Positions 1 to 64,000 of a stretch of DNA of 64,000 nucleotides are shown in pieces. Source of the stretch: an uncultured Pelagibacteraceae bacterium (GTDB lineage Bacteria > Pseudomonadota > Alphaproteobacteria > Pelagibacterales > Pelagibacteraceae). How positions within the stretch are numbered: the stretch's first letter is position 1; each line of letters begins with the position of its first letter. The stretch spans positions 19,222-83,221 of the forward strand of contig CACGZG010000002.1 of the NCBI GenBank assembly GCA_902577525.1, given 5' to 3'. Position numbers and translations under genes: made by a program. Under the pieces are notes generated by a model. It saw nothing but the letters and a program-made list of their open reading frames with translations, was not told the origin of the DNA and did not search any database.

Positions 1-459
1 TTTGATGTTAGACAGCCAATTTATTAAACCTGAAAACATCACACCAATTTTGGAATTTCTATCTATTTCGGCTAGTTGTCTAGGGACAGCAGGTAATTTA
101 CCTTGTTTCTTTTGTGCCATTCTATATCTCAGCATTAAGTGAGGAAAATCTAGATCAAAATCATGTGGAGGTACGTAAGGACATTTAGTCATAAAACACA
201 TGTCACACAATGTACATGCATCCACAACTGGAGCAAATTGATCGCTTGATAAGCTTTCTACATCCTCGTTTTTTGACTCATCAATCATATCAAAGAGTTT
301 TGGAAATGAATCGCAAAGATTAAAGCATCTTCTACAACCATGGCAAATATCAAACACTCTTCTCATCTCAGAATCTAATTTTTCCGGATTCAAAAAATCT
401 GGACTTTCAAAATCTATTGGGTGTCTTATAGGGGCTTCTGTACTTCCTTCTTTACTCAT
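1..459 (-). CDS. Fe-S oxidoreductase (rubrerythrin-associated, GlpC/heterodisulfide-reductase-like); runs off the left window edge
   Basis: Manually translated, not in ORF track: MSKEGSTEAPIRHPIDF...CHGCRRCFNLC...CTLCDMCFMTKCPY. Two ferredoxin-type Cys clusters; lies downstream of rubrerythrin. Confidence 0.85.
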   Translation of the reverse strand, partial: MSKEGSTEAPIRHPIDFESPDFLNPEKLDSEMRRVFDICHGCRRCFNLCDSFPKLFDMIDESKNEDVESLSSDQFAPVVDACTLCDMCFMTKCPYVPPHDFDLDFPHLMLRYRMAQKKQGKLPAVPRQLAEIDRNSKIGVMFSGLINWLSNIK

Positions 460-554
460 ATCACTAAATTCATTATTAAAATTAAAGCAATTGAAGCCAT
501 AATTGCAGGTTCATTACACCAATCTTTTATTGTTTGTACTAATTGCTCTATCAT
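456..554 (-). CDS. Putative 32-aa small membrane peptide
   Basis: Manual translation MIEQLVQTIKDWCNEPAIMASIALILIMNLVI*. Hydrophobic C-terminal half; its TGA overlaps the next ATG (ATGA). Confidence 0.45.
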   Translation of the reverse strand: MIEQLVQTIKDWCNEPAIMASIALILIMNLVI

Positions 555-578
555 TTTATGTAAATTTTAAAAAAGTTT

Positions 579-603
579 TTAGTGGGCGATAAACGCCCAC
601 TAA
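579..603. terminator. GC-rich hairpin after rubrerythrin (terminator or mRNA-stabilising stem)
   Basis: TTAGTGGGCG-ATAAA-CGCCCACTAA, a 10-bp stem just past the rbr stop. The U-tract on the minus strand is offset (AAACTTTTTT). Confidence 0.6.
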
Positions 604-612
604 TTAAGTATA

Positions 613-1029
613 TTAGCTAATAGATTCTAAAGTTTTTTGGAATTTACCAGCATGAGATTTTTCAGCTTTTGCTAACGTTTCAAACCAATCAGCAATTTCT
701 TCAAATCCTTCTTCTCTTGCAGTTTTTGCCATACCTGGGTACATATCTGTGTACTCATGCGTTTCACCAGCTACAGCTGACTCTAAATTTGCTTTTGTCT
801 CACCAATTGGTTTACCAGTTGCTGGATCACCAACTTGTTCCAAATACTCAAGATGCCCATGTGCATGACCTGTTTCACCTTCAGCAGTTGATCTAAAAAC
901 TGTAGCTACATCATTATATCCCTCGATGTCAGCTTTTTGAGCAAAATAAAGGTATCTTCTGTTTGCTTGACTTTCTCCAGCAAACGCCTCTTTTAAGTTT
1001 TCTTCAGTTTTTGTTCCTTTTAACGACAT
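613..1029 (-). CDS. rbr: Rubrerythrin, short form without rubredoxin domain
   Basis: AFAGESQANRRYLYFA, EGETGHAHGH, ETHEY, AEKSH di-iron motifs; 138 aa; SD AAGGAG upstream. Confidence 0.93.
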   Translation of the reverse strand: MSLKGTKTEENLKEAFAGESQANRRYLYFAQKADIEGYNDVATVFRSTAEGETGHAHGHLEYLEQVGDPATGKPIGETKANLESAVAGETHEYTDMYPGMAKTAREEGFEEIADWFETLAKAEKSHAGKFQKTLESIS

Positions 1030-1055
1030 TTTAATCTCCTTATTTGATTGAGATA

Positions 1056-1085
1056 AATATATAATGATTCTAAACTGTATGTCAA
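1056..1085 (-). promoter_or_regulatory. sigma70-like promoter of rbr
   Basis: Minus-strand TTGACA (1085-1080), 18-nt spacer, TATATT (1061-1056). Confidence 0.6.
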
Positions 1086-1105
1086 CAGTTTAGAATAATT
1101 ATAAT
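1058..1105. promoter_or_regulatory. Two ICE-like (Irr) boxes in inverted arrangement
   Basis: TATATAA-TGA-TTCTAAA (1058-1074) and TTTAGAA-TAA-TTATAAT (1089-1105). Each has 2 mismatches to TTTAGAA-N3-TTCTAAA. Confidence 0.65.
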
Positions 1106-1134
1106 GTATTGTTTAAACTACTGAAATTATTTAA

Positions 1135-1563
1135 TTAATTTTGATTTTGATTATCACTCGCAACTTTAATCAGAACTTCAACTGAATTTATTTTTTTTCC
1201 TGTGATATTTTTTTTTATATTTACATTTCCAATTAACTCATTATCACAATCAATTAACTCGTTTGTATCTTGGTCATAAAAGTGATGATGATTAGATATA
1301 TTTGTATCGAAATAACTTTTATCACTATTAATTGAAATTTCTTTTAAATAGCCCTTATTTTTAAAAGCATGAACTGTATTATAAACAGTGGCAAGAGAAA
1401 TTTTCTCACCCAATTTGTCTGAAATTATTTTCGATAGATCATTAATTGTAAAATGGAAAGTTTTATCTCTATTAAACAACACTTCACATATTTTAAGCCT
1501 TTGCTTTGTAGGTCTTAAACCTGAAGATCTCAATTTATCAATAAATTCGGCGTTTTTTGACAT
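1135..1563 (-). CDS. irr: Fur-family iron response regulator Irr
   Basis: GLRPTKQR, SLATVYNT, HHHFY motifs; adjacent to fabA as is typical in alphaproteobacteria. Confidence 0.88.
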   Translation of the reverse strand: MSKNAEFIDKLRSSGLRPTKQRLKICEVLFNRDKTFHFTINDLSKIISDKLGEKISLATVYNTVHAFKNKGYLKEISINSDKSYFDTNISNHHHFYDQDTNELIDCDNELIGNVNIKKNITGKKINSVEVLIKVASDNQNQN

Positions 1564-1568
1564 TGTAA

Positions 1569-1587
1569 ATTATAATTATTCTAAACT
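1569..1587. promoter_or_regulatory. ICE-like box immediately upstream of irr
   Basis: ATTATAATTATTCTAAACT, the exact reverse complement of 1087-1105; 5 nt from the irr start codon. Confidence 0.65.
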
Positions 1588-1637
1588 TTATGTATATTAT
1601 ATTTTAATAAAATCAAGTAGAAGGATGATCAAATTCT

Positions 1638-2138
1638 ATGAAAAAAAGCTCTTACACTTATGATGAACTCATAAACTGTGGAAATGGAGGGCTTTTTGGT
1701 CCTGGAAATGCTAAATTACCTCTTCCACCGATGTTAATGTTTGATAGGATTACTGAAATAAATGATAATGATGGAGCCTTTAAAAAGGGTTATTTGAAAG
1801 CTGAATTAGATATAAAAAAAGACCTGTGGTTCTTCAATTGTCATTTTAAAGAAGACCCAGTAATGCCAGGTTGTCTTGGGCTTGATGCTATGTGGCAACT
1901 AGTAGGATTTTATTTAGGTTGGATAGGAAATCCAGGGAAAGGAAGAGCTTTAGGTGTTGGCACAGTAAAATTTACAGGTGAAGTCTTGCAGGATGTAAAG
2001 TTAGTTAAATATGAAATTGATATGAAAAAAATTATGTCTCCAGGTGGTACAACTGTTGGTCTGGCTAACGGTATATTGCTAGCTGATGAAAAAAAAATAT
2101 ATTCAGCAGATAATTTAAAAGTAGGATTATTTAAATAA
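1638..2138 (+). CDS. fabA: 3-hydroxyacyl-ACP dehydratase/isomerase
   Basis: [30 protein letters not shown] motifs. Confidence 0.95.
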
Positions 2139-3349
2139 TGAGAAGAGTCGTAATTACGGGATTAGGAGTAGTGTCCTGTTTAGGGAACAATCAAGATGAG
2201 GTTCGTCAATCATTATTAAATTCAAAATCAGGAATTTCATTTGCTGAGGAATACAAAGAACATAACTTAAAAAGTCATGTACATGGCAAACCTAATATAA
2301 AACTTGAAGATCATATAGATAGAAAAACAATAAGGTTTATGGGTTCAGGTTCTGCATATAATTACATAGCAATGAAAGAGGCAATTAAAGATTCTGGCCT
2401 AGAGGAAAAAGAAGTAAGTAATTTTAAAACTGGAATAGTTATGGGTTCAGGAGGGCCTTCAATTGAAAATGTAATTTTAGCAGCAGATAAAACAAGAGCA
2501 AAAACTCCAAAATTAATGGGGCCTTTTATCGTTCCAAGAACTATGGCAAGTACTGCATCTGCAACTTTAGCTGTTCCATTTAAAATTAAGGGGACTAACT
2601 ATACAATGAGTTCTGCGTGCGCTACTAGTGGCCACTGTATTGGTAATTCAATGGAATTAATTCAAATGGGAAAACAAGATATTATTTTTGCTGGGGGTAG
2701 TGAAGAAATACACTGGGCTATGACTGCTATGTTTGATGCAATGACTGCATTGTCGTCTAAATATAATGAAACTCCTGAAACAGCCTCTAGAGCATATGAT
2801 AAAACAAGAGATGGATTTGTGATTGCAGGAGGAGCTGGGGTTTTAGTGCTTGAAGAATATGAACATGCTAAAGCTAGAGGAGCTAAGATATACGCAGAGT
2901 TGACCGGTTATGGAGCGACCTCAGATGGATATGACATGGTCGCACCATCAGGTGAAGGGGCTGTAAGATGTATGAAAATGGCTATAGCAACTGCCAAAAA
3001 TAAAATTGATTATATAAATACTCATGGAACATCTACTCCTGTTGGAGATATTACAGAACTAAATGCTGTCAAAGAAACATTTGGATCTAATATTCCAAAA
3101 ATAAGTTCAACAAAATCTTTATCAGGTCATCCGTTAGGTGCCGCTTCAGTTCATGAAGCTATTTATTGTTTAATTATGATGAAAAATAATTTTATTGCTG
3201 GATCAGCGAATATTAATGAAATGGATGAAGAAGCTAAAAAATTTCCAATAGTTGCAAAAACAGAAACTGGAGTTACATTAAATACGATTATGTCTAATAG
3301 TTTTGGTTTTGGTGGAACTAATGCTGCTTTAATTTTTGAAAAGGTTTAG
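2138..3349 (+). CDS. fabB: 3-oxoacyl-ACP synthase I
   Basis: SACATSGH catalytic Cys, [21 protein letters not shown]. Confidence 0.95.
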
Positions 3350-3352
3350 TTA

Positions 3353-4138
3353 ATGAGTTTAATGAAAGGCAAAAAGGGTTTGATCATGGGCGTTGCCAAT
3401 GAGAGATCTATTGCGTGGGGTATTTCACAAAAATTAGCTGAAGCTGGTGCTGAACTTGCCTTTACATATTTAGGAGATGCTTTAAAAAAAAGAGTTATTC
3501 CTTTAGCAGAAAAATTAAATTCAAAAGTTACATTTAGTTGTGATGTCGAAAAAAAAGAAGAGGTAGTAAAATTATTTGAAGATATTAAATCTCAATGGGG
3601 TGAAATTGATTTTGTAGTTCATGCAGTAGCATTTTCAGATAAATCAGAATTATCAGGTGAATATTTAAATACAACTAGAGAAAACTTTTTAAGAAGTATG
3701 TTAATTTCATGTTTTTCATTTACAGAAGTTACAAAAGAAGCCTCAAAGATAATGAAGCAAGGTGGTAGTCTTCTGACATTAACTTACGAGTCAACTAAAG
3801 CTATTCCAAATTACAATGTAATGGGTGTTTGTAAATCAGCTTTAGAGGCTAGTGTTAAATACTTAGCTAGAGATTTGGGGGCTAAAGGGATCAGGGTGAA
3901 TGCAATAAGCGCTGGACCTATTAAAACTTTAGCAGCTTCAGCAATTGGTGATGCAAAATTCTTGTATAAATGGAATGAAGACCACTCATTTCTAAAAAGA
4001 AACGTAGATATTCATGATGTTGGTAATTCAGCATTATATCTATTAAGTAGTCTTGCAAATGGTGTTACAGGTGAAATTCACTATGTAGATGCTGGGTACA
4101 ACAAGGTTGGGATGCCAGATCCTAAAAATATTACCTGA
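3353..4138 (+). CDS. fabI: Enoyl-ACP reductase
   Basis: GVANERSIAWGI, YNVMGVCK, ISAGPIKT. Confidence 0.95.
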   Translation: MSLMKGKKGLIMGVANERSIAWGISQKLAEAGAELAFTYLGDALKKRVIPLAEKLNSKVTFSCDVEKKEEVVKLFEDIKSQWGEIDFVVHAVAFSDKSELSGEYLNTTRENFLRSMLISCFSFTEVTKEASKIMKQGGSLLTLTYESTKAIPNYNVMGVCKSALEASVKYLARDLGAKGIRVNAISAGPIKTLAASAIGDAKFLYKWNEDHSFLKRNVDIHDVGNSALYLLSSLANGVTGEIHYVDAGYNKVGMPDPKNIT

Positions 4139-4186
4139 AATTTAGTTAAATTTATTTAAATATAAATTCAGTTATTTTAAACACTA

Positions 4187-6259
4187 TTATTCAGCAGTTT
4201 GTTTCATAGAAAGTTTAACTTTACCTCTGTCAAAGCCAATTACTTTAACTTTTACTTCGTCGCCTTCTTTTACAACGTCAGTTACTTTAGCGACTCTTTT
4301 GTCTGCCAATTCAGAAATATGAACAAGCCCATCTTGTTTTCCTAAGAAATTTACAAATGCTCCAAACTCCATAATCTTCATAACTTTTCCTGAATAAATT
4401 TTATTTAATTCAGCTTTAGCTGTTATATCTTTGATCATTTGCATAGCAATGTTTCTTGCCTCTTCATCTGGAGCGGCAACTGTTACCACACCTTCATCAT
4501 TCACATCTACTTTTGCGCCTGATTTTTCAACAATCTCTCTGATAGTCGCACCACCTTTTCCAATCACAGCAGCTATATCTTTTTTATCAACATTAATTTT
4601 TTCCATTTTTGGAGTGTGTTTTCCAACATCAGATCTTGATTTTGATAATGCTTTATTCATTTCAGCTAAAATATGAACTCTTCCATCTTTTGCTTGGCTT
4701 AAAGCCTGCTCCATAATTTCAAATGTGATACCAGTAATTTTAATATCCATTTGAAGCGAAGTAATTCCATCTTTAGTCCCAGCTACTTTAAAATCCATAT
4801 CTCCTAAGTGATCTTCATCTCCTAAAATATCTGATAGCACGCTAAATTCATTACCTTCTTTTATTAAACCCATCGCTATACCCGCAACTGGTTCTTTAAT
4901 CGGCACACCAGCATCCATTAATGCTAATGATGTTCCACAAACGGTAGCCATTGAAGATGAACCATTGGACTCAGTAATTTCTGAAACTACCCTGAAAGTG
5001 TATGGAAAAGCATCTTTTGTAGGTAATGAGGAATGAATAGCTCTCCATGCTAATTTGCCATGTCCTATTTCTCTTCTTCCAGTTCCTATTCTTCCAGTTT
5101 CTCCAACTGAAAATGGTGGAAAATTGTAATGAAGCATAAATCTTTCTCTTTGTAGTCCATCTAAGCTTTCAATTCTTTGCTCATCATCAGATGTCCCTAA
5201 AGTAGCAGTCACTATTGCTTGTGTTTCTCCTCTTGTGAATAAAGCTGAACCGTGAACTCTAGGTAAAATACCAACTTCACAAGATATAGGTCTAACATCA
5301 GATAATCCTCTGCCATCTATTCTATTTTTATTTTTTAAAATATCTGTTCTTACAATTGATTTCTCTATCTTTTTGAGTTCGGAATTTATATCTAAGTCTG
5401 TATAGTTTTCATTTTCCTCATAAAGTTTTTTTGCTTTATCAGTTATTTCAGAAATTTGATTTGATCTATCCTGTTTGTCTCTTGTTGCAAAAGCTTTTTT
5501 TAAATCCCCTGTAAAAGTTTTCTCAAGTTTTTTCTTAACCTCAGATAAATCTTTCTTTTCAACATTCCACTCAGGTTTTCTACATTCTTTTGCAAGTTCC
5601 TCAATCATTTTAATTACGGGAACAAAACCCTCATGACCAAACTTAACTGCATTTAACATTTCTTGCTCTGTTAAACCATTTGCCTCAGATTCGACCATAA
5701 GCACAGCATCTTTAGTGCCTGCTACTACTAAATCTAATTTTGATTTTTCAAGTTCAGCTTTTGATGGATTCAAAACATATTTTCCATCTATATATGCAAC
5801 TCTAGAAGCCCCCACTGGACCCATAAATGGCATTCCTGATATTGCTAATGCTGCGGATGAAGCTATAATTGATAATATATCCGCTTCATTTTCTTTATCA
5901 TAAGAAATTACTGTTGGTAATAACTGAACTTCATTTTTAAATTCATCAGGAAACAATGGTCTTATTGGTCTATCAATTAATCTAGAGATTAATGTTTCAC
6001 TTTCAGTAGGTCTTGCCTCTCTTTTAAAATATCCACCTGGAATTTTACCAGCTGCATAATATTTTTCTTGATAATTTACAGACAGTGGAAAGTAATCTAC
6101 ATCGGGATTTACTTTTTTTGCTCCTACAACTGTTGCTAAAACCACTGTTTCTCCACATGATGCTATAATTGCTCCATCTGCTTGTCTTGCTACTTTACCT
6201 GTTTCTAAACTTATTTTCTTTCCTGCTACTTCAATTTCCTTCTTGTATACTTTAAACAT
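4187..6259 (-). CDS. pnp: Polyribonucleotide nucleotidyltransferase
   Basis: Two RNase PH domains ([19 protein letters not shown]) plus KH and S1 domains. Confidence 0.97.
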
Positions 6260-6310
6260 TTCATTTCCATTTCTATTCGTTCGTTTCGTTCCATTCCGTT
6301 CTATCTATCT
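6260..6310 (-). repeat. Imperfect (R)GAA(A)Y tandem repeat in the pnp leader
   Basis: Minus strand reads AGAT AGAT AGAAC GGAAT GGAAC GAAAC GAAC GAAT AGAAAT GGAAAT GAAAT into the pnp ATG. Confidence 0.7.
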
Positions 6311-6316
6311 TGACTT

Positions 6317-6565
6317 TTATTTTCTTAAATTCAATTTCGACAGCACATTTTTGTAAGAATCCATCTTATTTTTTTTAAGATAATCTAACAATTTTTTTCT
6401 TCTATTGACTGCTTTTAACAGGCCAACAGAAGAATGTTTATCTTTCTTAAACTGTTTTATATGTTTTGAAAGATTTTCAATCTTATCAGTTAGCAAAGCT
6501 ATTTGAATTTCTGATGATCCCGTATCAGTATCATGCATTGCTAATTCTTTTATTCTTTTATTCAT
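6317..6565 (-). CDS. rpsO: 30S ribosomal protein S15
   Basis: DTGSSEIQIALLT, DKHSSVGL; position just upstream of pnp. Confidence 0.93.
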   Translation of the reverse strand: MNKRIKELAMHDTDTGSSEIQIALLTDKIENLSKHIKQFKKDKHSSVGLLKAVNRRKKLLDYLKKNKMDSYKNVLSKLNLRK

Positions 6566-6576
6566 ACATCTTATCC

Positions 6577-6945
6577 TTATTTATTTGATTGCTTTATTAA
6601 ATTTTCTATTTTTTCTGCATATTCAAAAGAATCGTCTTTTCTAAAAAGAATTTTTGGTAAAAATTTCATTATTATTTTTTGAGATAATGTTTTTCTGATT
6701 AAAAAAGAATTTTCTTTTAATTTTTCAATTTTTTCGTCAGCATCTACTCCACCTAACGGTAAAACATATGCTTTAGCAATTTTCAAATCTTGACTCATTC
6801 TGACCTCAGTCACTGTAATAGTATTTGTTTCTAAATTAGGGACTTTAGCCTCATTTTTCAAAAAAATCATACCTAAAGATTGTTTAATCATTTCACCTAC
6901 TCTTAGTTGTCTTTGGGATATTGGCTTTCCTATTTTATCAACCAT
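6577..6945 (-). CDS. rbfA: Ribosome-binding factor A
   Basis: RQLRVGEMIK, ITVTEVRMSQDLKIAK; follows infB. Confidence 0.93.
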   Translation of the reverse strand: MVDKIGKPISQRQLRVGEMIKQSLGMIFLKNEAKVPNLETNTITVTEVRMSQDLKIAKAYVLPLGGVDADEKIEKLKENSFLIRKTLSQKIIMKFLPKILFRKDDSFEYAEKIENLIKQSNK

Positions 6946-9146
6946 TATATTGTCCTCTCTTTAGATGTAACACTAAAAGCTTCAATAGTATCGTTTTTTT
7001 GAAAATCGATATAGTCTTTTAAAGTAATTCCACATTCTTGACCATTGTTCACTTCTTTTACCTGGTTTTTTTCTCTAAAAATACTACTTATTTTACCCGT
7101 ATAAATTATTGTTCCGTCCCTAATTATTCTTACATTTGAAGAGCTTAAAATCTCACCATTAGTTACCTTTGATCCAGCTACTTTTCCAGCACCTGAAACT
7201 TTGAATATCTCTAAAATTTGTGCTGTTCCAGTAATTTTTTCTTCCACATCTGGAGATAACAAGCCTGACATTTTTTGTTTTATATAATCTAAGACTTCAT
7301 AGATAATATTGTAAGAAGATATTTTAATATTTTCATTCTCAGCTAACTTTTTTGCTTCTTTACTTGGCTTTACGTTAAAAGCAATCAAAACTGCATTAGA
7401 AGCTTTTGCTAAAGTAACATCAGTTTCTGTAACCATTCCAATATCTGATAAAATTATTTTTGGTTTAACTTCCTCATGTTTGATTTGACTAATTGCATTT
7501 TTAATTGCTTCAGAGGAACCATGAACGTCTGATTTAATTATTAAATTCAATTCCTCAGGTGAATTATTCGAAAAAGCAGACTCTTGACTCGCAAATGATA
7601 ATGGGTTTTTTCCATCTTTTTTTTCTGTTACCCTATTTTCACTTAAAGTTTTTGCTTCTTTTTCACTTTCTAAAACAATAAAATCATCACCTGCTTTAGC
7701 AGCACCATTAATTCCTAAAATTTCCACTGGCATTGATGGAAATGCTTCATCTATATTTTTAGCTTTATCATTAATTATTGCCCTAACCTTACCCCACTTT
7801 AAGCCACTTACAAAAAAATTGCCTTTTTTTAATGTTCCAGATGTAATTATGATTGTTGCAACAGGTCCTCTTCCAATATCAATTTTTGACTCCAAGACAA
7901 CACCAGTTGCTTTAGACTCAAAATTAGTTTTTAAATCTAAAATTTCTGCTTGAAGACTTATTGTTTCAATTAACTTGTCCAAATTTTTTTTTGTTTTAGC
8001 CGAAATTTCAACCATTAATGTATCTCCAGATAATTCTTCAGCAATCAATTCATGCTCAAGAAGTTGATTTTTGATTTTTTGTGGATCAGCTTCTGGTAAA
8101 TCACACTTATTAATTGCTACAACTATTGGAACTTTTGCTGCTTTTGCATGTTTTATTGACTCAATAGTTTGAGGTTTAACCCCGTCATCTGCTGCAACAA
8201 CTAATATAACTATATCCGTGAGCTTCGATCCTCTTGCTCTCATTTCAGTAAATGCGGCATGACCAGGTGTATCTATAAATGTTATCTTATTTTTATTATT
8301 TTCTATTTGATAGGCACCAATATGTTGCGTAATCCCTCCAAATTCTCCAGATATAACATTTGAGCTTCTCAAAGCATCAAGGACAGATGTTTTTCCATGA
8401 TCAACATGACCCATAACTGTTACTATTGGAGGTCTTAATTTTAAATTTTCCGATCTAGACTCTTTAATTTTTTGAATTATTTCCTCTGTTTTTTCTTCTC
8501 TAATAGGATTATGTCCAAACTCTTTTACTAAGAATTCTGCAGTATCGGCTGCTAGGGTTTGGTTAATAGTAACTGTAACACCCATACCAAATAAATATTT
8601 TATTACATTGCTTGATTGTTCAGCCATTTTATTTGCAAGCTCTCTTACTGTAATAGCCTCAGGTATTTTTATATCTCTTTTTACAGGTTTAAGATTTTCT
8701 TGGCTTTCATTTTTTAATGAATTTTTGAGTTCTTTTTGTCTAGCTCTTTTTACAGAAGCCAAGCTTCTTTCTCTAGTTTCTATCTCATCACTAAGTGCTC
8801 TAGAAACTGTTAACTTTACTTCTCTTTTTTTAAACGAGGATTTTAATTTTTTTTCTTTTCCCTCTGAGTCGACTTTTAGTCTTTTTGTAGCTCTTTGTTC
8901 GGCTAATTTACGCCTCTCAAAATCACTTACACCTGTAAATGTTTTTATAGATAAGTTTGGCTTTGAATATGGCTTTTTAAACCCTGACGTTGAAAATTTA
9001 GAACTTAATGATTTGTTGAAAATACTTTTTTTAGATTGTTTTTCAATAATTACAGTATTTTTGCTTTGTGATTTTTTATTATCAAAATTTCTAAATAATT
9101 TTTTGGGTTTTCCAGAAATAGTTAATTTTGTTTTTTTGTTTTCCAT
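6945..9146 (-). CDS. infB: Translation initiation factor IF-2
   Basis: GHVDHGKT, DTPGH, NKCD GTPase motifs. Confidence 0.97.
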   Translation of the reverse strand: MENKKTKLTISGKPKKLFRNFDNKKSQSKNTVIIEKQSKKSIFNKSLSSKFSTSGFKKPYSKPNLSIKTFTGVSDFERRKLAEQRATKRLKVDSEGKEKKLKSSFKKREVKLTVSRALSDEIETRERSLASVKRARQKELKNSLKNESQENLKPVKRDIKIPEAITVRELANKMAEQSSNVIKYLFGMGVTVTINQTLAADTAEFLVKEFGHNPIREEKTEEIIQKIKESRSENLKLRPPIVTVMGHVDHGKTSVLDALRSSNVISGEFGGITQHIGAYQIENNKNKITFIDTPGHAAFTEMRARGSKLTDIVILVVAADDGVKPQTIESIKHAKAAKVPIVVAINKCDLPEADPQKIKNQLLEHELIAEELSGDTLMVEISAKTKKNLDKLIETISLQAEILDLKTNFESKATGVVLESKIDIGRGPVATIIITSGTLKKGNFFVSGLKWGKVRAIINDKAKNIDEAFPSMPVEILGINGAAKAGDDFIVLESEKEAKTLSENRVTEKKDGKNPLSFASQESAFSNNSPEELNLIIKSDVHGSSEAIKNAISQIKHEEVKPKIILSDIGMVTETDVTLAKASNAVLIAFNVKPSKEAKKLAENENIKISSYNIIYEVLDYIKQKMSGLLSPDVEEKITGTAQILEIFKVSGAGKVAGSKVTNGEILSSSNVRIIRDGTIIYTGKISSIFREKNQVKEVNNGQECGITLKDYIDFQKNDTIEAFSVTSKERTI

Positions 9147-9156
9147 TACTCATCCC

Positions 9157-10710
9157 TTAATCTTTAAAAACTATATTTCTTGCAGACATAATTAATTCAT
9201 CTGCTTCATTTTTTGATAATGCAAAATCTTCAAGATAACCCTGAATTTTAACTTTTTCACCTTTTACAACATCAAAGCCACCAGTTAATTCATCAGAAGC
9301 TAAGTCTGCGAAATCCTCTAATTTTAATATCTTTTGTTCACCAAGTGTGACCAACATTCCTGGTGTTAAACCTTTTAAATTTATCAGATTGTCAGCTAAT
9401 CCTAATTCTTTAATTCTCTGAGATATATCTTCTTGATCTTTTTGGTAAAATTCCTTAGCTCTTTCAATTAATGCTTTTGCAGTTTCTTCTTCTATTCCTT
9501 CTATCTTGATTAAATTTTCTATTGAACTATCTTTTATGTCATCAATTGTAGAAAAGCCTTCAGCTACTAAAAGTTGTCCTAAGGTTTCATCTAATTCAAG
9601 ATTTTTTACAAAATTATCTGTTTTTTCTCTAAATTCTAACTGTCTTCTCTCTGAATCCTCTTGGTCTGTCATAATATTAATTTCATAATTTAATAATTTT
9701 GTTGCTAACCTTACATTTTGACCTCTTCTTCCAATAGCTTTACTTAAATTTTCTTCAGTTAAAATTACATCAAGTCTTTTTCTCTCTAAATCAACATTTA
9801 CTCTTTGAACCTCAGCAGGAGAGAGAGCATTAGAAACTAATACCGCAGGATCTTCCGACCAATTGACTATATCAATTTTTTCCCCTTGTAGTTCATTAAC
9901 AACTGCTTGAACCCTCGAACCTCTCATTCCAACACATGCTCCGACTGGGTCTAGAGAAGTATCAACTGCTTTTACACATATTTTTGCTCTACTCCCAGGA
10001 TCTCTTGATGATGAGTTAATTTCAATTAACCCATCATAAATCTCTGGTACTTCTTGTACAAATAATTTTTCCATAAATTTTGGATGTGCTCTAGAAAGAA
10101 ATATCTGCTGTCCTCTCGGCTCTCTTCTTACATCATAACAATATGCTTTTATTCTATCACCAGCTTTTATGTTCTCTCTTGGAATCAGTTCATTTTTTTG
10201 AATTATTGCTTCTGTTCTTCCTAAATCTACTATTACGTTACCGAATTCTAGTCTTTTTACTATACCACTCAGTATAGTATCTTTTTTATCAATAAAATCA
10301 TTAAATTGTCTTTCCCGCTCTGCTTCTCTGACACTAAAATTTATCACTTGTTTTGCTATTTGAGCAGCAATTCTACCAAAATCAAAAGACGGTAATGGCT
10401 GTAAAATTTCATCACCAACTTTCTTATCTTTATTCATTTCATTTAAATTTATTGCATCTTCAAGATTAATTTCAGTATTTGAGTTATCTGGATTTTCTGC
10501 AATGATTAATTTTCTAAAAATTTCGATATCTCCATTTTCTCTATTTATTAAAACTTTTATTTCATTGTCTTGTCCAAATTTAGATTTTGCTGCTTTAGCA
10601 ATACCAGTTTCCATTGAATTAATAATCAATTCTTTATCTATAGATTTTTCAAGCGCAACGGCCTCGGCAATTCTCAATAATTCTAATTTATCTGCTCTTT
10701 TGTTTAACAT
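9157..10710 (-). CDS. nusA: Transcription termination/antitermination factor NusA
   Basis: S1/KH domains, RDPGSRAK, GACVGMRGSRV. Start moved to ATG at 10710 (GGAG 9 nt upstream) from the track's TTG at 10725. Confidence 0.96.
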   Translation of the reverse strand: MLNKRADKLELLRIAEAVALEKSIDKELIINSMETGIAKAAKSKFGQDNEIKVLINRENGDIEIFRKLIIAENPDNSNTEINLEDAINLNEMNKDKKVGDEILQPLPSFDFGRIAAQIAKQVINFSVREAERERQFNDFIDKKDTILSGIVKRLEFGNVIVDLGRTEAIIQKNELIPRENIKAGDRIKAYCYDVRREPRGQQIFLSRAHPKFMEKLFVQEVPEIYDGLIEINSSSRDPGSRAKICVKAVDTSLDPVGACVGMRGSRVQAVVNELQGEKIDIVNWSEDPAVLVSNALSPAEVQRVNVDLERKRLDVILTEENLSKAIGRRGQNVRLATKLLNYEINIMTDQEDSERRQLEFREKTDNFVKNLELDETLGQLLVAEGFSTIDDIKDSSIENLIKIEGIEEETAKALIERAKEFYQKDQEDISQRIKELGLADNLINLKGLTPGMLVTLGEQKILKLEDFADLASDELTGGFDVVKGEKVKIQGYLEDFALSKNEADELIMSARNIVFKD

Positions 10711-10723
10711 CTTAATACACTCC

Positions 10724-10750
10724 AAAAAAAAATGGGCTAACGCCCATTTT
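10724..10750 (-). terminator. Intrinsic-terminator-like hairpin directly before the nusA RBS
   Basis: Minus strand ATGGGC-GTTA-GCCCAT followed by 8 further U and then GGAG. Confidence 0.65.
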
Positions 10751-10806
10751 GATAATTCAACAATGTACGAGGAATATATTAAAGATTTTCAAATAATCAA
10801 TAAAAA

Positions 10807-11976
10807 CTATTTTGAAAAAAAGGTTGTTTTATCAGTTTTTTCCCATGAAAAAGCTCCATCTTTTTCTGGCATTCTTCCGAAATGACCATACGCAGCTGTC
10901 TTTTCATATATTGGTTTATTTAATTCTAACATTTCTCTTATTCCTCTCGGACTTAAATCAAAATTTTCATTAATTTTTTCTATTACAAATTTATTTTTTT
11001 CGTGATCATTTTCGAATAAATTTACATAAATTGACAAAGGCTTTGATACACCAATAGCATAAGCTAATTGTATCAAACATCTATCTGCAACTTTTGAAGC
11101 CACAACATTTTTTGCAATGTATCTTGCTGCATAGGCTGCAGATCTATCTACTTTTGTCGGATCCTTGCCTGAAAATGCTCCTCCACCGTGTGGTGCAGCA
11201 CCACCATAGGTATCAACTATAATCTTTCTACCTGTTAAACCACAATCACCATCTGGACCACCAATGACAAAATTACCAGTCGGATTTACATAAAATTCTT
11301 TGTCATCAAAATCTTTCATAAAATTTTTAGGTATCGAATTCATCATGTATGGTCTTAGTAATTCTCTGACTTGATCTTGATTTACTTCAGGTGAATGTTG
11401 AGAAGAAATAACCACCGATTTTACCTTTGTTGGATGACCATTAACATATTCAAATGTTACTTGGCTTTTAGAATCTGGTTCAATATGTTTTAATTTACCC
11501 ATTTTTCTATCCTCAGCCATCAATTTTAGTATTTTATGAGAGTAATGAATTGGAGCAGGCATTAAAACATCTGTCTCATTACAAGCATATCCAAACATAA
11601 TACCTTGATCCCCAGCACCCTCATCTTTATTACCTGAAGAATCTACTCCCATAGCAATATCAATAGACTGAGAATGCAAATGGCTTTCAATTTTTGTTGC
11701 TTCTTTCCAAGTAAATCCATCCTGATCATAACCAATATCTTTTATGCAGTTTCTAACTTTTGAAATAATTTCATCTTTTTCAATTTCAGGTCCTCGGACT
11801 TCTCCGGCTAAAACAACTTTATTTGTCGTAGTGAGAGTTTCGCACGCTACTCTCGAAAATGGATCTTTTGAAATATAAGTATCTACAACCATATCAGATA
11901 TTCTATCAGATACTTTATCTGGATGACCTTCTGATACAGACTCACTGGTGAAAAGGAAATTTTTTAAATTATTCAT
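10807..11976 (-). CDS. metK: S-adenosylmethionine synthetase
   Basis: [26 protein letters not shown]. Confidence 0.97.
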
Positions 11977-13513
11977 CTTTGATCCTATTAAATGAAATTG
12001 TTAGAAAAATATACAATAAAATTAATACTAGAAATATCATATTTCCATATTTAGAAAAAAATGTTTTATCCACATCTTTTTTTTTTTCGAAATCTATATA
12101 ACCTTTTTCACCATAATTGATTTTCTTTTCAATTTCTCCTAAAGGATTGATTAAAGCAGACATTCCATTATTTGCCGCTCTAACTACATATTTTCCATTT
12201 TCTATTGCTCTAAATATACTGTGAGCAAAATGTTGTTTTGGGCCAATAGATTTACCAAACCAACCATCTTCGGAAATATTAGCTATGAAATCAAAATCAA
12301 AGTTTTTTGATAAATTACCAGTATAAATTATTTCATAACAAATCAATGGTAAAAAACTTAATTCATAATTCTTATTCTCAATCTTAATTATCTTTCTATC
12401 ATTTCCTTTTGTAAAAGATCCAAAATTATTGGTTATTGTTTTTAAACCAATTTTTTTTAAAAAAATTTCTAAAGGAAGAAATTCACCAAAAGGAACTAAT
12501 TTGTTTTTGTCATAATTGTTTAATAAATTCAAATTATTATCTAAAACTGATAAAGAATTGAAATAAATTTTTTTATTATTCTTTATCGTTCTTTTTGTGA
12601 TACCTAAGCCTATGAAATGATTCTCATTAAAATTCTTTGAAAAATCACCCGCAAATAATTTAATTTGATCTAAGTATGTATTAGGTATAATTCCCTCTGG
12701 CCATAAAAAAAATATCCTTTTTGTTTTATCTGGTTTACTTATCGAGATTAACTCATTAACTACATCTTTGGCTGGAGTATCATTATAAAATCTTTCGAGA
12801 TTTATATTTGAAGAAATAATCCTAATTATATAGGGATTTTCAATGAAATTTTTATCTAAAAATTCTTTTTTTTGAAATGTACCATAGATCAGAAACAAAA
12901 AAGGTAATAAAAAAAATATGATTGTTAAAAAAATTTCTTTTTTTGATTTTCTCAAAATAAAAATTGCTGGTGTAATAAAAAGGCTAATTACAATTAAATT
13001 TAAAGAATATGTGCCAATTAATGAAATTATACTTATAAATTTAAGATTTTCTGAAAAAGTGTAAACTATAAGATTCCATGGAAATCCTGTTAAAATTGTA
13101 CCTCTTAAAAATTCAATTACCCCAAATAGAAGCGAAAATGTAAAAAAGGCACTGATGATATTTTTTGGCTTAATTAAACAAAAAAATAAAGAAATAAAAC
13201 TATAAAATAAAGCTAAGAAAGAAGGTATTAAAATTAAAGCTATTGGTAATAAAAATATAAAGCTTTTATCAAAAGTTAAAGATATGGTAATCCAATACAA
13301 ATTAGAAAAAAAATAACTAAAACCAAAGAGCCATCCATAAAAAAAGAATTTTTTTTTAGATACTTTTCTATCTAACCTTTTAAATAAAAAAATGAAAAAA
13401 ATGCTTAATGTTAAGAAATTTATCAAAAAAAAATTGAATGGTGGAAGACTTAAAGATGTTAAACCACCTATAATCAATAATAACAAACTTTCAAATAAAA
13501 ATTTTTTTTTCAA
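11969..13513 (-). CDS. lnt: Apolipoprotein N-acyltransferase
   Basis: Multiple TM segments, GFPWN, WPEG, LVPFGE, PLICYE; TTG start. Confidence 0.93.
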
Positions 13514-13514
13514 T

Positions 13515-13976
13515 TTAATTCAGTAATTTTTGAACAGATTTAAAAATTTTTTTTTCTTCGTCCATCATTTTTATATAATCTTTTTTAAGCATATGGTCGT
13601 GCCCTATCAAATGTAAAAATCCATGAATAAAAATCTTTATTGTTTTTTTTTGAAATTCTTTATTACTTAGTTTTTTAAATTTATCCATGTAATCAAAACT
13701 AATAATTATATCTCCAAGATAAAACTCTTTTTTATTTCCTATTTTTTGATCAAAGGGGAAGGCAAGAATATCTGTATGCTTGTTTTTATTTCTAAATTTT
13801 TTGTTTAAAATTCTTATTTTATTATTATTTGAAAGTAATAAACTTAAGTATGCTTTTTTTTTAATAAATCTGTATTTTTTTGGAAAATGTTTACAAACTC
13901 GATTAAATAAGTTATTTTTTTTTTTAATTTTTTTTAACCAAGATTTTTCCTCGGAAATAACATTAATTCTTATCAT
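13515..13976 (-). CDS. ybeY: rRNA maturation endoribonuclease YbeY
   Basis: HGFLHLIGHDH, TDILAFP, LGDIIIS; likely start MIRINV at 13976. Confidence 0.92.
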   Translation of the reverse strand: MIRINVISEEKSWLKKIKKKNNLFNRVCKHFPKKYRFIKKKAYLSLLLSNNNKIRILNKKFRNKNKHTDILAFPFDQKIGNKKEFYLGDIIISFDYMDKFKKLSNKEFQKKTIKIFIHGFLHLIGHDHMLKKDYIKMMDEEKKIFKSVQKLLN

Positions 13977-14964
13977 TGATGTTATAAGCTTTAACAATTT
14001 TTGATACAAGAGGGTGTCTCACTACATCTGAATGATTAAAATCTACAAATGCAATTTCACTCAAATGAGATAAAATTTTCTTAGATTTTTGTAAACCTGA
14101 CATACTTTTGTTTGGTAAATCTATTTGTGAAGGATCTCCATTAACAACAATTTTTGAGTTTTCACCTATTCTAGTTAAAAACATTTTAATCTGAGTGTCT
14201 GTAGCATTTTGTGCCTCATCTAAAATAGCAAATGAATTTTTTAATGTCCTACCTCTCATAAAGGCGAGAGGTGCAATTTCAATATCACCAATTTCTATCA
14301 TTCTTTGAATTTTTTCAAAATGAAACAAATCGTAAAGTGAGTCATACAAAGGCCTTAGATAAGGATCAACTTTTTCCTTCATGTCTCCTGGTAAAAAACC
14401 AAGTCTCTCACCAGCTTCTACGGCGGGTCTAGACAAAATAATTCTTTCAATTTTTTTTTCCAATAACATTGTTAAACCTATAGCAACTGCTAAGAAAGTT
14501 TTTCCGGTTCCTGCAGGACCAGCAGAAATAATTATTTCTCTTTCTCTAAGTGCTCTTACGTATTCTTTTTGTCTTTCAGATCTTGGGATAATTGATTTTT
14601 TTGGAGTCTTTATAATATCTGTAATATTAGTATTTTTTACTTTTTCATTTATCATAAACTTATCAACAGAGGATAAAATATCTTTTTGTTCTAAATTTCC
14701 ATTATTTGATAATTGATTTACTAAAAACTGAATTGCATTTTTTACAATTTCATTTTTCTCCAACGATGATTTAATTAATATCGAATTTCCTCGGGAATAT
14801 ATGCTAGCACCTGTTATTTTTTCTAATTCTTTTAAATTTTTATTAAATTCTCCAACAATACCCATTAATAAATCATTATCGTGAAAAATAATACTGAGAG
14901 AACTATTTTCTGAATATACAAACTTAAGTGAGGGTTGAGTATCTTTTTTAATTGTACTGCTCAA
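13963..14964 (-). CDS. phoH: PhoH-like ATPase
   Basis: GPAGTGKT, RPAVEAGERLGFLPG, DEAQN. Confidence 0.93.
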   Translation of the reverse strand: MSSTIKKDTQPSLKFVYSENSSLSIIFHDNDLLMGIVGEFNKNLKELEKITGASIYSRGNSILIKSSLEKNEIVKNAIQFLVNQLSNNGNLEQKDILSSVDKFMINEKVKNTNITDIIKTPKKSIIPRSERQKEYVRALREREIIISAGPAGTGKTFLAVAIGLTMLLEKKIERIILSRPAVEAGERLGFLPGDMKEKVDPYLRPLYDSLYDLFHFEKIQRMIEIGDIEIAPLAFMRGRTLKNSFAILDEAQNATDTQIKMFLTRIGENSKIVVNGDPSQIDLPNKSMSGLQKSKKILSHLSEIAFVDFNHSDVVRHPLVSKIVKAYNINDKN

Positions 14965-14966
14965 AT

Positions 14967-16295
14967 TTATGCCACTCTTTTATTGAAATTATTTAAACTT
15001 TCGCCGAACAATGTATTCTGATTGCTAAAATTTATTTTTACTTTTACGGTATTTCCCACATCTTTATCATTACCATCAAAAATGACTGAAGTCATGTACT
15101 CAGATCTACCAAAAAACTTATTGCTTTCATCTGTTTTATTTTCCACTAGTACCTCAATTTCCTCATTTTCTAAATTTTTATTCATTTTGATTTGATTATC
15201 AAATAATTGTTTTTGGACCTTCTCTAATCTCATAATAGATATTCTCCTATCAATTAATTTTAAATTAGATGCAACTGTTCCTGGTCTTGGACTAAATATA
15301 AATGAAAAAGAATTTATGAATTTTATATTTTTGATCAAATCTAATGTTAAATTAAAATCATTTTCCTCTTCACCTGGATAAGCAATAATAAAATCACTTG
15401 AAAATTCAATTTTTGGATTGATAACTTTTAATTTTTCATAGATTTCAACATAATCACTTATTTTATGTTTTCTATTCATTAGTCCTAAAATTTTATCCGA
15501 ACCACTTTGTACAGGCAAGTGAACTAATGGCATTAATTTTTTTGAATATTTGTAAACATTAAGCAAATCTTCTGTCATATCTTTAGGATGAGATGTCGTA
15601 TATCTTATCCTTTTAATCTGTGGAATATTTTCTATTTCAAATATTAAATCTGATAATCTTTTATTATTGTTTTTATAAGCATTCACATTTTGACCTAACA
15701 ATGTCAATTCTGAAACACCGTTTTCAGACAAGACTTTTGCCTCGTTTACAACTTCATCAAATGGTCTAGAATATTCAGGACCCCGTGTATATGGAACAAC
15801 ACAAAAATGACAAAATTTATCACAACCTTCCTGAATTGTAAGGAAAGATGAAACCTTATTAGAATTATTTTTTATTTTATTTAGATAGCTAAATTTAGTT
15901 TCTGCATCAAAGGTTGTCTCCTCTAATTTTTTTCTTTTATCAAAAAATTCCTCAATCTTATTATTAATCTTATGATAGGCCTGAGGACCAATAACTATAT
16001 CGATATATGGTTCTCTTTTTAACATTTCCTCATTTTCAGCTTGAGCAACACACCCCGCAACAATTACAAGCGGTTTTTTTTTGAATCTAAAATTTTTTTT
16101 TAATCTTCCTACTTCATGATAAACTTTTTCTTTTGCTTTATCTCTTATGTGGCATGTATTTAAAAGATAACAATCAGACTCGTTCAATATAGTAGTTTTT
16201 TCAAAACCTATCTTTTTGACCATATCACATAATCTGTTCGAGTCGTATTCATTCATTTGACACCCAAAAGTTTTTATAAATATTTTTTTATTCAT
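14967..16295 (-). CDS. miaB: tRNA-i6A37 methylthiotransferase
   Basis: TFGCQMN, radical-SAM CDKFCHFC, C-terminal TRAM domain; likely start MNKKIF at 16295. Confidence 0.94.
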   Translation of the reverse strand: MNKKIFIKTFGCQMNEYDSNRLCDMVKKIGFEKTTILNESDCYLLNTCHIRDKAKEKVYHEVGRLKKNFRFKKKPLVIVAGCVAQAENEEMLKREPYIDIVIGPQAYHKINNKIEEFFDKRKKLEETTFDAETKFSYLNKIKNNSNKVSSFLTIQEGCDKFCHFCVVPYTRGPEYSRPFDEVVNEAKVLSENGVSELTLLGQNVNAYKNNNKRLSDLIFEIENIPQIKRIRYTTSHPKDMTEDLLNVYKYSKKLMPLVHLPVQSGSDKILGLMNRKHKISDYVEIYEKLKVINPKIEFSSDFIIAYPGEEENDFNLTLDLIKNIKFINSFSFIFSPRPGTVASNLKLIDRRISIMRLEKVQKQLFDNQIKMNKNLENEEIEVLVENKTDESNKFFGRSEYMTSVIFDGNDKDVGNTVKVKINFSNQNTLFGESLNNFNKRVA

Positions 16296-16707
16296 CTTTT
16301 GATTTAACTTTGACTCCATATAACTCAAGTTTATGATCAACTAATTTGTAGCCATATTTATCAGCAACTTTTTTTTGAAGTTTCTCTATTTCCTCATCGA
16401 CAAATTCAATGATTTCACCTGTTTTTACATCTATCAAATGATCATGGTGTCCTTCATTTAATTCCTCATATCTTGCCTTGCCACCTTTAAACTCATGCTT
16501 AGTTAAAATACCTGACTCTTCAAATAACTTTACAGTTCTATAAACAGTTGCAATACTAATCTTCGGATCTATTTTAGATACTCTTTGATATAGATCATCA
16601 ACATCTGGATGATCAGTTGAATCAGACATTACCTTAGCTATTATACGCCTTTGGTCAGTAAGTTTTACCCCTTTAGACAAACATTTTTCTTCAATTGTTT
16701 CTGACAT
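16288..16707 (-). CDS. fur: Fur/Mur-family metalloregulator
   Basis: DHPDV, ISIATVYRTVKLF, HHDHLID; position upstream of miaB. Confidence 0.9.
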   Translation of the reverse strand: MSETIEEKCLSKGVKLTDQRRIIAKVMSDSTDHPDVDDLYQRVSKIDPKISIATVYRTVKLFEESGILTKHEFKGGKARYEELNEGHHDHLIDVKTGEIIEFVDEEIEKLQKKVADKYGYKLVDHKLELYGVKVKSKDE

Positions 16708-16715
16708 AACTAATT

Positions 16716-17102
16716 CTAACTCAAGTAAATAGGATTAATCAAATTTTTTTTGATTTTAAATTTTTTGCATAAATTTGGCACATTTTTATATATAATCTGA
16801 TTTTCTCCTTTAAAATCCTTTAAACTAAAACAGTAATAATCGATTTTATTTGCTAAATTAATAGCTTTCACAATTGATAGAGAATTTCGTATCCCAGCAA
16901 AGCTACCCGGACCCCCGTTAACGTAAATTTTGGAAATCTTAGTCAAACTTAAATTTTTTGATTGTAAAAATTCATTTATTAACAACATCAACTTTTCAAA
17001 ATTAATTTTGCTATTTTCATAAGAAATATTATGATTAAAGTCATTACCAATGATCATTAAAAAAATCTCATTTTTTGTAGCATCAATAATAAGTTTATTC
17101 AT
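16716..17102 (-). CDS. tsaB: tRNA t6A biosynthesis protein TsaB (short, 128 aa)
   Basis: LIIDAT start, GPGSFAGIR motif; position upstream of fur-miaB. Confidence 0.8.
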   Translation of the reverse strand: MNKLIIDATKNEIFLMIIGNDFNHNISYENSKINFEKLMLLINEFLQSKNLSLTKISKIYVNGGPGSFAGIRNSLSIVKAINLANKIDYYCFSLKDFKGENQIIYKNVPNLCKKFKIKKNLINPIYLS

Positions 17103-18111
17103 TTTAGAATTTTTTTATATATCCAAATCTAATTCAGATGAGAATAATAGTAAATATTATTCGAACGATAGTGGTATTCTGTCATTAATGTATCACAGAT
17201 TTAATGAAAACAAATATCCCTCCACAAATATTCGTATGAATATGTTTAAAGATCAAATGAACATAATTAAAAATCTTAATTATGATTTTTATAGTCCAGA
17301 AATTTTTCTAAAAGAATTTAATAAACCTAAAGCTGAGAAAAAAATTTTGATAACAATAGATGATGGATTTAAATCATTTTATAATGAAGCCTGGCCGTAT
17401 CTGAAAAAAAACAAAATTCCTTTTATACTTTTTGTGTCCACAGAGCCTGTCGGAAAAAAGGGATATATGTCTTGGGATGAAATTAGAGAGGTTGAAAAAT
17501 CTGAAATTGGATTTATCGGACATCATTCACACACACATAAATATCTAATAGATATGAGTAATGACGAATTCAAAAAGGATATTGAGACCGCATCAAGAAT
17601 TTTTAAAAAGAAACTAGGCTATGTTCCAGAAATTTTTTCATATCCATTTGGTGAATATTCACTCTACATGAAAAATTATATATCAAAAAACTTTAAAGTT
17701 GCCTTTGGACAACATTCGGGAGTTATTGATATAAACAAAGACAAATTTGAACTTCCAAGATTTCCCATAAATGAAAAATATGGAAATTTAAATAGATTCA
17801 GATCATTAATTAGTTATTTGCCTTTAGAATATAAGAAACTTGAGCCAAATCAAAAAAAAATTGAAACAAAAAACAATCCACCTAAATTAATCATCGAATT
17901 TTTTGATGAACAAACCAATTTAAATAATATTAATTGTTATTCAAATGAGGGAGATAAATGGGATAAATCAATTATAAAAATTTCAAAAAATATATTATCA
18001 GTTAAATTCAGAGAACCTTTTGCTCCAAGACGTGGAAGAATAAATTGTTCACTTAACGATAATGGTAAATGGCGTTGGTTTGGAACTCAGTTTACAATTA
18101 TGAGAGATTAA
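17050..18111 (+). CDS. Polysaccharide/peptidoglycan deacetylase (NodB/CE4) with N-terminal membrane or signal segment
   Basis: LMYHRF, TIDDG, HHSHTH, FSYPFG, LPRFP. Confidence 0.85.
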   Translation: MIIKKISFFVASIISLFILEFFYISKSNSDENNSKYYSNDSGILSLMYHRFNENKYPSTNIRMNMFKDQMNIIKNLNYDFYSPEIFLKEFNKPKAEKKILITIDDGFKSFYNEAWPYLKKNKIPFILFVSTEPVGKKGYMSWDEIREVEKSEIGFIGHHSHTHKYLIDMSNDEFKKDIETASRIFKKKLGYVPEIFSYPFGEYSLYMKNYISKNFKVAFGQHSGVIDINKDKFELPRFPINEKYGNLNRFRSLISYLPLEYKKLEPNQKKIETKNNPPKLIIEFFDEQTNLNNINCYSNEGDKWDKSIIKISKNILSVKFREPFAPRRGRINCSLNDNGKWRWFGTQFTIMRD

Positions 18112-19184
18112 ATTAAACTCTCTAATTCTTTACTTGATGGCAATAACTTAGCGTCATCAAAATCTTTCAAATTATTTTGTTTAATAATCTTTCTAATAAT
18201 CTCAACATATTTTTCACCAGTTGCAGCATATGTATCAAGAAATTCAGCAAGAATAATACTGTCTAAAGATTTTCCGGCATCTCTTAGCCCTGCGCGTGCT
18301 TTTCTAAAATCTTTATATGAAGAATGAGTATTTAAATTTCTTTGGTAAGCTCTTACAGAGGCTTGTAGAACATTGAAACGCATCACTTTATGTCCTTCGT
18401 TTTTATCAGACTCCTTTGGCTTCAATCCCTCGCCTGACCAAGTCCATTGTCCAAATAGTGCATTTCCTTCTTGAGCAAATCTTGAGGTTCCCCATCCAGT
18501 TTCTTTTGCTGCTTGGGCAATAGCTAAGGAAACTGGTATCTCATCCATTCTTATTTTTAAAGTTGAAAGGTCTTTTGAAGGTATACCATATTGCTTATAT
18601 TTCTTTTCAAGCCATTTTTTTTCTAATTTTGAATTATTACTTTTGTTAATGATATTAAAAAGTCTTTTTCTGTCTAAACGAATATTATTATTTTCTTTCA
18701 AAATTAAGGGTAAAACTATTTGTATAAAAAACTCTTTTCTTTTTTTAGTACTTTCTATCATTTTAATTTCATTTGGAAGCAGAGTAAGAGCAACAGGTTT
18801 AACTAATTTTTTTTCTCTTACATCTTCTAATTTGTAATCTGTATCTTCAAATAATTGTTTTATTGTTGACGCATTTAATCTTACAGTATCGGTCTCAAGA
18901 TCATTTAAACTGAATATGTCTATTAATAAATCTCTCTCATCTAAATTTTTACTACCAGGATCTTCTCCATATTTTTCTTGATTAAGAGTATAAGCCAAAA
19001 CTTTTTTCGAATTGTTTTGAAACTCATTTTTTATGAAAATTTTTTTATTAGAAAAATCAATTAAAAATGGTGCTGAATAAAAGAAAATCATTAACACAAA
19101 ACTTGATAAAATCACTCTTGGTATAGATCCAATTTGAATTTCATCAAAATGTTTAAAGAAATAACTGTTTTTTTTTCTACTCAT
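18108..19184 (-). CDS. Bax-like glucosaminidase-domain (GH73) protein with N-terminal TM
   Basis: AIAQAAKETGWGTSRFA, NALFGQW, YQRNLNTH, YA motif. Confidence 0.82.
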   Translation of the reverse strand: MSRKKNSYFFKHFDEIQIGSIPRVILSSFVLMIFFYSAPFLIDFSNKKIFIKNEFQNNSKKVLAYTLNQEKYGEDPGSKNLDERDLLIDIFSLNDLETDTVRLNASTIKQLFEDTDYKLEDVREKKLVKPVALTLLPNEIKMIESTKKRKEFFIQIVLPLILKENNNIRLDRKRLFNIINKSNNSKLEKKWLEKKYKQYGIPSKDLSTLKIRMDEIPVSLAIAQAAKETGWGTSRFAQEGNALFGQWTWSGEGLKPKESDKNEGHKVMRFNVLQASVRAYQRNLNTHSSYKDFRKARAGLRDAGKSLDSIILAEFLDTYAATGEKYVEIIRKIIKQNNLKDFDDAKLLPSSKELESLI

Positions 19185-19724
19185 TTAAATTGCCTCAACT
19201 CTTTTAACTTCAGGCAAATAATGAGTAAGAAGGTTTTGAACTCCTTGTTTTAGTGTCATCGTGGAACTTGGACATCCTGAGCAGCTTCCTTGCAATTGCA
19301 CTTTAACTATGCCATCATTAAATTCTACAAACTTGATATCTCCTCCGTCTTTTGCAACAGCAGGTCTTATTTTCTCATCTAAAATTTTAATTATGTTTTT
19401 TTCTATCTCATTTAAATTTTGATTATTTTCGTTTAAATTATTGTCAATTACAAATTCTTTTCCATTTGAATAAAAATCATTTATTAAAGAAATAACAATA
19501 TGCTTAATATCATTCCAAGATACTTCGTCATTTTTATTGATTGAAATAAAATCTTTTCCCAAAAATATTCCTTCAACTCCGTTAATAGATAAGAGATTCC
19601 TTAATAGTTCATTAGTAGTATCTTCTTTTTTATTAATTTCAAAAGACCCTTGATTTGATACAACCTTTCCAGGTAAAAATTTTAATGAATTTGGGTTCGG
19701 TGTTATTTCGGTTTGAATGAACAT
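19185..19724 (-). CDS. nfuA: NfuA/NifU Fe-S cluster carrier
   Basis: TPNPNSLKF N-terminus, RPAVAKDGGDI, GSCSGC. Confidence 0.92.
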   Translation of the reverse strand: MFIQTEITPNPNSLKFLPGKVVSNQGSFEINKKEDTTNELLRNLLSINGVEGIFLGKDFISINKNDEVSWNDIKHIVISLINDFYSNGKEFVIDNNLNENNQNLNEIEKNIIKILDEKIRPAVAKDGGDIKFVEFNDGIVKVQLQGSCSGCPSSTMTLKQGVQNLLTHYLPEVKRVEAI

Positions 19725-19775
19725 AAGTTATATATAATGAAAATTTTTAAAATTTAAACTTGTAATTAATTTATT

Positions 19776-20777
19776 TTAAAAACCCACTATTTCATGAATT
19801 TTATTTATCTTTTTTGAGGCTATTTCTGAAGCTTTAATACAACCTTCTTGAAGTATTTTATCAAGGTAATTTTTATCATTTAATAGTTTTTTTATTTCTT
19901 TAGTGATAGGTCCAATCTTATCATTTATACTTTGAGATAGATCTTCCTTAAACTCTGAAAAATTTTTTCTGGAAAATTCTTTTATTGCTTCCTCCAAAGA
20001 TATATCTTTGATGCTTGAGTATATAATTAGAAGATTATTAACCTCAGGTCTTTTTCCTAATTCATCTAGTTTAGTAGGCATCGGCAAAGTGTCTGTTTTG
20101 GCTTTTTTAATTTTATTAATAATTAAACTTTCATCATCTTTTAAATTTATTCTACTTAAATCTGATATTTCAGACTTGCTCATTTTTTTTTTACCATCTT
20201 TTAAACTCATAATTCTTGAAAAATTTTTTTGTATAAGTGGCTCTGGTACTTTTAAAAAATTATCAATCCCAAAATCATTATTAAATTTTTGAGCAATATC
20301 TCTACAGAGCTCTAAATGTTGTTTTTGATCATCCCCAACTGGAACATGTGTTGCATCATACAATAATATGTCTGCTGCCATTAAAATTGGATAAGAATAA
20401 AGTCCAATGCTTGCCTTTTCTTTATCTTTGCCAGCTTTTTCTTTGAATTGTGTCATTCTGTTTAACCAACCCATTCTAGCTACGCAACTTAATATCCAAG
20501 CAGCTTCAGAATGTGCTGAAACTTGAGATTGATTGAACATGATATTTTTTTTTGGATCAATTCCGCTTGCAATAAAGGTTGCTACAGTTTCACGAATATT
20601 TTCTTTAAGTTCAACCGGATTTTGTTTTACAGTTATAGCATGAAGATCGACGACACAAAAAATACATTCATTGTCTTTGTCTTCACTCAATTTAACAAAG
20701 TTTTTAATTGCTCCTAAATAATTTCCTAAATGAAGATTACCAGTTGGTTGAACACCTGAAAAAATTTTTTTTCCCAT
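19776..20777 (-). CDS. trpS: Tryptophan--tRNA ligase
   Basis: HLGN, GDDQKQH, KMSKS. Confidence 0.97.
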
Positions 20778-20780
20778 AAT

Positions 20781-22310
20781 CTAATACTTTAATTTAAGAT
20801 CTTGATAATTAAAAGCTTTGATAAAGAATGATACTAATAAATAGAATATTAAACATATTATAACAGATAAAATCAAATAAAATGATTTTAGGTAGTATTC
20901 ATACATTAAGTGATTTTCAAAATTTGAAATTAAAAAACTTAAAAAAACACCCATTATTAATGAGGCTAAAAAAATTCTTAAAAGTTTATTAAAAAATATT
21001 TTATTAAAACTAAATAAATCCTTTTTTTTTAAATAATAAAACAAACATATTGAATTAAACCAAGATGATATAGAAGTTGCAATTGGAATGATGATAAAAC
21101 CCAATGTTTTAAAATAATAAACACTTATTAAAACATTTAAGATTACTGAAACTAAAGAAATGTAAAAAGGAGTTTTTGTATCATGATTTGCAAAAAAGAA
21201 ACTCGAGAAAACTTTGATTAAAGCAAATGCGGGTAATCCAAAACTAAAATAATAAAGTGCTTTTGCGGTGTTAGAAACTGAAACTTCATCAAATGAACCA
21301 TAACCAAATAAAGCAGAGATTATTTCTTCTGAAGCAATCAATAAAGCAATAGTTGCTGGTAAACTAAGAAACATACTAAGTTCTAAAGCTTTGTTTTGAA
21401 TTAAGACGATTTTATCCTTTTTTTTTAATTTTATGTATTTTGAAAGTTGGGGAAGTATGACTACACCTATTGCTATACCTGCAATTGCGAGATTTATTTG
21501 ATAAATTCTATCAGCATAATAAAGATAAGAAACGGCACTGGCCTGAAAAGATGCAATAATTGTGCCAATCAAAATATTAATTTGTGTGACACCAGATGAA
21601 AAAATACTTGGTAAAAGTTTTTTGAAAAAAAATTTTACTTTATGATTTATGTGAAATTTAAAGTTAAATTTTAATAGATAAAATTTTTTTACAAATTTGT
21701 ACAGAAAAAATAGTTGCAAAAAGCCAGCTATTGATACCCCGTAAGAAAGATAATAAACAAGTTTATCATTTAAATACTTCCCAAAAAATAAAACACTTAT
21801 CAAAATTAAATTTAAAATAATGGGTGCTGCTGATGCTGCTGCAAATTTATTATGTGAATTCAATATGGCAGCAAAAAAAGATGACAAACTTACAAAAATT
21901 AAAAATGGAAATGTGATTCTTGTTAAGTGAATAGCAAGTTCAATTTTTTCGGAATTTTTAACAAAACCTGGTGCAATTAAGGAAATAAAGGCAGGCATAA
22001 ATATCTCAACAAGAATGACTAAAAAAAATAATCCCAAAAGTAATAAGTTAAAGATATCGTTAGCAAATTTATTTGATTTTGATTTGCCTCTTGCAAGTTC
22101 AGAAGTGTAACTAGGTATAAATGCAGAATTAAATGTTCCTTCCGCAAACAATCTTCTAAAAGTATTTGGTATTCTAAAGGCTACAAAAAAAGCATCTGCT
22201 AATAAACCAGCTCCAAGAAAAATTGCAATTAAAACATCTCTTAAATACCCAAGTAATCTACTGATAATAGTATAAAAACCAAAAGTGCCTGTTGACTTAA
22301 TTAAGTTCAT
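20781..22310 (-). CDS. murJ: Lipid II flippase MurJ (MviN)
   Basis: SRLLGYLRD, AFRIPNTFRRLFAEG, YYADR; many TM segments. Confidence 0.95.
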   Translation of the reverse strand: MNLIKSTGTFGFYTIISRLLGYLRDVLIAIFLGAGLLADAFFVAFRIPNTFRRLFAEGTFNSAFIPSYTSELARGKSKSNKFANDIFNLLLLGLFFLVILVEIFMPAFISLIAPGFVKNSEKIELAIHLTRITFPFLIFVSLSSFFAAILNSHNKFAAASAAPIILNLILISVLFFGKYLNDKLVYYLSYGVSIAGFLQLFFLYKFVKKFYLLKFNFKFHINHKVKFFFKKLLPSIFSSGVTQINILIGTIIASFQASAVSYLYYADRIYQINLAIAGIAIGVVILPQLSKYIKLKKKDKIVLIQNKALELSMFLSLPATIALLIASEEIISALFGYGSFDEVSVSNTAKALYYFSFGLPAFALIKVFSSFFFANHDTKTPFYISLVSVILNVLISVYYFKTLGFIIIPIATSISSWFNSICLFYYLKKKDLFSFNKIFFNKLLRIFLASLIMGVFLSFLISNFENHLMYEYYLKSFYLILSVIICLIFYLLVSFFIKAFNYQDLKLKY

Positions 22311-22360
22311 AAATCATATTAGTCTTAATTTTACCCCATTTGTACACCTAATTATTAAAA

Positions 22361-24646
22361 ATGAAAAAAACAAAAGTAGATCATTACACCGATAAAGAGG
22401 CTTTAGAATTTCATAGTCATAAAAAACCAGGGAAGATTGAAATTTCATCTTCAAAAAATATGACAACGAAACGTGATCTTGCTCTAGCATATTCTCCAGG
22501 TGTTGCTGCACCTGTAAGAGCTATAAGTGAAAATCCTGAAGCTGCATTCGATTATACAAGTAAAGGAAATCTTGTTGCTGTAATAAGTAATGGATCAGCA
22601 ATTTTAGGAATGGGAAATTTAGGTGCTCTTGCATCAAAACCAGTAATGGAAGGTAAGGCAGTACTTTTTAAAAGATTTGCAGACATTGACTCCATAGATT
22701 TAGAAATTGAGTCTTCAGATCCAAATGAAATAGTAAATAGTATTAAAAATTTTGCTCCTAGTTTTGGTGGAATAAATCTAGAGGATATAGCGGCACCAGA
22801 TTGTTTTATTATAGAAGATAAACTTAAGGAAATTTTAGATATACCTGTTTTTCACGATGATCAACATGGAACGGCAATAATTACAACTGCAGCATTAATA
22901 AATGCTCTTGATATAACAAAAAAATCAATAGAAAAAATTAAAGTAGTAGTAAATGGTGCAGGAGCGTCTGCAATGGCATGTACCAACTTGTTTAAAAAAA
23001 GTGGTGTTCCTAAAAAAAATATTACAATGATTGACAGAACAGGTGTTATTTTTGAGGGAAGAGAAAATTTAAATCACTGGAAATCAAGCCATGCAATAAA
23101 AACTGAGGATCGAACCCTTGATGATGCAATTAAAAATGCAGACGTCTTTTTAGGTTTGTCGGTTAAAGGAGCATTAACTAAAGATATGGTTAAAAAGATG
23201 GCTAAAAATCCAATAATATTTGCGTGTGCAAATCCAGACCCAGAAATCACACCTGAAGAAATTGAGGAAGTAAGAGATGATGCAATTATAGCAACAGGAC
23301 GATCTGATTATCCTAATCAAGTAAATAATTTAATTGGTTTTCCATACATTTTTAGAGGTGCTCTAGATGTACGTGCCAAAACAATTAATGAGGAAATGAA
23401 GGTTGCAGCTGCAAATGCAATTGCAAAGTTAGCAAAAGAAGATGTACCTGATGAGGTTATCGCTGCGATGGGTGGTGAAAGACCACATTACGGTAAAGAA
23501 TATATTATCCCATCAACATTTGATCCCAGATTAATTAGTGTGATACCTGCAGCAGTTGCTCAAGCAGCAATTGATACTAAGGTGGCAAGGATTAAGATTG
23601 ATGATTTTGATGTTTATAAAGAACAACTTAAACAAAGATTAGATCCAACTGTAACGATTATGCAAGGTGTCAACTCATATATTAAAAAAAAACAAAAAAG
23701 GGTAGTTTTTGCAGATGGTGAAGATGAAAATATGCTTAAAGCAGCGATAGCTTTTAAAAACTCAAAATTAGGAATTCCAATAATGGTTGGAAAAGAAGAA
23801 TTAATTAAGAGTCAAATTAAAAAAATTGGATATAATGAAAGTTTTGATATCGAGATAGTTAATTCTAAAGATAAAATTAAAAGAGACAAATATGTAAAAT
23901 ATCTTTTTAAAAAACTTCAAAGAGAAAAAGGTATGTTAGAATGGGATTGTGACAGGCTTGTGAGAAATGACAGAGTTATATGGGCTTCATGTATGGTGGC
24001 TTGTGAAGATGCTGATGCAATGGTAACAGGAAATACAAGAAGATATTCTTCTTCACTTGAAAAAATAATTAAAGTCGTTGATCCAAGGCCTGGAGAAATT
24101 ATGTTTGGTCTTAACCTTATTGTAAATAGAGGAAAAACCATATTTCTTTGTGACACTTCAGTTATAGAATATCCTGATGCAAAACAACTAGCAGACATGG
24201 CAAAATCAGCTGCAAGAGTTGTAAGACTTTTTGGTTTTGATCCAAAAATTGCATTCTTATCACATTCTACTTTCGGAGAGCCAGCTACTGATAGAACAAA
24301 AAGATTAAGCGATGCTGTTGAAATCTTAAAAAAAGATAAAGTTGATTTTAAATTTGATGGAGAAATGCAACCAGATGTTGCTCTTGAAGAAATATACAAA
24401 GAATTATATCCATTCTCAGAAATTGTTGGAAACTCAAATGTATTAATAATGCCAAGTCAACATAGTGCAGCTATCTCCTACAAAATGATAAAATCTATGA
24501 GTAGAGCAAAAGTTATAGGTCCCTTGCTTATTGGATTGGGCCAACCCATAGAAATAGCACCACTTAGGAGTTCAACGTCTGATATTATTAATTTAGCATC
24601 AATAGCTGCTTACTCAGCGGACGTAATTAATTACAAAAAAAATTAA
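22361..24646 (+). CDS. maeB: NADP-dependent malic enzyme with PTA-like C-terminal domain
   Basis: LALAYSPGVA, INLEDI, FHDDQHGT, YPNQVNN, FDGEMQPD. Confidence 0.95.
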   Translation: MKKTKVDHYTDKEALEFHSHKKPGKIEISSSKNMTTKRDLALAYSPGVAAPVRAISENPEAAFDYTSKGNLVAVISNGSAILGMGNLGALASKPVMEGKAVLFKRFADIDSIDLEIESSDPNEIVNSIKNFAPSFGGINLEDIAAPDCFIIEDKLKEILDIPVFHDDQHGTAIITTAALINALDITKKSIEKIKVVVNGAGASAMACTNLFKKSGVPKKNITMIDRTGVIFEGRENLNHWKSSHAIKTEDRTLDDAIKNADVFLGLSVKGALTKDMVKKMAKNPIIFACANPDPEITPEEIEEVRDDAIIATGRSDYPNQVNNLIGFPYIFRGALDVRAKTINEEMKVAAANAIAKLAKEDVPDEVIAAMGGERPHYGKEYIIPSTFDPRLISVIPAAVAQAAIDTKVARIKIDDFDVYKEQLKQRLDPTVTIMQGVNSYIKKKQKRVVFADGEDENMLKAAIAFKNSKLGIPIMVGKEELIKSQIKKIGYNESFDIEIVNSKDKIKRDKYVKYLFKKLQREKGMLEWDCDRLVRNDRVIWASCMVACEDADAMVTGNTRRYSSSLEKIIKVVDPRPGEIMFGLNLIVNRGKTIFLCDTSVIEYPDAKQLADMAKSAARVVRLFGFDPKIAFLSHSTFGEPATDRTKRLSDAVEILKKDKVDFKFDGEMQPDVALEEIYKELYPFSEIVGNSNVLIMPSQHSAAISYKMIKSMSRAKVIGPLLIGLGQPIEIAPLRSSTSDIINLASIAAYSADVINYKKN

Positions 24647-25236
24647 TTTTTTTGAATTCTTAAGTTTTCAACAAGTAGAATACTTACAATAATGTCTTCA
24701 ACATCTAAAATTTCTTTGGCTTCTGATATAACCTCATTTTTTTCATCTTCAGTCATGGAAATTCCATAGATATAAATTTTTCTTTTATAAGTATCAATCT
24801 GATAATTTGTAGCTTTAATATTTCTATTTATTATCAAAGCAGCTCTCAATTGAGATGTAATTAAAACATCTTTTGCTGATTGCTTAAAATTAAAATCTTC
24901 TTTTACTTTAATATCATTTCTAACTGATCTTACACCTGTAGTTTCCCAGGCTAATTTTGTTAATTTTAATTTTTCCTCTGGATTATCAACTTTACCAGTA
25001 AGAAATATTCTTCCATCCAAGACTTTTGATTTGACTGATAAAAAATAATTTTTATCTAATAATAAAATTTTAGCTGTTAAACCTTTTTGCATAATTGAGT
25101 CATCAATCTGAGTTCCGACTGATCTTGGGTCAAAAGCTACACTCACACCAGTCCCAAAAATACCTTTAGAGGAGACACCCACGCACCCTGAAATGAATAT
25201 GGTAAAAGTAACTAATATTAATAATCTACTAATCAT
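24643..25236 (-). CDS. BON-domain lipoprotein (YraP/DolP-like)
   Basis: Lipobox ISGC, DPRSVGTQIDD, two BON-like repeats. Confidence 0.85.
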   Translation of the reverse strand: MISRLLILVTFTIFISGCVGVSSKGIFGTGVSVAFDPRSVGTQIDDSIMQKGLTAKILLLDKNYFLSVKSKVLDGRIFLTGKVDNPEEKLKLTKLAWETTGVRSVRNDIKVKEDFNFKQSAKDVLITSQLRAALIINRNIKATNYQIDTYKRKIYIYGISMTEDEKNEVISEAKEILDVEDIIVSILLVENLRIQKN

Positions 25237-26072
25237 TTAATTTTAATACAATAATTATAAATTTCTTTTTTTGATATTTTTTTATTTTCACTAATTATAT
25301 CAACTATCTCTTTTACACTGAACTTATTGATTAATCTACTAATGATTTTTTTATCAGTTTCATTTAATGTTTGTTTAATTTTTCTAAAATCTTTTTTTTC
25401 TGAAATAACGATAGTAAGTTCGCCTTTTAATTCGAATTTTTCTAAGTTAAGTTTATTAATCTCTGTGTTAATAAATTCCTCATAATATTTAGTCATTTCT
25501 TTACAAATTAATATTTTACGATCACTAAAATAATCTTTAAGATAAGTAAGAATTTTTCTTATTTTTTTTGATGATACAAAAAATACTATAGAAATATTTA
25601 ACTCAGCTAATTTTTTTAAATCTTTAATTAAATTTTTTTTTTCTGGAAAAAAGCCATAAAAAAAGAATTGATCAGAAAATCCACTGATTGAAACTGCTGA
25701 TGTTACTGAGGATGGTCCTGGAATTGGAAAAATTTTAATATTTCTCTCTATACATTCATTGATTAAAATTGTTCCTGGATCTGAAATACATGGAGTTCCT
25801 GCGTCGGAAATTAGAGATACTATCAATCCTTTGTCTAACAGCTCTAAAACTTTCGGTAAATTTTTTTTTTCATTAAATTTATGGTAAGCAATTAACTTCG
25901 CGTCAATATCATATTTATTAAATAGAACTTTTGAAATTCTTGTATCTTCACATAGTATAAAATCAGAATTTTTAAGAATATCTATCGCTCTAAATGTAAT
26001 ATCTCTTAAATTTCCTATTGGTGTTGATACTAAATAAAGCCCTTTTTCAATTTCTTGATTATTAATTGACAT
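25233..26072 (-). CDS. rsmI: 16S rRNA C1402 2'-O-methyltransferase
   Basis: LVSTPIGNLRDIT, CEDTR, SDAGTP, GELTI. Confidence 0.95.
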   Translation of the reverse strand: MSINNQEIEKGLYLVSTPIGNLRDITFRAIDILKNSDFILCEDTRISKVLFNKYDIDAKLIAYHKFNEKKNLPKVLELLDKGLIVSLISDAGTPCISDPGTILINECIERNIKIFPIPGPSSVTSAVSISGFSDQFFFYGFFPEKKNLIKDLKKLAELNISIVFFVSSKKIRKILTYLKDYFSDRKILICKEMTKYYEEFINTEINKLNLEKFELKGELTIVISEKKDFRKIKQTLNETDKKIISRLINKFSVKEIVDIISENKKISKKEIYNYCIKIK

Positions 26073-26118
26073 TCAATTTCTCACCATAATCTTTCGATAA
26101 GTAATATAGTATCATTAA

Positions 26119-27273
26119 ATGTATAAATATTTAAAACTTATTGTAATCTTATTCTTTTATTTTCTAAGCTTCTCGTCAGAAAAAGTTATAGCAGTGGAAA
26201 AAATAAAAATTGGTTTATTAGTTCCAATGACGGGTGATGATAAAGAAATAGGTATTCAAATCATCAAGTCAATAAGAATTGCTCTTAAAGATATTAACTC
26301 TAAAAATTTAGAAATTTATCCAAAAGATACAAATTCAAATCCAACAAAAACAATTAATGCTGCAAATGAATTAAAAAAAATGGGTATTAATATTGTAATT
26401 GGTCCAGTTTTTTATAAAAGTCTAAGTTATCTTGATGAAATTGAAGGGATGACGTTTGTATCTCTTACAAATAAAACTTTAAATTTACCTAAAAGTGTAA
26501 TTAGCAGCGGTATTAATGCAACTTCACAAATTAATGCTATAAAAAAATTTACAGAAATGAATAAACTTAATAAAGTTATTTTTTTAACACCAAATCTTAA
26601 TTACGAAAGCGAAATCAAAAGAGCAATTAAAAAATCAAAAATAAAAATTTCAAAGCTTTACGTTTATGATACAGAACCAACTAAACTTACTGCACAAATA
26701 GAAAAAATTACAAATTATAAGATAAGAAAACAAAACCTTTCAGATGAGATAAAAAGAGTAGAAGACTCTGATTTACCAGATAAAGAAAGACAATTAGAAA
26801 AATTAAAAAAAAAATATACAATAGGAAATGTAAACTTTGACACAGTTATAATATCAGATTTTGAAGAAAGCTTAAAAAGTGTAATTACTTCTTTTCTTTA
26901 TACAGATGTATCACCTAAAAAGAAATATATTATTTCTTTTAATCAATGGTTTGATGAAAGTTTTTTAAATGAAAAAACAATTCAACCAATTTATTATCCT
27001 TCAATTGATAAAGATAATCTTGATAGTTTTAAAAAAAAATTTTTTGATGAATTTAATGAATATCCAAACTATTTATCTTTATTAAGTTATGATTTGGTTG
27101 GTCTAATATATTACTTAACTTTAGAAAACTCAATTTTAGATGCTGATAAATTGTTTAAAAGAAAAAATTCATTTAAAGGAAAAATAGGCGTATTTGATGT
27201 TGAAAATAATCAAATTAATCATCGACTTAACTTTTATAAAATTAATGGTGGTAAATTCATAAAAATTTTTTAA
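26119..27273 (+). CDS. LppC/LpoA-like periplasmic-binding-protein-fold protein
   Basis: KIGLLVPMTG, IVIGPV, YDLVGL; signal peptide; divergent from rsmI. Confidence 0.75.
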   Translation: MYKYLKLIVILFFYFLSFSSEKVIAVEKIKIGLLVPMTGDDKEIGIQIIKSIRIALKDINSKNLEIYPKDTNSNPTKTINAANELKKMGINIVIGPVFYKSLSYLDEIEGMTFVSLTNKTLNLPKSVISSGINATSQINAIKKFTEMNKLNKVIFLTPNLNYESEIKRAIKKSKIKISKLYVYDTEPTKLTAQIEKITNYKIRKQNLSDEIKRVEDSDLPDKERQLEKLKKKYTIGNVNFDTVIISDFEESLKSVITSFLYTDVSPKKKYIISFNQWFDESFLNEKTIQPIYYPSIDKDNLDSFKKKFFDEFNEYPNYLSLLSYDLVGLIYYLTLENSILDADKLFKRKNSFKGKIGVFDVENNQINHRLNFYKINGGKFIKIF

Positions 27274-27859
27274 TTTTTTTAAAAGCTTTGTATCTATGAT
27301 CAATTTTTTGTTTTTGATGAGGAGCCATCTGTCCAAAAGTAATTTTTCTATTTTTAGGAATAAAGATTGGATCATAACCAAAACCTCTTTTTCCTTTTGG
27401 CTTAAGGGATATTTTACCTTCTATTTTTCCTAACACACAAGCAATTTCTTTATCTAGATATGAAATAGACAAAGCACAAATAAATCTAGCTGTAATTTTT
27501 TTATTTTTCCAATTTTTATCTTTCTTATTTAACTCTTTGTAAACCCTTTTAATAGCTTTACTAAAATCCCCATTCTTCCCTCCCCATCTTGCAGAAAAAA
27601 TCCCAGGACTTTTAGCTAAGAAATCTATTTCTAAACCTGAGTCATCAGCCAAACATATTAATCCTGTTTTTTTTGAAAAATATTTAGATTTTATCAAAGA
27701 GTTTTCTTTAAAAGTTTTACCATTTTCATTAGGACTTTTAATATTAAAATCCGAAGTAGAATAAATTTTGATATTTTTTGGTAATAATCTCTTGATTTCA
27801 CGCAGTTTACCTTTGTTGTTAGTACCTATAAGCAATTTATAAATTTTTTGTTTAGGCAT
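27257..27859 (-). CDS. rdgB: dITP/XTP pyrophosphatase
   Basis: GTNNKGK, ADDSGL, FGYDPIF, C-terminal HR. Confidence 0.94.
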   Translation of the reverse strand: MPKQKIYKLLIGTNNKGKLREIKRLLPKNIKIYSTSDFNIKSPNENGKTFKENSLIKSKYFSKKTGLICLADDSGLEIDFLAKSPGIFSARWGGKNGDFSKAIKRVYKELNKKDKNWKNKKITARFICALSISYLDKEIACVLGKIEGKISLKPKGKRGFGYDPIFIPKNRKITFGQMAPHQKQKIDHRYKAFKKIKKFL

Positions 27860-27887
27860 CTAGAAATTATCAAAATCCTTACCATAT
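27860..27887 (+). promoter_or_regulatory. sigma32 (RpoH)-like promoter of grpE
   Basis: CTAGAA-N14-TACCATAT, ending 8 nt before the grpE ATG. Confidence 0.6.
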
Positions 27888-27895
27888 AAGAGCTT

Positions 27896-28549
27896 ATGGA
27901 AAAAGAAGAAAACCAGAATAAGACTTTTAAAGACCAAAATCAAGATACTGAAGAAGTGTCTAAAAATACCGAAGAAAATTTAGAAGCTGAAAATAAACAG
28001 GAGACTGTAGAAGACCAAAAAGAGGAAATTAAAGAACTTACCCCAGAAGAAAAAATTACTGAGCTTGAGGATAAGGTTGCAAGAACCTTTGCTGAGATGG
28101 AAAATCAAAGAAGAAGATTTGAAAAAGAAAAAGAGGATGCATTTGAATATGGTGGTTATAGTTTTGCAAAAGAAGCTCTTAGTTTAATCGATAACCTTGA
28201 TCGTTCTAAACAAGTACTTGAAAATGATGAAAAATTAAAAGAAACAGAGGCTTTAAAGAAAATAATTGATCATTTAGATATTATAAAAAAAGATTTACTA
28301 ACAGTATTTGAAAAAAATAATATTAAACCTATTGATAGTCTCAATAAAAGACTTGATCCAAATTTACACCAAGCAATGATGGAGGTTGAAGATGATACAA
28401 AAGAGCCGGGAACAATAATTCAAGAAATTCAAAAAGGTTTTACTATTAAAGACAGATTGCTTAGACCCACATTGGTCGGTGTATCAAAAAAAGTGATAAA
28501 AAAAGAGGAAAAAACTGACGAAAATAAGCAAAATTTAGAAAATAAATAA
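27896..28549 (+). CDS. grpE: Nucleotide exchange factor GrpE
   Basis: AEMENQRRR, DPNLHQAM, RLLRPTLVGV. Confidence 0.96.
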   Translation: MEKEENQNKTFKDQNQDTEEVSKNTEENLEAENKQETVEDQKEEIKELTPEEKITELEDKVARTFAEMENQRRRFEKEKEDAFEYGGYSFAKEALSLIDNLDRSKQVLENDEKLKETEALKKIIDHLDIIKKDLLTVFEKNNIKPIDSLNKRLDPNLHQAMMEVEDDTKEPGTIIQEIQKGFTIKDRLLRPTLVGVSKKVIKKEEKTDENKQNLENK

Positions 28550-28561
28550 TTATGAGATTAA

Positions 28562-28589
28562 CTTGTAGTTTCACATTTAAACCCTATAT
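28562..28589 (+). promoter_or_regulatory. sigma32 (RpoH)-like promoter of dnaK
   Basis: CTTGTA-N14-CCCTATAT. Confidence 0.72.
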
Positions 28590-28612
28590 GAACGGTTAGA
28601 CACAATAAAATT

Positions 28613-30538
28613 ATGAGTAAAATTATCGGAATAGACTTAGGAACCACAAACTCTTGTGTTGCAATAATGGAAGGAACACAAGCTAAAGTATTAGAGAATG
28701 CGGAAGGTGCGAGAACGACACCGTCTGTGGTAGCCTTTACAGATGAAAATCAAAAATTAATTGGTCAACCAGCAAAGAGACAAGCAGTAACAAATCCTGA
28801 GAATACAATTTTTGCTGTTAAAAGGTTAATTGGTAGAAACTTTGATGATCCAACAGTCAAGAAAGACATTGAAGCAGCGCCTTTTAAGATTGTAAATTCT
28901 GAAAAAGGCGACGCTTGGATTGAGGCAAAAGGTGAGAAGTATTCACCATCACAAATTTCAGCTTTTATATTACAAAAAATGAAAGAAACCGCAGAAAAAT
29001 ATTTAGGTCAAGCCGTTACAAAAGCAGTAATAACTGTGCCTGCCTATTTTAATGATGCCCAAAGACAAGCAACAAAAGATGCGGGAAAAATAGCTGGTCT
29101 TGAAGTTTTAAGGATTATAAATGAACCAACTGCTGCATCACTTGCTTATGGTTTAGACAAAAAACAAAACAAAAAGATTGCAGTTTATGATTTGGGTGGT
29201 GGAACATTTGATGTTTCAATTCTTGAATTAGGCGATGGTGTTTTTGAAGTTAAGTCTACAAACGGAGATACTTTTTTAGGTGGTGAAGATTTTGACAATA
29301 CGATCGTAGAATATTTAATTTCTGAGTTTAAAAAAGATACTGGGATTGATCTTAAGTCAGATAAGTTAGCCCTACAAAGACTCAAGGAAGCTGCAGAAAA
29401 AGCAAAGATTGAACTATCTGCAGCAGAACAAACTGATATTAATTTACCATTTATTACAGCCGATAAGACAGGTCCAAAACATATTAATCTAAAAATGACA
29501 AGAGCAAAACTTGAAGCTTTAGTAGAGGATTTAATTGCAAAAACAATGCCACCTTGCAAAACAGCTTTAAAAGATGCTGGAATAACTGCAAATGAAATTG
29601 ACGAGATAGTAATGGTAGGTGGTATGACTAGAATGCCAAAAGTTATAGAAGAAGTTAAAAATTTTTTTGGTAAAGACCCTAATAAAAGTGTAAATCCAGA
29701 TGAAGTTGTTGCAATGGGTGCAGCTATCCAAGCAGGTGTTCTTCAAGGAGATGTTAAAGATGTTCTTTTATTGGATGTTACTCCACTTTCGTTAGGAATT
29801 GAGACATTGGGTGGTGTTTCAACAAAATTGATAGAGAAAAACACAACTATCCCAACAAAAAAAAGTCAGGTTTTTTCTACTGCTGAGGATAATCAACCAG
29901 CTGTATCTATTAGAGTCCTTCAAGGTGAAAGGGAAATGGCTACTGACAATAAAGCATTGGGTAATTTTGAATTAGTAGGTATCGCACCTGCTCCTAGAGG
30001 TGTCCCTCAAATAGAAGTAACTTTTGATATAGATGCAAATGGTATTGTTAATGTTTCTGCTAAAGATAAAGGCACAGGTAAAGAGCAAAAAATTCAAATT
30101 CAAGCCTCTGGTGGATTGAGTGATGAAGAAATTGAAAAAATGGTAAAAGACGCTGAAGCAAACAAAGAAGCTGATAAGAAAAAAAGAGAGTCGGTAGATG
30201 TTAGAAATCAAGCTGATACTATAATACACTCAACTGAAAAAAATCTTAAAGAACATGGTACTAAAATCTCTGATGCTGAAAAGAAAGCAATTGAAGATGG
30301 ATCTAACGCTCTAAAGGAGTCCTTAAAAGGTGAGGATATTGAAGATATTAAGAAAAAAACCGAGGCATTAGTGCAAGCTTCAATGAAACTTGGTGAAGCA
30401 ATATATAAATCACAACAAAATAATAAACCAGATTCTGGAAAAGATGATGGAAATGACAATAAAGGAAAGAAAGACGATAATGTTGTTGATGCGGATTTTG
30501 AGGAAGTAAAAGACGAAAATAAAGAAAAAAGCGCTTAA
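28613..30538 (+). CDS. dnaK: Chaperone DnaK
   Basis: [27 protein letters not shown]. Confidence 0.98.
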
Positions 30539-30565
30539 CTGACATCTATTTGTCCAGGTTAATAA

Positions 30566-31696
30566 ATGGCTAAAAGAGATTATTACGATGTCCTTGGTGT
30601 AAACAAAAGCGCTTCTCCTGATGAACTAAAATCAGCTTATAGAAAACTTGCTGTAAAATATCATCCTGACAAAAATCCAGGAGATAAAGTTGCTGAAGAT
30701 AAATTTAAAGAGGCTAGTGAAGCGTATGGTGTTCTCTCAGACAAATCCAAAAAAGAAAACTATGATAACTTTGGACACGCAGCATTTGAAAATGGGGGTG
30801 GAAGAGGAGGTTTTGGAGGTTTTGGTGGCTTTAGCGGTGCTGATTTCTCAGATATATTTGAGGATTTTTTTGGTGATTTTGGCGGAGGTAGTAGAAGTTC
30901 AAGAAAGAAATCTAATAATAGAGGTTCAGATCTAAGATACGATTTATCGATCACATTGGAAGAAGCTTTTACTGGTAAAAAACAAAATATTCAATTTTCT
31001 ACATCAGAAAAATGTAATACTTGTAAAGGAAATGGTTCCAAGCCTGGATATAATCCAGATAGATGTTCTTACTGTGGAGGAAACGGAAAAGTTAGAACTA
31101 ATCAGGGTTTTTTTACTGTTCAGCAAACCTGTCCTCAGTGTGCTGGTAGTGGTGAAGAAATTACTAATCCTTGTAATGATTGTAATGGGCAGGGAAATAA
31201 ACAAGCTTCAAAAAAAATATCTGTTACTATACCTAAAGGTGTAGACGATGGAACAAGAATTAGACTAGCTGGTAAAGGTGAAGCTGGGGTGAGAGGTGGA
31301 ACTAGTGGAGATTTGTATCTATTCATAAACGTTGAAAATCATCAACTTTTTAAAAGATCAGATGTAAACTTATTCTTTGAATTTCCTATTTCTATTGCGG
31401 ATGCCGCTTTAGGAACATCAATTGAAATACCTACTATTGATGGCGGAAAAGCAAAAATTAAGATACCAGAAGGGACTCAAAATGGAAAACAATTTAGATT
31501 AAAAGGTAAAGGTATGCCATTTATGCGAAGAGGAGATTTTGGTGATTTGTATGTACAAGTCAAAACCGAAGTTCCAATTTCACTGAACAAAGAGCAAAAA
31601 GTATTATTAGAAAAATTTAGAAAAATTGATAATGAAAGATCAAATCCAAGTATAAAAAAATTTTTTCAAAAAGCTAAAAATTTTTGGAAAAATTAA
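30566..31696 (+). CDS. dnaJ: Chaperone DnaJ
   Basis: J domain HPD, G/F region, four CxxCxGxG repeats. Confidence 0.98.
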
Positions 31697-31698
31697 AA

Positions 31699-31869
31699 AT
31701 GGGTTTAGAAGAAATTATTCCAGCCATCGCTTTAATTGCAGTTTTGATATTGGTGTTTCCTAATTTTTTGGAAACAAATATGAAAAAAAAAATATTTTTT
31801 AAAAATCTAAGTATTTGGGGTATAATTGTATTGTTTCTTGTGATAATTATATACTTCGTCTTTAAATGA
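31699..31869 (+). CDS. Small two-TM hypothetical membrane protein (56 aa)
   Basis: MGLEEIIPAIALIAVLILVF...WGIIVLFLVIIIYFVFK; ATG 2 nt after the dnaJ stop; TGA overlaps the dapB ATG. Confidence 0.65.
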   Translation: MGLEEIIPAIALIAVLILVFPNFLETNMKKKIFFKNLSIWGIIVLFLVIIIYFVFK

Positions 31870-32642
31870 AAAAAATTAATTTAGGCATAACTGGCTGTAT
31901 GGGTCGTATGGGCCAACAAATAATTAAATCTGTTAAATCCGATAAAAATTTTAGATTAGTTGCACTTACTGAGGGAAAAAAAATAAATAATAAAATTAAT
32001 GGAATTAAGATTTCACAAAATACTATTGATGTTTTTAAGAAAACAAACTTGATTATTGATTTTACTATTCCAAAATGTACTTTTGAAATCTTAAAAATTG
32101 CGTCAAAATTAAAAAAAAGAGTAATTATTGGAACTACTGGTTTTAATAAAAAACAAGAAAATTTAATAAAAATTTACGCAAAAAAAATTCCAATTTTAAA
32201 AGCAGGAAATATGAGCTTAGGTATCAATTTGTTAATGTATCTTACTGAAATTGCCTCAGCTTCACTTAATGATACTTTTTTAACCAAGATATCAGAAATT
32301 CACCACAAACATAAAAAAGATTATCCTTCAGGTACTGCCTTAATGCTAGGAAAAGGTATTGCTATCGGTAAGAATAAAAACTTTTACAACTTAATAGGTA
32401 AAAAATATCTTAATAATAAGAAATTTCCATATTCGAAAAAAATCAACTTCAATTCAATAAGAAAAGGAGAAATTATTGGTGAACATGAAGTAAAATTTTC
32501 AAGTGGTAAAGAAATAATCAAATTAAATCATGAAGCTTTTGATAGAGCTTTATATTCTGAGGGTGCATTGTCAGCTGCAAAGTGGCTAATGACAAAAAAA
32601 GCAGGTCTTTATTCTATGAGAGATCTTATGAATTTTAAATAA
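31866..32642 (+). CDS. dapB: 4-hydroxy-tetrahydrodipicolinate reductase
   Basis: GCMGRMG, IGTTG, EIHHKHKKDYPSGTA. Confidence 0.95.
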   Translation: MKKINLGITGCMGRMGQQIIKSVKSDKNFRLVALTEGKKINNKINGIKISQNTIDVFKKTNLIIDFTIPKCTFEILKIASKLKKRVIIGTTGFNKKQENLIKIYAKKIPILKAGNMSLGINLLMYLTEIASASLNDTFLTKISEIHHKHKKDYPSGTALMLGKGIAIGKNKNFYNLIGKKYLNNKKFPYSKKINFNSIRKGEIIGEHEVKFSSGKEIIKLNHEAFDRALYSEGALSAAKWLMTKKAGLYSMRDLMNFK

Positions 32643-33295
32643 TGAATGAGATTCAAAGAGCAAAGATCGTATCTTATAATCTCAACAAAATTTATCCAAA
32701 AATAAATGTTCCTCTTAAAAGTCGAAATGTTTTTACGCTACTAATTTCTGTGCTCTTATCTGCGCAATGTACAGATGTAAATGTAAATAATGTCACAAAA
32801 AATATTTACACTAAATACTACAAACCAGCTCATTTCTTAAAGCTTGGTAGAAAAAAAATTGAAAAGTTAATAAAAAAGATTGGTATTTTTAGAATAAAAG
32901 CAAAAAGTATTTTTCACCTTTCAAAAATATTAGTTGAAAAGTATCATGGAAAAGTTCCAAAAACATTTGAAGAATTAGAAAAACTCCCTGGAGTTGGTCA
33001 TAAAACGGCAAGTGTAGTTATGTCACAAGCGTTTGGACACCCTGCATTTCCCGTTGATACTCATATTCATAGACTTGCTCAAAGATGGGGTCTTACTAAT
33101 GGAAAAAATGTTGTACAAACTGAAAAGGATTTGAAAAGACTTTTTCCAAAAAAAAATTGGAATAAACTTCATTTGCAAATTATTTTTTATGGAAGAGAAT
33201 ATTGTAAAGCAAGAGATTGTTATGGAATAACTTGTAAAATTTGTACTACTTGTTATCCTAAAAGAAAAAAACCTATAATTACAAAAAAAGCTTGA
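32642..33295 (+). CDS. nth: Endonuclease III
   Basis: LLSAQCTD, HhH LPGVGHKTA, VDTH, C-terminal Cys cluster. Confidence 0.93.
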   Translation: MNEIQRAKIVSYNLNKIYPKINVPLKSRNVFTLLISVLLSAQCTDVNVNNVTKNIYTKYYKPAHFLKLGRKKIEKLIKKIGIFRIKAKSIFHLSKILVEKYHGKVPKTFEELEKLPGVGHKTASVVMSQAFGHPAFPVDTHIHRLAQRWGLTNGKNVVQTEKDLKRLFPKKNWNKLHLQIIFYGREYCKARDCYGITCKICTTCYPKRKKPIITKKA

Positions 33296-34224
33296 TGAAA
33301 ATTTTGGGAATTGGAAATGCAATTGTAGATGTTATTTGTAAAGTTGATGATGATTTTATATCAAAAAAAAAACTTACAAAGGGATCAATGAAACTAATAT
33401 TTGATGAAATTGAATTTAAAGAACTATTTACCAATTTAACCATCGAAAAAACAATTTCTGGAGGATCTGTAGCAAATTCAATAGTAGGTTTGTCTCAACT
33501 TGAAAATAATGTTGGTTTTATAGGGAAAATATCTGATGATGAATTTGGTCTTAAGTATGAAGATGGTTTAAAGAGGGAAAATGTAAATTTTCTATACTCT
33601 AAAAAAAAAGAATTATTACCAACTGGTAGCTGTTTAATTTTAATTACCCCAGACTCTGAGAGAACTATGTGTACATTTCTAGGGACTGCTGGTAAGATTA
33701 ATAAAGACGACTTAGACATTAAATCACTAAAAAAAAGTGAAATTATTTTTCTTGAAGGATATTTGTGGGATGAAGGTGACCCAAAACAAGCCTTTGATAA
33801 AGCAATTATTCATGGAAAAAGAGTGGCAATGTCTTTATCTGACCAATTTTGTGTTGACAGGCATAAACCTCACTTTTTAGAGTTGGTTAAGAATAAACTT
33901 GATATAATTTTTGCAAATGAAGGTGAAATCATGTCATTAATTAATGCTAAAAATTTTGATGAGGTTCTCTCTTTTGGTAAGCAAATTAATAAACATTTAG
34001 TAATTACTAGAGGTGATAAGGGAGCTATATCTGTCTATAATGAACAAGTGGTTGAAGTTGGTATTAAGAAAAATCTCAATGTTGTTGATTTAACAGGGGC
34101 AGGGGATTTATTTGCAGCAGGTTATCTGCATGGGTATATCAACGATTTTTCCCAAAAAGAATGCTTGGAAAAAGGAACAGAATTATCATCTATAATAATT
34201 CAAAAAATGGGAGCAAGAATTTAA
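33292..34224 (+). CDS. PfkB-family (adenosine-kinase-like) sugar/nucleoside kinase
   Basis: GIGNAIVD, GGSVANS, ERTM, DLTGAGDLFAAG. Confidence 0.9.
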   Translation: MMKILGIGNAIVDVICKVDDDFISKKKLTKGSMKLIFDEIEFKELFTNLTIEKTISGGSVANSIVGLSQLENNVGFIGKISDDEFGLKYEDGLKRENVNFLYSKKKELLPTGSCLILITPDSERTMCTFLGTAGKINKDDLDIKSLKKSEIIFLEGYLWDEGDPKQAFDKAIIHGKRVAMSLSDQFCVDRHKPHFLELVKNKLDIIFANEGEIMSLINAKNFDEVLSFGKQINKHLVITRGDKGAISVYNEQVVEVGIKKNLNVVDLTGAGDLFAAGYLHGYINDFSQKECLEKGTELSSIIIQKMGARI

Positions 34225-34916
34225 TGAGAGTAATTAATATTTTTCCACTTTCAATTTTTTGCAACAAAATCGTTCTTTCAAATGATAAAAAAGATCAAAT
34301 GATAAGTGAAATTAGAAAGATGAGGGATAATTCCAAAAAAGCAGATTATAAAAAAAAAGGTGATGCTTGGACAGGTGATACACAAGGATTTGAAAATTTA
34401 CAAAAAAATATAATTTTTGATGAATTTTTTTTAGAAGTAAAAAAAAATATTAATGAATATCTAGAACAATTAGCCATTGATATTGATCAATTAGATATCT
34501 TTATACAAAGATCGTGGGCAACTATTTCACACGGAAACGAAACAATAGCTAAACATAAACACATGCAATCACATATATCATTTGCGTATTATCTTAAAAA
34601 AAATTCAAATGATGCAAACTTGATGATTCATGATGAAGTTACGAGAAATGAGATAATTCCTGGGTTATTTGGATCTATTTCCTCTTTAAATCGAAAAGTA
34701 TTAAAAAAAATTAATATATTAAATAGTAGTCAAATTACTATTAATGTTAAAGAAGATGATATCGTTTTTTTTCCATCCAAAACACCTCACTCAACTCAAC
34801 CAACAAACAGTAATGAAGAAAGAATTTCCATTTCAGCTGACATTGTTTGTATAGCTAAAAACTCAGAAACACTTGAACATTTAACACCACCATATGATAA
34901 TTGGAAAAAAATTTAG
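34224..34916 (+). CDS. Putative 2OG-Fe(II) oxygenase-like protein (TIGR02466-type)
   Basis: SWA...HKHMQSHISFAYY...FFPSKTPH...RISIS; likely start MRVINIF overlapping the upstream stop. Confidence 0.7.
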   Translation: MRVINIFPLSIFCNKIVLSNDKKDQMISEIRKMRDNSKKADYKKKGDAWTGDTQGFENLQKNIIFDEFFLEVKKNINEYLEQLAIDIDQLDIFIQRSWATISHGNETIAKHKHMQSHISFAYYLKKNSNDANLMIHDEVTRNEIIPGLFGSISSLNRKVLKKINILNSSQITINVKEDDIVFFPSKTPHSTQPTNSNEERISISADIVCIAKNSETLEHLTPPYDNWKKI

Positions 34917-34925
34917 GTAATAAAA

Positions 34926-35045
34926 TTATTTTTTCTTTCTTTTAAAACTTCCTTTCCCTTTTTTAGGTTTAATAACTCTTTGTTGAAATTTTTTTGAAAA
35001 AAGATTTCGTGCAATTTTATTTCTTTTGATTAATTTGGTAGCCAT
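34926..35045 (-). CDS. arfA: ArfA-like alternative ribosome rescue factor (39 aa), absent from the ORF track
   Basis: Manual translation MATKLIKRNKIARNLFSKKFQQRVIKPKKGKGSFKRKKK*. Matches the ArfA core F-x-QRV-x-K-x-KKGKGS-aromatic-x-RK. Confidence 0.8.
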   Translation of the reverse strand: MATKLIKRNKIARNLFSKKFQQRVIKPKKGKGSFKRKKK

Positions 35046-35589
35046 ATTTTGTGCTTATTATAAAATTTTCGTCGTTAAATTTTTTTTTAATTTTTTTTCT
35101 TAATCTATGAATATGAGTCTCAACAGTATGTGTCTCTAGTTTAGACTGATAACTCCATACGCTTTCTTGTAATTCTTTAATAGTAATTGGCTTATCTTTT
35201 TTTTTTAAATAAATAATTGTATTTATCTCTTTTTCTGTAACATCAAGTTTATCGTTATTTTTCATTAATATTCTTGAGTTGATATCAATAAAGTAGTTTC
35301 CAACTTGAATATGAGATTGTTTGTTAAATTTCTTTTTTAAAAACTCAATATTAATTTTTTCAATAAGATTTGAAAACTTAATAGGAAAATCATTGAAAAT
35401 TAACTTGTTAGTATTTTTCAATCTATCGTTATTTACTAAAATTATATAATCATCAAATTTGTTAAAATCAAAATTTGAAAAATCTTTTTTAGATACATTT
35501 ATTAAGTTAAAATTTAAAAATTCATTTAATTCATTTAAAATGTCATAAAGAGCTTGTGAGTCATAAATCACTAAATTTTGATTTTTCAT
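35017..35589 (-). CDS. OmpR/PhoB winged-helix regulator, CenR-like, with degenerate receiver
   Basis: TEKE...VWSYQSKLETHTVETHIHRLRKKI...GY effector domain; N-terminus short and lacking the canonical Asp/Lys receiver residues. Confidence 0.8.
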   Translation of the reverse strand: MKNQNLVIYDSQALYDILNELNEFLNFNLINVSKKDFSNFDFNKFDDYIILVNNDRLKNTNKLIFNDFPIKFSNLIEKINIEFLKKKFNKQSHIQVGNYFIDINSRILMKNNDKLDVTEKEINTIIYLKKKDKPITIKELQESVWSYQSKLETHTVETHIHRLRKKIKKKFNDENFIISTKYGYQINQKK

Positions 35590-36097
35590 GTATAATTATT
35601 TTATGATAATAGTTTTAAAAAATAAACATATTCTTAAATTAGACGACTTTGAATTAAAGTGTTCTATTGGCAAAAAAGGTATTACAAAAAATAAAATAGA
35701 AGGTGATAAAAAAACACCTAAAGGCATTTTTGAATTAGGTCCACTTTTTTACAGAAAAGACAGAATCAAAAAACCTTTTACAAAAATTAAAAGTTTTATA
35801 ATAAAAAAAAATATGGGTTGGTGTGATGATATTAAAGATAAAAAAAATTATAATAAATTAATTAATATAAAGAAAAAGATGCATCATGAAAAACTTTATA
35901 GAAAAGACATGAAATATGATCTTATATTATTAATAAAATATAATTTTAATAAAAATATTGTTGGGAGAGGGAGTTGTATTTTTTTACATTTAACCAATAA
36001 CTATCAACCTACAGCTGGATGCATTGCTCTTAAAAAAAAAGATTTTTTGATAATGCTAAAATTATTAAATAAAAAATCTAAAATAAAAATTTCTTAG
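35588..36097 (+). CDS. L,D-transpeptidase (YkuD) family protein
   Basis: EGDKKTPKG, GWCDD, IFLH...PTAGCIAL; start may be the ATG at 35603. Confidence 0.85.
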   Translation: MYNYFMIIVLKNKHILKLDDFELKCSIGKKGITKNKIEGDKKTPKGIFELGPLFYRKDRIKKPFTKIKSFIIKKNMGWCDDIKDKKNYNKLINIKKKMHHEKLYRKDMKYDLILLIKYNFNKNIVGRGSCIFLHLTNNYQPTAGCIALKKKDFLIMLKLLNKKSKIKIS

Positions 36098-36753
36098 CTT
36101 CGTTGTCCAAATATATTTGAACCAATTCTCAAAAAAGTAGAAGAATTTTCGACTGCCTCAATAAAATCTGAGGACATCCCCATACTCAATTCAGACAATT
36201 GTAAATGATCATTTAATTTTTTTAACTCTTTAAAAAAAGGTACGGGATTAACATTATTAGGAGGTAAGCACATTAAACCAACAATATCTAAATTAAGTTT
36301 TTGACAATAAAAATGAAAGTTTTCCAATTCTTTTTGATTTAAACCAGATTTTTGGGTTTCATCTCCAATATTTACTTGGATAAATAATTTAATCTTTTTT
36401 TTTTGTTTTTCTTGTTCGTCTGCAATTTTTTTTGCAAGTTTTTCATTATCTACAGAATGGATATAGTCAAATAACTTTACAGCAAATTTAACTTTATTAG
36501 TTTGTAGTTTACCAATTAGATGTAATTTAATATCAGGTTTTTTTAACTTAATTTCAGACCACTTTTCAATAGCTTCTTGTACTTTGTTTTCTCCATAATC
36601 TAAATGCCCATGCTCAATTAAAGGTAAAATTTTTTCTAATTTAAATGTTTTGGAAACTGCAATAATTCTTGGTTGTTTTGGTAAGTTTAAACTCTCTTTT
36701 TTAGATTTTACAAGTTTTTCAATTTGTATTAATTTTTCTATTGAATTATGCAT
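36094..36753 (-). CDS. yggS: PLP homeostasis protein YggS
   Basis: IAVSK, YGENKVQE, HLIGKLQTNK, LSMGMSSD; likely start MHNSIEK at 36753. Confidence 0.93.
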   Translation of the reverse strand: MHNSIEKLIQIEKLVKSKKESLNLPKQPRIIAVSKTFKLEKILPLIEHGHLDYGENKVQEAIEKWSEIKLKKPDIKLHLIGKLQTNKVKFAVKLFDYIHSVDNEKLAKKIADEQEKQKKKIKLFIQVNIGDETQKSGLNQKELENFHFYCQKLNLDIVGLMCLPPNNVNPVPFFKELKKLNDHLQLSELSMGMSSDFIEAVENSSTFLRIGSNIFGQRS

Positions 36754-37290
36754 AAATTTTATCAAAAAAAATACTACTTTATAAGTGAATACGACACAAA
36801 TTTAATTGATAATTTAGATAAATCTGTAAATATAATTTATAGAAACTATCGAAATAAGATAGATATTCAGCAAATACAAAAATTAGGAAATTATTGTAAA
36901 AAAAAAGGAAATAAATTTTATCTGTCTAATAATTTCAAGATCGCTTTAAATCTTAATCTAGATGGTGTTTATTTACCATCGTTTAATAATAGTTACAAAC
37001 ATCTTTCTTATAGTTTAAAAAAAAGTTTCAAAATTATTGGTTCTGCACACTCCTTAAAAGAAACTACAATTAAAAAAAAACAAAAAGTTCAAGATATATT
37101 CATATCCTCAATATTTAAAAAAAATAAAAATTATCTTGGAATAAACAAATTTAAAAAATTGATATCTTTAACAAATTTAAATGTAATTGCCCTTGGCGGA
37201 ATAAATCAAAAAAACTTAAATAAACTAAAGTTAATTAAACTGAAAGGCTTTGCAGGTATTTCTTACTTTAACAAAAAAAAAGGCCCCTAA
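36748..37290 (+). CDS. Thiamine-phosphate-synthase-like (TMP-TENI) protein, short
   Basis: LDGVYLP, IGSAHS, IALGGIN, GFAGIS. Confidence 0.7.
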   Translation: MHKFYQKKYYFISEYDTNLIDNLDKSVNIIYRNYRNKIDIQQIQKLGNYCKKKGNKFYLSNNFKIALNLNLDGVYLPSFNNSYKHLSYSLKKSFKIIGSAHSLKETTIKKKQKVQDIFISSIFKKNKNYLGINKFKKLISLTNLNVIALGGINQKNLNKLKLIKLKGFAGISYFNKKKGP

Positions 37291-37304
37291 AAAGGGGCCC
37301 TTTT
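37273..37304. terminator. Bidirectional intrinsic terminator between the TMP-TENI gene and the porin
   Basis: GGCCCCT-AAAA-AGGGGCC; 9-U tail on the minus (porin) strand, CTTTT on the plus strand. Confidence 0.85.
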
Positions 37305-37324
37305 AAAATTTAATCTAAGCTAGA

Positions 37325-38347
37325 TTAAAACGCAAAAGATACAGATAATTCTGTTTCTTCGTATTTTTTACCAGCAGATCCACCTGCGTTTCCAGTTTCT
37401 GAAAGAGCAGCACCTAAAGTCATAGCACCCATTGTGTAAGTAGCTTGAATTGACTCATTCTGTCTTTCTACAACTGTAGAACCAGCTAATTGGTGATTAG
37501 CAAGAGTTGACTCTCCATAAGATATAGAGAAATTGTCAGCTGCATAAGCAACAGCCCAGAAGTCAGCTTCATTGTCAGCTGCTCCATTAGCACTGTTTTG
37601 ATAAGCTTCTTGGTAACCAACAGATATTGGTCCCGCTGAATATTTAACGTATGCAGTTATGTTATCCTCATCATTACCTGTTGAAGTAGCAGATTTTGTT
37701 CCACCATTTTCAATTGATTCAACACCACCACCAATAGATAAACCACTTTCATGGTCAATCTTTAGTACCATTGCTGTACCAACGACTGATGATACGTTTA
37801 CGCCACCAGCAGTCGTAGAACCTACGTCTGCAGCAGGGTCATAGTCTAATGATGCATTAACTGTTACACCCATTAGTTCCTGTGCAGGAATTGAGTAAGT
37901 TAACGAACCACTTGCTGTTGAGCTACCAAAGAAAGAAGGGTTGTCACCAGCTAAAGCTAATCCATCCCAAGTTTCATTGTATGCAGCAGGCATTACGTCG
38001 TCAATACCATTACCAGCAGCACCAGCTACGTTATTGATTTTAAGTGTACCTAATGATCCCATTCCCACAGTTACTTGTGAAGATGAATTTGACCATGAGC
38101 TATCTGTATTAGCAGCTTGGAAAAAAGCAACAGTAAAACCGTTGTCTAATTCACCAGATGCATTGAAATAAAGGTCAGTGTCAACACCAACACCTTTACC
38201 ATTTAAAGTCTGTGCAGAAGCCGGAGCGTCGATAGATGCATATTTAATTACTGCATCACCAGTCACTGCGTACTCAGTTGCATTAGCACCTGTTACTGCT
38301 AGTGATCCAGCTAGAGCTGTAAGACCTAGTTTTTTTAAGTTATTCAT
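37325..38347 (-). CDS. Outer-membrane porin
   Basis: Signal peptide (LALAGSLAVTGANA-type), amphipathic beta strands, C-terminal Phe (SVSFAF), strong SD AAGGAG, strong terminator. Confidence 0.85.
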   Translation of the reverse strand: MNNLKKLGLTALAGSLAVTGANATEYAVTGDAVIKYASIDAPASAQTLNGKGVGVDTDLYFNASGELDNGFTVAFFQAANTDSSWSNSSSQVTVGMGSLGTLKINNVAGAAGNGIDDVMPAAYNETWDGLALAGDNPSFFGSSTASGSLTYSIPAQELMGVTVNASLDYDPAADVGSTTAGGVNVSSVVGTAMVLKIDHESGLSIGGGVESIENGGTKSATSTGNDEDNITAYVKYSAGPISVGYQEAYQNSANGAADNEADFWAVAYAADNFSISYGESTLANHQLAGSTVVERQNESIQATYTMGAMTLGAALSETGNAGGSAGKKYEETELSVSFAF

Positions 38348-38516
38348 ATTACTCCTTTGTTAATATAATTAATTATATGAATACGCTTAAATACCAATAA
38401 AATGGCTAAAAAATCATTAATTATCTTTAATTTTTGAATTTTTTTATTTAGTGTGGTATTTTTACAACAAAATTATCTTTTGAAATAGCCATTTATTCAG
38501 ATAAACCATCATTTAT

Positions 38517-39083
38517 ATGACTTTTATCAAAAAAGCCCAAAATTTATTTATAACGCTCTTTTTTTTACTTTTAAGTGGATGTGGAGGTTTTTCAGATATT
38601 GATTGGTCTAAACGAGGTGAGGTAAGTGGTAAAGAAAGAGCAAGAAAAAATGTACAAGAAGGTAGAGGAATATCTTTAGGCAATATAGGAAAAAGTGAAA
38701 CGAACTTTTTATTTGCCTCTTCAAATCCTTTATGGAGAGCATCTCTAGAAACCATAGATTTTATGAGTTTATCAAGCGTAGATTATGCTGGAGGTCTGAT
38801 CATAACAGACTGGTATAACGAAGGATCTGCTGATGAAGCAGTAAAAATTACAATAACTTTTTTGTCTAACGAAATAAGAGCTGATGGGTTGGTTATAGAT
38901 ATTAGAAAAAGAAATTGTAATCAGAATAATCAATGCATCACAAAAAAAATTGATAGTGATCTTAATTTAAAAATCAAAGATAAAATTTTAAGAAGAGCGG
39001 CAGTTTTAGATAAAGAGTTAAAAGAAAAAAAAAGGAAAAAACGACCAAAACAACTTTATCCTGATCCTGCAAATACAAACTAA
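38517..39083 (+). CDS. DUF3576-like lipoprotein
   Basis: Lipobox LLSGC, NPLWRASLETIDFM, GGLIITDWY; upstream of leuS. Confidence 0.8.
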   Translation: MTFIKKAQNLFITLFFLLLSGCGGFSDIDWSKRGEVSGKERARKNVQEGRGISLGNIGKSETNFLFASSNPLWRASLETIDFMSLSSVDYAGGLIITDWYNEGSADEAVKITITFLSNEIRADGLVIDIRKRNCNQNNQCITKKIDSDLNLKIKDKILRRAAVLDKELKEKKRKKRPKQLYPDPANTN

Positions 39084-39102
39084 TAACTCTTAAAGAGGAT
39101 AT

Positions 39103-41655
39103 TTGAATAGATACAATTTTAAATCGACAGAAAAAAATTGGCAAAAGAAATGGGAAGAAAATAATTCTTTCAAAGCAGAAATTAATAAGAATAAAAAAAA
39201 ATTTTACTGTCTAGAAATGTTTCCATACCCCTCTGGTAAAATACACATGGGTCATGTTCGGAATTATACGATAGGTGATGTGTTATCTAGATATAAACGT
39301 TTAAAAGGATTTAATGTATTACATCCTATGGGTTGGGACTCTTTTGGGATGCCTGCTGAAAATGCTGCAAAATTGAATAATTTAGATCCGAAAGATTGGA
39401 CTGAAAAAAATATTCAGACAATGAAGACACAATTAAAGAAATTGGGCTTATCTATTGATTGGGATAGAGAAATTTCTACGTGTTCACCAGAATATTATAA
39501 ACACCAGCAAAAATTTTTTCTCGATCTATATGATAAAGGCCTTGTTTATAGAAAAGATAATTATGTAAATTGGGATCCTGTCGATAAAACAGTTTTAGCA
39601 AATGAGCAGGTTATAAACGGAAAAGGTTGGCGATCAGGGGCGGTCGTAGAGAGAAAGAAACTTAATCAATGGTTTTTCAATATTTCAAAATTTTCAGAGG
39701 AATTATTAAATAGTTTAGATAATCTTAAAGACTGGCCTTCAAAAGTTAAATTAATGCAAAAGAATTGGATTGGTAAGTCTTTTGGATGTGAACTAGATTT
39801 TAAAATATTAGGTAATTCAGAGATAAATAAAATTAAATGTTTTACTACAAGACCAGACACATTGTTTGGAATGTCTTTTTTAGCAGTTTCTGTGGATCAT
39901 CCTATTTCAAAGTTTTATGAAAAGGATCATGAATTTGAAAAGTTTAAAAAATTATGCTCCAAAACTGGAACAACCGAAGAGTCAATATCGCAAGCTGATA
40001 AACTAGGATTTAAAACAGATTTATTGGCAATAAATCCCTTAGATGAAACGAAAAAATTGCCAGTTTACTTTGCAAATTTTGTATTAATGGACTATGGATT
40101 TGGTGCTGTTTTTGGTTGTCCAGCTCATGATCAAAGAGATTTAGATTTTGCCCTTAAATATAATCTTAAAGTAATCCCAGTTGTAAAACCAAATGATAAA
40201 GAAAAAAATTTTGAAATTAATGATAAAGCTTACACAGAAGGTGGAATTATTTTTAATTCTAAATTTTTAGATGGGTTAAAAGTCCCAGAAGAGTCAATTT
40301 TAAAAACTATTGAAATTTTAGAACAAAAAAAAATTGGAAAAAAAACAACTAATTTTAGATTAAAAGATTGGGGAGTTTCACGTCAAAGATATTGGGGTTG
40401 TCCAATTCCAATTGCGTATAATAAAAATAATGAAATAGTTAAAGTACCTGTCGAAAAGTTGCCAATCAGATTACCTGAAAATATAAATCTAAATGTTAAC
40501 GGTAATCCATTAGATCATCAAAAACAATGGAGAAAAATAAAAATAGATGGTGAGGAATGTAATTTAGAAACAGACACTCTAGATACTTTTGTTGATTCCT
40601 CATGGTATTTTTTAAGATTTTGTTCACCATCAAATACAGAAACTGGATTTGATCAAAAAGATTTGGAATATTGGATGCCTGTAGATCAATATATTGGTGG
40701 GGTTGAACATGCAATACTTCATTTGTTGTACTCAAGGTTTTTCACAAAAGCATTAAGTTATAAAAACAATTCTTTAAATGTTTCAGAGCCATTTACTGGG
40801 TTATTCACTCAAGGTATGGTTTGTCATGAAACTTATAAGTATCAAAATACTTGGTTAAGCCCAGAAGAAGTTGACACCAAAGATGGTAAAGTATTTTTTT
40901 TAAAAGAAGATCCAAATAAAAAAGTAGAGGTTGGATCATCTGAGTCCATGTCTAAATCCAAAAGAAACACTATAGACCCTGAGATAATGATAGATAACTT
41001 TGGAGCAGATTCTGTTAGATTTTTTATACTATCAGATAGTCCACCTGAAAAAGATGTTCAATGGTCAGATAGAGGAATGCAAGCGGCATATAAATTTATA
41101 CAAAAATTTTGGAATTTACATTGTAGTTTTGAAAAAATTTTAAAAGAAAAACCTATTCAACAAAGTAACAAAAATGATAATGAGATAAATACATTCACTA
41201 ACGAAATGATCAAAAAAATTTCATTTAATCTTGAAAATTTTCACTACAATGTAATTATTGCTAACTTCCACGAGATTTATAATTTTTTAGTAAAATTTCA
41301 AAGTAACATTAATTGTGATTTTGATACATTAAAAAAGAATTATGTAAAAATATTAAAAATAATGCAACCTGTGATACCTCACATTATTTCAGAATGTTTA
41401 ACAAGTATTGGTGAGAAAACTGATTTTGATTGGCCGGATTTTGATAAAAAATATCTAGATAAAAAAGAATTAAATATTGTTGTTCAAATTAATGGAAAAA
41501 AAAGAGGTTTGGTTATTAGTAACAAAAATACCGACGAAAAATTATTAATTAAAAAAATACAATCTATTCAAGATTTTAAAAAACATTTGGATGGTAAACA
41601 AATCATAAAAAACATATATATTAAAGACAAAATTATAAATTTAATTGTTAAATGA
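39103..41655 (+). CDS. leuS: Leucine--tRNA ligase
   Basis: [26 protein letters not shown]; TTG start with AGAGGA SD. Confidence 0.97.
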
Positions 41656-42104
41656 GAAAAATTTTAATTATATTTTCAATTATTTTTCTTCATTCATGTA
41701 ACGGGTATCAACCAATTTTTAAAACACAAGAAGCAAATTTTTTTATAGTTAAGATAACAAATATAACACAAGATGAGATTTCAAATCAAATTAGAAATAG
41801 TTTGAAACCTTATACAAAAAAAAATAATAACCAACCACTTATTTTAGAATTAGAGTCAAAAAAAAATGAGAAAATTTTATCTAAAGACAAAAAAGGTAAT
41901 CCAGTAGTATTTGAACTAAAAATTGAAACTGATGTTAAAATAATCTTTAAAGACAAATCACAAAAAGAATTAAAGTTTTCTAAAAAATTTAATTATAATA
42001 ATCAATCAAATAAATTTGAACTCAAACAATATAAAGATAACATTGAAAAAAATCTAACAAATGAAATCTTTGAAAGTTTAATATTTAAATTAAGGTCAAT
42101 TTAA
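41652..42104 (+). CDS. lptE: LptE-like lipoprotein
   Basis: Lipobox LHSC, GYQPIF; leuS-lptE-holA synteny. Confidence 0.7.
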
Positions 42105-43099
42105 TGATAATCAAAAGCTTTGAAATAGATAAAATTAAAAAAACTCAAGCTCAATTTTTTCTCCTTTATGGCGACAACCAAGGCTTTAAAAATGAGATAA
42201 TTTCTTTATTAAAACACGAGAAAAAAATCAATGCTGATGTTTATTATGAAGCTGAAATATTGAAAGATATATCAAATTTTACAAATACTATTTTGTCTAA
42301 ATCTTTTTTTGACAGTGAAAAATTTATGATAATTAAAAAAAGTTCTGATAAAATTATATCATGTATAGAATTTTTACTGGAAAAGAAAATTGATGGAACT
42401 ACTCTCATTTTGGAATCAGACATTCTAGAAAAGAAATCTAAATTGCGAACTCTTTTTGAAAAAAATGTAGATCTCGTTTGCATTCCGTTTTATCCTGATA
42501 ATTACCAAACTTTAAATAATATCGCTTTAAAATATTTTAGAGAAAAAAAAATTTCAGTTTCCAATGAGACAATTAATCTAATTATAGATAGAGCCAACGG
42601 CCAAAGACAATTTCTTAAAACTGAACTTAATAAAATTGAAAATTATACGATTGATAAAAATAAATTAAGCTTTGAAGAGATAAAAAAAATTACAAATTTA
42701 GGAAGTAATCAAGATATAGCAGAACTTATAGATACTTGTTTGAATAAAAATCAAAATAAACTAAATAATATCATCAATGAAAATATCTTGACCACTGAGG
42801 ATGTAATTTTGATTATCAGAGTTTTTTTATCAAAGACAAAACGATTATTGAGAATCAAAGATAATGTGAAATCAGAGAAAAATATTGATAAAGTTATTTC
42901 TTCTTATAAACCTCCAATATTTTGGAAAGATAAAGATATAATCAAAAATCAATTAAAATTTTGGTCAAGAGATGAAATACTTAATTTGATAAATGAAATT
43001 AATGAATTAGAAATCAAAGTGAAAAAAAATATTTCTCAACCAATAATTATTTTAATTGATTTTTTATTAAACAAAGCAAAAACTAATAATTTTTCTTGA
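42104..43099 (+). CDS. holA: DNA polymerase III delta subunit
   Basis: FFLLYGDNQG, SKLR, KPPIFWKDK; synteny. Confidence 0.88.
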   Translation: MIIKSFEIDKIKKTQAQFFLLYGDNQGFKNEIISLLKHEKKINADVYYEAEILKDISNFTNTILSKSFFDSEKFMIIKKSSDKIISCIEFLLEKKIDGTTLILESDILEKKSKLRTLFEKNVDLVCIPFYPDNYQTLNNIALKYFREKKISVSNETINLIIDRANGQRQFLKTELNKIENYTIDKNKLSFEEIKKITNLGSNQDIAELIDTCLNKNQNKLNNIINENILTTEDVILIIRVFLSKTKRLLRIKDNVKSEKNIDKVISSYKPPIFWKDKDIIKNQLKFWSRDEILNLINEINELEIKVKKNISQPIIILIDFLLNKAKTNNFS

Positions 43100-43925
43100 T
43101 AACCTCAATTATTTTATTTAATTGATCTAAATCTTTATAATCAAAAGTAATTGTTCCTTTATTATTTTTTTTATGACTAATTTTGACATTTATGCCAATT
43201 TTACTTTGTAAATCATACTCAAGGGATTTAATATTAGGGTCTTTATTGATTTTTTGCTTATTTTTTTTTTTAAAAATTTTTACAAAATTTTCAGCTTGTC
43301 TCACACTTAACTTCTTTTCTACAATCTTATTAGCAATAAAAGATGCATTATCTAAGCCAACCAATATTTTTGCATGACCTGTTGAAATTTTTTTCTTTTC
43401 AATAAGATCCAATACATCTTTTGGTAATGTTAGAATTCTAAGGCTATTAGTAATATAACTTCGACTTTTTCCAATAAATTTAGAGACTTTTTCTTGATCA
43501 TACGAAAAATCATTTATTAATCTCTGATATCCTTGAGCTTCCTCTAGCGGATTTAAATCATGACGTTGAACGTTTTCGACAATTGCAAACTCTAAAGATT
43601 TAAGATCATCTGCTTCAGTTAACACAACTGGAATATCCTCTAAACCAGCATATTTTGCTGCTAGCCATCTCCTCTCTCCAGCAATAATTTCATATTTGGA
43701 ATTATCGGAATTTGATTTTCTTACTATAATGGGTTGAATAACACCCCGCTCTTTGATGGAATTTGTTAAATCTTCTAAATTTTCTTTTTCAAAATTTTTT
43801 CGAGGCTGAAATTTATTAGGTACAATGTCGGTCAAGTAAAGATTGTTTGTTTTATTTTCAACTTTTGTCTCACCGATTAAAGAAGACAAACCCCTACCTA
43901 AACCTTTTTTAATTTTAGAATTCAT
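43083..43925 (-). CDS. parB: Chromosome partitioning protein ParB
   Basis: KGLGRGLSSL, QPRK, IIAGERRW, ENVQRHDL. Confidence 0.96.
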   Translation of the reverse strand: MNSKIKKGLGRGLSSLIGETKVENKTNNLYLTDIVPNKFQPRKNFEKENLEDLTNSIKERGVIQPIIVRKSNSDNSKYEIIAGERRWLAAKYAGLEDIPVVLTEADDLKSLEFAIVENVQRHDLNPLEEAQGYQRLINDFSYDQEKVSKFIGKSRSYITNSLRILTLPKDVLDLIEKKKISTGHAKILVGLDNASFIANKIVEKKLSVRQAENFVKIFKKKNKQKINKDPNIKSLEYDLQSKIGINVKISHKKNNKGTITFDYKDLDQLNKIIEVIKKNY

Positions 43926-44719
43926 CAGGCCGCACTTCCAATTTTTGCTTCTTGAAGGACAAATTCATCAGTGAAGCTATAATAAGATTTACTACCAGGA
44001 CAATTTTTGTCATAAACAAGAACTGGAACTCCATGTGAGGGAGCCTCAGATAATCTTACATTTCTTGGTATTACAGTTTGATAAACTTTTTCTTTAAAAT
44101 AACTTCTTGCTTCCTGTTCAACTTCTGAAGATAATCTATTTCTTTTATCATACATAGTAAGCAGTATTCCTTGTATCTCCAAACTAGGATTTAAATTTAC
44201 TTTAATTCTTTCGATAGTTTTCATTAATTGAGTTAAACCCTCCAAAGCAAAAAATTCTGTCTGTAACGGAACTAATAGAGAATTTGATACTACCAAAGCC
44301 ATTACAGTTAAAAGACTTAAGGAAGGGGGGCAATCTATAAGAATGTAATCATATATTGCTCCAGAATTGTTTAAATATGCGGTTAATTTAGTCTTCAAAA
44401 TAAACGCTCTATCGTTATCACCAGCCGTTTCGACCTCTAATCCAGATAAATCTACATTAGATGTAATTATATCCAGATTAGAAAATTTTGTATTCTTTAT
44501 TACATTTGAAATAGACATTGTTCCATTCAAAATTCCATAAATTGTCTGATCTGAATGTTCAACATTTGATAACCCTAATCCAGTTGTAGCATTGCCCTGA
44601 GGATCTAAATCAATTACTAAAATTTTTTTGTTCTGCTGAGACAATGCTGAAGCCAAATTAATAACTGTTGTTGTTTTACCTACTCCACCCTTTTGATTGA
44701 TTATAGAAATTATCTTCAT
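43925..44719 (-). CDS. parA: Chromosome partitioning ATPase ParA/Soj
   Basis: NQKGGVGKTT, DLDPQGNAT, IDCPPSL, IPRNVRLSEAPS. Confidence 0.96.
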   Translation of the reverse strand: MKIISIINQKGGVGKTTTVINLASALSQQNKKILVIDLDPQGNATTGLGLSNVEHSDQTIYGILNGTMSISNVIKNTKFSNLDIITSNVDLSGLEVETAGDNDRAFILKTKLTAYLNNSGAIYDYILIDCPPSLSLLTVMALVVSNSLLVPLQTEFFALEGLTQLMKTIERIKVNLNPSLEIQGILLTMYDKRNRLSSEVEQEARSYFKEKVYQTVIPRNVRLSEAPSHGVPVLVYDKNCPGSKSYYSFTDEFVLQEAKIGSAA

Positions 44720-45363
44720 GAAATTTTTTTTTTTATCTTTTTTATATTAAGTATAAATGACTCATTATTTGTTAAACTTTTTTTTTCATCATAATCCAAA
44801 TCCCATTCTTTTAAAGTTTCATTTAAAACTTTCTTTCCACTAGACCCCATAAAAAGTATAATGTTTTTATATCTTTTAAAATTTTCATTCACTAAATTTA
44901 GAATGACCGGCATAGGTTTGAATGCTCTAGACATGATTGTCCCTGTCTCTATATTTTTAATTTTAAAAATATCTTGTTGAATTATTTTTGTATTCAATTT
45001 TAATTTTTTTGAAACTTCTCTCAAGAAAACACATTTGTGATAGCTTTTTTCAAAAAGATTTACTTTCATATTATTTTTCAAATTTTTCATAACAATTGCC
45101 ACTATCAATCCCGGCATCCCACCTCCAGTACCTAAATCTGAGGTTGTATTTGAATTTAAATCAACAAAATCAATGATTTGTGCAGAATCTAGTATATGAC
45201 GTTGCCTTATTTCCTGTTTTTCACTTGTTTTTTTGCTGATAATGTTAATTTCCTTGTTTTTTTGTTGTATCATTGAAATTAAACTTTCAAACTCATTACA
45301 AGTTTCACGTGAAACATTTAAATTAGGAATTTTAGAATAAGAATTTAAAATTAAGTTATCCAT
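44716..45363 (-). CDS. rsmG: 16S rRNA G527 methyltransferase (GidB)
   Basis: RHILDS, DLGTGGGMPG, SRAF. Confidence 0.93.
   Translation of the reverse strand: MDNLILNSYSKIPNLNVSRETCNEFESLISMIQQKNKEINIISKKTSEKQEIRQRHILDSAQIIDFVDLNSNTTSDLGTGGGMPGLIVAIVMKNLKNNMKVNLFEKSYHKCVFLREVSKKLKLNTKIIQQDIFKIKNIETGTIMSRAFKPMPVILNLVNENFKRYKNIILFMGSSGKKVLNETLKEWDLDYDEKKSLTNNESFILNIKKIKKKIS
45301..45316. promoter_or_regulatory. parS: parS centromere-like site
   Basis: AGTTTCACGTGAAACA, 15/16 match to TGTTTCACGTGAAACA; 14-bp perfect palindrome inside rsmG, next to parAB. Confidence 0.9.
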
Positions 45364-47234
45364 TAAGCTATATGCTTAATAGACTTTCTTTTAACGTGTG
45401 ACAACAAAATATATACAGCCGCAGGTGTTATTCCATCAATTCTTAATGCCTGACCCATAGTTTTTGGTCTTATTTTCTTAAATTTAGCCTTAACTTCATT
45501 AGAAAGGCCTGAAAATTGATCATAATCAATATTATCTGGTATTGTTAAATTCTCATCTCTTTTAAAGGCAAGAATATCAGCTCTTTGTTTTTTCAAATAC
45601 CCTCTATAATGTGAATTAATCTGAATTTGTTCATCAACTTCATTACCGTAATCAGCTATTTCAGGCCAAATCTCTCTAATTTTTTTCATATTTACATCTT
45701 TTTGAGTTAAAATTTCTTCTGCTGACCTAAATACACCATCTTTAGCTATTTTAATTCCATAAAAGTCTGCCTTAGAGGGAGAAATATTCAGACTAGACAT
45801 TTGGAGAGTTATTTTACTCAATTTTTTAAATTTATCCTCAAATATAATTTTTCTATTTTCTGATATCAAACCAATTTTTATCCCTCTATGAGTTAACCTT
45901 AGATCAGCATTATCAGACCTCAAACTTAATCTATATTCAGCTCGAGACGTAAACATTCTATAAGGCTCCGCAACCCCTTTAGTGACTAAATCATCTATCA
46001 TCACACCAATGTAAGCATCTGACCTATCTAAAATGAAAGGTTCCTCATTTTTAAAAGATAAAGCTGCATTGATACCTGCAATAAGACCCTGAGCCGCTGC
46101 CTCTTCGTAACCTGTGGTTCCATTAATTTGACCTGCGAGATAAAGATTTTTTATTTTTTTGGTTTCTAGAGTTAAAAAGAGTTCTCGAGGGTCAATATAG
46201 TCATATTCTATAGCGTATCCTGGTCTAATTATTTTTACATTTTCTAAACCATTGATATTGTTGAGTATTTCACATTGTACAACCTCAGGTAGTGAAGTCG
46301 AGATGCCATTAGGATATATAGTATGATCATTTAGACCCTCAGGCTCTAAGAAAATTTGGTGTCTGGTCTTATCAGCAAATTTAACTACTTTATCCTCAAT
46401 AGAGGGACAATATCTTGGGCCTACACCTTGTATGCTTCCAGAATACATTGCACTTTTAGATAAATTCTTTCCAATTATTTTATGAACCTTTTGGTTAGTA
46501 TAAGTCATCGAACAAGACACTTGTTTGTTAAGATTTTTTTTCGTTAAAAAAGAGAAAAAATATGGATCTTCATCCGCAAACTGCTTTTCTAAATTTTCAT
46601 AATTAATTGTTCTTGAGTCTAATCTTGGAGGTGTCCCAGTTTTTAATCTTCCTATTTTAAAATTATATTTTTTTAACTGCTCACTTAAACCGGTACTAGG
46701 CTTTTCATTGAATCTACCAGCAGGTGTTCTTTCATCACCTATATGTATCAACCCATTTAAAAAAGTGCCTGTTGTTAAGATTAACTTATTACAAATAACT
46801 TTATGACCTTTTAAAGTTAAAAAACCACTTATCTCATTTTCATTAAAAATAAACTTAATTACAGGATCAGAAAAAATGCTTAAATTACAGTAGTTTACAA
46901 GTTTTTCTTGAATAAATCTTTTATAAAGTGATCTATCAGATTGAGTTCTGGGCCCTCGAACTGCAGGACCTCGACTTCTGTTTAATAATCTAAACTGTAT
47001 TCCAGACTTATCTGCAACCTCTCCCATAATACCGTCTAAGGCATCAATTTCTCTAACTAAATGACCTTTCCCTAAACCACCAATAGCTGGATTACACGAC
47101 ATTTCTCCAATTGTATCTATGCTGTGTGTAAATAGAGCGGTATCTACACCAAGTCTTGCTGAAGCCGCTGCAGCTTCACACCCAGCGTGACCGCCACCAA
47201 TGACAACTACATCATATTTAAAATCTTTTTTCAT
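45363..47234 (-). CDS. mnmG: tRNA U34 modification enzyme MnmG (GidA)
   Basis: [46 protein letters not shown]. Confidence 0.97.
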
Positions 47235-47348
47235 GCATTAAATTTATATTCGATTGTGATATTTACAAGAATTCTATTTAATTATTAAATAAGCTTTGAT
47301 TACCAATATAAAATGGCAAAATAAGTCAAATATTCATATAATAAAGAG

Positions 47349-48680
47349 CTATTTTCCAATGCAAAAATCCTTAAAAATACTACCTAATATTTCCTCTACA
47401 TCAACTTTACCAACAATCATTCCTAATTGACGTGTGGCTAACCTTAAATCCTCGGCTCCTTTATCAAAATCTTTTTTATCATTTTTAATTAAAAAATTAG
47501 TCAAATGTTCAACACACTGTAATAAATTCTGTCTGTGTCTTTCTCTTGTAATTAAAATATCTTCCTCAACAATAAGTTTATTTTCTAAATTATTTTTTAT
47601 TTTAGAAATTAATTTATCTATATTTAGACCGTCTTTAAGTGAAATCAAAACATGATTGAATTTAGTAACTTCAATATCTAATTTTCCTTTCAGTAAGTCT
47701 GATTTGTTAATTACTAAAATTGCATCTTTTTTTAATAAATCATTCAAAAAACCACTAAAATCAACACTTTTAGCATCAATTACTACTAGTTTCAAATCGG
47801 CATTCTCTGCTCTGCTGAGCGATAACTTTATTCCCTTTTTTTCAATTTCATCTTTTGAGTCTCTTATACCTGCTGTATCAGAAATAATTACCGGGTACCC
47901 ATCTAAGTTGAGATGTGTTTCAATAACATCTCTTGTTGTACCAGCAATTTCAGAGACTATCGCAACATCTCTATTTGCCAAATAATTTAATAAACTTGAT
48001 TTGCCTGCATTGGTAGGGCCAATAATAGCAATTTTAAAACCTTCTCTAATAATTTCACCAACTCTTTGATCGTTTAAAATTTTTTTTATTTCATAAAGAA
48101 CTTCTTGTGAATCTTTTTTAATCTTTTTTAAATTTTCATCTGGTAAATCCTCCTCTGGAAAATCAATTTTTGCCTCAACGAATGATAAAATCTTTAATAA
48201 TTTATCTCTTAACTCATTAAATTTTTTCGATGATTTTCCTTTCATCGTCTTTAAGGCCTGTAATCTCTGAATTTCTGTTTCTGCTGATATCAAATCAGCT
48301 ATACTTTCGGCTTTTAATAGATTTATTTTACCATTCATAAAAGCAATTTTTGTAAATTCTCCTGGTTCAGCTAATCTACAATCTTTTATTTTTGAAATTT
48401 CATTTTGAATGGCAGTTATAACTGAATGACCCCCATGAATCTGGATTTCAGCCATATCCTCTCCTGTATAGCTCTGAGGCCCTGGAAACCATAAGATTAA
48501 TCCTTCATCAATTAGTTCAGAAGTGTTAATATTGTTTATTTTTCTCAGAGTAGCAACTCTTGGACGAGGGATATTGGTTCCAGTCAGGGATTTTATTACA
48601 TTAGCTGCATCTGGTCCTGAAATTCTTATAATCGCAACACCAGCCACGCCAGAACCTGTCGATAAAGCATAAATAGTCAT
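47349..48680 (-). CDS. mnmE: tRNA modification GTPase MnmE (TrmE)
   Basis: GPTNAGKS, GTTRD, DTAG, C-terminal FCIGK. Confidence 0.97.
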   Translation of the reverse strand: MTIYALSTGSGVAGVAIIRISGPDAANVIKSLTGTNIPRPRVATLRKINNINTSELIDEGLILWFPGPQSYTGEDMAEIQIHGGHSVITAIQNEISKIKDCRLAEPGEFTKIAFMNGKINLLKAESIADLISAETEIQRLQALKTMKGKSSKKFNELRDKLLKILSFVEAKIDFPEEDLPDENLKKIKKDSQEVLYEIKKILNDQRVGEIIREGFKIAIIGPTNAGKSSLLNYLANRDVAIVSEIAGTTRDVIETHLNLDGYPVIISDTAGIRDSKDEIEKKGIKLSLSRAENADLKLVVIDAKSVDFSGFLNDLLKKDAILVINKSDLLKGKLDIEVTKFNHVLISLKDGLNIDKLISKIKNNLENKLIVEEDILITRERHRQNLLQCVEHLTNFLIKNDKKDFDKGAEDLRLATRQLGMIVGKVDVEEILGSIFKDFCIGK

Positions 48681-48771
48681 TATATCAAAATATAGTATTA
48701 AAATTATACTATAATATAATTTATTTTATGAGAAATTTATTTATGTAAATCAAAAGGCTCTAAGTAATTAA

Positions 48772-50337
48772 ATGAATGATATTAATTTAATAAAAAAACA
48801 AGCTGAGATTATTGTAAATCTTTATAATGCAAAAAAATTTGCTGAAGTAATACAAAAAGGCAAAATTTTGATAAAAAAATTTCCTGACCAAGTTATTTTT
48901 TACAATGCAACATCTTTATCATTATCAGCTTTAGACAGAGACGATGAGGCTCTACTTATTATGAAAAGTGCCTTGAGCAATCATCCAAAAAATATTCATG
49001 TATTAAATAATTTAGGTCTTATTTCAAATAAATTAAATAACAACAAACTTTCAAGAGAATATTTTAATCAAGCACTCTCTATAAATGATAATTTTGTAGA
49101 ATCTTTAATTAATTTAGGAAATCTTGAGCTTAGTGAAATGAATTTACAAGAATGTAAGTCACTATATGAAAAAGCTCTGAGTTTAAGCAAAAATAACCAG
49201 GCTAAAGAAATAGTTTATACGGCACTTGGTCACTATCATCAACAAATTGGAAATTTTGATGAGGCTTTAAATTATTTGTACAAAATAAATGATTTAAATC
49301 CAAATAATACAGGGGTAGATAAATCTATAAGTCTTATTCATAAATACAAGGATAAAAAAGATATTCATCTTGCTTCTATGGAAAAAAAAATAAGTTTAAA
49401 ATTATCTGAAGAACAAAATCAAAGTCTTTTTTTTGCACTAGGAAAAGCATATGAAGATCTAGGTTTACACAAGGAGTCTTTTAAATTTTTAAGCAAAGCG
49501 AACGAAATTGCAGATAATAGATATAAATACAACATTAACAAAGATATTGATTTATTTGATCAACTAAAGAGTTTATTTAAAAATTTTAGCTATACACTAA
49601 AAATTCCATCATCGAAAAAATTTATTTTTATAGTTGGAATGCCAAGATCTGGCACAACTTTAATTGAACAAATAGTATCAGCACATAGAGATGTTTTTGG
49701 AGCGGGAGAACTTAAATTTCTAAGTGAGTCTATTCATAAAAATATATTGTTAGAAAACAAATTTATTAATGAAAAAATTAAGGAAATCTCTTTTGAAAAT
49801 TTGAAAAGAATTCAAGAAGAATATTTGGAGGGAGTAAAATCATTCAATTATAGTGAAGAATTTTTAATCGATAAAGCTCCACTAAACTTTAGATGGATAG
49901 GTTTTATCAAAATTTTATTTCCCGAGTCTAAAATTATTCATTGTAAAAGAGATTCTATGGATATTTGTTTCTCAAATTTTAAAAATTCATTTTCTCACTC
50001 ATCATTATCTTTTAGTTATAACCAAGAAAAATTAGGAAATTTTTTTAATCTATACAAATCTTTAATGGAATATTGGAAAAATATTTTTGGCAATGAGATT
50101 TTTGATTTAGTTTATGAAGACTTGCTAAATAATCAAAAAAAATTAACCCAGGAATTATTAGATTTTTGTGGTTTATCTTGGGATGAGAATTGTATGAAAC
50201 CCCATAAAAATAAAAATAAGGTGGCTACAGCAAGTCTTGCTCAAGTTAGAGCTCCAATCTACAAATCTTCAATAAAAAAGTGGGAGAATTATTCAGAAGA
50301 ACTCTCAATATTAAAAAATATCGTATATAAAAATTAA
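48772..50337 (+). CDS. TPR-repeat sulfotransferase
   Basis: N-terminal TPR-like repeats ([18 protein letters not shown]); PAPS-binding [39 protein letters not shown]. Confidence 0.88.
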
Positions 50338-51602
50338 GCTGGTTTATTCATTGAATTAAAAAACTCAGCATTATTTTTAGTATCTTTTAATTTCGAGCTA
50401 ATAAATTCAATTGCATCCATTGTACCCATGGGGGCAATTATCCTTCTTAATACATTCATTTTTTGAAGATCATCTTTTTCAAAAAGTAGTTCTTCTCTTC
50501 TTGTGCCTGACTTTGTGATGTCAATTGCGGGATAGATTCTTTTATCAGCAATTTTTCTATCTAGAACAGTCTCACTATTGCCCGTACCTTTAAATTCCTC
50601 AAATATAACTTCATCCATTCTGCTTCCAGTATCAATTAAAGCAGTCGAAATTATTGTTAGAGATCCACCTTCCTCTATATTTCTTGCCGCTCCAAAGAAT
50701 CTTTTTGGTCTTTGTAGTGCATTTGCGTCAACACCACCTGTCAAAACTTTACCAGAACTTGGTATTACTGCATTATAGGCTCTTCCCAGCCTCGTAATTG
50801 AGTCTAAGAGTATTACTACATCTTTTTTATGTTCCGTTAATCTTTTTGCTTTTTCTATTACCATTTCAGCAACGGCAACATGCCGTTGAGCTGGCTCGTC
50901 AAATGTTGAGCTAATTACTTCACCTTTTACGGTTCTTTGCATATCCGTTACTTCCTCTGGTCGCTCATCTATTAATAATACTATCAAATAGCACTCTGGA
51001 TAATTTTTAGCTATAGAATTGGCTATGCTTTGTAAAATCATTGTTTTTCCGGCTTTTGGTGGTGAGATGATAATGGATCTTTGTCCTTTCCCAATAGGAC
51101 TAACTAAATCTATTAATCTTGGTGTTAAATCTTGTTTTTTATCTGGTTTTGCAATTTCTACTTCCATCACAAGCTGTTTATCAGGATAAAGTGGCGTTAG
51201 GTTATCAAATGCAATTTTGTGTCTTGTTTTTTCAGGTTCTTCAAAATTTATTTTGCTTACTTGAAGTAAAGCAAAATATCTCTCACCGTCCTTAGGTGCT
51301 CTAACCGGCCCTTCAACAGTATCCCCAGTTCTTAAACCAAATTTTCGAATTTGACTTGGGCTTACATATATGTCATCCGGTCCTGGTAAATAATTTGACT
51401 CCATCGCTCTCAGAAAACCAAAACCATCTTGAAGTAATTGTAAAACACCCGCGCCAGTAATTTCTTCTTTTTCGGCAACTTTTTTTAAGATTGCAAATAA
51501 AATTTCTTGTTTTCTTAAAGTACTTGCGTTTTCAATACCAAGCTCCTCAGCTTGAGTAATAAGCTGTTCTGATGATTTTAGTTTTAATTCTTGGATGTTC
51601 AT
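50334..51602 (-). CDS. rho: Transcription termination factor Rho
   Basis: [33 protein letters not shown]. Confidence 0.98.
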
Positions 51603-51666
51603 GATTGATAATTATTAAGGACTTAATAATATGTCGAATATATATACAATTAAAAAATATTCAACC

Positions 51667-52098
51667 CTAGATTGGCTTAAAAATTACAATAAATATTATG
51701 AAAATAAGGAATAATGTGGGTATTTCATTAATATAACGATAAAATTTTGAGGATTTTTCATTCATATTTAATTGAAATTTATTTAGTAAAACGCCTAAGT
51801 AAAAGTGATAAACAGTTAATAGAATTACTAAAATCAATTTAAGTTGAAGCCATAAGTTAGCTAATTGGCCAAAACCTATTTCATGAATAAGTAACAAACC
51901 AAACAACCAGCTTAAAATCATTGCTGGGGTCATAATATAGAAAAAAAGCTTTCTCTCCATTGTTTTGAATACGTCAGTAATAATTTCATTATTATTTTCA
52001 GAATGATAAACAAAAATTCTTGGTAAATACAAAAGACCCGCCATCCAAGAAATTACAGCTATTAAATGGAGACTTTTGAAGAGTAAGTAAATATTCAT
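51667..52098 (-). CDS. hemJ: Protoporphyrinogen oxidase HemJ
   Basis: KSLHLIAVISWMAGLLYLPRIFVYH, MERKL, NEIPT. Confidence 0.93.
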   Translation of the reverse strand: MNIYLLFKSLHLIAVISWMAGLLYLPRIFVYHSENNNEIITDVFKTMERKLFFYIMTPAMILSWLFGLLLIHEIGFGQLANLWLQLKLILVILLTVYHFYLGVLLNKFQLNMNEKSSKFYRYINEIPTLFLIFIIFIVIFKPI

Positions 52099-52099
52099 T

Positions 52100-53126
52100 T
52101 TATAAACAAGGACATTTTTTAAATTGAGTCGGGCATTGTATTTTGGGGGGGGTATAAATCTTCAGAAAACATTCTTTCTTCCTTCTTTATTACAAGAGAT
52201 GACAGAGAATTAATAAAATCTTTATTTGTCCCAAGAGCTGGAACTCTTATGTAATCAATACAGCCATTCTTTTCTGCAAGTTCTTTATATTCTATATCCA
52301 GCTCAACCAAAGTTTCGGAATGTTCCGAAACAAATGCAATAGGAACTAAAACTATTTTTTTACCTAATTTAGAATTTTCTATTATTACATCTTCTGTGGA
52401 TGGACCAATCCATTTCAAGGGTCCTACACGGCTTTGGTAACTAAGAACCCAATCAAGATTTTTAATATTTAGTTTGCTAATTATTTTTTCTACAGATTTT
52501 TCTACTTGCCACTGATAAGGATCACCTTTTTTAATGTTCTTCTCTGGTAAACCATGAGCTGAAAAAATTAATTTAAAGTTTTCTATTTTATCAATTTTTT
52601 TTAATATCTCATCAATATGCCCTTTTACAAAAAACTCTTCTGTCGGATAACAACAAATTATCGAGGTTTTTGTTTTATAATTATTTTTTTTACAAACATT
52701 TATCCATTCATTAATCGATGATCCAGAAGTAGCGGCAGAATATTGTGGATATAGTGGCAACAAAATAACCTCCTCTGGACTATAGGATTTAACATCATTT
52801 AATACTTTTTCAGCTCTTGGGTGCCAACATCTCATCACAACAAAACATTTATATGAATTCTTTTCATCTTGTTGGTTTAGTTTTTTTTCCAATGCATTAG
52901 ATTGTTCAAGTGTTAATTTTAAGATAGGAGAAGATCCACCAAGTTCTTCATATATTTTTTTTGCTATTGGTGCTCTACGTTTAGAAATAAGTTTTGCCAA
53001 AGGGTATCTTAAAAAATTAGGTAAGTTTAAAATCGCCGGATCATAAAAAAGATTAAATAGAAAAGGCTCTACATTATCTAATTTGTCTGGGCCCCCTAAA
53101 TTAAATAAAATTATTGCTTTTTTCAT
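52100..53126 (-). CDS. hemH: Ferrochelatase; apparent +1 frameshift in a G8 tract near the 3' end
   Basis: NLGGP, LYPQYS, SAHGLP, SYQSRVGP, FVSEHSETL. Removing one base at 52145-52152 restores ...PPKIQCPTQFKKCPCL* ending at 52100. Confidence 0.93.
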
Positions 53127-54127
53127 TAGTAATCCTTTATAGATTTTATTAAATAATCCATCATATCAGGATTAGTTTCTGGCAATACACCATGCCCTAA
53201 ATTAAAGATATAAGGATGATCTTTAAATATATCTAGGTATTTTTTAGATTCTTTTTTTATATTTTCTTTATCAGTTAATAAAACTTTTGGATCCATTCCA
53301 CCCTGAACTGGTATTTTAATATCTTTACTTATTTGTAATGGATCAACTTGGTAATCAATACAAATTGCATCTGGTTTTACAATCTCACAATAATTTTTAT
53401 AATTTTTAATACCTCTTGGGAAACAAATCACAGGTATTTTTAATGATTTTATATAATTTACTAAATTATAAGTTGGAATATAAACAAAATTTGGTAAATC
53501 AGCTTCTCTTAATAACCCGGCCCAACTGTCAAATATCTGTATAACTTGTGCTCCATTTTCAATTTGATTTTTTATGTGAATTTTTAAAAATTTTTCAAGG
53601 ATAATTAATATTCTGTTGATTAAAAAATTATCTTTAAAAAAATTATCATTTAATTTTAGTTTTGGGGACTGTTTGTTAATCATATAAACTAATAAAGTCC
53701 ATGGGGCACCAACAAAACCTATGGTAATCTTATTTTTCACTAATTCACTTCTACTTACCATTTCGATTGCTTTATAAACTGGGTAAACTTTTTCAACAAA
53801 ATCGATTTCATCGATTTTTGAAATTACTTTTAAATCTAACTCTCCTAAAATTGGACCAATATTCTTTATAAATTCTACTTTCTGATTCAATCCGTATGGT
53901 AACATTAAAATATCAGAAAATATTATTGCTGCATCCAACTCAAATCTTCTTAAAGGTTGTAATGTTATTTCAGCAGACAATTTTGAATTAAGACATAATT
54001 TTATAAAATCAGGATTTTGTTTTCTTATATCTCTGAACTCTGGTAAGTATCTACCTGCTTGTCTCATAATCCATACAGGATTTAGATCAGTTCGTTTATT
54101 AATTAATACTTCTTTGATAAGTGACAT
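53126..54127 (-). CDS. hemE: Uroporphyrinogen decarboxylase
   Basis: VWIMRQAGRYLPE, FSDIL, QIFDSWA, FNLGHG. Confidence 0.96.
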   Translation of the reverse strand: MSLIKEVLINKRTDLNPVWIMRQAGRYLPEFRDIRKQNPDFIKLCLNSKLSAEITLQPLRRFELDAAIIFSDILMLPYGLNQKVEFIKNIGPILGELDLKVISKIDEIDFVEKVYPVYKAIEMVSRSELVKNKITIGFVGAPWTLLVYMINKQSPKLKLNDNFFKDNFLINRILIILEKFLKIHIKNQIENGAQVIQIFDSWAGLLREADLPNFVYIPTYNLVNYIKSLKIPVICFPRGIKNYKNYCEIVKPDAICIDYQVDPLQISKDIKIPVQGGMDPKVLLTDKENIKKESKKYLDIFKDHPYIFNLGHGVLPETNPDMMDYLIKSIKDY

Positions 54128-54430
54128 AAAATATAAATTATAATTTATTGTATTTGTAGTATAGCTTGTGGATAATGGTAATTAAAAATTATACATTTTT
54201 TATCAACAAATTATCCCATTCCACTTATCAAATTTAACTTGAATCTGTGACATTTTATATTTAATCAACAGTTTCTATTAACTTTGGAATTAATTAATAA
54301 ATTTGTTTAAAAATGTGAATAATTTTAAAATTATACATTATATTAAAAATAATCCTTTAAACAGTTATCTTTATAATAATAATACAATTTTTATAAACAT
54401 TTTATTAACTAAATAGATAAAAGTTTTTTA
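54128..54430. other. oriC: Probable chromosomal replication origin (oriC)
   Basis: Largest non-coding gap (303 nt), upstream of hemE. DnaA boxes: TGTGGATAA 54167-54175 (perfect), TTATCAACA 54200-54208 and TGTGAATAA 54314-54322 (1 mismatch each), weaker ones at 54262 and 54391. GANTC at 54241. Core genes diverge from this point. Confidence 0.85.
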
Positions 54431-55063
54431 TTATTTTTTCTTATATTGATTATAAAAAAATTGTTTTAATGATCTAGATATTCCACCTATTTTACTTCTT
54501 TTAATTAGTTTTGGTTTATTATTATAAATTTCCATTCTATAACCAGTATTTTTATTTAAAGGTTTTTTCCATGATTTTCCATAAAGATAACGGCAAATAT
54601 TTTTAGGTTTATTTGGCAAGTTAACATTTTTAAATTTTTTACTTTTTTTAATTGGAAAAATTAATCTTTTAGGAATATGTAAAGTGTGACTTTTTAAATT
54701 AATTGAAGACAAAAAATTATGTTTTTCCTCTATATATGTGTTCCTAGGATTATTAATATAAAAATATAGATCAACAAAAGTTTTTATTTTTTTATTTTTA
54801 CGCACTAATTGAATAAAATATTTGTTAATAACTTTTTTATTTATCTTAAAAATCTTTAGTTTTTTTAATACTTTAAGTATTTTTTTTTTAAATTTAATAT
54901 CTATTAAAAGATCAATATCGTCATCACCTCTTAAAATATTTTTTTCTCTTACAACTCCTAAAAGCGTTCCATAAAAAATAAATCCTCTTTCCTTTTTAAA
55001 AACTTTAGAAATTATTAACAAATTTTCTAAATTTAATTTTTGTATGATGTCTTTATTATTCAT
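54431..55063 (-). CDS. LicD-family nucleotidyltransferase-fold phosphotransferase
   Basis: FYGTLLGVVRE...DDDIDL matches the LicD GTLLG-x-VR...DDDID motif; later FVDLY. Confidence 0.75.
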   Translation of the reverse strand: MNNKDIIQKLNLENLLIISKVFKKERGFIFYGTLLGVVREKNILRGDDDIDLLIDIKFKKKILKVLKKLKIFKINKKVINKYFIQLVRKNKKIKTFVDLYFYINNPRNTYIEEKHNFLSSINLKSHTLHIPKRLIFPIKKSKKFKNVNLPNKPKNICRYLYGKSWKKPLNKNTGYRMEIYNNKPKLIKRSKIGGISRSLKQFFYNQYKKK

Positions 55064-55692
55064 TAAAATTTAAAGATAATTCTACTTAAATTTGGATTAT
55101 CGTTTTTAACTATAGATAAATTTTTTGCTGATTTTTTATAAATCACTTTAAGTTTTATTTTGCTGCTTATTTTTTTTATAAACTTTTTAGGATCTATAAT
55201 TCTTCTGAAATGTCCTTTTTCAAACTCAATTATATCATTATGTTTTCTAATTTTTTTTTTCTGAAACATTTTGTCTTTGTGATTTCTAAATTCAAAGAAA
55301 GCTAAAGTGTTTTTTTTTTTTATTTTTTTAATAAGGGTAATTAATTTATTTTCGTTCTTTTCATTTATTGCGTGCACAAAAAATCTACAATAAATAAAGT
55401 CAAATTTTTTAGACATTGTATTTTTCCCTATATCAAATTTTAGAAATTTTAAATTTTTACTTGATTTTAAAGAGTTATTTTTTATTGCATTCTTTGAAAT
55501 ATCAATCGCTGTAACTTTTAAATCATTCTTACTAAAGAAAAAACTATCTCTACCGTTTCCACATCCTATATCAATTATTTCGCTGTTTTTATCTATTTTT
55601 TTTATAACAAATCTAGCAAAACTTGATTCTTTAATTTTTCTGTTATTTTTATAGTAAGTGTCCCAGTAATTGATTAGTAAATTTTTTTTCAT
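55063..55692 (-). CDS. Class I SAM-dependent methyltransferase
   Basis: IIDIGCGNGRD (motif I), AIDIS (motif II), FDFIYCRFFVHAI. Confidence 0.85.
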   Translation of the reverse strand: MKKNLLINYWDTYYKNNRKIKESSFARFVIKKIDKNSEIIDIGCGNGRDSFFFSKNDLKVTAIDISKNAIKNNSLKSSKNLKFLKFDIGKNTMSKKFDFIYCRFFVHAINEKNENKLITLIKKIKKKNTLAFFEFRNHKDKMFQKKKIRKHNDIIEFEKGHFRRIIDPKKFIKKISSKIKLKVIYKKSAKNLSIVKNDNPNLSRIIFKF

Positions 55693-55781
55693 TATATTTT
55701 AATTTTAAAGTTAATATAACTAGATTTATGTTTAACAAGCTTAAAATTGCAATTATATATTAACATATATATTTATTTATA

Positions 55782-56607
55782 ATGAATAACGTCTATCAAA
55801 TATATTTAATTTCAGACTCTACTGGAGAAACGCTAGATAGAATTTTTACTGCTATTAAGGCTCAATTCAAGAATATAAATTACAAAGTTTATACCTACTC
55901 ATTTACTAGAACCGAAAATCAAATTCTTAAAATATTAACTGATGCCGAAAAAATTTCTAATTCTATAATTTTATATTCTATAGTAGATAGTAATTTGGCA
56001 AAATATTTAGCTAATACAAGCAATGATAAAAAAATACCATGTTTTGGAGTATTAGGAGATTTAATATTAAGTTTTTCAAAACTTTTAAATCAAAAAGCAT
56101 CTCATCAACCCAGTGGACAATACGAATTAAATGATGAGTATTATAAAAAAAATTGCTGCAATTCAATTCACAATGAACCATGATGATGGAAATCTTGTAA
56201 AAGAAATTAATAAATCAGATATAATATTATTAGGAGTTAGCAGAACAAGCAAAACACCAACCTCAATTTATTTAGCAAACAAAGGTTTTAAAACTTCCAA
56301 TATACCTTTAGTAAATGAAAATTCTGTTCCTAAAATATTAAGGGAAAACCCAAAAATTGCTTGTGTTGTAGGTCTTAATACAGAACCAGAAAGACTTGTT
56401 GATATAAGAAAAAATAGAATGAATTCATTAAAAGAAACAGAAAATAAAACTTATACAAATCTTGAAAAAATTAAAAAAGAAGTTGATGATGCAAAGAATA
56501 CGTTTAAAAAATATAAATGGCCTGTAATTGATGTAACAAGAAAATCAGTTGAGGAAACAGCAGCATCAATTATCAAAATTTACGAAATTTATAAACAAAA
56601 TGGTTGA
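55782..56607 (+). pseudogene. ppsR: PEP synthetase/PPDK regulatory kinase-pyrophosphorylase, split by a +1 base in an A8 run (real lesion or sequencing error)
   Basis: ISDSTGET in ORF 55782-56183 and GVSRTSKTP in ORF 56131-56607. A8 at 56145-56152; A7 would give the continuous YYKKIAAIQF. Confidence 0.85.
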
Positions 56608-57187
56608 AATAATACTTGCCTCAAAAAGCAAAGTAAGAAAAGAAATACTTGATAAAAATAATATTAATAATCAAGTAAAACCATCAAATGTTGATGAAGA
56701 CATAGTTAAATCAAGTCTTTTAAAAAACAAAGCTACTCCAGAAGATATTTCTAAAAATCTTGCAGAACTTAAAGCCAACAAAGTAAGTCAAATTAATAAA
56801 GATGTTTTAGTTTTGGGTGCTGACAGTGTCATAGATCTAGATGGTGAATTGATTTCTAAACCGGAAAATAGAAAAGAAGCCTTGGATATTTTGAAAAAAT
56901 TAAATGGAAAAAAACATAATTTGATTAGCTCAGTTTGTATTTCCAAAAATGGTGCAATGATTTGGAATTTTACGGATATGGCAACTTTAACCATGAAAAA
57001 TTTTAATGAAAATGAACTTAAAGTTTATTTGTCAAAAATACCTGATGAAATACTTTATGCTTATAATGTTTATCAAATAGAGGGAAAGGGAAGAAATTTA
57101 TTTTTAGAAATTAAAGGTGATGAAAATACCATAATGGGGCTTCCAATTAAAAAAATTAAAGATTATTTGAGTAATTATGAAAGTTAA
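56600..57187 (+). CDS. maf: Maf-family nucleotide pyrophosphatase
   Basis: IILASKSKVR, LGADSV, ISKP, MGLP; likely start MVEIIL at 56600. Confidence 0.9.
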   Translation: MVEIILASKSKVRKEILDKNNINNQVKPSNVDEDIVKSSLLKNKATPEDISKNLAELKANKVSQINKDVLVLGADSVIDLDGELISKPENRKEALDILKKLNGKKHNLISSVCISKNGAMIWNFTDMATLTMKNFNENELKVYLSKIPDEILYAYNVYQIEGKGRNLFLEIKGDENTIMGLPIKKIKDYLSNYES

Positions 57188-57202
57188 CGAAAGTTTTAAA
57201 AG

Positions 57203-57994
57203 ATGAAAAAATTCTTGGTTATTGGAAATCCTATAGAGCATTCATTGTCACCACAACTTCATAATTTTTGGATAAAGAATAATAATTTAAATGCAACGTA
57301 TACAAAAAAAAAATTAAATGATGATGACCTTGAAAAATTAATTCATGAAATGAGAGAAAATAAATTTAATGGTATAAATGTAACTGTTCCTTTTAAAAAA
57401 AAAATTATTCCTTATTTAGATGAACTAAGCAATGAAGCTAAAGAAACTGAGTCAGTAAATACTATCTATATAAAAAATAATAAAATCAAAGGTCATAACA
57501 CAGATGTGAGCGGTTTTGAGCATTCAATAAAAGATTTAAATATTAATATGTGTAATAAAAAAGTTTTAATAATTGGAGCTGGAGGTGTGGTATCCTCTAT
57601 TATATTTGCATTAAATAATATGGGATTACGTAAAATTTTTGTCACAAATAGAACAAGAGAAAAAGCAGAGGATTTAAAAAAATTTTTTAGAAATCTAATT
57701 ATCGTTGAATGGGGAGATGTTCCTGATTTTGATATGATAATCAATGCTACTAGTGTAGGTCTAAATGAAAATGACCAGTTAGAATTAAATTTATCGAAAA
57801 TAAAAAATAAATTTTTTTATGATGTAATTTATAATCCTCCAAAAACTAATTTTTTAAAAAATGCAGAAGTTCTAGGAAATAAAATAGAAAATGGAAAGAA
57901 GATGTTTATTTATCAAGCTGCTGCAGCTTTTAAGATATGGCACAATATTCAACCCGAAATTAATAATGAAGTTTTAAAAGTTTTAGATATATGA
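57203..57994 (+). CDS. aroE: Shikimate dehydrogenase
   Basis: GNPIEHSLSP, NVTVPFK, NTD, GAGG, NATSVG. Confidence 0.95.
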   Translation: MKKFLVIGNPIEHSLSPQLHNFWIKNNNLNATYTKKKLNDDDLEKLIHEMRENKFNGINVTVPFKKKIIPYLDELSNEAKETESVNTIYIKNNKIKGHNTDVSGFEHSIKDLNINMCNKKVLIIGAGGVVSSIIFALNNMGLRKIFVTNRTREKAEDLKKFFRNLIIVEWGDVPDFDMIINATSVGLNENDQLELNLSKIKNKFFYDVIYNPPKTNFLKNAEVLGNKIENGKKMFIYQAAAAFKIWHNIQPEINNEVLKVLDI

Positions 57995-58557
57995 AAAGAA
58001 TAGGAATTTTAGGAGAAATTGGGTCAGGTAAAAGTTTTGTAGCTAAAAAATTTCAGTTTCCAGTTTTTGATGCAGATTATGTTGTTGGTAAATTATATAG
58101 AAAAGATAAAAAAATTTTTAACAAATTAAAGAAAATTTTACCAAACTATTTCAATAAATTTCCAATTGAAAAAAGTGTTGTAACTAGAGCAATATTAGAT
58201 AATAAAAAAAATTTAAAAAAAATAATATTTATTGTTCATTTAGAGGTAAAAAAAAAATTAACTCAATTTTTGAAAAAAAATAAAAATAAAAAAATTGTAA
58301 TTCTTGATATTCCACTTTTATTGGAAAATAAGTTAAACAAAAAAAGAGATATTTTAGTATTTGTTCAATCTAATAGAACTGAAATTTTAAAAAGATTGAA
58401 AAAAAGAAAAAATATAAATTTTAAATTAATTAATAAATTTAAAAATATTCAACTTCCAATTGATTATAAAAAAAAAAAATCTGATTTTTTAGTTAAAAAT
58501 GATTTTAAAAAAGGAACGGTTGAAAAATATGTTAAATATATTTTAAGTAATATTTGA
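57991..58557 (+). CDS. coaE: Dephospho-CoA kinase
   Basis: GEIGSGKS P-loop, FDAD, DIPLLLE; aroE-coaE-dnaQ synteny. Confidence 0.9.
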   Translation: MKRIGILGEIGSGKSFVAKKFQFPVFDADYVVGKLYRKDKKIFNKLKKILPNYFNKFPIEKSVVTRAILDNKKNLKKIIFIVHLEVKKKLTQFLKKNKNKKIVILDIPLLLENKLNKKRDILVFVQSNRTEILKRLKKRKNINFKLINKFKNIQLPIDYKKKKSDFLVKNDFKKGTVEKYVKYILSNI

Positions 58558-58558
58558 A

Positions 58559-59221
58559 ATGAAAGAAATTATTTTAGATACTGAGACAACAGGCTTATCT
58601 ATTCAAGATGGGCATAGAATTGTTGAAATTGGTTGTATTGAAATAGATAATTTGATTCCAACAAATAAAAAATTTCACTATTATTTAAATCCTCAAAGAA
58701 AAGTTTCAGAACAAGCTCTAAAAATACATGGTTATACAGATGAATTTTTGTCTGAGAAAAAAAAATTTAGAGAGATTGTTAAAGAATTTTTAGAATTTAT
58801 TGAAAATAAAAGACTAATTATTCATAATGCATCATTTGATTTAGCTCATTTAAATAACGAATTGAAAATTCTTGGAATGGAGGAATTAAAAAATGAAATT
58901 GTTGACACGTTAGAACTAGCAAGAGATAAATTTCCAGGCTCATCGATAAGTTTGGATGCACTTTGTAAAAGGTATAGGATTGATAACTCTAAAAGATCAC
59001 TTCATACAGCTTTAGTTGACTGTGATTTATTAGCAAAAGTTTATATTAATTTAATTGATCAAAAAGAACCCTCACTCGATTTTCAAAACTATGACATTAA
59101 AGAAAAGTCATTTGATGAGAAAAAATCATATTACAAAAAAATAATAATTCCTTCAGAGGAGGAAAAAAAAAGACACAGTCTTTTTTTGAAGAATAATTTA
59201 AAAAAAAATTATTTTAGTTAA
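58559..59221 (+). CDS. dnaQ: DNA polymerase III epsilon subunit
   Basis: LDTETTG, HRIVEIG, HNASFD, HTALVD. Confidence 0.95.
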   Translation: MKEIILDTETTGLSIQDGHRIVEIGCIEIDNLIPTNKKFHYYLNPQRKVSEQALKIHGYTDEFLSEKKKFREIVKEFLEFIENKRLIIHNASFDLAHLNNELKILGMEELKNEIVDTLELARDKFPGSSISLDALCKRYRIDNSKRSLHTALVDCDLLAKVYINLIDQKEPSLDFQNYDIKEKSFDEKKSYYKKIIIPSEEEKKRHSLFLKNNLKKNYFS

Positions 59222-59636
59222 ATCTTTCGTTATAAAGTTTGTTAAAATCAATTTTTTTTTCTAACTTAATCCCTGGATGACCTGAGTTATGAACTAAATT
59301 TAAAAATGATTTTTCTAAATCTGGATAAATCTTAGTAGGTACATCGCACAAAATAATTTTTTCTAAGTCTTTTTTGTCTTTAACATCATCATTTACCCTA
59401 ACAATAGCAGTGTAAATAATCTCAAAATATGATTTTTTTTCGTTTGGCTCCTTATCTTCAAATTTAAGAGTTGTATTTACTTCTATGAGTTTATTTTTGA
59501 TAGCCTTAGAAGTAATATCAATATTCAATTGATATTTGGAAATATTGTCTTTTACAAATAAATAAGTCTCTATATCTGCAGTTTCCCCAGACATATCTTT
59601 AATAAATTTAGCTAAAATTTTAAATTTTTCTGTCAT
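59214..59636 (-). CDS. secB: Protein export chaperone SecB
   Basis: FIKDMS, FEIIY, PTKIYP, IDFNKLY; dnaQ/secB/fxsA synteny; likely start MTEKFK. Confidence 0.8.
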   Translation of the reverse strand: MTEKFKILAKFIKDMSGETADIETYLFVKDNISKYQLNIDITSKAIKNKLIEVNTTLKFEDKEPNEKKSYFEIIYTAIVRVNDDVKDKKDLEKIILCDVPTKIYPDLEKSFLNLVHNSGHPGIKLEKKIDFNKLYNERFN

Positions 59637-60045
59637 TGTCTTCATCTATATCTTCAAATTCACCTTCTATAAAATCTTTTTTCTCAGTGTTTTTATTTTT
59701 AATTTTGTTTGAAATTTTTCCAAAAATTAATTTTCTTGTTAATGGAAATATTATTAAAAATCCAAACAGGTCAGTTGCAAAACCAGGTATTATTAAAAGT
59801 AGGGCACCAAATGCTATTGCTGCTCCAGATAAAATTTCGTAAGCAGGCATCTCATTTTTAATAATTTGAGTTAAACCGGATCTAATAGTATTTAAGCCTT
59901 CATATCTTGCATAAATAACACCTATAAAAGCAGTAATAAAAATAAGCAGAATAGTACTTAAAGCTCCTATTTCAGATCCAATTTTGATAAATAAATAAAT
60001 TTCTATGATTGGTATCAAAATGATTGATATAAGGACTGTGTTCAT
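59620..60045 (-). CDS. fxsA: FxsA-family membrane protein
   Basis: PIIEIY, LLIIPGFATD, C-terminal IEGEF. Confidence 0.9.
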   Translation of the reverse strand: MNTVLISIILIPIIEIYLFIKIGSEIGALSTILLIFITAFIGVIYARYEGLNTIRSGLTQIIKNEMPAYEILSGAAIAFGALLLIIPGFATDLFGFLIIFPLTRKLIFGKISNKIKNKNTEKKDFIEGEFEDIDEDNDRKI

Positions 60046-60102
60046 TTGTCTTTAATGTAATTGTTGGTTGAAATTATTCAACATAGTAATTACTATCATT
60101 CC

Positions 60103-60699
60103 ATGAATTATAGTTTTGAATACATAGACATCATACTACTTGCAATGATAGCTGGGTTTATTTTTTTGAGATTAAGAGGTATTTTGGGTAAACGAACTGG
60201 TTTTGAGGGAAAAACACCTCCACAGTTTCAAGAAATTATTAAAAATGTAAATCTTGAAAAAAAATTTAATAATTTAGAGAAATTCGATACAGAGGCGCAA
60301 AATGAATTTATTAAAGGTGCTAAAATTGCCTATGAAACTATAATTACTGATTTTAGTGATAATGATAATAAACTTACAACGAGCAAACCTTTATTAAGTG
60401 AAAAAATATACAAGCAGTTTAATGAAGCGCTAAAAGATAGAAATAATAGAGGCCATTTTGCTGAAATTACTTTTATAGGACTTAATTCTGCAAAAATTAA
60501 AGACCACAGTAAAATTGGAAACATTTTGAAGGTAACAGTTGATTTTGTTGCTGAGGTCATAACTTGCGTAAGGGATAAAGAAAAGAAAATTATTTCAGGA
60601 AATCCAGAAAAAATAAAAAAAATTTATGATACTTGGGTATTTTCTAGAGATGTAAAATCAAGTAATCCTAATTGGCAATTAGTTGATACGATAACTTAA
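60103..60699 (+). CDS. Tim44/TimA-domain protein
   Basis: FLRLRGILGKRTG, FIKGAKIAYE, DTWVFSRDVKSSNPNWQL; likely start MNYSFE at 60103. Confidence 0.88.
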   Translation: MNYSFEYIDIILLAMIAGFIFLRLRGILGKRTGFEGKTPPQFQEIIKNVNLEKKFNNLEKFDTEAQNEFIKGAKIAYETIITDFSDNDNKLTTSKPLLSEKIYKQFNEALKDRNNRGHFAEITFIGLNSAKIKDHSKIGNILKVTVDFVAEVITCVRDKEKKIISGNPEKIKKIYDTWVFSRDVKSSNPNWQLVDTIT

Positions 60700-61125
60700 T
60701 TGAATAATAAAATCTCAGATAAAGATAAAAAAGATTGGGAAGATTTCATATCAGATAAATCTACCTTACCTAATAAGGATTTTGATAATTCAAAAAAACA
60801 TGGAATTAAAACAAAATATTATGATTTCCATGGTCATTCTTTAAATGAAGCAAATATAAAAATTGAAAATTTGATTAAAGTATCTTTTGAAAATGGAGTG
60901 CGCAAAATTGTTGTAATCACAGGGAAGGGCCTTCATTCAGAAAATGATAAAGATCCCTATAAATCAAAAGATTTAAGTATTTTAAGATTCTCTTTGCCTG
61001 AATATATTAAAAACAATTTAGAGTTAATGAAATATATTAATGAAATTAAAGAAGCTAATATCGAGGATGGTGGATCAGGGGCTTTCTATATATTTTTAAA
61101 AAAAAATAATAATTTTAAAGAATAA
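60700..61125 (+). CDS. Smr/MutS2 C-terminal-domain protein
   Basis: DFHG, VITGKG, GGSGAFY; TTG start. Confidence 0.87.
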
Positions 61126-62488
61126 ATTTCGATAAATCTGTATCTTTCACAAGGTTTTCAAGATTTTTATTAATATAATCCTTATTAATTATTATTTTTT
61201 CTCCAGATCTATCTGTAGCAGTAAAACTTATCTCATCTAAAATTTTTTCTATAATTGTATGCAATCTTCTCGCACCAATATTTTCCACAGTTGAATTTAC
61301 TTCAGATGCAATATTTGCAATTGCATCTATTCCATCATCAGAGAACTCAAGATCAACATTTTCAGTTTTTAAAAGAGCTATGTATTGTTTAATTAAACTG
61401 TAATCTGGTTCTTTTAGAATTCTTTTAAAGTCATCGCTTGTTAAGGCTTCTAATTCAACTCTGATAGGTAATCTACCTTGTAACTCCGGTAACAAATCAG
61501 AGGGTTTAGCAAGCTGGAAAGCACCTGAAGCGATAAATAAAATATGGTCAGTTTTTATTGGACCATATTTAGTATTTACAGTCGTACCTTCAATAAGAGG
61601 TAGCAAGTCTCTTTGAACACCTTCTCTTGAAACGTCTCCACCTACCCTGTCGGTTCTTCCTGATATTTTGTCTATCTCATCTAAAAAAACTATACCGTTA
61701 TTTTCAGTTGATATTTTTGCAGCTTTGATGATTTTATCTTGTTCAATTAATTTATCAGATTCGTCATTTAATAAAATTTCATGAGATTCTTTAACGGTCA
61801 TTTTTTTCTTTTTTTCCTTAGTGCCGATAGATTTACCAAGCATTTCACCAATATTGATCATCCCAACATTTGCACCTGGCATTCCTGGTATTTCAAAAGA
61901 GGTAGAGTTGCCACCGGAGTCACTTACTGCAATTTCTATTTCATTATTATCTAAATCACCGTTTCTTAGTCTTTGTCTAAAACTCTCTCTTGTCGCAGCA
62001 CTTGCCTTTTTGCCAACTAAGGCATCTAAAACTTTTTCTTCAGCAAGCTTCTGAGCTTTAGCTTTTACTTCTTTTCTTTTTTTTATTTTTTCCATTGAAA
62101 TAGCAATTTCAACTAAATCTCTTACTATTTGTTCGACATCTCTTCCAACATATCCAACTTCAGTGAATCTTGTAGCTTCAACTTTTACAAATGGTGCTTC
62201 TGCTAATTTTGATAATCTCCTTGAAATTTCTGTTTTACCAACACCTGTCGGTCCAATCATAAGAATATTTTTTGGTAAAACTTCATTTTTCATTTCCCCT
62301 TTTAATGCTTGTCTTCTCCATCTGTTTCTAAGCGCTACAGCAACTGCTCTTTTTGCTTTGTTTTGTCCAACTACAAATCTATCTAATTCTGAAACAATTT
62401 CTCTTGGTGAAAGTGATGTACCTAATGATGATTCATTTGACGAATTTTTATCCTTTGGATGTAATTTTGTGACGTTTGATTTATCCAT
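61115..62488 (-). CDS. hslU: ATP-dependent protease ATPase subunit HslU
   Basis: [29 protein letters not shown]. Confidence 0.97.
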
Positions 62489-63003
62489 TATATTTTTTCT
62501 GTTTTAATATTATTATTTGTGAAAACACATATTTCTGAAGCAACTTCGATTGCTTTTTTGGCGAGCTGTTCTGCACTCATATCAGTTGCCATTAAAACCT
62601 TTCCTGCAGCAAGTGCATAATTTCCTCCAGAGCCAATTCCAATTACATCACCTTCTGGCTCTAAAACATCTCCAGTACCTGAGATTATATAACTATTTTC
62701 TTTATCTCCTACAGCCATTAATGCCTCTAATCTTCTTAAATATTTGTCAGTTCTCCAATCTTTAGCTAACTCCACAGCAGCTCTCGACAGATTACCAGCG
62801 TGTTTCTCTAATTTTGCTTCTAATCTTTCAAAAAGTGTTAATGCATCAGCTGTTGAACCCGCAAAACCGGCAACTACATTTCTTTTCTCAATTTTTCTAA
62901 CTTTTGAGGCAGTGCTTTTAACTACTGTGTTACCCATACTGACCTGTCCATCTCCAGCTACAACCACTTCATTATTTTTTCTTACTAGAACAATTGTTGT
63001 CAT
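62488..63003 (-). CDS. hslV: ATP-dependent protease subunit HslV
   Basis: N-terminal MTTI nucleophile, [19 protein letters not shown]. Confidence 0.97.
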
Positions 63004-63010
63004 ACCTGTT

Positions 63011-63038
63011 AAATGGATACTAATTTAAATAGTTCAAG
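63011..63038 (-). promoter_or_regulatory. sigma32-like promoter of hslVU
   Basis: Minus strand CTTGAA-N14-ATCCATTT, ending 7 nt before the hslV ATG. Confidence 0.62.
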
Positions 63039-63094
63039 CCCAGGCTTAGTATTATTGCCATAATTGAATAATATATGTATACCTGTTTTTAATT

Positions 63095-63685
63095 ATGAAA
63101 CGTAAAGGGAAAATTAGTAGAAAAACTAAAGAGACCAGTATTAGTGTTGACTTGAATATAGATGGTAAAGGGAAATATAAAATTAACACAGGTATAGGTT
63201 TTTTAAATCATATGCTTGAGCAATTATCCAAGCACTCCTCCATAGATATGAATATTAAAGCCAAAGGAGATACTCATATTGATTTACATCACACAACAGA
63301 AGATACAGGAATTGCAATTGGAGAGGCTCTAAAAAAAGCGTCGAAAAAATTTGTTGGAATTAGAAGGTATGCACACGCAATTATTCCTATGGACGAAACA
63401 TTAACACGTGTTGCAATTGATGTTTCTAATAGACCATATTTAATTTGGAAAGTTAAGCTTAAAGTAGAAAAGCTTGGAGAAATGGATACAGAACTATTTA
63501 AAGAATGGTTTCAAGCATTCTCTCAAGCTGCTGGAATTACTTTACATGTTGAAAATATTTATGGTGATAACAGTCACCATATTATTGAGTCTTGCTTTAA
63601 AGGATTAGCAAGATCTTTAAGAACTGCATTGGAAATGGACCCTAGGAATAAAAAATCAATTCCTTCTACTAAAGGTTCTTTATAA
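63095..63685 (+). CDS. hisB: Imidazoleglycerol-phosphate dehydratase
   Basis: [22 protein letters not shown]. Confidence 0.96.
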
Positions 63686-63690
63686 GTTTA

Positions 63691-64000
63691 ATGAATGTTA
63701 TAATTGTTGATTATAATTCGGGCAACATTAGCTCGGTAATAAACTCTTTTAAAAAAGTTGCAAAAGATAAAGTAAATATCACTGTGACCGCTGATCTAAA
63801 CAAAATTAAATCTACTGATAAGGTTGTTTTACCAGGGCAGGGTTCATTTAAAAGCTGTATAGATGCTTTAAATAAAATTAATGGTCTTACAGACACATTA
63901 AATGAATTTGCGATAACTAATAAAAAACCTCTTCTTGGAATTTGTGTTGGCTTACAGATGTTTGCTGATATTGGTTACGAAGAAACCGAAACCAAAGGGT
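63691..64000 (+). CDS. hisH: Imidazole glycerol phosphate synthase subunit HisH; runs off the right window edge
   Basis: Manual translation MNVIIVDYNSGNISSV...VVLPGQG...LGICVGLQM. Confidence 0.93.
   Translation, partial: MNVIIVDYNSGNISSVINSFKKVAKDKVNITVTADLNKIKSTDKVVLPGQGSFKSCIDALNKINGLTDTLNEFAITNKKPLLGICVGLQMFADIGYEETETKG

Follow-up and report, generated by a model that had tools for sequence, protein, structure and literature searches.

Does a 39-codon open reading frame (ORF) adjoining a regulator gene in an uncultured SAR11 bacterium encode a ribosome-rescue factor and, if so, from what kind of message is that factor made? The ORF lies in a stretch of 64,000 nucleotides from a Pelagibacteraceae assembly (the window), in which a sequence-only reading had proposed a minimal ArfA. 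According to reviews and to a genome survey of 2024 (15,259 genomes), ArfA occurs in some beta- and gammaproteobacteria only (PMC11633108, PMC8012679, PMC4235212). The survey, which also counts ArfA in the Bacillus subtilis group, found it by nucleotide-level search in 0 of 2,376 Alphaproteobacteria (PMC11633108), and with ArfA reported absent from this class, tmRNA had been regarded as the sole rescue system of SAR11 bacteria. The template for ArfA synthesis in E. coli is an mRNA shortened at a hairpin, through RNase III or premature termination, and the product is normally tagged by tmRNA and degraded, the rare full-length form being unstable through its hydrophobic tail (PMC3989581, PMC8012679). 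Non-stop regulation applies to all ArfA and BrfA genes that have been studied experimentally (PMC3989581, PMC8012679).

The ORF occupies 34926..35045 on the minus strand, begins with ATG, encodes 39 amino acids (MATKLIKRNKIARNLFSKKFQQRVIKPKKGKGSFKRKKK) and ends in an in-frame TAA (34926..34928, minus strand) located five codons past KGKGSF, at the position of His45 in the 'KH' motif of E. coli. It starts 29 nt inside the upstream gene, exactly as the sequence-only reading had it, and the coordinates were confirmed. The two genes share 35017..35045 in different frames, and the upstream one (35017..35589, also minus strand) encodes a 190-aa winged-helix regulator of the OmpR/PhoB type with a short and degenerate N-terminal domain. 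Upstream of the regulator, two weak sigma-70-like promoter matches at 35798..35892 on the same strand may mark the start of a transcript covering regulator and arfA; they are matches to a consensus and no more numerous than in shuffled sequence. On the plus strand, a convergent gene for a 2OG-Fe(II) oxygenase (34161..34916) ends 9 nt from the arfA stop, so there is no room for a dedicated arfA terminator.

Profile and alignment evidence identify the peptide as a genuine, streamlined member of the ArfA family. The comparisons refer to E. coli ArfA (YhdL), the protein of Pfam family PF03889 and of structures 5MGP, 5MDV, 5U4I and 5H5U. The family assignment suggested from the letters alone was borne out by the Pfam ArfA profile (PF03889), which scored 33.2 bits against a curated gathering cut-off of 25.5 (E 3.5e-8, profile positions 9-42 of 44), and a six-frame search of the genome with the same profile gave 32.5 bits. 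Across 14 control genomes PF03889 exceeded its cut-off in E. coli only, and lysine-rich composition alone therefore yields no matches. A search of all PDB chains returned ArfA chains only, and an NCBIfam search found no model matching the 39-aa peptide. By BLASTP, 19 of 34 residues (56%) were identical to E. coli K-12 ArfA in an ungapped alignment of residues 6-39 with 11-44; the ungapped match described in the sequence-only reading thus proved correct.

Within this alignment, N9, I11, L15, F20, R23 and V24 stand opposite E. coli N14, I16, L20, F25, R28 and V29, and KKGKGSFKRK (residues 28-37) contains the same core as E. coli 33-38. The N-terminal segment (residues 6-25, IKRNKIARNLFSKKFQQRVI, 34971..35030, minus strand) aligns with E. 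coli 11-30, and the basic C-terminal segment (residues 26-39, KPKKGKGSFKRKKK, 34929..34970, minus strand) is the equivalent of 31-44, with 9 of its 14 residues basic and the invariant KGKGS core at 34947-34961 (minus strand) inside it. Among 27 SAR11 sequences, K29, G30, K31, G32, S33 and R36 are invariant in this basic part, as are N9, A12 and L15 in the N-terminal part.

Two departures from E. coli concern residues linked to function. The first is Ala18, whose mutation to threonine inactivates E. coli ArfA. As the sequence-only reading had noticed, an arginine (Arg13) takes this position and an alanine lies one residue earlier (Ala12, opposite Glu17); SAR11 copies generally have Arg or Lys here or are otherwise variable. 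Ala18 is not conserved family-wide, with Pseudomonas-type copies carrying Ser, and its loss is for this reason a weaker objection than was feared at first. All copies of the alphaproteobacterial type, including those that bear a hairpin, share an Ala at position 17 without exception, which suggests a subfamily-specific packing; in the alphaproteobacterial copies from outside SAR11, the residue after it is R, K or A. The second departure is the 'KH' motif (K44-H45), which lies near the tunnel entrance and is common to ArfA and BrfA (PMC8012679): the ORF stops at the His45 position, and most SAR11 copies end in KRKKK followed directly by the stop.

Codon statistics and conservation show that the ORF codes for a protein and is subject to purifying selection. 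We used the 42-aa open frame as query and retrieved 595 database homologues, mostly of 36-49 aa and with precomputed PF03889 assignments. The identical 39-aa protein has been gene-called on 148 contigs in NCBI, JGI and ENA collections, and MDA7606260.1 (NCBI) and several JGI records carry the name 'alternative ribosome rescue factor ArfA' in Pelagibacteraceae. In 30 SAR11 loci the summed entropies of the three codon positions were 14.2, 9.6 and 31.2, the third position being far more variable, and mean pN/pS in the arfA frame was about 0.22 at a pS of about 0.71, near saturation. The proposal of a frame conserved in SAR11 therefore stands, with purifying selection across Pelagibacteraceae.

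Short ArfA proteins (about 34-44 aa) were matched by PF03889 in 97 of 151 Pelagibacteraceae genomes, representing 14 of 19 genera. A profile built from 27 SAR11 sequences matched 51 of 61 genomes of the same genus, including 10 of 11 with a completeness of 90% or more. Among 21 sampled near-closed genomes of the genus with 99% completeness, eight gave an arfA match at Pfam level (E 4e-5 to 3e-3), and matches were clearer in closed genomes of genera g12 and g17. Thirteen closed same-genus genomes gave no Pfam match; 11 of them also had no match to the SAR11 profile at E <= 0.1, and in the eight closed genomes that we inspected (seven of these 11 plus G023) the regulator stop is directly followed by the convergent gene, with no arfA between them. 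Because 11 of the 13 re-checked closed genomes have no arfA, the gene is, on this distribution, dispensable, and was lost or never gained in a subclade of the genus. Across the Alphaproteobacteria, 10 of 401 sampled genomes had a match, namely four Pelagibacteraceae and six members of five other families. Phylum-wide sampling gave matches in 37 of 401 genomes. Diverged ArfA-like ORFs without the GKGS core (L164-L167) occur in other contexts.

The source genome (an assembly 90% complete) holds the partners that an ArfA of the E. coli kind works with or backs up. SmpB scored 189.9 bits, and a permuted two-piece tmRNA with the tag ANESYALAA lies on contig C26. Exactly two genes with an RF-1 domain are present, RF1 and RF2; the latter carries the SPF and GGQ motifs and a +1 frameshift site (AAGGAG TAT CTT TGA). 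No RF-1-domain gene of ArfB size was found in this assembly or in 60 other Pelagibacteraceae genomes, nearly all of them at least 90% complete, which agrees with the report by Feaga et al. (2014) that the rickettsial branch of the alphaproteobacterial tree lacks ArfB (PMC4235212). The genome check that the sequence-only reading had called for hence showed ssrA and smpB but no arfB, and prfB is there as well.

The gene differs from E. coli arfA in its regulatory architecture. For each locus, dinucleotide shuffles served as the background for the best local fold of 50 nt in the region around the KGKGS motif and past it, the absence of a hairpin being in all cases a prediction of thermodynamic folding. 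E. coli arfA, the positive control (a 72-aa ORF with 33 codons after KGKGS[FY]), gave an in-ORF fold of -28.6 kcal/mol (z = -7.3). In-ORF hairpins of 12-22 bp (-19 to -38 kcal/mol) were found in 29 of 30 arfA loci from other Pseudomonadota (L044-L073), in which 15-48 codons follow the motif, and four non-SAR11 alphaproteobacterial copies (L034, L036, L037 and L040; 21-61 codons after the motif) likewise have in-ORF hairpins, that of L037 being a textbook intrinsic terminator. The SAR11 loci showed none (0 of 30): their folds ranged from -4 to -14 kcal/mol with a mean z of +0.55, and their ORFs end 4-14 codons after the motif, exactly five codons after it in 20 of the 30. All residues that follow KGKGS[FY] in these loci (five in the window) are basic or polar. 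In the window, a 201-nt fold had a z of +0.53, no terminator-like site was found, and an Rfam search over 33500-36500 returned no credible family, so no known RNA element explains the region. A stop codon of its own, no tail and no hairpin, as first claimed for this one gene, thus hold for the window and for 30 of 30 SAR11 loci, and on these predictions the stop-terminated, hairpin-less arfA is a consistent feature of the lineage and no accident of one genome. An over-use of TAG as the arfA stop codon was traced largely to a tail-to-tail CTAG overlap with the convergent gene.

The regulator matches Pfam Trans_reg_C with 43.3 bits, its N-terminal region is short, no receiver domain was matched in the Pfam search, and its unnamed homologues of ~187 aa carry PF00486 only; the label 'envelope-type' that the sequence-only reading gave it is tentative. 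Loci from different genera, 20 of 30 in all, have kept the order yggS, ykuD (an L,D-transpeptidase), regulator, arfA. The arfA start and the regulator stop overlap as TTGA or CTGA in five loci, the start lies 0-6 nt downstream of the stop in seven, and in the remaining loci, that of the window included, the two genes overlap by 19-34 nt. Weak arfA starts are frequent (TTG in eight loci, GTG in one and CTG at the aligned start in two). These overlapping stop and start codons and weak starts make the regulator a probable operon partner of arfA and point to probable co-transcription and translational coupling of the two, with low output likely. The co-expression with the regulator that had been suggested from the layout of the window gains further backing from the conserved adjacency. 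A programmed frameshift fusing regulator and ArfA was ruled out by the spacing of the two genes, which varies from -34 to +6 nt. In genus g12, arfA is found elsewhere, immediately upstream of a TPP riboswitch; a conserved G-rich sequence after this arfA was considered as a tmRNA or tRNA, but Aragorn found neither and Rfam identified the sequence as the TPP riboswitch, which is unrelated.

What might such a peptide do? Residues 31-48 of E. coli ArfA lie in the vacant mRNA tunnel and residues 21-30 in the A site, and residues 1-20 form a mini-domain that becomes ordered only when RF2 opens (PMC5378476, PMC8012679), the region of residues 11-30 ordering against RF2 and the decoding centre (PMC5378476). 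The SAR11 peptide spans the equivalents of E. coli residues 6-44. From this correspondence, which over 34 residues suggests a shared biochemistry but does not prove it, we infer RF2-dependent rescue activity: the tail KPKKGKGSFKRKKK would detect ribosomes halted on the 3' end of an mRNA that has no stop codon, and the N-x-I-A...L...F-x-x-R-V part would recruit and activate the cell's RF2, leading to peptide release. The gene would be expressed continuously at a low level, transcribed together with the OmpR-type regulator and translationally coupled to it, and constitutive expression is the most likely mode. With a genuine stop codon terminating translation, the peptide would leave the ribosome untagged, and tmRNA feedback of the E. 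coli type would be absent. Each computational check that the sequence-only reading had proposed turned out favourable to it. We consider it probable overall that the gene encodes an RF2-dependent backup rescue factor, made from normal mRNA and uncoupled from tmRNA feedback. On this best reading, a lineage devoid of ArfB would have ArfA as its one backup to tmRNA-SmpB.

The length of the peptide speaks against this reading. E. coli ArfA truncated to residues 1-47 is active and further shortening inactivates it (Chadani 2011, as cited in PMC5378476), and the SAR11 peptide is shorter than this minimal active form. Most SAR11 copies also have no equivalent of the first ~9 residues of the E. coli N-terminal mini-domain, the His of the KH motif is missing, Ala18 is not conserved, and the absence of arfA from 11 of the 13 re-checked closed genomes shows that cells can do without it. 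The short tail is mitigated by its charge, with 9 basic residues of 14 in SAR11 versus 7 plus His in E. coli residues 31-47. The peptide could accordingly be a basic ribosome-binding derivative of ArfA that no longer activates RF2, or that activates something else. It might then associate with ribosomes in another role, occupy the empty mRNA tunnel or serve hibernation, or be a coupling peptide through whose translation the expression of the regulator operon is tuned. The sub-minimal length, the missing KH motif and Ala18 and the reduced mini-domain (PMC5378476) are all in keeping with such a role, as are the diverged relatives that have lost the GKGS core and the loss of the gene from many closed genomes with no visible replacement. 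However, the residues on the RF2 side (N9, A12, L15, F/Y20, R23 and V/I24) are as conserved as the basic tail, which would be unexpected in a simple tunnel plug; N-P-x-A is also found in those alphaproteobacterial copies that carry a hairpin, and RF2 is intact in the genome. We consider a function apart from RF2 unlikely.

Alternatively, the peptide could be a true ArfA that is still under tmRNA feedback, most of it arising from non-stop mRNA and receiving the tag, as happens in E. coli, with the transcript truncated inside the ORF by a process that leaves no hairpin signature. Candidates are termination by Rho, collision with convergent transcription, and cutting of the A-rich 3' end by RNase E or RNase Y, and truncation by Rho or RNases is compatible with the absence of a predicted hairpin. 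Only 9 nt separate the arfA stop from the end of the convergent gene (in relatives the stop codons overlap as CTAG), no visible terminator defines the 3' end of the arfA mRNA, and every ArfA or BrfA studied experimentally uses non-stop regulation (PMC3989581, PMC8012679). Against this stands the fixed position of the stop, just after the core in 30 of 30 loci and with the hydrophobic degron tail absent, because neither feature would be needed or kept in an ORF whose stop is never reached. Nor do the loci show structure (mean z = +0.55), and phage copies share the same design, while phages have no obvious reason to have their product tagged by host tmRNA. We judge continued tmRNA feedback improbable.

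Those phage copies raise a third possibility, that the gene is a phage-derived moron, which the host captured recently and which does nothing for the host itself. Scanning IMG/VR by pattern, we found relatives at 45-69% identity on at least 178 viral contigs, as ORFs of 33-68 aa that mostly have short tails and their own stop codon. While IMG/VR contigs may include misclassified host fragments, several loci were verified as phage: in L104 the gene stands next to RegA and a T4-like clamp loader, an order repeated in L112, and it is accompanied by portal and major head proteins in L107 and by an endolysin in L153. Three sampled phage ORFs with long tails all had in-ORF hairpins, and 0 of 15 with short tails had a comparable long perfect stem, L101 showing a weaker fold of -13 kcal/mol near the stop. 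A tblastn search of GenBank phages gave no match, probably through the low-complexity filter and the short query. A 2025 paper annotates gp30 of pelagiphage HTVC027P as ArfA (PMC12753301). Capture from a phage would account for these relatives, for gp30 and for the patchy presence of arfA within the genus, but the gene holds the same chromosomal position after yggS, ykuD and the regulator in many genera with no mobile-element genes nearby, and its deep synonymous divergence (pS about 0.71) with a conserved protein speaks for long vertical residence under selection. This makes a recent moron very improbable.

That the ORF arose by chance in an A-rich stretch and is no gene has next to nothing left in its favour: short lysine-rich ORFs arise easily in a genome of 28% G+C and NCBIfam has no matching model, but a Pfam score over cut-off with clean control genomes, a frame conserved in hundreds of homologues, the distribution across genomes and the coding signature of third-position excess and low pN/pS effectively refute it.

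The preferred reading, a backup rescue factor made from normal mRNA, would bear on more than one genome. The family is already known and databases already name such proteins ArfA; the stop-terminated design appears new, and our literature search found no paper on a stop-terminated, hairpin-less ArfA or on ArfA in SAR11 hosts. A wider proposition, for and against which the case seems to us evenly balanced, is that SAR11 bacteria, which are the most abundant in the sea, and many of the marine phages sampled along with them share a distinct class of ArfA, of 33-45 residues, made constitutively from stop-terminated mRNA and free of tmRNA feedback, which would serve the host as its sole backup to trans-translation and the phage by keeping ribosomes free during degradation of host mRNA. 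If true, this would overturn both the confinement of ArfA to beta- and gammaproteobacteria and the rule that factors of the ArfA/BrfA type always come from non-stop mRNA, and it would supply the smallest natural RF2 activator. Most Pelagibacteraceae carry a minimal ArfA whose regulatory logic is, on the preferred reading, unlike every studied case, a natural experiment on why ArfA is usually controlled by tmRNA and on how short an RF2 activator can be. The design fits genome streamlining, with weak, coupled and constitutive expression in place of a regulatory RNA structure. That marine phages carry similar genes in abundance suggests that phage takeover extends to ribosome rescue, and genes of this type, at 35-40 aa, have been missed by gene callers and by nucleotide-level surveys.

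Compared with E. coli ArfA, the SAR11 peptide conserves N14, I16, L20, F25, QRV, KKGKGS and RK and has the basic tail that fills the empty mRNA tunnel in E. coli. As in E. coli, RF2 and tmRNA-SmpB are encoded in the genome, and arfA closely follows the gene of a transcriptional regulator, which in E. coli is zntR. Unlike E. coli ArfA, which is encoded as a 72-aa ORF yielding a product of ~55 aa, it has only 39 residues; its own stop follows the K44 equivalent, three residues short of the minimal active truncation 1-47; it has no RNase III or terminator hairpin, no hydrophobic C-terminal degron and no His45; and it carries Arg at the Ala18 position and the invariant Ala at position 17. Other proteobacterial ArfA genes are also made from non-stop mRNA, according to Schaub et al. 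(2012) as cited in PMC8012679. They share the core motifs with SAR11, and the alphaproteobacterial copies share the N-terminal pattern N-P-x-A-x-x-L as well, whereas these copies (29 of 30 from Pseudomonadota and the four alphaproteobacterial ones) have a hairpin or terminator within the ORF and continue for 15-61 codons past the core. The SAR11 peptide also resembles HTVC027P gp30 and the viral genes L084-L163, which are short (33-68 aa) and have the core KPKKGKGS[FY]KR and an N-terminus of the form N-P-I-A-K; L084-L163 mostly also end at their own stop codon with no hairpin. Unlike the host copy, some phage copies are extended, at the N-terminus (MPGKWDGKSR...) or by an acidic C-terminus (...EDEDWSGIV).

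Among other rescue systems, ArfT of Francisella can use RF1 or RF2. ArfT and BrfA of Bacillus are small and basic, as the SAR11 peptide is; they detect the vacant mRNA tunnel and bring in a release factor of class I, and BrfA is a backup to tmRNA. Both are unrelated to the SAR11 peptide in sequence, and BrfA, in contrast to what is proposed for the SAR11 gene, is made from non-stop mRNA (PMC6881298, PMC8012679). ArfB (YaeJ), the usual alphaproteobacterial backup and absent from all 61 Pelagibacteraceae genomes examined, differs from ArfA in having its own GGQ hydrolase domain and no need of RF2, yet it fills the same niche as backup to tmRNA and does so from a normal mRNA with a stop codon.

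In many SAR11 genomes, the putative rescue gene arfA (34926–35045, minus strand, in the window) is tightly packed against both of its neighbours. At its 5′ side, the arfA start overlaps the TGA stop of the upstream regulator as TTGA in four loci (L011, L019, L028 and L033), and in a fifth (L030) the aligned start inside the stop/start overlap is CTG (CTGA). The start is likewise CTG in L017, yet there the overlap with the regulator extends to ~34 nt. Together, these overlaps and CTG starts suggest that translation of arfA is coupled to that of the regulator by termination–reinitiation at a non-canonical start codon. The regulator itself (35017–35589, minus strand) is a 190-residue protein with a clear OmpR/PhoB winged-helix domain, and no receiver domain was scored in its N-terminal ~85 residues. 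It has thousands of homologues of ~187 residues, to which no name is assigned, and seems to be an orphan regulator that works independently of phosphorylation.

At the 3′ side, the stop codons of arfA and of the convergent gene (in the window, a 2OG-Fe(II) oxygenase gene at 34161–34916, plus strand) share the palindrome CTAG in L011, L015, L023, L025 and L033, an extreme form of tail-to-tail packing that probably explains why arfA so frequently ends in TAG.

This arrangement is not universal. In the eight closed genomes of the same genus that were inspected (L168–L175), arfA is absent between the two genes and the regulator stop directly abuts the convergent gene. When 13 closed same-genus genomes were re-checked, no ArfA of any kind was detected in 11 of them; tmRNA would be the only rescue route on which these strains could depend. 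In another Pelagibacteraceae genus (g12; L005, L010, L014 and L029), arfA is located away from the regulator, and a TPP riboswitch lies immediately 3′ of it on the same strand (~7–15 nt) in three of the four scanned loci and ~1 kb downstream in L010. Lastly, four diverged ArfA-like ORFs in unrelated genomic surroundings (L164–L167) keep the N-terminal KRNPIAKALRTPKFKKKVIK part and have lost the GKGS core (...KDKKKYNRKK...).

Short ArfA-like proteins (33–68 residues) are also encoded on at least 178 marine viral contigs from IMG/VR (loci L084–L163 among them). Some of these ORFs are flanked by a T4-like clamp loader and regA (for example, L104:3001–3099), while others adjoin portal and capsid genes (L107:3001–3117) or an endolysin (L153:3001–3096). 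One subtype ends in an acidic tail (...EDEDWSGIV) and another carries the N-terminal extension MPGKWDGKSRISNDKYR. Putative phage-encoded ribosome rescue looks to be widely distributed in the ocean.

The window's own streamlined genome (28% G+C) retains the programmed +1 frameshift site AAGGAG TAT CTT TGA in prfB, the RF2 gene (L002, contig C1). Reading in frame past the arfA TAA (34884–34925, minus strand) gives FYYLNFFPIIIWWC followed by a stop, a hydrophobic stretch that recalls the degron tail of E. coli ArfA. This resemblance most likely arises only because the strand read here is antisense to the end of the convergent gene, which is rich in lysine and asparagine codons. In E. coli K-12, arfA (within locus L043, 3438431–3439130) lies directly 3′ of zntR, which encodes a small transcription regulator, in the same orientation. 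This order resembles the SAR11 regulator–arfA pair, a likeness that may be coincidental.

Follow-up and report, generated by a model that had tools for sequence, protein, structure and literature searches.

Introduction

SAR11 is the most abundant bacterium of the ocean, and its genomes are highly streamlined and show extreme synteny. Thus, the placement of variable genes in these genomes is central to an understanding of phage and grazer escape and of population structure. SAR11 HVRs were reportedly described by Wilhelm in 2007. Flexible islands or hotspots of SAR11 are documented by Grote 2012 (PMC3448164), and 61 islands are given in PMC11796062. The locus described here resembles such islands in that it lies at a fixed position between core genes and has a lineage-variable content without mobile-element genes, and the inserted genes are low in GC and cell-envelope related. 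Unlike the islands, this small slot abuts the DnaA-box region by hemE, moves the ppsR promoter off the origin region, and is filled in just ~8% of the sampled contigs.

A hemE-Cori-RP001 (DUF299/ppsR) origin synteny was reportedly described by Brassinga et al. in 2001, as in Caulobacter and Rickettsia. At the present locus, too, hemE and ppsR are transcribed away from a short, AT-rich spacer that carries DnaA boxes; maf-aroE-coaE-dnaQ follow at one end and hemH-rho-mnmE-gidAB-parAB at the other end. The difference is that one to three accessory genes lie between the box region and ppsR in the SAR11 slot, where the origin is a putative one.

As for the enzymes, a WbdD-type kinase and methyltransferase cap the O-antigen with methyl phosphate. 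The LicD/FKRP/fukutin family (PF04991) includes phosphotransferases with CDP-choline or CDP-ribitol as the donor. The Lic-1 pathway consists of LicA, LicB, LicC, and LicD, unlike the 90%-complete genome studied here, in which a LicA-type choline kinase and LicC are lacking. LicD-like phosphotransferases also occur in cell-surface phosphonate tailoring clusters (PMC6697681). In these Pnt clusters, LicD-like transferases accompany PntC-Ppm fusions (Rice et al. 2019), and the likeness lies in the logic of activation, transfer, and tailoring.

Results

The window, which is the whole 64,000-nt stretch of DNA that was analysed, has a pair of genes for a LicD-family transferase and a methyltransferase (MT) between hemE and ppsR. 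The features of the locus are as follows.

53126..54127, minus strand: hemE (uroporphyrinogen decarboxylase; Pfam URO-D, E 2e-82), the conserved left flank of the slot
54128..54410, no strand: oriC-like intergenic region, the whole ancestral region kept and attached to hemE
54167-54175, minus strand: DnaA-box-like site, a perfect TTATCCACA
54200-54208, 54314-54322, and 54391-54399: further DnaA-box-like sites
54431..55063, minus strand: LicD-family (FKRP-like nucleotidyltransferase-fold) transferase, 210 aa, Pfam LicD
55063..55692, minus strand: class I SAM-dependent methyltransferase (MT), 209 aa, Pfam Methyltransf_31/25/11 and TehB
55693..55781, no strand: 89-nt spacer between the divergent MT-LicD pair and ppsR, replacing the ancestral ppsR upstream region
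55782..56607, plus strand: ppsR (PEP synthetase / pyruvate phosphate dikinase regulator, former DUF299), Pfam Kinase-PPPase in both halves

The stop codon of MT and the start codon of LicD have base 55063 in common (TAATG on the minus strand), and MT is translationally coupled to LicD. This agrees with the two-gene pair with a 1-nt overlap proposed in an earlier, sequence-only reading of this DNA. That reading had also noted the lack of a terminator, a tRNA, an integrase, and a target duplication, and the searches gave the same picture. No terminator-like site was found near the pair by the site search, and the 3′ region of LicD folds no better than shuffled sequences (z -0.66). No tRNA was found in the region, and no integrase or mobility genes were found at the locus. 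The repeat search gave no convincing flanking direct repeat, only low-complexity AT matches. A target-site duplication had been considered in view of the likeness of the two ends of the spacer to the ppsR-proximal box. It was rejected; the repeats were those AT matches, and the 89-nt spacer has no alignable counterpart in the empty loci. There were no Rfam matches in 53.9-56.0 kb. A phage origin of the pair was dropped because the phage genome search and PHROGs gave no informative match.

The insert is positioned exactly at the ppsR start. The 89-nt spacer is kept in two filled loci (L059 and L106) and could not be aligned to the remaining variants of the slot. The best sigma-70-like match of the region lies in this spacer at 55732-55761 on the plus strand (10/12), although the region has no excess of promoter-like matches. 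It is very poor in GC (17-20%) and rich in homopolymers. MT carries an A12 tract (coding strand) at 55310-55321, and an A8 run at 56145-56152 breaks the ppsR of the window into two frames. In relatives, ppsR is one ORF of 273-276 aa, and L059 has A7 at the position of A8.

One SAR11 (Pelagibacter) subclade has a small polymorphic slot where the origin-like region meets ppsR, and a minority carries genes in it. In 29/29 genomes of the same genus, the slot is empty, with a geneless gap of 261-284 nt between the hemE and ppsR starts. SAR11 as a whole does not carry the cassette as a fixed feature. A metagenome sample drawn through hemE gave 72 informative contigs; the slot is empty in 66 and filled in 6 (~8%). 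The contiguity of hemE, oriC, and ppsR that had been taken as normal is indeed the gene-free state of all these congeners and of most contigs. Filled slots were found in L059 (LicD 91% identical), in L106-L109 (LicD 71% identical, the protein being present in 39 sample blocks), and on a 74.7-kb JGI contig (LicD 73% identical). There are five occupancy states: empty, MT-LicD, LicD alone (L111), LicD with a PQQ-dehydrogenase-like gene (L110 and L121/L122), and all three genes (L123 and L125/L126). The extra genes are always at the ppsR side, and the DnaA-box region is left untouched with hemE.

On the hemE and ppsR trees, the filled and empty alleles interleave; for example, the filled L123 and L125 group with the empty L030, a locus of a complete genome. 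These trees are poorly resolved and fit one gain with several losses as well as recombinational swapping. The LicD tree is compatible with a single group of origin-slot LicDs. An accessory, swappable slot at the origin had been suggested, and the five states, the lack of mobility genes, and the interleaved alleles are in line with it. Homologous recombination via the conserved flanks, plus deletions, would be the most likely cause of the slot variation. The cassette is not an assembly chimera, since independent contigs from different samples share the arrangement. On the other hand, the pair is no recent arrival at the site. The LicDs at the site diverge down to 52-57% identity with the position kept, and therefore the arrangement is old within the SAR11 subclade.

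Is the slot really next to an origin? In every related locus, hemE adjoins the origin-like spacer, and the DnaA-box region of ~280 nt lies beside hemE. The 303-nt spacer between hemE and LicD has four matches to TTATNCACA (one mismatch at most) inside 233 nt, versus ~0.3 expected from the window-wide density of 79 per 64 kb. The oriC-like region aligns end to end with the full 261-284-nt hemE-ppsR intergenic region of the cassette-free congeners, down to the terminal block beside ppsR, and has conserved blocks across 16 loci. Judging from the alphaproteobacterial synteny and the DnaA-box cluster, the DnaA-box region between hemE and ppsR is likely to be oriC. The GC skew of the contig gives an ambiguous picture: it has local minima at ~21 kb (the deeper one) and ~55.8 kb of the window, both of which coincide with switches of the gene strand. 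Since it tracks the gene strand and has two minima, the skew was discarded as an independent line of evidence for an origin. Transcription of the MT-LicD pair probably continues across the DnaA-box region and into the same-strand hemE.

The assignment of the downstream gene to the LicD family, made in the sequence-only reading, is borne out as far as motifs and fold are concerned. The score against Pfam LicD (PF04991) is marginal (23.5 bits, with a cut-off of 22.6), and several orthologs of 52-73% identity have a precomputed PF04991 match. The GTLLG..R motif, the acidic DxD metal site, and the third Asp of the family are present. Among 22 LicD sequences of 25-91% identity, G32, T33, L34, L35, G36, R39, D47, D49, D51, and D98 are invariant. 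The AF2 model (pLDDT 87.7, pTM 0.83) has the nucleotidyltransferase fold, with FKRP bound to CDP-ribitol as the best PDB match (6KAM; E 1.7e-5, TMq 0.56, 182 columns). A LicD profile reaches FKRP by sequence as well (E 0.007), and a narrower LicD profile found nothing meaningful in the PDB sequence search. As in the known family, relatives of the window LicD occur in glycan biosynthesis islands. Unlike known members, the window protein is minimal (210 aa) and has no LicA, LicB, or LicC partners; it is paired with a methyltransferase.

The dyad was searched for in other genomes with an alignment of 14 closer LicD sequences. MT followed by LicD was found in Pelagibacteraceae, Rhodobacteraceae, Oxalobacteraceae, Nitrosomonadaceae, Polynucleobacter, Flavobacteriaceae, Luminiphilus, and Marinamargulisbacteria. 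Thus, the MT-LicD dyad is conserved across several phyla, and it often stands alone. In SAR11 single-cell genomes, the pair lies within a glycosyltransferase/epimerase island, and in Rhodobacteraceae, its neighbours are sucC and mdh, and glycan genes are absent from the vicinity.

Because the second-best structural match of the LicD model is LnuA, a lincosamide nucleotidyltransferase, a substrate outside the envelope has to be weighed. ANT(2′′) matches, too. The substrate of the LicD-like enzyme might be a protein, a xenobiotic, or a soluble metabolite, and MT might act in the same small-molecule pathway. The isolation of the pair among core metabolic genes, both here and between sucC and mdh, would suit such a role, as would the lack of donor or acceptor genes linked to it. 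However, the motifs are LicD-specific, the FKRP match spans ~180 columns, and the closest SAR11 paralogs outside the slot are in glycosyltransferase islands. I regard this possibility as unlikely.

The upstream gene clearly encodes a class I SAM methyltransferase. It has multiple Methyltransf Pfam matches (1e-9 to 1e-12) and a DIGCGNGRD SAM-binding motif (GxGxG). The AF2 model (pLDDT 93.2) matches >1000 methyltransferase structures of the generic class I fold, and the fold search does not discriminate between substrates. The invariants of the family include R48, R103, H107, R136, H161, R163, and R204. A homolog of MT (44% identity) lies directly after a small P-loop kinase in a SAR11 glycan island (G023), a likeness to WbdD-type capping which suggests that this MT subfamily partners phosphate-installing enzymes. 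In contrast to that system, the partner of MT in the window is a LicD-type transferase and not a kinase.

It had been proposed that LicD decorates a surface glycan with phosphoethanolamine or phosphocholine taken from a CDP donor and that MT N-methylates phosphoethanolamine to phosphocholine without choline uptake. When the MT family profile was searched against the PDB, plant and Plasmodium phosphoethanolamine N-methyltransferases were among the best matches (5WP5, E 1.3e-14; 3UJC, E 4.5e-11 over profile positions 32-175), and these share an IY-x-R...H motif with MT. The N-terminus of LicD also matches the NCBIfam model of the cholinephosphotransferase Mf1. However, the MT matches cover mainly the SAM-binding core, and an uncharacterised archaeal methyltransferase scores equally per domain. 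His107 of MT aligns one residue before the catalytic His of PMT/PEAMT, and the phosphate-binding C-terminal part is unaligned. In addition, no match to the choline kinase family (PF01633) and no CTP:phosphoethanolamine/phosphocholine cytidylyltransferase were found in the 90%-complete genome. Thus, the CDP donor could not be made by known routes. The proposed chemistry came out weak, and I consider it rather improbable.

The lack of a cytidylyltransferase had been pointed out for the locus, and it extends to the genome: the locus has no cytidylyltransferase, and none of the LicC, TagD, TarI, or PntC type was found in the 90%-complete genome. The PF01467/PF12804 search gave CoaD-like, NadD-like, and PanC-like ORFs (named by size), together with MobA, MurU, GalU, RmlA-like, ManC-like, and a PseF fusion. 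A PEP mutase was not found in the genome, in which the sole superfamily match is the methylisocitrate lyase PrpB (TIGR02317, 370 bits). Neither Ppd nor a match to the PntC-PepM of another SAR11 genome (G167) used as a query was found there. Since a PEP mutase, a LicC/TagD-type cytidylyltransferase, and a choline kinase are all missing, neither the phosphocholine route nor a phosphonate route is supported.

In the latter route, a CMP-phosphonate would be the donor from which LicD places 2-aminoethylphosphonate or 2-hydroxyethylphosphonate on surface glycans, and MT would modify this group, a chemistry for which the Pnt literature (PMC6697681) provides the background and which is presumed for paralogous pairs beside PEP mutase. 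Like the Pnt clusters, two SAR11 genomes (G167 and G117) have a distant, paralogous MT-LicD pair immediately downstream of a gene that fuses a cytidylyltransferase to a PEP mutase (TIGR02320, 399 bits), at loci that also carry Ppd and Fe-ADH. A PEP mutase is present in 7/7 genomes with this type of LicD, and full-length relatives of the window-type LicD adjoin PntC-PepM in two cases (L075 and L088). In contrast, a PEP mutase is present in only 1/7 genomes with the window-type LicD, where it is on another contig, and the window-type pair is rarely linked to one. The LicD tree places the PEP-mutase-linked SAR11 LicDs on a branch very far from the window type. Phosphonate tailoring by the window pair was downgraded to very unlikely because of the genome-wide absence of a PEP mutase and the clean split between the two types of LicD.

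Both genes are under purifying selection. The dN/dS of LicD is 0.086 (against the 91%-identical ortholog), compared with 0.099 for hemE and 0.052 for maf, and that of MT is ~0.05 against L106. That the cassette is a functionless, decaying remnant or an assembly artefact is scarcely credible and largely refuted: the low GC, the many homopolymers, and the frameshifts in the MT of L059, the closest contig, and in the ppsR of the window would fit it, but the dN/dS values of 0.05-0.09 are like those of the housekeeping flanks, intact 209/210-aa orthologs exist in many independent assemblies down to ~52% identity, and the arrangement is repeated in different samples.

Discussion

On balance, it is fairly probable that the MT-LicD pair is a functional accessory module in a polymorphic slot, in which LicD attaches a phosphate-linked substituent to the envelope and MT methylates it. 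LicD would take a nucleotide-activated donor of the CDP-alcohol, CMP-phosphonate, or NDP-sugar type, and the acceptor of the phosphate-linked substituent would be a glycan or lipid of the envelope. MT may methylate the phospho head group or its precursor. The outcome would be a strain-variable surface decoration, which might, as had been suggested, alter recognition by phages or grazers. The donor would have to be drawn from general metabolism, since neither the surroundings of the pair nor the rest of the genome encodes an enzyme dedicated to its activation.

A bolder version is that the dyad is a self-sufficient, hitherto uncharacterised head-group system that uses an NDP-sugar or a universal cytidine-activated metabolite, such as CDP-diacylglycerol or CDP-methylerythritol, to make a methylated phosphodiester decoration of the SAR11 envelope with no activation enzyme of its own, and that its placement next to the origin has been selected. 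The placement might provide maximal gene dosage in slow-growing cells, or read-through over the DnaA boxes into hemE might tune initiation. I think that this version is improbable. If it were true, a surface-variation locus would be physically coupled to replication control.

For the accessory module in a polymorphic slot, the finding refines what is known of SAR11 flexible islands and of LicD biology and is not a new kind of system. New points are a small flexible hotspot directly abutting the presumed replication origin and a widespread MT-LicD dyad under purifying selection. With no recognisable donor pathway, this dyad is a target for the biochemistry of marine cell envelopes.

The methyltransferase-LicD gene pair beside the origin-like region

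As a sequence-only reading had described, two coupled genes were found between the DnaA-box region and ppsR. The features of the locus are as follows.

53126-54127, minus strand: hemE, left neighbour of the cassette
54431-55063, minus strand: LicD-family ORF, 210 aa, downstream gene of the pair (Pfam LicD)
55063-55692, minus strand: class I SAM methyltransferase (MT) ORF, 209 aa, upstream gene of the pair (Methyltransf_31/25/11, TehB)
55693-55781: spacer of 89 nt between the cassette and ppsR
55782 onward, plus strand: ppsR, right neighbour, followed by maf, aroE, coaE, and dnaQ

The two ORFs overlap at base 55063 (TAATG). The upstream ORF was assigned by its Methyltransf_31/25/11 and TehB matches (E about 1e-9 to 1e-12), while the Pfam LicD match of the downstream ORF is barely over the curated threshold (23.5 vs 22.6 bits); the LicD N-terminus also matches the NCBIfam Mf1 cholinephosphotransferase model. 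The GC content of the cassette is the minimum of the neighbourhood (17-20% vs 25-30%). The reading had seen no terminator after the LicD stop codon, and indeed neither a terminator-like site at the cassette nor a significant hairpin 3′ of the stop (z -0.66) was found; an Rfam scan of the cassette region gave no match. Its claim that integrase, tRNA, and target duplication are lacking stood: neither an integrase nor a tRNA was found at the cassette, and a search for flanking repeats gave none convincing.

The hemE-LicD spacer is 303 nt in length. Four TTATNCACA-like boxes with no more than one mismatch, including a perfect TTATCCACA, lie within 233 nt of it, against about 0.3 expected from the window-wide density. 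In the alignment, positions 54128 to ~54410 are collinear with the entire 261-284-nt hemE-ppsR intergenic region of cassette-free relatives, including the terminal block adjoining ppsR. The DnaA-box region was thus kept whole beside hemE, and the accessory genes were inserted exactly at the ppsR start. The hemE-Cori-DUF299 synteny is known in alphaproteobacteria, and the origin assignment rests on this synteny and the conserved box cluster. GC skew was rejected as an independent origin marker, as the contig has two minima (~21 kb and ~55.8 kb of the window), each at a gene-strand switch. Transcripts reading through from LicD would be co-directional with hemE transcription. Since hemE transcription in Caulobacter normally initiates inside the origin, the predicted read-through may be less of a disturbance than it first seems. 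Slot variants carrying a PQQ-dehydrogenase-like gene have a LicD that is not directed toward the origin.

Occupancy and evolution of the slot

Is the filled slot common among relatives? Only a 261-284-nt spacer lies between hemE and ppsR in 29 of 29 other congeneric genomes, and among 72 informative metagenome contigs drawn by hemE (76-84% identical), 66 are empty and 6 are filled. hemE and ppsR are thus normally contiguous, as the reading had stated, and the cassette is not fixed. Window-type LicD (relatives of the cassette gene, as against a distant PEP-mutase-linked type) is present in just 7 of 401 species representatives of the genus, and it is sited elsewhere wherever its location could be checked among the seven (G207 has an empty hemE locus). 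On the other hand, 8 of the 9 closest LicD homologs looked up in public assemblies lie in the same slot.

Filled slots in public assemblies (locus; content; LicD identity)
L059; filled; 91%
74.7-kb JGI contig; filled; 73%
L106-L109; filled; 71% (protein in 39 sample blocks including Tara)
L110; LicD and a convergent 670-aa PQQ-dehydrogenase-like gene; 64%
L123; MT-LicD and the PQQ gene; 59%
L111; LicD only; 57%
L121/L122; layout as L110; 56%
L125/L126; layout as L123; 52%

The filled slot is unusual at the hemE-ppsR junction, yet not unique. Since independent assemblies agree, the arrangement is real rather than an assembly chimera, and since LicD diverges to ~52% identity while keeping its place, it is old. 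It is a minority state.

A single clade of the LicD tree (support 99) contains all SAR11 window-type LicDs, and the tree allows the origin-slot copies to be one group (support 73), next to a group from glycosyltransferase islands. Filled and empty loci are intermixed in the trees of hemE and ppsR, which needs 5-6 changes; for example, the filled L123 and L125 group with the empty L030, from a complete genome. Many of these branches are weakly supported. The divergence of the cassette tracks its flanks (hemE/LicD identities of 94%/91% for L059, 78%/71% for L106, 75%/64% for L110, and 71%/57% for L111). This pattern fits either a single early capture with recurrent precise losses thereafter or an exchange of alleles through homologous recombination via the conserved flanks. 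The proposed accessory slot at the origin is supported and extended. SAR11 genomes are documented to have small fixed-position islands free of mobile elements (PMC3448164; PMC11796062). The cassette slot is a modestly interesting variant of such known flexible hotspots.

The 670-aa PQQ-dependent dehydrogenase-like beta-propeller gene, which shares the slot with LicD and is convergent with it in several lineages (L110, L121-L126, and L196), scores below the NCBIfam cut-offs, and a 59% identical copy lies on another contig of the window's genome (G000:C7:32933-34912). Comparison of the hemH/hemJ region (51667-53126) with L106, L110, L111, and many of L025-L053 revealed two hemH versions: one is 74-80% identical to the window's and accompanied by hemJ (UPF0093), and the other (370 aa, just 23-31% identical) is mostly followed by a flavodoxin-like (HemG-type) gene, L110 being an exception whose divergent hemH is paired with UPF0093. 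The hemH region looks like a second swapped module beside the origin. A TPR-sulfotransferase gene (48772-50337) lies between rho and mnmE; it is not private to the window's genome, since two other cassette-bearing lineages have it (L106 and the P0010 contig, where a second sulfotransferase adjoins it).

Protein properties and donor pathways

LicD has a dN/dS of 0.086 (vs L059), comparable to hemE (0.099) and maf (0.052), and MT has ~0.05 (vs L106) with dS saturated. Same-length clusters in marine data number >100 for LicD and >250 for MT. GTLLG..R, D47/D49/D51, D98, and YG..W..P are invariant in the LicD family alignment. The best structural match of the LicD AlphaFold model (pLDDT 87.7) is FKRP, the CDP-ribitol ribitol-phosphate transferase (E 1.7e-5, TMq 0.56), which was also found by sequence with the LicD family profile (E 0.007); the next is LnuA, a small nucleotidyltransferase. 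The MT model (pLDDT 93.2) has a generic class I fold. The invariant Arg/His residues of its family (R48, R103, H107, R136, H161, R163, and R204) may form a pocket for an anionic substrate. Phosphoethanolamine N-methyltransferases are among the best PDB profile matches of MT, but the aligned part is largely the SAM-binding core and the conserved His is shifted by one residue.

Three of the window's 19 homopolymer runs of at least 10 nt fall in the cassette. An A12 tract on the MT coding strand (55310-55321) is one of the two longest in the 64 kb; in the L059 gene (4858-5488) the tract is A13, which leaves one piece of 133 aa and another of 68 aa, and a cluster of truncated 133-aa MTs (P0152) has five member sequences. 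The length change may reflect slipped-strand on/off variation, or else an assembly error that recurs. An A8 run (56145-56152) breaks the window's ppsR into two frames that overlap (55782-56183 and 56131-56607), while L059, a 93-100% identical contig, has A7 and an intact 274-aa ppsR, as do all other relatives. Either the homopolymer was misread in sequencing or the frameshift is genuine.

It had been proposed that the cassette transfers phosphoethanolamine and N-methylates it to phosphocholine. This chemistry is not supported by the gene content and is improbable rather than refuted: the ~90%-complete genome has no choline kinase family match and, as the reading had noted for the locus, no LicC/TagD/TarI/PntC-type cytidylyltransferase. 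PEP mutase (the sole superfamily match is PrpB) and Ppd are also absent from it. Since the genome is ~90% complete, these absences are strong, not absolute, evidence. For the cassette, they leave both the Lic-1 phosphocholine route and the phosphonate route unsupported. The PF01467 and PF12804 matches are CoaD-like, NadD-like, and PanC-like ORFs (assigned by size), MobA, MurU, GalU, RmlA-like, ManC-like, and a PseF-methyltransferase fusion. This fusion (583 aa, G000:C9 ~36935, outside the window) joins a PseF-like pseudaminic-acid-type cytidylyltransferase to a C-terminal 2-ketoarginine methyltransferase-like domain, and no other CMP-forming enzyme for sugar activation was found in the genome.

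The gene pair in other loci

An MT gene followed at once by LicD is a conserved arrangement, shared by Pelagibacteraceae, several Rhodobacteraceae genera, Oxalobacteraceae, Nitrosomonadaceae, Polynucleobacter, Flavobacteriaceae, Luminiphilus, and Marinamargulisbacteria. In SAR11 single-cell genomes, this conserved, biochemically uncharacterised pair is flanked on one side by an NDP-sugar epimerase/dehydratase and a GT2 gene and on the other by additional GT2, GT17, and oxidoreductase genes. The Rhodobacteraceae pair is a stand-alone unit flanked by sucC and mdh; pairs isolated in this way within TCA-cycle gene neighbourhoods (sucC, mdh, 2-oxoglutarate dehydrogenase) were seen in Rhodobacteraceae and relatives (L073, L074, L077, L079, L086, and L094). 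Since several roseobacter genera have it, a stand-alone pair is not limited to SAR11.

In the genomes G167 and G117, distant paralogous pairs directly follow a fusion of a cytidylyltransferase and PEP mutase, and genes for Ppd, Fe-ADH, and CDP-alcohol phosphatidyltransferase are also there. PEP mutase is present in 7/7 genomes with this LicD type vs 1/7 with the window type. In these SAR11 phosphonate clusters (L054, G167:C1:132001-152000; L056, G117:C16), the fusion, MT, and LicD are on one strand, and the phosphonopyruvate decarboxylase-like TPP enzyme, Fe-ADH, and phosphatidyltransferase genes are divergent, all inside an O-antigen-type island (LIC12162-family transferase, epimerase). The clusters are consistent with a hydroxyethylphosphonate-type surface decoration. 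In a glycan island of G023 (L055), which also holds GT1, GT2, and a DegT aminotransferase, an MT homolog (44% identity, 9511-10143) is directly preceded by a small APS-kinase-like P-loop kinase (10133-10660), reminiscent of kinase-methyltransferase polysaccharide capping. The common theme of these loci is a phosphate- or phosphonate-installing enzyme for an envelope polymer, paired with this methyltransferase.
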